Made by a program: the position numbers and the translations under genes
IMG/VR virus record: IMGVR_UViG_3300016674_000005
Location: 1 to 36,236 of that record
Strand: one strand, 5' to 3'
From: a virus
Lineage: Duplodnaviria; Caudoviricetes
Length of the DNA: 36,236 nucleotides
Notes under the pieces: model-generated
What the model was told of the DNA's origin: nothing
Seen by the model: only the letters and a program-made list of their open reading frames with translations
Databases searched by the model: none
In this document: in pieces, positions 1 to 36,236 of the stretch
How positions within the stretch are numbered: the stretch's first letter is position 1
Layout: every line of letters begins with the position of its first letter

Positions 1-826
1 TGGAATGGCAAAAGCTCGTGAATGGAGTGCTGAGGTAGAGACTATTCAAATAGCACAAAAAGCTTATAAAAATAACCAAGACGCTATTCACCGGTTTGAG
101 CAGCTTACACAGCTTATTGATAAGTCCATTCCTTCTGCCTACCCAGACCAACAAGCACTAATTGCTGAAAGGTCTGAATTAAAGGTAAAGTTTGATGAAC
201 AGAGTCGTGATTTAAAAGAAATCACTGAGTATAACAAGCGTGTTAGTGCTCATAACGCTAAAGTAGAGGCTCTAAAAGAGCAAAAATCTGATTTTACAAT
301 TAGACAAATGTCTATCAAAACGGATATACTTGATAAGTCGGCACAAGCTAATGCGTTGGGAATACTCAAAAAAGCGTTCAGCCCATCTGGTATTGTAGCC
401 TTTAAGTTAGAAAACCTAACTAAAGAACTAGAGACTACAATCAATTATTACTTATCAGTTCTGAGTGATGGTCAATTTCAGATAGAGTTTTCGTTAGACA
501 AAGAAAAGCTTAATATCAATGTTATTGACAATGGTATTAGTGCGCCCATTGAAACCATGTCTGGCGGAGAATTTAGCCGAATCCAAACATCTATACTATT
601 AGCTATTCGTCATCTGCTATCTAAACTAGGAGGAAGCAGTATAAATCTTCTATTTCTAGATGAAATAACAGGTGTACTAGACGAAGAAGGTAAAGAAAAG
701 CTTATAGAGGTACTTCAGAGAGAAACAGAATTGAATGTATTCTTGATTTCTCATGATTTTACCCACCCATTAATTGATAAAGTGTCGATTGTAAAAGACA
801 ATAACGTGAGCTCTATTCAAGGCTGA
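1..826 (+). CDS. SbcC/Rad50-like recombination nuclease ATPase subunit (T5 D13 / T4 gp46-like), 5'-truncated
   Basis: Coiled coil followed by ABC signature MSGGE, Walker B LLFLDE and H-loop LISH. Walker A is absent, so the gene probably begins upstream of the window. Confidence 0.9.
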   Translation, partial: GMAKAREWSAEVETIQIAQKAYKNNQDAIHRFEQLTQLIDKSIPSAYPDQQALIAERSELKVKFDEQSRDLKEITEYNKRVSAHNAKVEALKEQKSDFTIRQMSIKTDILDKSAQANALGILKKAFSPSGIVAFKLENLTKELETTINYYLSVLSDGQFQIEFSLDKEKLNINVIDNGISAPIETMSGGEFSRIQTSILLAIRHLLSKLGGSSINLLFLDEITGVLDEEGKEKLIEVLQRETELNVFLISHDFTHPLIDKVSIVKDNNVSSIQG

Positions 827-866
827 GGCTAACAATAGAGATTTTTATGCGTAAAAGGAGAACTAA

Positions 867-2990
867 ATGATTACTATTGGTAAAAAACCTATTCAATTTC
901 AATTCAAGAAAGATTATCGTGAAAAACTATTAAATACGCCTGTTGATTGGGGTTATGGTGGTCTTTCCGCTTTCACATACTACCGCACGTATTCTCGAAA
1001 GAAAGCTAATGGCGCCCTAGAGACTTGGCAGGAATGTGTTCTTCGTGTAATTGAAGGGATGTTTTCTATCCTAAAAACCCACGCTATCACTTCAGAACAT
1101 TCATGGAATGAAAAGCGCGCACACAAACTAGCAGAAGAAGCAGCAGAGCGCCTTCTTGCATTTAAATGGACACCACCAGGTCGTGGTCTGTGGATGATGG
1201 GTACTCCTTTCGTTTATGAAAAAGGCGGTGCTTGCTTAAACAACTGCGGTTTCGTATCAACTGAGAATATTGATGCCGAAATGTCTAAACCTTTTGCGTT
1301 CCTCATGGATATGAGCATGGTTGGTGTCGGTATCGGGTTCGATACTAAAGGAGCTGGTAAAGTAGCTTCTTACATTCCAGAAGGCGAGCCAGAAGTAATT
1401 GTTGTTGAGGATTCTCGTGAAGGATGGGTTGAGCTTATCTCTTGTTTAATTGACTCATATCTTGAAGAAGGTTCAGCGCCTGTTGTACCAGATGTGTCCC
1501 TGGTACGTGCTTATGGAGAACCAATTCACGGGTTTGGTGGCGTAGCTTCAGGCCCAGAGCCGCTAGTACAAGGATTCTACGGTATCAAAGATATTCTTGA
1601 TAAGCGTGCATTAAGTGCGAATCCGCTGCTTACCAGTGTAGATATTACTGATATTATGAATATTATTGGTAAGATTGTTGTAGCTGGTAACGTTCGTCGT
1701 ACCGCTGAGATTGCTTTTGGTGAACCAGACGACGAAGAGTTTGCTAATATGAAAAACTGGGAACAGTTTGGAGTAGAAACAGGCTCAGTAGCGCCTCAAG
1801 AACTAGAGCTAATTAACGCTGATGATTATGCTGAATACAATAACAACTGGGATTCACGTGCTGCTATTGCTCGTAAGTATGCAGATGAAGACTGGTCTTA
1901 TAAGTTTGGCGGCTGGCGTTGGGCTTCTAATAACTCAATTTTTGCTCGTGTAGGAATGGATTATACAAATGTAGCTAAAAAAGTAGCTACAAATGGTGAA
2001 CCAGGATTTGCTTGGCTAGAAACTATGCAAGCATATGGGCGCATGAAAGACCCAGCCGACCATAAAGACTATAGAGTTCGTGGCGGTAACCCATGCCTAG
2101 AGCAATCACTAGAGCCATATGAACTGTGCTGCTTAGTAGAATCTTTCCCAGCAAAACACGAAGACTATTGGGATTATCAGCGTACGCTAAAATTTGCTTA
2201 TCTATACGCTAAAACGGTAACTCTAGTACCTACTCACTGGAGAGAAACTAATGACGTTATTAAACGTAACCGTCGTATTGGTACAAGCCAGAGCGGTATC
2301 CAAGAAGCTATCCTTAAGTTCGGTCGTAAGAAGTACTTGGACGAGTTCTGTGACCAAGCATATAACTATATTAATTACCTAGATAAGAAATATAGCGAAT
2401 GGCTAGGTGTACCACTGTCCATCAAGAAAACTAGTGTTAAACCAAGCGGTACTGTATCACTAGTAGCAGGAGCTCTACCCGGTATTCACTATGCTAAAGC
2501 AGAGAGTTACTACAGACTTATTCGCGTAGCTAACACTTCCAACTTACTACCAATTCTTCGTGCCGCTAATTATCGCATTGAAGCGTCTATCACTGACCCG
2601 CTAAAAACTAGCGTAGTATACTTTCCTGTTGTACACGCTCCAGGTACTATTAGCGACAAAGACGTATCTATTTGGGAACAGTTTGTAAACGCAGTAGACC
2701 TTCAGCATTATTGGGCTGATAACCAAGTATCTATTACGATATCATTCCAACCACATGAAAAAGACCAAATTGCTCGTGCTCTGAGTTGCTTTGATAGTAG
2801 ACTAAAAGGTGTAAGCCTTCTACCTCTATCAGACCATGGTTATGCTCAAGCCCCGTATACTCAAGCTGCTCGTGAAGAGGTTGAAGCTTATCGCGCTACA
2901 CTACTGCCTCTAGACTTCTCTAGTCTAACAAATGAGGGTGAAAATGCAGACGCAAATAAGTTTTGTGATGGCGACGCCTGCTTAATCTAA
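867..2990 (+). CDS. nrdJ: Class II adenosylcobalamin-dependent ribonucleotide reductase (monomeric RTPR type)
   Basis: Motifs YYRTYSR, PPGRGLW, LNNC, GNVRRTAEI, NPCLEQ (active-site finger loop), KPSGT and C-terminal redox pair CDGDAC. AGGAG RBS upstream. Confidence 0.95.
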   Translation: MITIGKKPIQFQFKKDYREKLLNTPVDWGYGGLSAFTYYRTYSRKKANGALETWQECVLRVIEGMFSILKTHAITSEHSWNEKRAHKLAEEAAERLLAFKWTPPGRGLWMMGTPFVYEKGGACLNNCGFVSTENIDAEMSKPFAFLMDMSMVGVGIGFDTKGAGKVASYIPEGEPEVIVVEDSREGWVELISCLIDSYLEEGSAPVVPDVSLVRAYGEPIHGFGGVASGPEPLVQGFYGIKDILDKRALSANPLLTSVDITDIMNIIGKIVVAGNVRRTAEIAFGEPDDEEFANMKNWEQFGVETGSVAPQELELINADDYAEYNNNWDSRAAIARKYADEDWSYKFGGWRWASNNSIFARVGMDYTNVAKKVATNGEPGFAWLETMQAYGRMKDPADHKDYRVRGGNPCLEQSLEPYELCCLVESFPAKHEDYWDYQRTLKFAYLYAKTVTLVPTHWRETNDVIKRNRRIGTSQSGIQEAILKFGRKKYLDEFCDQAYNYINYLDKKYSEWLGVPLSIKKTSVKPSGTVSLVAGALPGIHYAKAESYYRLIRVANTSNLLPILRAANYRIEASITDPLKTSVVYFPVVHAPGTISDKDVSIWEQFVNAVDLQHYWADNQVSITISFQPHEKDQIARALSCFDSRLKGVSLLPLSDHGYAQAPYTQAAREEVEAYRATLLPLDFSSLTNEGENADANKFCDGDACLI

Positions 2991-2999
2991 TTGCTAAAC

Positions 3000-3022
3000 A
3001 GGCTGGCCTATTTGGCCAGCCT
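3000..3022 (+). terminator. GC-rich hairpin after nrdJ (weak terminator or mRNA-stabilising/processing stem)
   Basis: AGGCTGGCC-tattt-GGCCAGCCT, a perfect 9-bp stem with only a weak U tail (acttatt). Confidence 0.5.
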
Positions 3023-3036
3023 ACTTATTAGAGGAT

Positions 3037-3468
3037 ATGAAAATGATAATTAATTTTGTAAAGCGACACGAAAACGCAAAGCTACCTGTCTACTCCACTA
3101 CAGAAGCAGCAGGAGCTGATATTTTTAGTATAGATTCTTATATAGTACCCCCAGGAGGTATATGCTTAGTTAAAACTGGATTAGGCTGCTCTATTCCTAA
3201 CGGCTGGGAATTACAGGTGCGACCACGTTCTGGTCTAGCACTAAAGAACCAAATTACTGTGCTAAACTCTCCAGGTACAATAGATAGTGACTATACAGGT
3301 GAGCTAGGAGTTATTTTAGTTAATCACTCTGACGCAATCTTTAAGGTAGCTCCTGGAGATAGAATTGCTCAGATAGTATTAGCTCCAGTGTATCAGGGGC
3401 AGTTTTCTTGGACCGATGAAGCCAGAGAAACCGATAGAACCGGCGGTTTCGGGTCTACAGGAGTATAA
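3037..3468 (+). CDS. dut: Trimeric dUTPase
   Basis: All five motifs present: AAGADI, RPRSGLA, GTIDSDYTG, RIAQ, RTGGFGSTG. Confidence 0.96.
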   Translation: MKMIINFVKRHENAKLPVYSTTEAAGADIFSIDSYIVPPGGICLVKTGLGCSIPNGWELQVRPRSGLALKNQITVLNSPGTIDSDYTGELGVILVNHSDAIFKVAPGDRIAQIVLAPVYQGQFSWTDEARETDRTGGFGSTGV

Positions 3469-3469
3469 T

Positions 3470-3691
3470 GTGAAAGCTATTATTTGGAGTACACCTACTT
3501 GTTCTTTTTGTAAAAATGCTAAAGCTGAGTTAACTAAGCGCGGTATTGAATATGAAGAACGAATTATCGGAGTTGATTGGACCAAAGAGCAACTTCTAGA
3601 AGTAGTACCGAATGCTCGTACTGTTCCTCAAATTTTTATTGATGAAATTTATATAGGAGGTTATACTGAACTTATGAGCTATAAAACATAG
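3470..3691 (+). CDS. Glutaredoxin / NrdH-like redoxin
   Basis: CSFC active site, TVPQIFI and IGGY motifs. Start re-assigned to GTG at 3470, which has AGGAG at 3459-3463, instead of 3416. Confidence 0.9.
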   Translation: MKAIIWSTPTCSFCKNAKAELTKRGIEYEERIIGVDWTKEQLLEVVPNARTVPQIFIDEIYIGGYTELMSYKT

Positions 3692-3710
3692 CTTGTTTGA
3701 AAGGCAATAA

Positions 3711-4454
3711 ATGGCAAGAAGTATAAGTAATAAAAAAACTACTAGCAAGGTGTCAGCACCCAAAGAACAAGGACGGTCGCAACGTCGTATCAGAATTGAT
3801 GATTTGGAAACCCTAACACCACTTACTCAAAAGCAAAGAGACACTGTCTCTGCGTATAGAAAAGATAAAAACTTACTACTTCACGGTATTGCTGGAACTG
3901 GTAAAACCTTTTTAGGTATGAGTCTAGCATTTGAGCAAGTGCTAGACCCTTCTACAGAATACGATTATATAGGCATTGTTCGTTCAGTAGTCCCTACTAG
4001 AGAGATGGGATTCCTAAAAGGCGATGATAAAGAAAAAATCGCTGTTTACGAAGCACCCTATAGTTCTCTATGTGCAGAACTTTTTGGTATTCCAGATGCG
4101 TACGATTGTTTAAAGAATCAGGGCGCAGTCCAGTTTTTTAGTACATCTTTTATCCGTGGATTAACATTAAATAATTGTATTATTATAGTAGATGAGTTCG
4201 AAAACCTAAGCTTCCATGAACTTGATAGTATAATAACTCGTATGGGTAAAAATAGTAAAATTATCTTTTGTGGGGATTATACACAAAGTGATTTAATCAA
4301 AACTAATGAGCGTAACGGTTGCCTAGACTTTATGAAGATTCTGAGAGATATGAAACGCTTTGAGTTCATAGAGTTTGGAATTGAAGATATTGTACGTGGT
4401 GAAACAGTTCGTGATTATATTGTAACCAAGTACAAGTTAGGATTACATATATAA
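3711..4454 (+). CDS. phoH: PhoH-family ATPase
   Basis: Motifs GIAGTGKT, MGFLKG, FIRGLT, IIVDEFEN, IITRMG, GDYTQSD, DIVR. Confidence 0.93.
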   Translation: MARSISNKKTTSKVSAPKEQGRSQRRIRIDDLETLTPLTQKQRDTVSAYRKDKNLLLHGIAGTGKTFLGMSLAFEQVLDPSTEYDYIGIVRSVVPTREMGFLKGDDKEKIAVYEAPYSSLCAELFGIPDAYDCLKNQGAVQFFSTSFIRGLTLNNCIIIVDEFENLSFHELDSIITRMGKNSKIIFCGDYTQSDLIKTNERNGCLDFMKILRDMKRFEFIEFGIEDIVRGETVRDYIVTKYKLGLHI

Positions 4455-4909
4455 TGGCGTACAACAAAAGCAAAGCAAAAGGGTCTAGTTTTGAAGCGAA
4501 AATAGCTGAGAGATTTACATCTGAATTTGGTAAAGATTTTAAAAGGGTGCCACTGAGTGGCGCCCTTGAATGGATGAAGGGTGACATTATATGTATACAA
4601 GATACAGCTTGGTTCCCTTATTGCACAGAGTGCAAACACTATGCATCACTAGATTGGAATAGTCTACTTACGGCTAAGTCTAATGATATGTTCTCTTTCT
4701 GGAAACAAACACAGCGAGAAGCTGAAGTGATGAAGAAAAAGCCTCTTTTAGTATTTCGCTGGGATAGGTCTAAAGACTATGTAGCTTTTGATGATGATAC
4801 AGAGGTTAAGTCATTTATAATGGTTAATTCTTTTGGTCATAGTTTTAAAATCGCGTTACTTGATGACTGGATACAAGCATTTAAAAGTCAAAGTAATATT
4901 GCCAATTAG
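4454..4909 (+). CDS. T5 D14-like PD-(D/E)xK endonuclease / putative Holliday junction resolvase
   Basis: SKAKGSSFE...RVPLSGA...KGD...ECKHY...FWKQT pattern, located directly upstream of the D15-like gene. Confidence 0.8.
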   Translation: MAYNKSKAKGSSFEAKIAERFTSEFGKDFKRVPLSGALEWMKGDIICIQDTAWFPYCTECKHYASLDWNSLLTAKSNDMFSFWKQTQREAEVMKKKPLLVFRWDRSKDYVAFDDDTEVKSFIMVNSFGHSFKIALLDDWIQAFKSQSNIAN

Positions 4910-4927
4910 TTGTTTCTATGCTAATAT
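4899..4927 (+). promoter_or_regulatory. Putative sigma70-type promoter for the exo-DHFR-thyA genes
   Basis: TTGCCA (4899-4904), 17-nt spacer, TAATAT (4922-4927), preceded by an extended -10 TG. Confidence 0.55.
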
Positions 4928-4953
4928 TAGTTATCTAACAAAGGAATTTACTT

Positions 4954-5793
4954 ATGACTAAATCTTGGAGTGATTTGGAAGATGTCAAAACGGAGTATGA
5001 CGATTTCCAAAACCTATTAGTAGTCGATGGAAACAACGTTTCCTATCGCTACATTCAGCGAGCTAATTACGATAGTTATGAAGAAGATTTTAAAAGAACA
5101 ATTGCTTCTCTAGCTCGTTCTTACAAAGCAAAACGCACGATTGTATGTTTTGATTTTGGTAAATCTTACTACCGTTCTCAGCTACATGATACTTATAAAG
5201 GCACTCGTAAAAAAGCTGAAACAGAAGAAGAAATTGAACATGCAGAGAAATTCTTTGCTGTATTGAATCGTCTACCCGAAGAGCTAGATGAAGAAGTTCT
5301 AAAGTTTAGAGGTATTGAAGCTGACGATACAATTGCGTATATTACGCAAAACGTATCTCCTCGATACAATCATACCTGGATTGTCTCTTCAGATAAAGAT
5401 ATTATCCAACTAGTAGATGATAATATCTCTATCTTTAACATCTTCTCTCGTAAAGAAATTACCAAACAGTATTTGCAAGATGAACTACAGCTTACTCCTA
5501 GTGAGTTTATGCTGTCTCGCATTATTGAGGGCGATAAAGGAGATAATATTATTGGTATTGAAGGTATTGGACCAAAGAGAGCTCAAACTCTAGCTCGTGA
5601 ATACAAAACTCTAGATAAACTAGTAGCAGCTCTTCCAATTAAGGGTAAGTCTCAGTATATTGCTAACCTTAATGCGGGCAAAAATACGCTAATTCGTAAT
5701 GAAACGCTGATTAATCTAAAGCGTTATCATCAAACAGCCATTGAAGCTGGAAAGAATGAATCAGACCCGTTTGAGGTTTTGGAGAATTTATGA
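4954..5793 (+). CDS. 5'-3' exonuclease / flap endonuclease (T5 D15-like)
   Basis: Motifs LLVVDG, YKGTR, IEADD, SSDKD and GDKGDNIIGIEGIGPKRA (H3TH). Confidence 0.93.
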   Translation: MTKSWSDLEDVKTEYDDFQNLLVVDGNNVSYRYIQRANYDSYEEDFKRTIASLARSYKAKRTIVCFDFGKSYYRSQLHDTYKGTRKKAETEEEIEHAEKFFAVLNRLPEELDEEVLKFRGIEADDTIAYITQNVSPRYNHTWIVSSDKDIIQLVDDNISIFNIFSRKEITKQYLQDELQLTPSEFMLSRIIEGDKGDNIIGIEGIGPKRAQTLAREYKTLDKLVAALPIKGKSQYIANLNAGKNTLIRNETLINLKRYHQTAIEAGKNESDPFEVLENL

Positions 5794-6290
5794 TAAGAGC
5801 TATTCTTGCACACGATGATAAGTGGGGTATCGGTAAATCTGGTACTCTACCTTGGCCTCATAATGCTCAAGATTTAAGATGGTTTAAACAAAATACTACA
5901 AATAGTTTAGTGGTAATGGGGCGCCACACTTGGAACAGTTTACCAGTGAAGCCTTTACCTAACAGGATAAATATTGTAGTATCTAGTAAAGTACCGAAAG
6001 GCGATGCTCATGCCGTTTACTCTACTGACGATATTCCAAAGTTGTTGGTTAATCTATCGAAGTCAAGATATAGAGTTCTTGATGGTATATGGGTAATTGG
6101 CGGAGCACAACTTGTGCATAGCAGCTTACCAGTACTAGACGAAATTTGGCTAAACAATATACACGGAGTGTATGATTGTGATACTTTCCTTGAGAAAGTA
6201 TTGATTACCAGATTGTTTGAGCCTTATGATATACAGAAAACATCTTATAGTACTATTACGAAGTGGAAAAGATGTGAAACAATATCATAA
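5790..6290 (+). CDS. folA: Dihydrofolate reductase
   Basis: Motifs GIG..GTLPW, DLRWFK, VVMGRHTW, PLPNRINIVVS, VIGG, CDTF. Confidence 0.93.
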   Translation: MIRAILAHDDKWGIGKSGTLPWPHNAQDLRWFKQNTTNSLVVMGRHTWNSLPVKPLPNRINIVVSSKVPKGDAHAVYSTDDIPKLLVNLSKSRYRVLDGIWVIGGAQLVHSSLPVLDEIWLNNIHGVYDCDTFLEKVLITRLFEPYDIQKTSYSTITKWKRCETIS

Positions 6291-7149
6291 ACTACTAGAA
6301 GATATTTTGCGGGATGGTGAAACTGTAAATGATAGAACCGGAGTCGGTACAAAATCGATTTTTGGTTATCAAATGCGTTTCAACTTACAGCATGGATTCC
6401 CAGCTGTTACAACAAAGAAACTCGCGTGGAAGGCAGTTGTTGGCGAGCTGCTTTGGTTTTTAGAAGGCAGCACTGATGAACGCCGACTTGCAGAGATTAC
6501 TTTCGAGAAACATCGAGTTGATTTGGTCGATAAGACCACAATATGGACGGCTAACGCCGACGCTCAAGGGAAAGCTCTTGGATACTACAATGATAGTTTC
6601 ACTAAGCTACTCGGACCTGTTTACGGAGCTCAGTGGAGAAACTTCAATGGCCAAGGATGCGACCAGATACTTTGGTTGGTCAGCCAAATCCGAACAAACC
6701 CTGACTCTAGACGACTTATACTTTCGGCTTGGAACCCTGTACAAATCACCGACATGGCACTACCTCCATGCCACACCTTCGCACAATTTCGCGTAATAAA
6801 TGGAAGACTAAATTGTCAGATGTATCAACGTTCGGCAGATGCATTTCTAGGAGTGCCGTTTAATATTGCCTCATATGCTCTACTAACTCATATTATTGCT
6901 AGAGAGTGTAATCTAGAAGTTGGTGACTATGTACATACAATAGGTGATGCGCATATATACAATAATCATTTAGATCAGGTACAAGAACAGCTTGCTCGCG
7001 AGCCTTACCAACTACCTGTGCTACGCATTGATGATAGTTTTGATTTGCTGAGCGGATTAACTAGCCATTTTGATAGAAACGTCGTTTCTAAATTTACGTT
7101 AATCAACTATCGTAGTCATAATTCTATAAAAGCTGTGATGGCAGTATAA
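6274..7149 (+). CDS. thyA: Thymidylate synthase
   Basis: Motifs DRTGVGT, ELLWFL, LPPCH, QRSADAFLGVPFNIASY, GDAHIY. Start re-assigned to GTG at 6274 (MKQYH...). Confidence 0.95.
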   Translation: MKQYHKLLEDILRDGETVNDRTGVGTKSIFGYQMRFNLQHGFPAVTTKKLAWKAVVGELLWFLEGSTDERRLAEITFEKHRVDLVDKTTIWTANADAQGKALGYYNDSFTKLLGPVYGAQWRNFNGQGCDQILWLVSQIRTNPDSRRLILSAWNPVQITDMALPPCHTFAQFRVINGRLNCQMYQRSADAFLGVPFNIASYALLTHIIARECNLEVGDYVHTIGDAHIYNNHLDQVQEQLAREPYQLPVLRIDDSFDLLSGLTSHFDRNVVSKFTLINYRSHNSIKAVMAV

Positions 7150-7150
7150 A

Positions 7151-7176
7151 AAAAAGGGGGCTTACGCCCCCTTTTT
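7151..7176. terminator. Bidirectional intrinsic terminator between the converging blocks
   Basis: AAAAA-GGGGGC-ttac-GCCCCC-TTTTT, with an A tract on the left and a T tract on the right. Confidence 0.88.
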
Positions 7177-7269
7177 CTTTGCGGATTTTTTCACTTTTGG
7201 CGTAGATTTAACTGCGCCTTTTTTCTTTTGTCCAGGCATAGACTGAGTAAAGATAGGTGCTGCTATCAT
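7162..7269 (-). CDS. Uncalled 35-aa Lys-rich peptide (MIAAPIFTQSMPGQKKKGAVKSTPKVKKSAKKKGA)
   Basis: Translated by hand. Its ATG overlaps the upstream gene's TGA (ATGA coupling at 7269-7266) and its TAA falls in the terminator loop. Confidence 0.65.
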   Translation of the reverse strand: MIAAPIFTQSMPGQKKKGAVKSTPKVKKSAKKKGA

Positions 7270-7463
7270 GGTTTTATAGTTTGCACTGTACCTTTTTTAG
7301 TGTTTTTTACCTCACGCACTGTTAGTTCATCCCCAGCTCTGTAGTATGCTTTTGTAGCAGCATCTACTGCTGGGTCGTATGCTTCTCTCATACCGTAACG
7401 ATTATCGCCTATTCTAACCGTTTTACCAGCTCGTAGGTCTAATCCAGAAGGGGACTTAGCCAT
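7266..7463 (-). CDS. Hypothetical small basic protein (65 aa)
   Basis: TAATG stop/start overlap with the upstream gene; same strand as the operon. Confidence 0.7.
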   Translation of the reverse strand: MAKSPSGLDLRAGKTVRIGDNRYGMREAYDPAVDAATKAYYRAGDELTVREVKNTKKGTVQTIKP

Positions 7464-7804
7464 TAGAAGCCCTCTGGTTCTTTCCAGAACTTGCCGCCCA
7501 TACCGCCAGTTACATTTTCACTAGTTACTTTGGCTTGTCCTGTAGCTGGACCACGATTACCTGCTTTTGTGAAGCTACGGCTGTGTGAAACGTCGCCCAT
7601 ATAAACGTCTCCTTGGTCAATATAGCCAGGAGCACTTTTTAGTACTTCATTGCCTTTTATATTGCCAGCGGCACGATTATCTGATGAGCCAGTAAAGCTT
7701 GTACGCTGAGTTCCGCCCATAGCAACTTTTGGATATGACTTACCAGATTTAACTAGCTTCATATCTTCGGAGATGCCTGTAACAGTTTTCTTTATCATTC
7801 CCAT
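7463..7804 (-). CDS. Hypothetical Gly/Lys/Ser-rich protein (113 aa), probably disordered
   Basis: AAAAGGAGA RBS precedes ATG at 7804 (MGMIKK...), preferred over the 7852 start. Confidence 0.75.
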   Translation of the reverse strand: MGMIKKTVTGISEDMKLVKSGKSYPKVAMGGTQRTSFTGSSDNRAAGNIKGNEVLKSAPGYIDQGDVYMGDVSHSRSFTKAGNRGPATGQAKVTSENVTGGMGGKFWKEPEGF

Positions 7805-7842
7805 AGTATTATCTCCTTTTAGAGTGATTCTTTTTATAATTA

Positions 7843-7871
7843 ATTGTGACAAAAATTGTTATTTATGTCAA
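7843..7871 (-). promoter_or_regulatory. Putative sigma70 promoter overlapped by an inverted repeat
   Basis: TTGACA (7871-7866), 17-nt spacer, CACAAT (7848-7843). Inverted repeat TGACAAAAAT-4nt-ATTTATGTCA at 7847-7870. Confidence 0.5.
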
Positions 7872-7887
7872 AAGTAATTTGTTTTAT

Positions 7888-8079
7888 TTATTTTTTAGCT
7901 ACCTTAGCTTTGCTCAACGCAATAGCTATAGATTGCTTTTGTTTAGCCTGCTCCTCAGTTAAACCAGATTGCTGGGCTATAGTTTTAATTGCTTTAGACC
8001 TAGTTTTACCAGGCTTTTTCATTAACTCTTTAATATTACTAGATATAGTTTTTTGTGATTTACCAGACTTAAGGGGCAT
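7888..8079 (-). CDS. Small Lys-rich phage protein (63 aa)
   Basis: MPLKSGKSQKTISSNIKELM...QSIAIALSKA resembles a recurrent small phage protein pattern; GGAG/AGAATG context, overlapping the upstream gene's end. Confidence 0.75.
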   Translation of the reverse strand: MPLKSGKSQKTISSNIKELMKKPGKTRSKAIKTIAQQSGLTEEQAKQKQSIAIALSKAKVAKK

Positions 8080-8380
8080 TTGACATCATTCTATACGAAG
8101 GAGGAAGCATATCAGACATGTCTTCTGTAATTGCTTCTGGTGAGCTGTCTTCTTCGGATTCAGTCATTTCTTCAGAATCCATCTGCTCTTCCTCTTCTTC
8201 TTGCTCTTCTACGATTTCGTATACAGCTGCACATAATACATCTAAATATGCGTGTGCACCTGTAAGTTTTGCAACCCACCAATCTGGTAACTCGCAACCC
8301 TGTTGTAGACTGGTTTGAATATGCTGTAGTTTTTGTAATGATGCTTCTACTAGCATCTGCGCTTGCATTGTCTCAGACAT
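8069..8380 (-). CDS. Hypothetical acidic protein (103 aa)
   Basis: GAGGTG RBS; helical N-terminus (LPDWWVAKL...YLD) followed by a Glu/Ser-rich tail. Confidence 0.72.
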   Translation of the reverse strand: MSETMQAQMLVEASLQKLQHIQTSLQQGCELPDWWVAKLTGAHAYLDVLCAAVYEIVEEQEEEEEQMDSEEMTESEEDSSPEAITEDMSDMLPPSYRMMSNAP

Positions 8381-9386
8381 TTAACACCTCTTTAATTTTT
8401 TGAATATCTTTATCTAACTCTTTAATTGCTTCAATTAATAATCCTGCCATGTTCCCATACGCAACCGCTTTATACTCTTCAGAGTTGGAGACTACTTCTG
8501 GTATAATTGGTTCAACTTGCTGAGCTATAACCCCCATCTTGCGTCCAGGTATATTAATCAGGTCATAGTACACACCTTCTAGTTGTCTAACCTTGTCAAG
8601 AGCATTTTCTATACGCTCTACGTTTTCTTTAAGTCTGCTATCAGAAGCGGTATTAATATCACCAGAAACAGTTAAATTCTGTCCTACAGTAAGATTTGCA
8701 CCGACTGCTGTGTTTGTAGATATGTACGCGTTACCAACAATGTGTAGGTTAGAAGTAGGGTTGGTAGTAGAAACACCAATCCTACTTACTACAGTAAGGT
8801 TCGCACCCAGTGCGACATTGCCTGTTATAGTTCCAGTACCTACTACATGTAAAGACGCGCTAGGCGTAGTAGTATTTACCATTAGGTTAGACGTAGCTTG
8901 TAACCTGTTAACATCTACCCTTGCAGTACTGAACACAACGTTGCTATCTACAATACTATAACCAGACGGCGCGCCTATCTGTACGAAATCAGAGTTAGCA
9001 TTTGTTGTACCTTTTCTAAAGTATAACAATCCTGTGTCTAAAGTACCAACAAACTCACCCTGCTCATAAGCAGACCTGTTATTATAAATATCATTAACTG
9101 TAGATACTACACGAGTACCAATACCCATACGCGTAAAATTACCAGAGTAGTTAAACGTACGTTTATTTACAGAGTCAACGATGTAAAGCACGCCAGTTGA
9201 GGTATTTCTAAACAACATACCGTTTGGTGGGTTAAAGGTGGCCCCGTCAGCAGTAAGATTAGCACTAGTAGGAGCAGTTGTACCAGCAAAATTAGTTAAT
9301 AGTGACCTAAAATTGTCGTTTTGCTGGAGTCTAGCTGTGTTTAAGGCTGTACCCGCTGTAGGTTCTATATAAGTATTTAAAGGCAT
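8373..9386 (-). CDS. Tail fibre with C-terminal intramolecular chaperone (peptidase S74)
   Basis: Autocleavage site SDSRLKEN, plus GVIAQ, PEVV, VAYGNMAGLLIEAIKEL, and shaft repeats (TTPSASLHVVG / TNPTSNLHIVG; GANLTV). Confidence 0.88.
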   Translation of the reverse strand: MPLNTYIEPTAGTALNTARLQQNDNFRSLLTNFAGTTAPTSANLTADGATFNPPNGMLFRNTSTGVLYIVDSVNKRTFNYSGNFTRMGIGTRVVSTVNDIYNNRSAYEQGEFVGTLDTGLLYFRKGTTNANSDFVQIGAPSGYSIVDSNVVFSTARVDVNRLQATSNLMVNTTTPSASLHVVGTGTITGNVALGANLTVVSRIGVSTTNPTSNLHIVGNAYISTNTAVGANLTVGQNLTVSGDINTASDSRLKENVERIENALDKVRQLEGVYYDLINIPGRKMGVIAQQVEPIIPEVVSNSEEYKAVAYGNMAGLLIEAIKELDKDIQKIKEVLNV

Positions 9387-9387
9387 T

Positions 9388-12300
9388 TTACACTCCTATT
9401 GCTGTTATCATTACGTTTGCAGTACCGTTGGCTGGGTAGTCACCTGTACCGTTACTAGCTGCAAGCTTAAAGTAAAGAGCAGATTTACTAGCAGAAGTAG
9501 TAACCGCAATAGCTGGGTTGCTTGCAGCATTAGTCTGATTCAGCACAGCATAACTAATTACTGGTCTAGAAGTAAACTCAGCGTCACTAAGGTCAACGAA
9601 CATATTTGCAGACGTATAAGTCACTGTTTTGTCAAAAATTATTTTTTCTTTCTCAATAGTATACCTAAACTTATCTAAAGTAAAGTCATATTTACTAGGC
9701 TGACTATTATATATTTCATGTTTTATTTGCAGGTAACGCATAGTTCTAGTACCAGTCTCAAAAGGTACGTACCCGTCGTTTACAGTACCAAACACTGCTG
9801 TATTAACATTTCCGTTAGCATAGTAAGGAGACACAGTAGAAGTGCGTATAAATGTTTGACTAACTACCGCGCCTGGAGTACCTGCATAGGTTTCAGAGGC
9901 TATATCAGAGTATTGTTTTAGGTTAACTAATGAGAACTTGCTTGGTACAGAAGTTAAGTTTGATAGCCCATTAGAAGGAGTTTGTACTCCGTTGGCATAG
10001 TATGAGTACCCTAATTCTATTGCGTCAGCATTAATCAAATTATATATTAACGCATAGGAGTTAGTATTAGCAGTATCATTGTTAAATTGACCGTAGTTCC
10101 AAATAGCCCAAACATTACCGTTTGCTGGACCAGTCATCCAAGTTTTATTATTTGAGTCGAAGCGTGCTTGCGAGAATTGAAGGGCAAGACTTGTACCAAG
10201 CCCTGGACTAATCAGAATATTAGGAGCTCCAGAGACGTTAGATACTAAGTTAGCTACAATCTCATGTTGGTCGTTATAAGTAGCTTGGATTACTTGAGTA
10301 CCTGCTACGTCAAGGTAGACTACACCGGTATACGCAGCACCTAAGTCACGTATTTGAGTTGTATATCTAGCTTGTTGTAAAGCTAGCAAATCATCAGCAG
10401 AAGTTGATACACTCCAGCCAGAAGATGACCCGTTCGCATTATCTACAGCAGATTTTCCTGGTCCTGCTAATCCATTAGTCGAGTTTGCGTAAGATGGGAA
10501 ATAGTACTCAGACGAGTTTTTATTAGTTGTAATAGTAAAGTCGACTGCCGGACTGTCTTCATTATACGCAGCTAGTATAGCATTTCTAGCTGGTCTATAA
10601 GACGTAATTACGGCACCAACAACAGTATCACTCATATTACCACTTGTGTCACGAGTCGCTGCTATATAAGTGTATTGCCCGAATACATCAATAGGTACAG
10701 CAACACGGTTTAAGTTAGCTGACACGGTAGCGACTGGAGTTCCAATTGCAAAGTTATCTACTGTAATAGCGACGCTGCCAGGTAACTTATTGATAACTAC
10801 GTCTTTTAAGTCTACGTCGTATAGCATAGAGCTATTTTCACTGTCCATAAGGTAAGACCACATAAGCATCACAACCTCGTTTTGCTGTGCACCTGTGAAG
10901 TTTATTACAGGCTTTGGAGGAGCTGTCTTACCTTGTACATCTATAGTCTGCTCGTCAGTAATACCTCGAATAGTTCTGTTTAGTGGAGTCACTCGTACCG
11001 TTAATTTAGCAGTACCAGCGCTAATACCTCTGTCTACATTGTTTATAACAAAACGAATTTTGCCATCGTTATCAACCCCATTAGCAGAAAGCTTCACAGT
11101 ATTAAAGTTAGCAGTAGCAGTCTCGTTAGCAGCTATGCTATAAGAAATTTCATAGTCAGTAACTTCTTGGTCTTTAATGTGGTCAAATGAGCAGGTAACT
11201 CTTACAGACACACCTGCCAGCTGTTCTTTGTATAGAGATTCTGTTAAAGTTAGATTCTCTACTTTTTGAATCGGTAACTCTTCTACAGTAACATACTTTT
11301 CAACAAAAGCACTTCTTCTACCAAGTATGTTTTTGCTACGTGCTTTCACAGAGGTAGTTCCTGTGGGTAAGTCAGGAATTATAAGTTCGTCTGTTAAGAA
11401 TAGTTTCTCGTATTTAGAGCCTGCATGAACAGTATAAATTCTAGAATTAGCTAGATTTAAACTACCAGGAAACGTATCAGTATCATAGGTAAAAGTGAAT
11501 GAGTTGGTAGTGTTATTCACAGCACTGATTAAGCCTACGGGGTTCTCTGTCACATTCACTAGCGTATAGCCTGCTAGTGAGAAGTTTGGAACTTCATCAA
11601 GCTTGATAGCATAAATGCGAGCAGATGTACGATTTGCATTATATATAGAACTAGTTGAGTCATAGGTAGTACCTACTACTTGGAAAGTGTTTCCGTAGCT
11701 AATTTCTACAGTATCCCCCACTTCTATACTAGGTACTGTGTAATAATCAGTCTCAATTCTAATACGCTTATCACTTGTAATAGCTGTGTATCTTACGTTT
11801 GCTTCTAGAGAAGATGAAGCATTTAAATTCAGAGTGTAACCGTTAGTTACAGCCTTTCCATCTATGTAAACGGTAACATCAGCACTGGTCCTTGGCTTAA
11901 CAGGTAAATTAATAGTATTTACACCAGTAGTAAGCGCAGCTGATACCACGTGTGTGCTGCTAGTTCCTTGTACGTAAAAGGTATTATTAGCATAATAGTC
12001 TTTTGCTAGAGTCTGATTAATCTCTAGGTAGAAAGGAGTATTTAATAATATGTCAGATAAAGGTGTAGAGTTAGTAGAATCAGAGATAACTATTGTGTTA
12101 GATACTAAATTATAACTCTCTATTTGAGTAGTTATTTGAGTCGTAGTAGGTCTATACGCTATGAAGTTTTTCAGGACTCCGCTAGATAACTTTTCGTTTA
12201 CGGGTAAAGTTACATAATCTAAACCACTTATGCCTGGTATATCTGTACCTCGAAGAGCTAATACGTGCATATTAAAGTTATCGTCAATACAGTGACTCAA

Positions 12301-15048
12301 ACCAGATACAGTTAGAGTTAGTTTAGATGAATCCCCTGCTACAGGTGCAACGCCTGTGCAAAGCAATTTAATCTTGCCTATAGGGGTTGTAAAACCGCTC
12401 TTACCTACTAAAGCAGAACCGTAGGAACCGTTTCTAATACCTGTAACGTCTTTTGTATAGATAGTCACCGTCCCAGTACCAGAAGAGTTAGATACTAAAA
12501 CAGACTTAGTTGGGTTAGCCTTGTAGAACTCAGTCTCAAACTTTTGCCCATAGCCCAGTTTATCAGTAGTAATCTTGAGAACACCATCAACAACTATGCT
12601 CCCATCTACAGTGCGTCGTGATTTGGCTGTAAAGTCAAATCTAGGAGTTGGAGGAACACTAAACGGGCTTGTAATATCAATATAAGCAGTAGGCTCATAG
12701 TCTATAAATGTATCAGAGTCTACATATATATTTGACAGGTATTCTACGCCGTTTACTATAACTTCTTGTTCTGACGAATCCCTACTTACTCCGGTAACTT
12801 TGAATAGCTTACCAGATTTATTAGTATAGTAATTATCAGTATTAACTATTTCTCCTAGTGTCCATAAATCACCTACTGAAGGTACTAGGTTAGCAGTAAA
12901 ACCAGAGCTAAGAGCAGAAATCTTGCGAGTGTTTATATCATACTTACTAAGTGCTTTAACTGTAATAGTATCATACCCAGTTGACACATTGTCAGTTGCT
13001 CCTATCGCATACTCTGTATTACTTACAATATACAATTCCATTCTGTCGGATTTTGTATTAATAATGCGTAATGCTAATGGGTTTGTATTTTGCTGAAAAT
13101 TATATTCAGTAATACTAGGCTGAGTGTAATGAGTAAGATATACGTTTGTGTTACTAGAGCCAGTAGCTGAGTTTGCTACAACTTTGCCCCCGAACCCATA
13201 CGCTATGCCGGTACCATTAGTAGCTACGGATATTACGTCGCCGGGAGCTAAATTTATAGCATCAGTACTTGTTGTAAAAGCAATATTACGACGTTGATAA
13301 CGGGCTGCCGCTAGTTGATATTGAGCCAGCCTCATAGCTTGGCTTCTACGAGTTACACCAGTTAAGTCTAATGACGCTATATTTTCTACTTGAGATACTG
13401 CAGTACCGTCATATTTATCAGCTAAATCAAGCCTAACAGTTTCTCTTTTAAAGTGGTTGCTAGGCTCAACATAGGTAACATCTACACCGGTTATTATTTC
13501 ACTTTCTTTATTGCCAGAGATTTGAAATGAGCCTTGTTTAATGTTAGTCTCATTAAATAGCATTACAGGTAGCTCATCAGGCATGTCTACCGCTAAACTT
13601 ACCTTGCCGCCAGCATAAATTAATATACCTCTAAAAGTTGCAGTTATTCTGTTAACAATATCCATGGTACGTTCTTGGTCAGATATAGTAACATCGGTAA
13701 TAAAACGACGTTCTTTGACCTTAGTACCTTTAGGTAATCCTAATTGGTTTTCTATAATTTTTGTATATAAGCCTCTAGGCTTATATCTAAAAGTTCCGTC
13801 CGCTACGGCATCAACACCGATAAATTGTCCAGTTTTAGGGTCACATGCATCGCAGTACATAGCTACTTGGTAAAACTTATACTTATCTATATTACCTTCT
13901 GGTATGCCTAAACCATAAGTATTATTAGTTAGCATATCGTATATAATCCATACAGGATTCTGAGTCCAAGAGTATATAAAGGTACCATCCCAGCTACCCT
14001 TATAAATAATTGGGTTAACTGCTGTTAGAACCGTACCTGTACCTGGTGTTTGAAGCCTATATCCTGTTTCAGTATAACCAATCTCTGTAAGAGTATTGTT
14101 TATGAGTAGCTGCCCATCCTCTGGTACTTCTAGCTGTCTCCAGTCAATTTGTCCATCCTCTAGAATAGGTTGATTATAATTAGAAGGTACTTTAACTATT
14201 AAACCCTTAACTAAAGATGTAAAGTTGGGCACACCTCCTGTATGCTCATCTACTGCCTTTAGAGCATAAGCTATGAGGGCAGTACGTGGGTACGCCTGCT
14301 TCGAGTGTTTTACTTCGTCCCAAGATACAACGCTTAGAGAATCTCTAATTTTAGTATCATCAGTATCATCACTTTCTTTAGTTATGTGGAACTTATAGCC
14401 TTGCGTATAATCAACTCCTGGCTTATCTTTTTTAATTATGATTCTATGCGAAAACTTATATGGAGTATCTGTTTTTTCTTCAATTATCTTAGTTTGAGAG
14501 ACTAACTCTTCGTTGTCTAGATAGTCTTTGATTACTATTTTATAAGTTATAGAGTTAGGTGTTACATCCCCATTGTCTTTTGCGATTAACAGCTCGTTAA
14601 TAATGAAGGAGAATCGTAACTCATCCCAATCATTTGCACTAGTAGCTTCATTTACTTCTGCAGCCATAACTGTATCTAAGTTACCTTTTTTAAGAATAAC
14701 TGGAGAAGCAAATGCTTGCGGGCTGACAATGTTATCGCCAAACTTTGGAATAGGGTCTTGTGTTATTGTACCAGCAGACGAGATGGTAAAAAATTTGTCT
14801 GTATTTTCTAAGCCGTTACCGCGCATATTGATTAAATCATCAATAGCACTATCCTGAATTTGAATATCCTGAGGTCCATTAGGGTTAATACGATAAACAG
14901 GTCCTTCGCCCAATGCAGTGATTAAATATAGAATATCAGAAGAAAATAAACTATTAGGGCTGATCGTACCACCACCCTTGCCTTTTGCTCCAACTATTTT
15001 TGGTACTAGTGTTCCATTATGATTTACATATTGTATGCTTTTACCCAT
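9388..15048 (-). CDS. Tail tip / central fibre protein (lambda gpJ/TipJ-like), 1886 aa
   Basis: Motifs LGEGPV, YPRTAL, VKVPSNY, WDGTF..SWTQNPVWIIYD, YCD, GVTRRSQAMR, PGDVI, followed by FnIII-like segments; lies downstream of I. Confidence 0.9.
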   Translation of the reverse strand: MGKSIQYVNHNGTLVPKIVGAKGKGGGTISPNSLFSSDILYLITALGEGPVYRINPNGPQDIQIQDSAIDDLINMRGNGLENTDKFFTISSAGTITQDPIPKFGDNIVSPQAFASPVILKKGNLDTVMAAEVNEATSANDWDELRFSFIINELLIAKDNGDVTPNSITYKIVIKDYLDNEELVSQTKIIEEKTDTPYKFSHRIIIKKDKPGVDYTQGYKFHITKESDDTDDTKIRDSLSVVSWDEVKHSKQAYPRTALIAYALKAVDEHTGGVPNFTSLVKGLIVKVPSNYNQPILEDGQIDWRQLEVPEDGQLLINNTLTEIGYTETGYRLQTPGTGTVLTAVNPIIYKGSWDGTFIYSWTQNPVWIIYDMLTNNTYGLGIPEGNIDKYKFYQVAMYCDACDPKTGQFIGVDAVADGTFRYKPRGLYTKIIENQLGLPKGTKVKERRFITDVTISDQERTMDIVNRITATFRGILIYAGGKVSLAVDMPDELPVMLFNETNIKQGSFQISGNKESEIITGVDVTYVEPSNHFKRETVRLDLADKYDGTAVSQVENIASLDLTGVTRRSQAMRLAQYQLAAARYQRRNIAFTTSTDAINLAPGDVISVATNGTGIAYGFGGKVVANSATGSSNTNVYLTHYTQPSITEYNFQQNTNPLALRIINTKSDRMELYIVSNTEYAIGATDNVSTGYDTITVKALSKYDINTRKISALSSGFTANLVPSVGDLWTLGEIVNTDNYYTNKSGKLFKVTGVSRDSSEQEVIVNGVEYLSNIYVDSDTFIDYEPTAYIDITSPFSVPPTPRFDFTAKSRRTVDGSIVVDGVLKITTDKLGYGQKFETEFYKANPTKSVLVSNSSGTGTVTIYTKDVTGIRNGSYGSALVGKSGFTTPIGKIKLLCTGVAPVAGDSSKLTLTVSGLSHCIDDNFNMHVLALRGTDIPGISGLDYVTLPVNEKLSSGVLKNFIAYRPTTTQITTQIESYNLVSNTIVISDSTNSTPLSDILLNTPFYLEINQTLAKDYYANNTFYVQGTSSTHVVSAALTTGVNTINLPVKPRTSADVTVYIDGKAVTNGYTLNLNASSSLEANVRYTAITSDKRIRIETDYYTVPSIEVGDTVEISYGNTFQVVGTTYDSTSSIYNANRTSARIYAIKLDEVPNFSLAGYTLVNVTENPVGLISAVNNTTNSFTFTYDTDTFPGSLNLANSRIYTVHAGSKYEKLFLTDELIIPDLPTGTTSVKARSKNILGRRSAFVEKYVTVEELPIQKVENLTLTESLYKEQLAGVSVRVTCSFDHIKDQEVTDYEISYSIAANETATANFNTVKLSANGVDNDGKIRFVINNVDRGISAGTAKLTVRVTPLNRTIRGITDEQTIDVQGKTAPPKPVINFTGAQQNEVVMLMWSYLMDSENSSMLYDVDLKDVVINKLPGSVAITVDNFAIGTPVATVSANLNRVAVPIDVFGQYTYIAATRDTSGNMSDTVVGAVITSYRPARNAILAAYNEDSPAVDFTITTNKNSSEYYFPSYANSTNGLAGPGKSAVDNANGSSSGWSVSTSADDLLALQQARYTTQIRDLGAAYTGVVYLDVAGTQVIQATYNDQHEIVANLVSNVSGAPNILISPGLGTSLALQFSQARFDSNNKTWMTGPANGNVWAIWNYGQFNNDTANTNSYALIYNLINADAIELGYSYYANGVQTPSNGLSNLTSVPSKFSLVNLKQYSDIASETYAGTPGAVVSQTFIRTSTVSPYYANGNVNTAVFGTVNDGYVPFETGTRTMRYLQIKHEIYNSQPSKYDFTLDKFRYTIEKEKIIFDKTVTYTSANMFVDLSDAEFTSRPVISYAVLNQTNAASNPAIAVTTSASKSALYFKLAASNGTGDYPANGTANVMITAIGV

Positions 15049-15832
15049 ATTGGTTAAATCCTTTTAATATACTATTGACTTTTTCTTGCTGAGCGTCTTG
15101 CGGCGTATTATAGTTAACATCGGTAGTAGAAGTAATCTCTCCGAACACGTCTACTTTAACGTTACGACCGTGGTCTGTAGTATTGATATATCCACTAATT
15201 AACTGACCAGCTACTCTAACCATTCCATAGTTTAAAGCAATTGGGACACCAGAAGCAGTGGAGTTAACTAATGAGCCAAACATGTCATTTTGTCTAGTCT
15301 GCTCTTCTTTTGGTTTAGTAGAGAATAGAGATGAGAGGACAGATAGTGCGAGATTTGCTAATAAATTCTTAAAAAATCCACCTAGTGCCCCTGTACCAAA
15401 GATACCACCAGTGCCAGCCGCGCCAGCAGCTCCAGCGGCTGCAGCAGTGCCTCCTGCACCTGCCCCGGCACCTATGCCAGCACCAACCCCAAGTATTGGT
15501 AAGAAAACAAAAGCTGCAACAGCTAAAATAGCTAGAATGCCACCACGCTTGCCACCACCACCAACAATAGCAGGTACTATGTATATAATATCACCTTCTT
15601 TTGCGCGTCTAAGCATCATTTCATCAATATTCACAATATTTAGATTTTTATCTACAAAAGCATAAGACTCTTCTCCGCCATTTAGCTTTTGTAATCTTAA
15701 GTACTCGATAAATGAGGGATGCATACTGTGTAAATAGTAAACAATATCAATGTAGGTAGTTATATCTGCTTTATACTCAACTTCTGTAAAGTATGGACTA
15801 AATGAAGAGTGAGGCTTAAGAGTTATTAACAT
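15041..15832 (-). CDS. Tail assembly protein I-like (N-terminal ubiquitin-like domain)
   Basis: IYIVPAIVGGGG, then a hydrophobic Gly/Ala stretch, then GVPIALNYG..RVAG. Start at ATG 15832 with a GAGGAAGGA RBS. Confidence 0.82.
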   Translation of the reverse strand: MLITLKPHSSFSPYFTEVEYKADITTYIDIVYYLHSMHPSFIEYLRLQKLNGGEESYAFVDKNLNIVNIDEMMLRRAKEGDIIYIVPAIVGGGGKRGGILAILAVAAFVFLPILGVGAGIGAGAGAGGTAAAAGAAGAAGTGGIFGTGALGGFFKNLLANLALSVLSSLFSTKPKEEQTRQNDMFGSLVNSTASGVPIALNYGMVRVAGQLISGYINTTDHGRNVKVDVFGEITSTTDVNYNTPQDAQQEKVNSILKGFNQYG

Positions 15833-16190
15833 AATGTCCTTCCTCAAACGGTTCAAACTTTAATGCGTCTACCGCTTTATCGTACCAATAGATAAAAAAC
15901 TTGTTGTTAAATCCGACTATAAACTTATAAGCATTAAAGGCTGCGCTAACTTTATCTTCTGAGCTCGGTATAGGTAAGTCGCTGCCTGGATGAGAGTGAA
16001 ATATCCCCCAAATATTACCATCATGCTTAACTAAATCTGCTGGGTCTAGATAGAATGTAAATTTTGGGTTCTCGCTAATATTATTACAAGGGATGTACTC
16101 ACAATCTTTGGTTATAATCCCTACACACTCTCTAGGGTAGTCTCTAAGAGCGTGGTTATTCATATCAACTAGTAGTTTTGCGAAGTCCAT
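15816..16190 (-). CDS. Stand-alone JAB/MPN+ metalloprotease (gpK N-domain-like)
   Basis: PRECVG catalytic Glu and intact JAMM motif HSHP-x-PSSED. Confidence 0.88.
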   Translation of the reverse strand: MDFAKLLVDMNNHALRDYPRECVGIITKDCEYIPCNNISENPKFTFYLDPADLVKHDGNIWGIFHSHPGSDLPIPSSEDKVSAAFNAYKFIVGFNNKFFIYWYDKAVDALKFEPFEEGHYVNNS

Positions 16191-16597
16191 CTATAAATTC
16201 CTGTCGTATATTGTTCATAGTAGCCCCTAAATGGAGCAACCCAACTTGGTTTATTCTGCATAATATGTAATACTTTATTTGTAGCAACATACAGAGCACA
16301 ATGATTACTAACATTTGTAGAACCTATGCTCATAAGTGCAAAGTCAAATGGTGCTGGTTCTAATACTTTTTTCCACCTACTGTCTGTTCTAACAATAGTT
16401 TCAAATATCGAATCACTAGTTTTGAGATACCAATCATCGTCAACTATATTGCAGTGCTCATACGATAGATATGGTATGCTTTCATGCTTCTCTTGTTCAT
16501 AAACATAACGGCACAGACTATAACAGTCCATGCCGCTGATAGGAGATTGACCTAGATGTTTAAAAGGAATATTAAGGTATTTATTGTACCAGCTCAT
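16169..16597 (-). CDS. NlpC/P60 protein 2 (gpK C-domain-like)
   Basis: Motifs GMDCYSL, NHCALY, VLHI. Probable start at MSWYNKY (16597). Confidence 0.82.
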   Translation of the reverse strand: MSWYNKYLNIPFKHLGQSPISGMDCYSLCRYVYEQEKHESIPYLSYEHCNIVDDDWYLKTSDSIFETIVRTDSRWKKVLEPAPFDFALMSIGSTNVSNHCALYVATNKVLHIMQNKPSWVAPFRGYYEQYTTGIYRWTSQNY

Positions 16598-16973
16598 TAT
16601 GACGATAAATCGCACATAGCTGACTCAACCAATAATCGGTTAAGTAATCTAAACGCGACGTAGACCCCTCTTCAACGTGCAAAATTCTATACGGCTCTAT
16701 GTATAAACCAAAGTGAGTAACCAAATTTGATTTCTCTGACTTGAACACCATTAAATCATAATTTTTTATGTCTGTCAAAGATACTTTTTTAGCATATTTA
16801 GCTGCCCACTGCTCTATACTGCTAATAGAGAACTGCTTCATCCAGCTTCTTGAACTGGGGTATGATGGTAACTCGAATTGTAGTCCTAGTTCTAGGGAGT
16901 AGAACCGTTGAACTAGGATAATACAATCAAACTCTCCGTAGTTGTGAGGTATGCCGATGTAATCTGTAACCAT
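16581..16973 (-). CDS. NlpC/P60 protein 1 (gpK C-domain-like)
   Basis: Motifs YIGIPH..FDCIIL, THFGLY, ILHV. Confidence 0.82.
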   Translation of the reverse strand: MVTDYIGIPHNYGEFDCIILVQRFYSLELGLQFELPSYPSSRSWMKQFSISSIEQWAAKYAKKVSLTDIKNYDLMVFKSEKSNLVTHFGLYIEPYRILHVEEGSTSRLDYLTDYWLSQLCAIYRHNELVQ

Positions 16974-16974
16974 A

Positions 16975-19900
16975 TTAAGCTCTGGGTATTGTACGACCTA
17001 CACCAGGAAATCCACCATAGTGTATTTGATTGTTGCGCAGAGTACAAGCAGCAAATGATTTAGCACAAATATCTTCTCCTGCACGCGATTCAAGCTGCTC
17101 ACTAGGGTATATTAGTATATCCTCTAAAGACGGCTCGTTACCGTCACACAAGTCTATCCTAGGTTGATAGAATTGTTGATTAGTAGCAGTATCCGTCGAA
17201 GCATTTAGTAGTGCTCGTAGTAAAACTTGTGTCGAAGTGGTTTGCCATACCCAATCATTCGGATTACCACTTATCTTATTTGCAATTATGGTACTAACTG
17301 GAAGGCTACTTTTTTTATAAATGCCTGAATCAGGGTGTATACCACCTATACCAGAACCTACAGGCCAAACATGTCCAACAAACAAATACCAGGTTGACGT
17401 GTCTAGAGTCCAGTTGATAGAGTTAAAATGAGGGTTAGTATTTAATACACCGTCTGAACGTCGTAATAGACCTTCTAATACATTTGAACTATTGTAACCA
17501 AAAGCGCTTAAATAACTTTGACCATTACCAATAGTTTTACGACGAATCCAAACAGAGAATCGGTATAACTGATTTTTATTAATTGCATATCGAGGAGTAT
17601 AGAAACCACCATCTGAATCTGCTGCTGCATCTTGATTACTAACATCCCAAACTACTTTACGCTTATTATATGGTGTTCTATCTATCTTTAGCGAGTTCCC
17701 GTCCCCGTAGTTTGTATAACCAGGAACCGAGGTTAAACCATTTTCCCAGCCTGACAAATCAACTAGAGACACACTTTTAATAGTAGTGTCTTCGTTTTGC
17801 AGATTATATGATTTTGTAGAGTATAGTATAGGACTAGTACCTGGGATTTCTATGCCGCCAGGTCCTGGATATTGACACTCAGCACCCTTATAAGTCCATT
17901 GGCAAGTATTTTTATAATACTTGCGACGAGGAAGTGATATCTTAAAATACTGTAACCATGATACAAGACCGAAGGTAGCTACATGGTCTGCCAAACCTTC
18001 TAACTGATCTATTCTAAACTTATCTTCTATATAGCTTTCTGAGTCAGCTTGTGCGTTTACTATGTATAAAGGTTTGTCCGTAAAAGCTAAAGATGAAGTA
18101 AGTGTGGCTACGTTCCAAGCCTCGGTTAGGCTAAATCTGTATACATTGTCTGTTCCTTGACCGGCTACAAAGAGTCTGGTGCCATCGTCAGCCCATGCAT
18201 GTGCGGTCATAGTACCGTCTAAGTCGCCTAATCCAGCAATCCTAGTATATGCAGCTGTTGCTACATTCCAAGCGCTACTTAGAGTATATTGGTTAATATC
18301 ATCTCCACTATTACCCACTACATACATATAGTCTCCAGAAGAGCTAAAGGATAGAGTGTATGGAGAAGTTTCTTGTGAAGTAATAGACTTAGACTGTAAA
18401 ACTGTATTACCTATGCTGCTTATGCTCCAAGCGGTGGGCACACTCATTTGATATACCGTATCTGTATCAAAACCGATGATATATACGTTTGCACCATTAG
18501 CACTAAACGCAACCCCTGTTGCATTGTTTTCGGTTGTAATAGCTGAAACATTAACTGTAGCAGTTAAGTTAGCTGAGGACACGTTCCAAGCTTCTGATAG
18601 TGAGTATTCAAACAGAGAATTGGAAGTTGTTCCTACTAAGTACATCTTTGTTCCGTCAGGTTTGAATGTGATATCTGCCGGGTTTCCATCTTGAGCTGAT
18701 ACTGATTTATCTCTTAAAAAAGTAGACTGGTCTACATTCCAGTTGGATAGAGTATACTCTCTAACTCGGTCTGAGGAGTTACCGCTTATATACAGTCTAT
18801 CGCCAGTAGGCTTAAAGTACATTCCGCGAATATTTGCTTCTTGAGCTCCTATATACTTATACTGTAGCAGAGGTCTGTCGATATTGATAGTTTTATTATC
18901 TACTATTGACGTAATAACTCCGCGAGAACTGTTAGCTAGACGAACTGAGTCTCCAACTCTGTAAGCTGCTGCATTTTTAACCTCGATGGTAGAAGCCGTG
19001 CTAGTACTATTTTGTGACACTATAGAACTGTGCTCTGGCCAATAATCTAGAAAGTTAGCAAAAGTAGTTTTAATCTCTACTACACCGCCTAACAAGTCTC
19101 TAGAATCTGGTTTTTCAGTAATCCACGTGCCTCCAATAGATTGAGTTTGCTCATAGGTAAAAGCTGCGTTTTGCTGACCATACTCGTTAACTATGTCTGT
19201 GCTATAGTTAAGCCCCTTATCTCTAGCCGCTTTGAGAAGTGCTCGTTCTGTAGAGCCAGTGGGAAAATCTGTCCAACTGCTGGGTACAGTACGCGGGTCT
19301 ATGCCATGCACTAATTCCCCATTTACGTGCGCCATTACTGAGTTAGATATGTTATTACCTACTAGATATGGGTCTTCTACTAGGCGAGATACTATGTTGT
19401 CTACATTGAATACGGTTAGTGAGAGTTCATTAATACGACCCTCATTAGTCTGCTCAATGCCAGATATGTTAACTGGGAATGGGATAAAAGAAGTACCGCC
19501 ATAAGTAACATTATACATTAAGTCATCAGCAGTGTCCCCAACTACTTCAGCGAATCGTAGAGGGAATCCTACAGGCCAAGACCTGCCTTCACCCATACCA
19601 GAAGGATTGCCAGCTGAGTTTGGAGGATACCATTCTCCAGGATAGTAAATTGAGTAGAGCCTTACTATAGGATTTTGAGTAAAAGCATTTTTTTGTGCAA
19701 TAAAAGTACTTGGAGTTATAGATGATATAAGAGATGTAGCAGATGTGATGTTACTGGTCATTACGTTGGACACGAAGGGTAGTGCACGACTATTCGCCAT
19801 GTCTCCGCTAGTAGTACCTGTAATTACTGCTATATTAGAGTGAACATATTCTGTACTAATAAATTCCTGCAAACTATTTGCAAGTTTTACTTTTAGGATG

Positions 19901-20028
19901 TTATTAGGCTTATCAGTTGCGGTAATATACCCAACAGTTCCGCTAGTATTACCTATTAACACGTTGCCGCTTTGAAAAAGGGCAGCGTTGCTTACTTTAA
20001 TTGTTAAGTCATATGTACGAGATGTAAT
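16975..20028 (-). CDS. Enlarged minor tail protein L-like with beta-propeller and beta-sandwich insertions
   Basis: gpL-type motifs FPVNISG, LTVFNV, LPRR, CQWTYKGAEC...CAKSFAAC..R....HYGGFPG; position between Dit/M and K. Start is either ATT 20028 (strong RBS) or GTG 19962. Confidence 0.78.
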   Translation of the reverse strand: MTSRTYDLTIKVSNAALFQSGNVLIGNTSGTVGYITATDKPNNILKVKLANSLQEFISTEYVHSNIAVITGTTSGDMANSRALPFVSNVMTSNITSATSLISSITPSTFIAQKNAFTQNPIVRLYSIYYPGEWYPPNSAGNPSGMGEGRSWPVGFPLRFAEVVGDTADDLMYNVTYGGTSFIPFPVNISGIEQTNEGRINELSLTVFNVDNIVSRLVEDPYLVGNNISNSVMAHVNGELVHGIDPRTVPSSWTDFPTGSTERALLKAARDKGLNYSTDIVNEYGQQNAAFTYEQTQSIGGTWITEKPDSRDLLGGVVEIKTTFANFLDYWPEHSSIVSQNSTSTASTIEVKNAAAYRVGDSVRLANSSRGVITSIVDNKTINIDRPLLQYKYIGAQEANIRGMYFKPTGDRLYISGNSSDRVREYTLSNWNVDQSTFLRDKSVSAQDGNPADITFKPDGTKMYLVGTTSNSLFEYSLSEAWNVSSANLTATVNVSAITTENNATGVAFSANGANVYIIGFDTDTVYQMSVPTAWSISSIGNTVLQSKSITSQETSPYTLSFSSSGDYMYVVGNSGDDINQYTLSSAWNVATAAYTRIAGLGDLDGTMTAHAWADDGTRLFVAGQGTDNVYRFSLTEAWNVATLTSSLAFTDKPLYIVNAQADSESYIEDKFRIDQLEGLADHVATFGLVSWLQYFKISLPRRKYYKNTCQWTYKGAECQYPGPGGIEIPGTSPILYSTKSYNLQNEDTTIKSVSLVDLSGWENGLTSVPGYTNYGDGNSLKIDRTPYNKRKVVWDVSNQDAAADSDGGFYTPRYAINKNQLYRFSVWIRRKTIGNGQSYLSAFGYNSSNVLEGLLRRSDGVLNTNPHFNSINWTLDTSTWYLFVGHVWPVGSGIGGIHPDSGIYKKSSLPVSTIIANKISGNPNDWVWQTTSTQVLLRALLNASTDTATNQQFYQPRIDLCDGNEPSLEDILIYPSEQLESRAGEDICAKSFAACTLRNNQIHYGGFPGVGRTIPRA

Positions 20029-20044
20029 GATAAGTCTCCTAAAG

Positions 20045-20461
20045 TTAGTCGTAAGTTTCTTTTAATGTGAACGATATGTTGTAAAAGTTCTGAGAAGGTA
20101 GAGAGCCTCCACTAAGCACATGAGTGATTTTTATTGAACTTTCAAATCGTACAGTTACTGTACCAGTTTCATTAATGTGAGTCAAATCAAAAGTAAAAGT
20201 TTCAAATGAACCGCTTTGTGCTCTAAAAAAAGATTCAATAGCTGAACGTTCAACACCAGTTACGTTTGTATATGTGAGGTCATAGGTTCGTTTTGGTCTT
20301 CGAGAGCGAAGACGGCGTTTTTCGTAACCGCTTTCACTCTCGAATACTACTGTAGAATACTCTATGCTAGTCCCGTACCCTTTATCCGGTTTTCTACTAG
20401 CCATTGAAGTAAAGCTGCCACCAGCGTAGTTACCGACGGCGTCGGTTGGGTATATAGCCAT
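20045..20461 (-). CDS. Distal tail / minor tail protein M-like
   Basis: ESGYEKRR...YDLTY...FF....GSFETFTF...VRF pattern; immediately after the tape measure gene with a TAATG overlap. Confidence 0.75.
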   Translation of the reverse strand: MAIYPTDAVGNYAGGSFTSMASRKPDKGYGTSIEYSTVVFESESGYEKRRLRSRRPKRTYDLTYTNVTGVERSAIESFFRAQSGSFETFTFDLTHINETGTVTVRFESSIKITHVLSGGSLPSQNFYNISFTLKETYD

Positions 20462-23400
20462 TATAATCCTCCTTTAGCTCTTAGTGACCTGCGAATAGGT
20501 CCGTTATTGGCAAAATCGCGCATAACAATATCAATAACATATTTCTCGCCATCAAAACGAGGCTGAGCAGTTTGTACATCTTTTGGTGAGCCTTCATTAG
20601 TAATATTAATGATAGGGGCTCCAGTTGTAGATTTTCCCGTTGCATTCATGGCCTGAAGTGCTGGCACACCGACGGATTTTACTGCTTGTTTACGCAATAC
20701 GAACTCACCTGGTTCTAACATTGCGGGTACTCGGTCTCTACGCATTGTAGAAGATATAGCTGCACCACCTTGTGCTAAGTGCATCAAACCACCTTGAGCT
20801 GCGGTGGTTCCAAATCCGAATAAGCTAAGTATACCGCCAAATAATCCCGACAGAATACCTCCCTGACCAAATAGGCCGCTGAATAAACGACTTATAATAC
20901 CGTCAGACCCAAATAAGTTGGAGAAGAATCCTCCTATCTTATCAAAGAATCCACTGAATGCTCCGCCAGTTGGGTCTTGTTGCTCTTCATCTTTACTCTT
21001 AAATAGTCCACCGAACAGCTCTTCAGGCCCAGAAACTACTTGCACTTGCAAGGCTCCGTTAACTACACGAGCATTCTCAATACCCTTTTTACCACCTTTG
21101 ATACCAAAAATACTAAAGATACCTTCAGTTAGTGTATCAGACAGGGGGTCTGCGATAGTAGTTTTAAATAAGTCTTGTTGTATTGACTTAAATAAATTAC
21201 CCATTATATCGCCAAAATTACCTTCACCATAGAATACTAAGTTGTTTAAACTCATTAGAGCATCAGAGATATTTGATTTGATAGAATCAAATAGCTGTGT
21301 TAACATCTTTTGAATCTCAGTTAGTTCAGCTTGAGTATCTTTTCCTCCACCACCGCCACCGGCATCAGCAGCCTCTCTTAGTCGCTTTTGCGCTTCTTCT
21401 TCATTTATCCTACCTTGTTCTAGTAGTAGTGCTATTTCCTGCTCTTTAGCTTGGCGATTTAGTTCTCTTTTTTTCTCAATCGCAGCACGCTCAGCTAGAT
21501 AAGAATTCGCAGAAGCTTTTAGCTGTTCTTTTTCTAGTGCTGTAACAGCTGCTGTAGCTTTATCTGCAGCACTTTGAGCAGCCGTTAAAGCTGTATTTAG
21601 TTGCATAGTGCTTTCGCTCATACCTATTGCAGCAGAAGTGAATGCGTCACTGCCTCGTCCTACTGGACCAGCTATAGCTTCTGCTCCTTTAGCAGCTACA
21701 GGGGCAAATGAAGCTTTTTTTGCTCCTAGGCCTAGCATAGACCCTAGCGTACCAAATGAACCGACAAAAGCATCTATAGCACTATTTATAGCTGATACTA
21801 TAGCACTACCAATAGCGTTTCCGCCATCTACTAAAGATGTTTCTAACTGAGAAGCTATCGCACTATATATGCTAGCAGCTGAGTCTAATACCTCGAAATC
21901 CGAGGTAATCTTAGACCTTTGTAAGTCTGCTTCAGCTTTGATATTAGCTTGTTTAATCTCAGTTTCTTGTAGTAGTAGAGCTTGTTCTGCATCTAGTATT
22001 TGATTACTTATAGTAAACTGCTCAGTTATAGCGGCTTTTTGGGCTGCTAGAATTTGGTCTTTTATAGTGTTTATTTGCTCTGCGCCCTCAAGAGGCTTTA
22101 GCTTTTTATTATCAACCTGCAACTCAATTAACTGAATTTGATTCTGTAGCATAGATTGTTTAAAACTTGCAGCAGCTCTAGCAGCTTCTTGTTGTATCTG
22201 TAGGTCATCTATTTTAAGCTGTAGCGGAGCTAGCTGCTCTTGCTGTCTTAATTCTGCTATTTGAGCTTCAGCCTCTTTAGTAATCTCTTTATAGGCTTTG
22301 GCAAGCTCATACGCTTGTTTAGTTATGTCTACTAATTTACCTCTTACTGCAGCAGTAGCCTTATCGTAAGTTTCAGCTTCTTTACTTATTGTAGCTAGTA
22401 TCTGAGCTCGCTCAGTTTCTGTAACATTGTTATTTTTTAAATACTGTTCAATCTTTGCTTGGTCGCCTACTAAGGATTTTGAATAAGCAGTGCTAGCTAT
22501 TACGTTTTGTAAATAAGCAGCCTGGTTAGTGTCGATTTGCTGTTGGGTAGTAGCTATCTGACCATACATGTTAACTAAACCACTAACTTCAGCAGTATCA
22601 AATAGGGATATCTCTTTAGAGAAGGCTGTGGTTATGTCTTTATAAGTTTTATCTATAGCGACTAAACTTTGTTCTACAGCCCTATAAATACTGAGTTGCT
22701 TCTCTAAAGCAGCAATCTCTGCTTGTAGAGACTCTCCTGCAATGCCTAAGGATGCACGCTCGCTTAAACCATTATAAGCAGTTTTTAGCTTTATTAGATT
22801 AGCTTCTAAACCAGCAATAGTCGAACCGGTACTGGTAACAGTCACAGACCCGGCTTCTAGTGCCGCATTAAAATCTTTTACAGTATTTCTTGATAGAGCA
22901 GTAACATCTATCATCTCCCTTTGCTGGGCTGTTAAATTTTCAAGAGAGTATTGGCCGTTTACTTGTTCGATAGTCATACCTAGGATAGTAAGAGCCTTTG
23001 TAGAGTTCTGTAGTTCAGGAGTAAATACTCCTGCTACTTGTTCTGCGGTTAGCCCGGAGGTTTGCGCTACCTGCGCAACTACTCTGGCAGTTTTATCAGC
23101 ACTTTGTCTGTATACCTCCATAGCTGATTGTAAGGCGAGTAACTGAATTCTGGCTTCTTCTATATCTTCTTGTGAGTAAGAGAATAATCCCTGCCCAGCA
23201 CCAGCGTCTATAATAGCCTGTTGTTCTTTCATAGCTTTATTCAAAGTAAACATCGCTTTACTTTGTGCATCTAACCTACCACCTGATTTGAGAATTTCAA
23301 TGGTTGTAGCTTGAGATTTAGGAGCCTCTGCCTTACGGCGCGCCTCAGCTACCCTATCTGCAAATCCCGTAATCTGTTCCTCGCTAGCGCCTAAACGTTT

Positions 23401-24933
23401 TAGCTCTGCTGTTAACGCTGCACCACCACCTGCAAAAGCTGTAGCTAAACCTTTAAATCCGCCAGCAGCTTCTTTAGTAGCATTAGATAAATCTTTGAAA
23501 GCATTAACTACTTTACCTAATAAGTCTACGTCAAATAAGGTACCAACTAACTGAATAGCAGCCACAATACCAAAAGCAAAATTTATTGCAGTCCCTAAAA
23601 GGTTGAAAGCGCCGGTTAATAGACTTACAGACGCACGTAATCCATTGGATAACCCAATGAATAGCGTGATTCTTCTTCCACTAGTAGATAATAATGCATT
23701 ATTTCTTTCGATAGCAGCATTTATGTTTTTATAAGTCTGGCTAGAATTCAAACCAAGTCTATCTAAAGTAGCTATCTGCTCTTTATATGCCCTGTTAATA
23801 GCATTTAGTTGCGACGGTACTAGCTGAGCGGAGCTCCTTTGTAAGTCCAGAGCTTCGGCAAAGCGTTTAGCTTGTGCGGGGTCTTGTCCAGCTTTTACTT
23901 TAGTTTGGATACCAGCAAGCCCAGCACCTTTCTCTACACTAACAGGCGCTAGAATAGCTTTTCGTAACTTTTCTACTTCTGTAGCAGCTATTTGCGCTTT
24001 ATCTGCTAAACCAGCAGACCAGCCAGACAGCTTTGCTCCAGTTCGGTCTACGAATCCGTTAACCACTTCAGTGGTTTTACCAAATACTAAAGATAGTAAG
24101 AATCCGAAAGCTAAAAGAGCATTCCCTATATCACCAGTTAAAAACTTAGCAAAAGGAGCTAACGTATTACCTACTACTTGTAGGAACCCAGTACCTAGCT
24201 CAGAAATTCTAACTCGTAACTGCTCCAGCGTTTTTTGGAGCGAATCTGTACTAGTATCAATTATACTAAATTTTCTAGTACCTTCTTCGATAGTAGCATT
24301 AGCAAATGCCTGTCTTCTTTGGAACTCGTTTAGGGAGGTTGCAGATATACCTAATTGCTTAGCGTACTTCTGTACTGCAGGCTCAATTCTAGTAAAAATG
24401 CCTAATTCGTCTAGTAATTCTGGTTCTAGTTTTGATACGCCTCGTACAACACGCTGTAGTGAATCTGTAAAGTCTCTTCCCAGAGCTTGAGAAGCTTTTT
24501 GCGCTATAGCAGCAAATTGTTCAACCTGTTGAGCATTGAACCCTGCGGATAGAGCAATATTCGCATTCTGAGCCGCTTCTGTCATAGTTAGTTGCCCTTG
24601 AGTAATTTCTTGTATAGTTTTAATGATTCTAGGACCACTTTGACCAATTTCAGCAGCTAAAGCACTAGTACCACGAATAACAGTTTCTGCTTGTGCAGCT
24701 TTAGCTAAAGCATCGAAGGCTGCTTGAACTGAGAATAAGGTAGCAGCAGCGCCAGCATACGCTGCTACTAAACCGCCTAGCCCTTGAGATTGCGCAGCAA
24801 ATTGGCGTCCGGCACTTGCGCTAGACTGACCTAATCGGGTTTGAGACCTATCTAAGTGCTCAATGTCGGCGGCTACTTTGTTAGCACCTAAACTCGTGAA
24901 TTTAGTTTCTATAAGGTTCTTGATGATACCCAT
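20461..24933 (-). CDS. Tail tape measure protein
   Basis: 1490 aa, Ala/Gln-rich helical with hydrophobic segments; C-terminal DRVPAMLEPGEFV motif; follows the tail chaperones. Confidence 0.93.
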   Translation of the reverse strand: MGIIKNLIETKFTSLGANKVAADIEHLDRSQTRLGQSSASAGRQFAAQSQGLGGLVAAYAGAAATLFSVQAAFDALAKAAQAETVIRGTSALAAEIGQSGPRIIKTIQEITQGQLTMTEAAQNANIALSAGFNAQQVEQFAAIAQKASQALGRDFTDSLQRVVRGVSKLEPELLDELGIFTRIEPAVQKYAKQLGISATSLNEFQRRQAFANATIEEGTRKFSIIDTSTDSLQKTLEQLRVRISELGTGFLQVVGNTLAPFAKFLTGDIGNALLAFGFLLSLVFGKTTEVVNGFVDRTGAKLSGWSAGLADKAQIAATEVEKLRKAILAPVSVEKGAGLAGIQTKVKAGQDPAQAKRFAEALDLQRSSAQLVPSQLNAINRAYKEQIATLDRLGLNSSQTYKNINAAIERNNALLSTSGRRITLFIGLSNGLRASVSLLTGAFNLLGTAINFAFGIVAAIQLVGTLFDVDLLGKVVNAFKDLSNATKEAAGGFKGLATAFAGGGAALTAELKRLGASEEQITGFADRVAEARRKAEAPKSQATTIEILKSGGRLDAQSKAMFTLNKAMKEQQAIIDAGAGQGLFSYSQEDIEEARIQLLALQSAMEVYRQSADKTARVVAQVAQTSGLTAEQVAGVFTPELQNSTKALTILGMTIEQVNGQYSLENLTAQQREMIDVTALSRNTVKDFNAALEAGSVTVTSTGSTIAGLEANLIKLKTAYNGLSERASLGIAGESLQAEIAALEKQLSIYRAVEQSLVAIDKTYKDITTAFSKEISLFDTAEVSGLVNMYGQIATTQQQIDTNQAAYLQNVIASTAYSKSLVGDQAKIEQYLKNNNVTETERAQILATISKEAETYDKATAAVRGKLVDITKQAYELAKAYKEITKEAEAQIAELRQQEQLAPLQLKIDDLQIQQEAARAAASFKQSMLQNQIQLIELQVDNKKLKPLEGAEQINTIKDQILAAQKAAITEQFTISNQILDAEQALLLQETEIKQANIKAEADLQRSKITSDFEVLDSAASIYSAIASQLETSLVDGGNAIGSAIVSAINSAIDAFVGSFGTLGSMLGLGAKKASFAPVAAKGAEAIAGPVGRGSDAFTSAAIGMSESTMQLNTALTAAQSAADKATAAVTALEKEQLKASANSYLAERAAIEKKRELNRQAKEQEIALLLEQGRINEEEAQKRLREAADAGGGGGGKDTQAELTEIQKMLTQLFDSIKSNISDALMSLNNLVFYGEGNFGDIMGNLFKSIQQDLFKTTIADPLSDTLTEGIFSIFGIKGGKKGIENARVVNGALQVQVVSGPEELFGGLFKSKDEEQQDPTGGAFSGFFDKIGGFFSNLFGSDGIISRLFSGLFGQGGILSGLFGGILSLFGFGTTAAQGGLMHLAQGGAAISSTMRRDRVPAMLEPGEFVLRKQAVKSVGVPALQAMNATGKSTTGAPIINITNEGSPKDVQTAQPRFDGEKYVIDIVMRDFANNGPIRRSLRAKGGL

Positions 24934-25302
24934 TTACTTTGCTCTCTTTGCCTTGCTCATGGCTTCTTGTTCTTTTTGTTTTTGCGCGTAGTAGCGTGAT
25001 AATTCAGCTTCTGCTACTTGCAATAGTTCAAATACTTGTCGTCTATCCTCTATGTCGTATATATCCATTATAGTGCCTAAGCCACTATAGTCTTTACCCA
25101 TCCAAGTACCGCTCATACCTTCCCACTTATCTGGTAAAGTATTTAATAGTACTAGCGCTTGCTGTACTTCTAAGTCAAATGAGGCAGGGTCTACTGGGAT
25201 TTCTTCTTCAGCAGGCTCCCACCCCATCTGTTCGCACATAACTAAATACTGGTCAAGAGTTAAACCTCCGCCACCAAGCTGGTTGCGGAGGTAATTGGTT
25301 AG
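24934..25302 (-). CDS. Tail assembly chaperone T segment, expressed as a G-T fusion by -1 frameshift
   Basis: The -1 frame is open from the slippery site at 25308-25302 into ORF 25239-24934. Confidence 0.8.
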   Translation of the reverse strand, partial: LTNYLRNQLGGGGLTLDQYLVMCEQMGWEPAEEEIPVDPASFDLEVQQALVLLNTLPDKWEGMSGTWMGKDYSGLGTIMDIYDIEDRRQVFELLQVAEAELSRYYAQKQKEQEAMSKAKRAK

Positions 25303-25308
25303 TTTTTT
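25264..25308 (-). promoter_or_regulatory. Programmed -1 ribosomal frameshift signal
   Basis: A-AAA-AAC heptamer, 9-nt spacer, then hairpin ACCTCCGC-a-ACCA-gct-TGGT-g-GCGGAGGT. Confidence 0.85.
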
Positions 25309-25730
25309 GCGTTATCTTCAGCTTTTTTGCGCGAGAATTGTTCAAAATCAGCTAGAGAATCAGTAACAAATTGGTCAAAAACTGGGGAGTTTTTCAGCAA
25401 TTCTACAGCTTCTTCAGGGCTATATTCTAGCTCATCGTCTGGTTTAAAGCTGCTTATATCTACTGGCATAAGCAGAGGAAGATGTTTAATTTTTAAACCC
25501 TTCCATCCTGAAATTGCGCGTTCTGCATAGTTTTCTAGAAATTTTGCGCTATCAACTTCTTCTTCACGTTGACGAGTGCGCTTATTAAATTTATAAGTTA
25601 AGCTAGCTGAACGAATTTTCAGTAGTTCTTCTCTTGTAATAAAGCGAAGATTTACTTCAAAACCAGGTATATCTGGAAATTCTACCCAGGTAGAAGTGTC
25701 TTGTACTAGCATTGATTTTAGTTTACTCAT
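25299..25730 (-). CDS. Tail assembly chaperone G-like
   Basis: Between tail tube and tape measure genes; ATG 25730 with GAGGG RBS; ends GCA AAA AAC TAA. Confidence 0.85.
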   Translation of the reverse strand: MSKLKSMLVQDTSTWVEFPDIPGFEVNLRFITREELLKIRSASLTYKFNKRTRQREEEVDSAKFLENYAERAISGWKGLKIKHLPLLMPVDISSFKPDDELEYSPEEAVELLKNSPVFDQFVTDSLADFEQFSRKKAEDNAKN

Positions 25731-25732
25731 TG

Positions 25733-25849
25733 GTTTCCCTCTATAAAAGTGAGCGTCCATCGGGGAATCTGCTAAGCAAAGTGAGGGGAAACTTTGTTTC
25801 GCAAGCCGATAGACGCTCTCTGGTTAAATCTTGTAATTATTTCCCCTCA
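25733..25849 (-). promoter_or_regulatory. Structured intergenic RNA element between the tail tube and chaperone genes
   Basis: 13-bp stem (25818-25806 with 25763-25751), inner hairpin CAAAGT/ACTTTG, and a loop complementary to both 25849-25840 and the downstream SD region. Confidence 0.65.
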
Positions 25850-25856
25850 GAAATTA

Positions 25857-27086
25857 TTACTTCTTGGCAGTTATTACAACTTCTCCGCCATCACCTTTTG
25901 AAGCTGTTGGCTCTTGTGCTACGAAGTTAACGCTTACCGCGATTACGTCTTCGATAGCAGTTTGTGGGAAGTCAAATTGTACAGCTGGCATAAAGAATGA
26001 TACATATGGTGCTGTTGTACCGCCAATAATTAAGTTAGCATTTGCTGACTGGGCTGAAGTAGTACGAGTATCATTGATAATCTTGCGCATTAAACCAGCA
26101 GATTCATTATCATTAACGCGTAAGTACATTGTAGCAGAACCTGTAACAGCACGTGTACCAACAAACGAACCTATCGGAGTGTTCAGAGTATTTAGTTCTT
26201 CTGGAGATAGGTAAGTTAAGTTATTGTTATAATCAAAACTTAAAGCTGTAACTGGTAGTGTGAAAGCTGTGTTACCGCTACCATCATCATAGTTAATTTG
26301 GATGGTGCTTAAACGGTTCTTGATGAAAGAGTTTGTACCTAGTGAACCATTAACAGATGTTTGGTTGTATGGGTGGTAACTAGCAGCAGCTGTAAGGTTA
26401 GTAGCGTTAGCATTAGCTGTTTTGAATACAGCCTCAGCATTAGTTTTATTAGTGCCGATTAGTTGCTTTAGGCTTAGTCCCTGCCCTGTCCAAGTAACTG
26501 TAGCAATTTCCTCGATGCCAGCATCTACAGTAGCTTGTCCTACAGAGGAGTTAGCTACCTGATAGATTACGTTATCAAGTTTGAAATACATGTGCATTTC
26601 GCTAGGAACTGCGAAGTTAGATTTTGAAGCTGCTGTATTAGCTGCGGCTGCTACGGTTGTAGTACGCAGAATACCGCCGTTTTGCCAGGCAGACTGCATA
26701 GCTGTACCTGTGCTAGGACGAGTATTAGATACCAGTGACTGCCACATGAACCAGTCAGCGACTGGGCGTGAGTTAGAGCCTAGACCTACGTTAGCTCCCG
26801 GAGCGGCGGTTGATTCTGCTCCGGTTGGGCGTAGATATACTTGTAAGTTCCAGTCAACTGGGTTAACAGCAGTGTTGAAACGCTGCTGTGAGCGGTCTGG
26901 GTCAAGTCCAGATTCTAGTGAGGTAATGTCTTGTGTAGCTGATGAGGCAGTTACCGCGAAACCGGCTAAAACTTCGAGTTTCCAAGTGTTAGACGGAGTC
27001 ATTGTAGTTGCCGCAGCTCCGCTGGCTAAGTCTACAGTAGATACATAGACCTCAGAATTTCTTTGTAAATTAAGAGCTGTACTCAT
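25857..27086 (-). CDS. Major tail tube protein (T5 pb6-like)
   Basis: N-terminus LNLQRNSEVYVST...NTWKLEVLAGF, plus RFNTAVNPVDW, FIKNRL, NNNLTYLSPEEL, GTRAVTGS; AGGAG RBS. Confidence 0.88.
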   Translation of the reverse strand: MSTALNLQRNSEVYVSTVDLASGAAATTMTPSNTWKLEVLAGFAVTASSATQDITSLESGLDPDRSQQRFNTAVNPVDWNLQVYLRPTGAESTAAPGANVGLGSNSRPVADWFMWQSLVSNTRPSTGTAMQSAWQNGGILRTTTVAAAANTAASKSNFAVPSEMHMYFKLDNVIYQVANSSVGQATVDAGIEEIATVTWTGQGLSLKQLIGTNKTNAEAVFKTANANATNLTAAASYHPYNQTSVNGSLGTNSFIKNRLSTIQINYDDGSGNTAFTLPVTALSFDYNNNLTYLSPEELNTLNTPIGSFVGTRAVTGSATMYLRVNDNESAGLMRKIINDTRTTSAQSANANLIIGGTTAPYVSFFMPAVQFDFPQTAIEDVIAVSVNFVAQEPTASKGDGGEVVITAKK

Positions 27087-27098
27087 AAATTTGTCTCC

Positions 27099-27554
27099 TT
27101 AATATTCGAGTCTATAGACTACGGATAACTCAATTTCTGCAACTCCATAAGGAAATGCTAAACCCTCGTCTTCGGTTATATTTTCTATAGTTATATCCAA
27201 TATACCGCGCTCAGGCTCATCACCTATAGAATAAATGACATGTTCAACATCTTCTACGAGATTATCTACTTGTAGCTGAGAGTTATCTTCTCCATATACG
27301 TATGCTCTTATCATAACTGTTAAAGTTGCCACCGTCAAATTTTCTGATTGAAAATTTCGCATTTCGGCACCCGCAGAAAGGTATAGAGCAGGGAAATCAT
27401 TTACTTCATCGAGGAATTTTATTTGTCTATAAACATTGTTAAACAGATTATACTTGAACTTGTATGAGTCATTATGCGGAGAAATACCGCCGTCTATAAC
27501 TTTTAGCCTCTCGACTAAAAAATTTACTATCTCAGTGCGTCTATTAAAAATCAC
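27099..27554 (-). CDS. Tail terminator protein (T5 p142-like)
   Basis: RTEIV...NVYR..KFLDEVNDFP...DEGL..PYGV pattern; directly upstream of the tail tube gene. Confidence 0.75.
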   Translation of the reverse strand: MIFNRRTEIVNFLVERLKVIDGGISPHNDSYKFKYNLFNNVYRQIKFLDEVNDFPALYLSAGAEMRNFQSENLTVATLTVMIRAYVYGEDNSQLQVDNLVEDVEHVIYSIGDEPERGILDITIENITEDEGLAFPYGVAEIELSVVYRLEY

Positions 27555-28861
27555 GCAAAAGCTCCTTGTCGCATAATACTAAAATGTCTGTTATATATTG
27601 ACTGAGCTACGTCTCTTATAGCTCGCTCAACTTGCAGTTCCGGGTGATACCCATAATGTTCTAACCCTCTGTACAGCGGGTTATAAGTGTAACTTAGTAA
27701 GTTACTTCTATAATTAGCTGTTACCTGTACACTCTGCCTAAATCTACCGCTACGTTCTTTGATATCTGGAGGAGCAGGGTCACCTACACGTTTCATGGTC
27801 TCACCTAGTCGTTTCTGCGTTAGCATAGTCCATTGAATATTAGATATGAATGCTTGCCTAGTACGGGATACTGCAGCCATTTTTTTACTGTTTTTTTGTC
27901 TAATAGAACCGTTATAAACAAGTACGGAACCTGCGTCATAAGTAATATCAGTTGTAATAACCTTATCAATAATGGTTTTTATATTGGGCGACAGGTAGCT
28001 AAAATCTTTGGCCAGAGCTTTGAGTAGTGAATCATTGACTTCGCTAGATATAGTATCCATAGTCCTACGATTTGCTTTATTAATTGCGTCGCGAATCAAA
28101 CTCTCACTAAAGACTACGTTAATAAAGACTCCCTTATCATCCCCCATAGACTCGATAGTTATACTAGCTTTATTATTTCTGTATATATCTCTCCATGTCC
28201 AACCTATAGAGGCTACTTTAGTCACACCACCAAGATTATATAGTATTCGTATGTCACTAGATTTTAGTTCAAAGTTTCTACGTAGAGCAATCGCAGCCTC
28301 ATCCTTGCCGTTTAGGATTTTTTTTAATGCTAGTTGGTCACCTTTAGCTTCTAATAGCCTATTAACAAATGACTTTTTGACCCCAACTTTAGTAGTTGAC
28401 GTAGCTTCTTTACCTGATATCTCCTTACCAGGAGTCATGGTAGATAAGTCAATAGCTGAATTGATTCCTGTAATCAAGCTTTTAGCAGTACCACTTCGCA
28501 AAGCGATGGAGCTACTAGATACAGATATAGCAGATGCTTCTGTTACGCGCTTACCATCTGTTTGTACGTTAATTAACTTCGCTTCAGCAGAAGTTAAGTT
28601 ACTATCCTCATCGTAAAGTATAAAGTCGAAAATGGCACCTTTACCGCTAGTCTCTTTAACTTTAGTTGCACCCATACTTCTTGCAATTGTTGTTTCTAAT
28701 AGAGAAGTAGTCGCAGCATACGCTTGTTTATATGCTGCGTCTACCCCACGTAATTTACTTAATCTAGTACGAGCCAGCAATAGTTGGTCTAAGCTTTTAT
28801 AAGTTTGACCGTTAGTATCAGTTACTTTATTGCTTATTTCAACGGAGAAAAACTTACGCAT
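27551..28861 (-). CDS. Tail completion / neck protein (T5 p143-like C-terminus) with long N-terminal region
   Basis: C-terminal RSGRF..SV...YTYNPLY...AIRDVAQ pattern; synteny. Confidence 0.62.
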   Translation of the reverse strand: MRKFFSVEISNKVTDTNGQTYKSLDQLLLARTRLSKLRGVDAAYKQAYAATTSLLETTIARSMGATKVKETSGKGAIFDFILYDEDSNLTSAEAKLINVQTDGKRVTEASAISVSSSSIALRSGTAKSLITGINSAIDLSTMTPGKEISGKEATSTTKVGVKKSFVNRLLEAKGDQLALKKILNGKDEAAIALRRNFELKSSDIRILYNLGGVTKVASIGWTWRDIYRNNKASITIESMGDDKGVFINVVFSESLIRDAINKANRRTMDTISSEVNDSLLKALAKDFSYLSPNIKTIIDKVITTDITYDAGSVLVYNGSIRQKNSKKMAAVSRTRQAFISNIQWTMLTQKRLGETMKRVGDPAPPDIKERSGRFRQSVQVTANYRSNLLSYTYNPLYRGLEHYGYHPELQVERAIRDVAQSIYNRHFSIMRQGAFA

Positions 28862-30186
28862 TACTTAATAATCCTATACAAGTCAAGAACCCTGCGTACA
28901 TGTGGTGGGAAGTTACCTGATAGCTCAAAGCTGTCTCCGCGCTCACCCTCAAAACTGAATGAACGTTTTTCTTGGTCTTGCTTGTATATAGTTTTGATGT
29001 AGTCGAGAGTAGCTATTTGTAAATCGTAAGGTACTTTACCGACTTCATATCCGGCTCTATAGTTAACTTTTACGCCGTTCGGGTATGGTGCAAAAGCAGC
29101 AGGCCCAGTAATGCTTAGTGCAGGGTATGACTTTTGCATTGAGCGATATGTGCGGAGTGTGCTTCCAGCACCAGTATCTTTTGTAATTTCGCCAGTGGTA
29201 GTAGAAAAGTTATATCCCTGAGGAGCGCTGTGCGCATCTTGTATATTCGCTTGCTGGTAAGTTTCATCGAAATGAATTAGTAGTGCTGTAGCTTCATCAG
29301 GTCTAAAGCGGTTTGAAGGTGGTTGAAAATCTGATACATAACGAGCTACGGTTGAAACTCGTACTTCATCTATATAGCCAGCAAATGTTTTACCTATTGA
29401 TAAGCTATTAGAGTAAGTCATATCTGTAGTAGCAACAAAAGTATTGGCTATTGTTGTGCCATTTAAATGTAGATATACTCTTTCTGAGACTGTATCTCTA
29501 GTGACAGCGACATGGTTCCAGTGACGCGGTACATATAGTTGGCTTTCGACTAGAGTATTAGCCCCTAGAATAGTAGAAGCAATCCCTGCTGTATTAGTAG
29601 TTAATGCTAGGCCATGAGCGTTAGCTAGTTTGAAATCTACAGAATTAGAAGCATTTTGCTCCATAGTAAAGATAGAGACGTTTTGCAAAGCACTATCAGT
29701 GCGGACAAACATCTCAATAGTAAAATCTCCTTCTCCAAAACGCAAGTCTGGAGATAAACTATTTGAGTAAATATACGATGTGTTTGATAACTTAGCACTG
29801 CTAGACCCAAATTTTTTAACTCTCGAACTTAGTTCGACAGTGCCTACTGATACTAAAGCAGTGCCTGGAGAGTTACCAATAGGACTCCCATCAACTTGTG
29901 GGTCAGTTAAAACAACATGCTTGCTACCGTTAAACTCTGTTACTTGATAGACTGCTGATAAAGGTAGTCTGTTAACAAAAACAGAAGAAACTCCTCCGTC
30001 AAACGTTTCAACATAGTCATTAGCTAATACTTCTTGCCCAATATAATGCTCAATAACGCCGGTAGCATAATGAATAATATTGCTCAACCTAGCATCTTGG
30101 GTATTGCTGCTTATACTAAGATAATCTTTAACTTGCGCAAGATTTATATATGCGTACTTGCCAAGACCTTCTTCTAAATTATTCAT
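28861..30186 (-). CDS. Head completion / head-tail adaptor with an inserted LamG/ConA-like domain
   Basis: Adaptor motifs INLAQVKDYL...DARL...IEHYIG and VKVNYRAGY..VPYDLQIA...VRRVLDLYR flank FTIEMFV...WNHVAVTR...GYIDEVRVS. Confidence 0.8.
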   Translation of the reverse strand: MNNLEEGLGKYAYINLAQVKDYLSISSNTQDARLSNIIHYATGVIEHYIGQEVLANDYVETFDGGVSSVFVNRLPLSAVYQVTEFNGSKHVVLTDPQVDGSPIGNSPGTALVSVGTVELSSRVKKFGSSSAKLSNTSYIYSNSLSPDLRFGEGDFTIEMFVRTDSALQNVSIFTMEQNASNSVDFKLANAHGLALTTNTAGIASTILGANTLVESQLYVPRHWNHVAVTRDTVSERVYLHLNGTTIANTFVATTDMTYSNSLSIGKTFAGYIDEVRVSTVARYVSDFQPPSNRFRPDEATALLIHFDETYQQANIQDAHSAPQGYNFSTTTGEITKDTGAGSTLRTYRSMQKSYPALSITGPAAFAPYPNGVKVNYRAGYEVGKVPYDLQIATLDYIKTIYKQDQEKRSFSFEGERGDSFELSGNFPPHVRRVLDLYRIIK

Positions 30187-30209
30187 TTTCTACACCTCTT
30201 ATTGAATAA

Positions 30210-30232
30210 GGGGAGGCGTTGACCGCCTCCCC
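30210..30232 (-). terminator. Intrinsic terminator after the major capsid gene
   Basis: GGGGAGGCG-gtcaa-CGCCTCCCC followed by TTATT on the - strand; the imperfect U tail suggests read-through. Confidence 0.75.
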
Positions 30233-30260
30233 CTGTTTAGTTCTAATTGTAAGCTAGCTA

Positions 30261-31619
30261 TTAAGCAGCAGCAGTGGAAACGTTTACTGCGTAAGCATAG
30301 CGTGAGCTTAGAGCTGCACTTGCTACAGTAGTTAGAGCTTTGAAATCGAAGCGAGTGCTTAGATACATTGCTGTAACTTGCTGACGTGGTTCGTATTCAC
30401 TTTCTACTTCAATACCGCGACGCTCAGCGATTAGGAAGCCTGGCTTATAGATTAGAGTACCGATTGTATTAGAAGCAGCAGCTGCAGAGTCCATGAACTC
30501 AGAAACTACGATTGGAATACCATATACAGCACCTACAGAACCAGTTAGATAAGTAGCGTTTGGTCCAAACTTATCTACTGTACGGAAGTCAGAAGTAGTT
30601 ACTAGGTTATTATAACCTTCGATAGAAGTTACATAAACTAGGTCGTTACCAAGCTGTAGACCATATTTACCCATAAGAGTACGAGCAGCAGCGATATCGC
30701 TTGGGTCGGCCTTATCAGTAGTAGTTCCTGTTGGAGTATTTAGAGACGCTGCTGCAGCAAGAGCAGTAATACCTTTGATAACAGAGGCATAACCAGTACC
30801 AGCAGTAATAGCGTTAGTTGGGGATGCAGTGAAGCCGGATAGAGCGCCAGTACCACGTAGGATGGACTTATCAATAGCGCGAGCTAGACGGCGAGTAGCT
30901 GCAGTACGTAGGAAGTCGATAAGTGGTAGAACTGTATCTTCTTCTTCGTCTTTTGCAAGGTGAGTAGAAGCCATGAACTTGTGTGGAGTAAACTCAACTG
31001 CAGAAATGCTGTGCTGATTGGATGTTGGTACGTTAGTTAGGTCAGCAATACCTGTTGCGTAAGTACCGCTAGCGAACATTGCTACATCACCATCAGTATC
31101 TTCGTCAGCTACTGGAACGCGGAAGCTCTTAGCATCAACTGGAATACGGTTGAACATTGGAGCAATAACTAGTTGCTGTTCCATTTCAGTGTAGATGTTG
31201 GAAGAGAAGTTGGATAGGAATAGGGTTTCGGAAGTAATTGCCTTCATACGGGAACCGTACTTAGTATCAAATACATCGCGCTTGTTTAGTAGCTTGGAAA
31301 GTAGAACAGCGTTAGCCATTTCTTTCTCAGAGAACTGAGAACCAGTGCGAGAGTTTTCTGCGTATAGCATTTTGCTATTCTGCAGAGCTTTAATCTCGTC
31401 ACGATACTTTGCCATCTGAGCCTGAAGTTCTTTAACTTCATCAGATTGTGTTGGTGTATAAGCACCAGCTTTTTCTTTTGCATCAGCTTCCTTGAGAATA
31501 GCTTCACCAGTTTTTTCAACTAGATCAGCAACTCGTGGTGCTGAGACAGTAGCCACGCTTTTGTTAACTTCGGCTTTTGCCTCGGTTAGGTCGATAGATT
31601 CTACGACTTGTTCAGCCAT
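30261..31619 (-). CDS. Major capsid protein from an internal in-frame start (452 aa, MAEQVVE...)
   Basis: AAGGAG (31634-31629) lies 9 nt before in-frame ATG 31619; the product begins with a coiled-coil delta-domain-like region. Confidence 0.72.
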   Translation of the reverse strand: MAEQVVESIDLTEAKAEVNKSVATVSAPRVADLVEKTGEAILKEADAKEKAGAYTPTQSDEVKELQAQMAKYRDEIKALQNSKMLYAENSRTGSQFSEKEMANAVLLSKLLNKRDVFDTKYGSRMKAITSETLFLSNFSSNIYTEMEQQLVIAPMFNRIPVDAKSFRVPVADEDTDGDVAMFASGTYATGIADLTNVPTSNQHSISAVEFTPHKFMASTHLAKDEEEDTVLPLIDFLRTAATRRLARAIDKSILRGTGALSGFTASPTNAITAGTGYASVIKGITALAAAASLNTPTGTTTDKADPSDIAAARTLMGKYGLQLGNDLVYVTSIEGYNNLVTTSDFRTVDKFGPNATYLTGSVGAVYGIPIVVSEFMDSAAAASNTIGTLIYKPGFLIAERRGIEVESEYEPRQQVTAMYLSTRFDFKALTTVASAALSSRYAYAVNVSTAAA

Positions 31620-32828
31620 TTTGTCGTTCTCCTTTGTTGAATCTTCGTGAAGGGCTTCTGAGGATTGTTCTTTAGAAACTGTATCTTCACTCATAGTCTT
31701 AATTGTTTTATTGATTTGTGATATCTCGTCTGTATTCACATTAATAGTATTATCACAGTCTTTACCGTTCGCGTCAACTTCTAAAAATTTAAAGTTTGGG
31801 TTTTGGACAGTTGGCGTCTCGGCTACCTTGTAGAATTTTTCTTTGTAATTTACAAGGTCTCCAGCTTTGATACTTTCTACTTCTGCAGATAGCAGATTGA
31901 TAAACGGAATACTAGCATTAGGGTCTACTATATCGTCTATCTCTTCGACTTCCTCAGTTTCTTCAACTGCGGCAACGTCTTTAGTAGCTGTTTCTAGCTC
32001 AGATTTTTCACTTAGTTCTTCTGACTTACCAATTGCTTCTAATTCAGAAGGAGATAGAGGACGCTCATTAATTTCAGCCTCTTCTTCAGTTGCAACAGGG
32101 ACACCTACTACAGCTATTGAGTGTGTGTGCCCCATAGCTTCTTGTATCTCACCATTTACAATTTTATGTGCGTGGTTTTGCATATGAGAAGTATAAGTTG
32201 TAACACCATTACCTTCATCATCTACTTCAATAGTGTGGTAGTGACCATCAACTATATCTGTATAACCAGCTTTGATTCCGTCCATCATTCTTTTTTCTTC
32301 AATGGAAGCTTCTTTAAAAGAAGAGATGAATGAATTATACTCTTCAGTATTTTCAAAGCTTTTTCTAATACTGAATAGAGATTCTTGGTTACAAGGCACG
32401 CTTACTACTGAGATTTCTAGTAGTTCAACGTCTGTAATCAGCATAGTGTCATCTTTGCTGTTATATTTACCGTCTTTGACTCTAAAGCCAACACTGAAAC
32501 TTTTTAAAGCTCCATCTTTGATTAGCGTATGGATTCCGTGTGTTTTCTCAGCGGCTTCACTTACGCTACCTTCCACATAAATACCTTTTTTATCAACCGT
32601 AATTTTATCAAAACGGCCAATAGGGCATTCATGCTTGTGTTGATATAGCATAACAGGGTTTTTTCTAAAATTCTCTACGCCTTTTGCCCATGCTTCGGCT
32701 GTAACAACATCTCCTGCACGGTCTTTGGCAGTAGTATTGGCATACCCTGCTATTTTTAAGGATTTAGATTCCTTACCTACAGCTTTAGCTTCGAAAGAAC
32801 TATCTAAATAAAATGTTTTATTAATCAT
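30261..32828 (-). CDS. HK97-type prohead protease-major capsid protein fusion
   Basis: Protease motifs IAGYANT..DRAGD, MLYQH, FSVGF, LLEISVVSVPCN; His-rich/acidic linker; C-terminal HK97-fold capsid region. Confidence 0.9.
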   Translation of the reverse strand: MINKTFYLDSSFEAKAVGKESKSLKIAGYANTTAKDRAGDVVTAEAWAKGVENFRKNPVMLYQHKHECPIGRFDKITVDKKGIYVEGSVSEAAEKTHGIHTLIKDGALKSFSVGFRVKDGKYNSKDDTMLITDVELLEISVVSVPCNQESLFSIRKSFENTEEYNSFISSFKEASIEEKRMMDGIKAGYTDIVDGHYHTIEVDDEGNGVTTYTSHMQNHAHKIVNGEIQEAMGHTHSIAVVGVPVATEEEAEINERPLSPSELEAIGKSEELSEKSELETATKDVAAVEETEEVEEIDDIVDPNASIPFINLLSAEVESIKAGDLVNYKEKFYKVAETPTVQNPNFKFLEVDANGKDCDNTINVNTDEISQINKTIKTMSEDTVSKEQSSEALHEDSTKENDKMAEQVVESIDLTEAKAEVNKSVATVSAPRVADLVEKTGEAILKEADAKEKAGAYTPTQSDEVKELQAQMAKYRDEIKALQNSKMLYAENSRTGSQFSEKEMANAVLLSKLLNKRDVFDTKYGSRMKAITSETLFLSNFSSNIYTEMEQQLVIAPMFNRIPVDAKSFRVPVADEDTDGDVAMFASGTYATGIADLTNVPTSNQHSISAVEFTPHKFMASTHLAKDEEEDTVLPLIDFLRTAATRRLARAIDKSILRGTGALSGFTASPTNAITAGTGYASVIKGITALAAAASLNTPTGTTTDKADPSDIAAARTLMGKYGLQLGNDLVYVTSIEGYNNLVTTSDFRTVDKFGPNATYLTGSVGAVYGIPIVVSEFMDSAAAASNTIGTLIYKPGFLIAERRGIEVESEYEPRQQVTAMYLSTRFDFKALTTVASAALSSRYAYAVNVSTAAA
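31749..31777 (-). promoter_or_regulatory. Putative intragenic sigma70 promoter for the major capsid protein
   Basis: TTGACG (31777-31772), 17-nt spacer, GATAAT (31754-31749), with extended -10 TG. Confidence 0.62.
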
Positions 32829-34074
32829 TAGTTGTTTCCTCGCTCACAGACGCTGAATCAGAGTCTGGTCTACCACCAGTTGCTGGATTCGCTGCGCTTC
32901 CAGTAATATTCTGCGGTATTCTTATTGTATCAAGCCCATCAATTTTGGCAAATCTTAAACCTTCACGAGCTTCATTTGGTGTAATGATTCCCGTGTTAAC
33001 TAAAGTTGCATAATAGGAGGCTTGAGTCTTATTATCTGGCTGAAGTGCTGGCACTGCTAACCTATCTGGTCTAATAGCTACACTTGTATTAAAATAATGT
33101 GAAAATGCGCTAGAAAACTGATTTAAAATAGGCAGCACTGTATGTAAATAGAATAGCTTTTGGTTTGCATCTATATTTGCATTGTTACCAGACTTCATTA
33201 ACACGTACGGCACGCCTAGCGCTTTTGCCATGTCTTGCTGTATGCGTTCTATAGACTCTTCAAAATCAAGCTGGTCGAAGTTGACTGTAGAAAAACGGTC
33301 AATCTTTAATCCACCGTCTAAAATAGCTGGATTTCTGGCGCCATCAAATATAGTAGTATACGTAGAGCGCCAAGCTTCTAATAGTCGTTGTTTAACTCTA
33401 GCTGATAGTATGTTATCAGTAGTTAGAACAAAACCTGGCAGAGCGTTGTTTTTGAAAAACTGACGTTGGAAATTAATCATATAGTAGTAAAGCTCAATCA
33501 AACGAAGAATTGGCTTTAGCTTAGAGGTGCCTCTAAATATAGAGTGCTCATTTTCATTCATTATATGTATAATTTCATTTGGCTCAAAACGAATAGCGGT
33601 AGACTTTCTAGTCTGTTTATTGAATCCGTAGTGGTCTGTAGAACGCTGGTTACTCACTAAGTAGTTGTAGTGGGATACGAAAGTTTTTTCGTCAGGCACA
33701 ACTTCAACATCATTAGCAGGAAGAAGATATAAACTCTCTCCGTCATAGTGAAAGAACACATTACCGTCTAAATGAAAATCTAAAAAAGCGCGCCTAAATA
33801 GACGCACTCTATCCTCAAAAGGATTCGGTTTAACATTGAGTAGCTTATTGATTTTCTTTGCAGGCCCATTGCCTTCAATAATTAAAGGAACTTCTACGCA
33901 GGCACTAATTACCATTTCTATAGCTCGGTGTATAATTTCGATTTCTCTATACGCCTGCTCATAGTCTACTATTGTTTCAGGGGATGCAAAAGGTTCTAAC
34001 GACGCAATTGAAGGTTGCGCCGGATTTAGCTTTTCTGATACCCAAGTTCTCCATGAACCGTTATTATTAGACAT
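32821..34074 (-). CDS. Portal protein (HK97 family)
   Basis: Motifs LLNVKPNPF, LDGNVF, EIIHI, FFKNNALPG, ILDGG, ALGVP, GIITPNEAR. Confidence 0.93.
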   Translation of the reverse strand: MSNNNGSWRTWVSEKLNPAQPSIASLEPFASPETIVDYEQAYREIEIIHRAIEMVISACVEVPLIIEGNGPAKKINKLLNVKPNPFEDRVRLFRRAFLDFHLDGNVFFHYDGESLYLLPANDVEVVPDEKTFVSHYNYLVSNQRSTDHYGFNKQTRKSTAIRFEPNEIIHIMNENEHSIFRGTSKLKPILRLIELYYYMINFQRQFFKNNALPGFVLTTDNILSARVKQRLLEAWRSTYTTIFDGARNPAILDGGLKIDRFSTVNFDQLDFEESIERIQQDMAKALGVPYVLMKSGNNANIDANQKLFYLHTVLPILNQFSSAFSHYFNTSVAIRPDRLAVPALQPDNKTQASYYATLVNTGIITPNEAREGLRFAKIDGLDTIRIPQNITGSAANPATGGRPDSDSASVSEETTND

Positions 34075-34102
34075 TTACACGTTTATCCTTTACTATTACT
34101 CT

Positions 34103-34131
34103 ATAATATATACTTTTTATAGAGAGTTCAA
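34103..34131 (-). promoter_or_regulatory. Putative promoter upstream of the portal gene, overlapped by an inverted repeat
   Basis: TTGAAC, 17-nt spacer, TATTAT. Inverted repeat CTCTATAA-10nt-TTATAGAG at 34099-34124. Confidence 0.45.
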
Positions 34132-34153
34132 ATAGTATATTTTTTTAAAATGG

Positions 34154-34537
34154 TTATTGCTCTGTTTGATGCTTAGCGCGTTGATTTTCTAACCAGTTTT
34201 TTATTTTTGGTGCTAGCGAGTTACTATATGTTTGGCCGTAAATGTTGTGTAACCTTTTATGATGGTTACTACATAACGTATATAAATTTTCATGACTCAG
34301 TTTATCCCCGTAGTCTGATGCAAACTGCACGCGCAGCTCTTTAATTTGTTGCTCGGTTGTAACAGCTTTTATACGATGCTGAGTACACCATAGGTTAAAT
34401 AATTCACTAACACTATATAAATGGTGTAGCTCAAGGCTCTGTAACTCGCCACAGATGTAGCAGCAATCACGTAATTTATAATCTTTTTTGATATAGTCTC
34501 TTACATATTTGACTATTTCTCGTTTTAACTCTGCCAT
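34154..34537 (-). CDS. HNH endonuclease (T5-like nicking / packaging-associated)
   Basis: CYICG...LELHH...TLCSNHHKRLH motif; lies between terminase and portal as in T5. Confidence 0.82.
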   Translation of the reverse strand: MAELKREIVKYVRDYIKKDYKLRDCCYICGELQSLELHHLYSVSELFNLWCTQHRIKAVTTEQQIKELRVQFASDYGDKLSHENLYTLCSNHHKRLHNIYGQTYSNSLAPKIKNWLENQRAKHQTEQ

Positions 34538-34545
34538 GTTACCTC

Positions 34546-35793
34546 TTATTGATAAATTGATACTGAGCTCATCTTGTGATGAGTGTACAAGGCATATCTA
34601 ACAGCGTCACAAGGGTGAGAGGCCCAATCGTGAACAGGTTTTGGGACATCTGTTGTTTGGTTCCACTTGTAGGAGCTCATAGCATGGAAGGTATGTTGCG
34701 CCCCATCCTCATCAAAAAATAGCTTGTTTTGCTCTATAAGAGCTTGGATAAAAGTAATACCATCATTAACAGACTTTACTGCATTAGTAGTATGTATGTC
34801 ATAATCGTAAGCAAAGTCAGCTTTGACTTGTTGGGCAGCGCTATCAATGTATATATTATCTATGCGCCACTCAGTTATCTTTTCTTGAATAATACTAGCT
34901 AGTTCAGAGGTAGTAGATTCTTTGGATATGTACTCATCTAGTACGAAGTACTTATCACCGTCATAGCCTATAACCACGAATACGTTTTCATCTCGGTACC
35001 CTACGTCAAGCCCAGCAAAAGTTTCATAAAACTGTTTTCCTTGATAGTTACCTTTATGAGTTTCTTCATTTAGATGGTCGTAGATTTGAGATTCAGTAGT
35101 AGTCCACTCGCACTCATACTCTTGTAAGTACAATGCGCGAGTCATAGTACGTTTAGCTTCTGCTACGTCTTTTTCAGATAGCATAGGATTTGAGCGCCAT
35201 GTATATACAGCTGAACCCCAGTCCGGGTTTTCTTCTTTATTTTGTCCGCGCATGTAATACCCATATAGATAATTACCTTTACCACGCGGTGTAGAAATCC
35301 ACAAACAACGAGAGTCAGGGAATGTTGAGAGGGCAGGACGCAAATCTCGAGTAAAATATTCATCATCTGGAATAATTGCAGCTTCGTCAATAATCATTAA
35401 ATTAGCGGCTCGTCCTACTAAGGAGTCTCTGTTATTGGCTGATAGTAATCTAAATATAGAACCATTAATAAGCTTAACCACCTTATCTTTTTGGTTAAAC
35501 TTATCAACTTCGATATCCATCTGTTTAATTAAATCGGTTACATAATCCCAGATAATCGAAGATAGAGAAAAGTTAGGAGCAACTACCATTACCTGTTGAT
35601 TAGGTTCTAGCAGTTTAGCGAAAGCAAGAATAGCAGCGGCGTACGATTTTCCAGTACGTCTACCAGCTATGTGTACCCAGAAACGAGATTCGTTTAACCC
35701 ATTAATCATCGCCCACTGACTCTCATTGAAAGTAGTAGGTTTTGGAAGCCGGGCCAACAGCTTTTCAATTGGTATTTTAAAAAATGATTTCAT
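34546..35793 (-). CDS. terL: Terminase large subunit
   Basis: Walker A GRRTGKS, Walker B IIDEAA, coupling motif ISTP, nuclease GLDVG and HPCDAVRY. Confidence 0.94.
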   Translation of the reverse strand: MKSFFKIPIEKLLARLPKPTTFNESQWAMINGLNESRFWVHIAGRRTGKSYAAAILAFAKLLEPNQQVMVVAPNFSLSSIIWDYVTDLIKQMDIEVDKFNQKDKVVKLINGSIFRLLSANNRDSLVGRAANLMIIDEAAIIPDDEYFTRDLRPALSTFPDSRCLWISTPRGKGNYLYGYYMRGQNKEENPDWGSAVYTWRSNPMLSEKDVAEAKRTMTRALYLQEYECEWTTTESQIYDHLNEETHKGNYQGKQFYETFAGLDVGYRDENVFVVIGYDGDKYFVLDEYISKESTTSELASIIQEKITEWRIDNIYIDSAAQQVKADFAYDYDIHTTNAVKSVNDGITFIQALIEQNKLFFDEDGAQHTFHAMSSYKWNQTTDVPKPVHDWASHPCDAVRYALYTHHKMSSVSIYQ

Positions 35794-36092
35794 TTAGGTA
35801 TGTAGCTATATAACATTAACAAAAAAGACGTTATAGCAGCGATTGTTCCGCCTATCCATAAAAAAGTTTTTAAAGATGTTTCGCCTTTTGTAGCTAAAGA
35901 TTGAAGTGAAGCAACTGCTTCTCGCATTGTATCCATATCTTTTTGTATGGCCTCTAAACAATGCATAATTTGTGTTTGCTGTGCTGTAGTTAAAGCTTCA
36001 AATGTTGATAACGCAGCTTTTGTAGCGTTAGTTCTATCGTGCAGCTTATCTAGTTCTGAGCGTATTTGGTCTAACTCACGAGTTGGCTCCAT
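35790..36092 (-). CDS. Coiled-coil protein with a C-terminal transmembrane helix (holin/XhlA-like)
   Basis: Heptad-rich body and hydrophobic FLWIGGTIAAITSFLLMLY; ATGA overlap with terL. Confidence 0.55.
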   Translation of the reverse strand: MEPTRELDQIRSELDKLHDRTNATKAALSTFEALTTAQQTQIMHCLEAIQKDMDTMREAVASLQSLATKGETSLKTFLWIGGTIAAITSFLLMLYSYIPK

Positions 36093-36126
36093 AAGTAATC
36101 CTACCGATCTAAATAGTATTTTGTTT

Positions 36127-36155
36127 ATATTACTATGATAACCTTTAACTGTCCA
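36127..36155 (-). promoter_or_regulatory. Putative promoter at the head of the morphogenesis operon
   Basis: TGGACA (36155-36150), 17-nt spacer, TAATAT (36132-36127), in AT-rich DNA. Confidence 0.5.
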
Positions 36156-36236
36156 TATAAAATTTATTAGGTAAGTATCTATTATTATTTATTTTACAAA
36201 ACATTAATTATTAGGTTTGATAGGCCACACTACCTT

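Follow-up and report, generated by a model that had tools for sequence, protein, structure and literature searches.

A single phage operon yields hundreds of tail tube subunits yet few tape-measure proteins, an imbalance that is generally ascribed to plain leaky terminators. Other RNA devices that adjust gene expression are well known. Kissing-loop or SD-sequestering pseudoknots form the expression platforms of the cobalamin class II, preQ1 and SAM-II riboswitches, and both ribosome-dependent attenuators and translational coupling by RNA unfolding have been established. Loop pairing between molecules is known from the phi29 packaging RNA, which forms dimers or rings in this way. Here we describe an RNA element of 130 bases, conserved in uncultured T5-like phages, that separates their tail-tube gene from the tail-chaperone gene and has two loops complementary to each other. 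It was found in a viral sequence of 36,236 nucleotides (IMG/VR record IMGVR_UViG_3300016674_000005; this whole stretch is referred to as the window).

The window contains the late operon of a T5-like phage in the order terminase, portal, protease-capsid, tail terminator, tail tube, two chaperone frames and tape measure. All features described below are on the minus strand. The tail tube, or major tail protein, is T5-like and has 409 residues (25857..27086; phrog_3575, E 7.7e-48), and the chaperone has 143 residues (25299..25730; phrog_313, E 3.2e-16). The spacer from the tube stop codon (25859-25857) to the chaperone ATG (25730) is 132 nt. A longer, 153-residue chaperone initiating at an in-frame ATG at 25760 was considered unlikely, as the homologues align from the ATG at 25730. 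Near the end of the chaperone gene is the slippery heptamer A AAA AAC (25308-25302), followed by a strong hairpin at approximately 25292-25264; from the sequence, this is recognizable as the usual -1 frameshift site leading into the second chaperone frame (24934-25239), and the heptamer was found close to the chaperone end in 55 of 56 representative relatives. Elsewhere in the operon, the prohead protease and major capsid protein are fused into a single 855-residue ORF (30261-32828); the three cultured Demerecviridae we inspected encode them separately. The fused gene is followed directly by a GC-rich hairpin of 11 bp that ends in a short U-rich tail (30186-30261), likely an ordinary leaky terminator judging by its sequence. 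A phage collection contained 906 matching tubes, all of them less than 60% identical to that of the window, and the clade of the window therefore has no close cultured member in that collection; identity to Demerecviridae tubes was approximately 24–29% among the 40 matches listed of the 906.

The first-pass annotation of this locus had proposed a long stem between 25818-25806 and 25763-25751, enclosing a hairpin formed by CAAAGU (25796-25791) and ACUUUG (25782-25777), and both were confirmed, the former as a 13-bp helix with one U·G pair (hereafter P1) and the latter as the tip of the structure above it. It had also reported a perfect 10-nt complementarity between UUUCCCCUCA (25791-25782) and UGAGGGGAAA (25849-25840), the latter following closely on the tube stop, and this was correct; no second such complement occurs in the window at up to one mismatch. 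That the whole of 25791-25782 is a loop was correct only in part, since 25791 and 25782 close the hairpin and the true apical loop is of 8 nt (UUCCCCUC, 25790-25783). This loop, L2, is unpaired in the nested fold and resembles an anti-SD sequence. Similarly, UGAGGGGAAA, described as an upstream decoy, is indeed positioned after the tube stop, but it is not free: it is the loop and 3' arm of a hairpin of its own, P0 (25839..25854), which in the MFE structure has a 6-bp core (25854-25849 : 25844-25839), extendable towards 25834 and the stop codon, and a GAGG loop (25848-25845). UGAGGGGAAA (25840..25849) resembles an SD, but no start codon follows it.

The first-pass annotation had overlooked that the upstream GAGGGG forms the loop of a separate, covarying hairpin, as well as the terminator features of the element and several of its parts. 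Between the two arms of P1 (25806..25818 and 25751..25763, the latter containing the in-frame ATG), there is approximately 42 nt of further structure. This comprises an upper rod (25769..25804), made of a 4-bp helix P1b (25804-25801 : 25772-25769), a purine-rich internal loop and the hairpin P2 (25796-25791 : 25782-25777), and a 5-nt bulge on the 3' side between P1b and P1 (25764..25768), the first A of which is conserved (56/57 at that column) and which may possibly act as a hinge. P1, a stem of the terminator type, is followed by a U-rich tail, ACUUUUAU (25743..25750), which is weak in the window genome, and then by the SD region of the chaperone, GAGGGAAAC (25733..25741), a possible second partner of L2. 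The fold of the region had a z-score of -2.98. Among 500 dinucleotide shuffles of the spacer, none had a 10-nt loop complement (mean 4.9) and three folded equally well.

To examine conservation, loci of relatives were gathered by tube protein, by chaperone and by DNA pattern. This provided 432 loci (many being the same contig twice), of which 378 had a full spacer, corresponding to 134 distinct spacers. As 118 of these 134 were present in protein-selected loci, they are independent of the DNA pattern. The 50 loci without a listed spacer were mostly incomplete, and included 14 pattern hits matching neither protein and two tube paralogues (L429 and L500). The pattern had 120 viral hits in all; the other 106 were beside a tube or chaperone gene. 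The 134 spacers were reduced to 57 representative lineages at less than 90% identity (34 from the close clade of the window and 23 distant), on which later counts are based. The element was kept in all 134 distinct tube-to-chaperone spacers, next to tubes that were 49–100% identical, and every spacer had GAGGG followed by CCCUC. No loci were found for tubes at 40–48% identity, a range in which the boundary between the element and the plain terminators described below may lie.

Covariation, which the first-pass annotation had proposed as a check, was seen in the nested helices. Changes on both sides were found for all 27 nested pairs (P0 6/6, P1 13/13, P1b 4/4 and P2 4/4) in an alignment that was fitted to the model and includes two spurious reverse-strand rows, and for 13 of the 27 pairs that RNAalifold predicted from an unfitted MAFFT alignment of 39 close spacers. 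In the fitted alignment 97.8% of cells were paired, compared to 77.9% after shuffling and at most 52% after sliding. A covariance model trained on the close clade matched all 57 representatives, including the 23 distant ones outside the training set (E 1e-10 to 0.025), and had no match in 50 control sources or in the eight of the 14 protein-less pattern hits that were scored. P1 was of 11–15 bp with 5–9 G-C pairs (mean 7) in 57/57. The internal spacing of the element was fixed to about ±1.5 nt: the distance from the P1 base to the kissing C was 35.0±1.6 nt, the 3' arm 32.5±1.3 nt, the rod 24±2 bp and the distance from the kiss G to P1 27.7±2.6 nt. Together, the shuffles and the conservation ruled out a chance origin. 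A mobile or repeated element was also ruled out; there is a single copy in the window.

Tube paralogues offered a further view of where the element occurs. One contig (L429:2501-3856 and L389) carries two of them approximately 3 kb apart. The first, which is extended at its C terminus, lies before a 693-residue fibre-like ORF and lacks the element, and the second precedes the chaperone and carries the element. In L500, a tube paralogue lies directly before another gene with neither chaperone nor element. Short contigs binned into two MAGs, one of Melainabacteria and one of SAR86 (L514 and L515), also carried the tube gene and element; they may be mis-binned phage DNA and do not indicate a host. 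Contig pieces spanning the element were identified in three RNA libraries (X5, X12 and X17), although the RNA evidence consists of contigs with thin cover from eight of 24 listed runs, from which strand, ends and level are not readable. The X17 contig matches the window only across the element, which is therefore better conserved than the flanking coding DNA.

The pseudoknot proposed in the first-pass annotation held in its main part: the RNA is structured, conserved and covarying, and has a pseudoknot-type contact of its apical loop with the bases that follow the tube stop. The chaperone SD as a second partner was supported only in part. Based on the alignments, the conserved contact is most likely a loop-loop kiss at fixed spacing. 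A loop-to-loop reading suits the data best, since the two independently formed hairpins are both preserved: all of the P0 (6/6) and P2 (4/4) pairs covary, and P0 reaches 12–13 GC-rich pairs in the L414 group. The kiss loops were unpaired in most nested folds, and six consecutive kiss pairs are possible in 57/57 lineages (positions 1–5 being the anchors, present in 134/134). At the edges of the kiss, position +7 was paired in 51/57 (G:C 28, A:U 12, G:U 11; 44.6 when shuffled) and +8 in 39/57 (24 when shuffled). Tree-aware pair tests at these two positions, on a quick tree and a FastTree tree, had only 6–7 independent pairs, were underpowered and were not significant (median p 0.38–0.63). In L460 and L476 both complementary runs are one base shorter than in L275. 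The core being invariant, the evidence for the kiss is that its two exposed and complementary loops do not vary while the stems around them covary freely; it is not a proven covariation. If intramolecular, the kiss would need a sharp bend, probably at the A-led bulge, based on the lengths of the parts and standard helix dimensions. A GAGG:CCUC helix was present in the MFE structure of a transcript cut just past the loop in 46/57 lineages, and therefore the kiss helix can precede P1.

With regard to termination, at least five U in an 8-nt window starting 0–2 nt after P1 were found in 49/57 lineages, compared to 18% of 1170 background windows. The tract was present in 22 of 23 distant lineages (at least six U in 19) and in 27 of 34 lineages of the close clade (at least six U in 13). 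It was weaker near the window, with a mean of 1.2 U in the first three bases after P1 in its subclade versus 2.6 in the distant clades; the tail of L069 has almost no U and that of the window starts with A and C. P1 is a GC-rich stem of at least 7 bp, as in intrinsic terminators, but it lacks their short loop of 3–8 nt, and a standard terminator scan, whose loop limit is 8 nt, did not call the site.

As an outgroup we used 80 distant T5-like loci, in which the tube gene was directly before the chaperone in 38, a gene was between them in 29 and 13 were not scorable. The 38 loci gave 25 distinct spacers, of which 22 had a plain hairpin with at least five U and none had the kiss motif. In the three cultured Demerecviridae inspected, a further gene follows the tube by 4–14 nt, leaving no room for an element. 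These comparisons suggest that the slot commonly carries a terminator and that the element would be an elaborated one. In 20 of the 80 outgroup loci (L294-L296, L301, L302, L310, L312, L315, L317, L324, L325, L339, L350, L351, L353, L357, L359-L362), the plain terminator after the tube gene has a conserved loop, G(G/C)(U/C)UGAUC(A/C/U)CC, with a palindromic GAUC, which could represent a protein site or another regulated element.

Our preferred reading, to which we give about an even chance, is that the element is a pseudoknotted leaky terminator and 3'-end stabilizer tuned by the kiss. The leaky terminator is proposed because of the U-tract in most lineages and the plain terminator in the same slot of distant relatives. 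Termination at the U-tract would be frequent, leaving a surplus of tube mRNA, which the compact pseudoknot would cap against 3' exonucleases. The remaining transcripts would read through to the chaperone, its frameshifted extension and the tape measure, such that the leaky stop would set the amount of tube relative to the later tail proteins. The kiss could form approximately 30 nt before P1 is complete and would tune the speed at which P1 closes and hence, we propose, the fraction of read-through. Ribosomes finishing the tube gene may also modulate read-through by melting P0. As the U-tract is weak in the subclade of the window, high read-through is predicted there and the role as stabilizer, or one at the SD, may weigh more. 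A terminator alone leaves unexplained the invariable GAGG/CCUC kiss and the GAGG-type SD of the chaperone.

The SD is central to the first alternative, a translational switch on the read-through mRNA in which the apical loop would sit on either the P0 loop or the chaperone SD, and tube-terminating ribosomes would melt P0 and thereby shift the loop to the SD. The first-pass annotation had noted that GUUUCCC in the loop complements the SD region, and this is real, as it pairs with GGGAAAC. The complementarity is unusual: the chaperone SD has GAGG in 54/57 lineages and in none of 25 outgroup phages without the element, and has GAGGG in about 40 of 56, compared to 0/56 tube SDs and 2/87 upstream ORFs. 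The anti-SD core of the 16S tail is CCUCC, and the extra G brings no improvement in pairing to that tail. The duplex with the loop is stronger for the chaperone SD than for the tube SD (mean -10.9 vs -4.6 kcal/mol), with no gain in anti-SD pairing (-6.1 vs -7.0). In addition, SD position +10 was paired with the loop in 31/54 lineages (23.8 when shuffled), the sole position above the shuffles, a core complementarity of 4–6 bp was kept in 54/57, and an SD switch would account for the kiss sequence being locked while every other helix covaries.

The claim for the SD as a partner did not extend to covariation, fixed spacing or universality, however. No covariation was detected at +5 to +9 (e.g., +7 was paired in 17/54 versus 20.5 when shuffled), tree-aware tests here being underpowered, and the distance from P1 to the SD floats between 6 and 23 nt. 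L412, L423 and L457, which belong to two separate clades on the quick tree (L412 with L423, and L457), have no GAGG SD and cannot pair with the loop (-2.5 to -3.1 kcal/mol), yet they retain the kiss, and the kiss therefore has a role independent of the SD. The shift in the SD was also a single evolutionary event, the tube SD is equally conserved (56/56), and a 9-nt linker would have to span the 24-bp rod, for which a sharp bend would be needed. The stop-to-GAGG distance of 8–24 nt is loose for the annotation's switch, in which a ribosome at the tube stop masks the decoy. We consider the SD switch possible though rather unlikely, and it may coexist with termination. A secondary SD contact may exist in most lineages and would explain the locked kiss sequence.

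A more speculative proposal, which we view as doubtful, combines the two layers, with translation of the tube gene coupled to both read-through and chaperone translation in a protein-free RNA gauge of tail-part stoichiometry. In such a device the SD look-alike in the P0 loop at the tube stop would kiss the loop resembling an anti-SD that caps a hinged terminator rod, and the closed ring formed during transcription would topologically slow closure of the terminator stem. Terminating ribosomes would release the kiss, and the freed loop could then clamp the chaperone SD.

The dimensions of the rod raise the possibility of an RNase III-type site, at which a fixed-length bulged rod would be nicked, splitting the tube and chaperone messages, while the kiss stabilized the upstream product. 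The rod of 24±2 bp is near the 22 bp of an idealized substrate, though it is interrupted, and P1 has one purine-U pair that hardly varies (U in 55/57). RNase III targets with loops or bulges are described in PMC3867540 as receiving single-strand cuts that leave stabilizing 3' ends. Against this, the longest continuous helix in the element is only 11–15 bp, and the U-tract and the plain terminators of the outgroup would be unexplained, and we give this reading a low probability. Equally improbable in our view is a feedback operator or sensor, in which read-through or translation would be switched when a small ligand, or a phage protein (the tube or free chaperone), binds the kissed fold. Several unpaired or non-covarying bases outside the kiss are nearly invariant (A25821, A25799, A25768 and the C25801-G25772 pair) and the element is restricted to the tube copy that precedes the chaperone, but conserved bases outside the loops are few and no riboswitch in Rfam matches. 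Finally, loop pairing between molecules, with processed RNAs of approximately 110 nt or mRNA ends forming dimers or rings by analogy to phi29 packaging RNA, would relieve the strain of an intramolecular kiss (approximately 110 Å for a linker of 13±4 nt, assuming A-form dimensions, unless the rod bends), but is highly improbable given that no promoter-like site was found at the 5' end of the element, no free small RNA was evident from the thin RNA contigs and an intramolecular fold accords with the fixed 5' spacing.

The element is a real cis-acting RNA and apparently an undescribed one. The first-pass annotation recognized no named RNA family, and a check of Rfam 15 agreed, with no hits in the window at the gathering cut-off and no credible family at E up to 10, the best local hits (E 0.8–4.4) being far below gathering. 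No description of it was found in the literature searched, although it may be listed as an unnamed candidate in PMC10690425 (alignment archives) or PMC5737381 (supplement). PMC10690425 covers approximately 8,500 candidate RNAs of DNA viruses, and string searches of its supplementary files 3–6 did not find the element. One lineage would have replaced a plain terminator by a length-calibrated pseudoknotted RNA and kept it across tubes down to 49% identity. The element would constitute a new RNA family. Its small size and numerous natural variants make it amenable to tests in vitro and in E. coli reporters, and it is well suited to asking whether intrinsic termination is tuned by a tertiary contact or by an upstream ribosome.

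Among known systems, the RNase III processing hairpins of PMC3867540 resemble the element in having a rod roughly two helical turns long and a loop on one side; the element differs in its continuous helix of only 11–15 bp, and its conserved U-tract and kiss are not features of RNase III sites. Closer are the intercistronic Rho-independent terminators found after abundant phage structural genes, as in the distant T5-like loci L284-L362, which have the same slot, a GC-rich stem and a U-tract. The element departs from these plain terminators in that its stem encloses approximately 42 nt, its tip complements the loop of an upstream hairpin and its tail is weak in the subclade of the window. Like the riboswitch platforms, it has a hairpin loop complementary to an SD-like sequence and loop-loop pairing. 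Unlike them, it has no match in Rfam, sits between structural genes, has few conserved core bases from which a ligand pocket could be made and has its best-conserved partner upstream rather than at the SD. With attenuators and translationally coupled genes it shares a structure that starts -3 to +13 nt from an upstream stop codon and an alternative helix that can form before the terminator is complete. It has no leader peptide, however, and, because both hairpins covary, the kissed state and P1 can coexist, whereas the alternative structures of an attenuator exclude each other.
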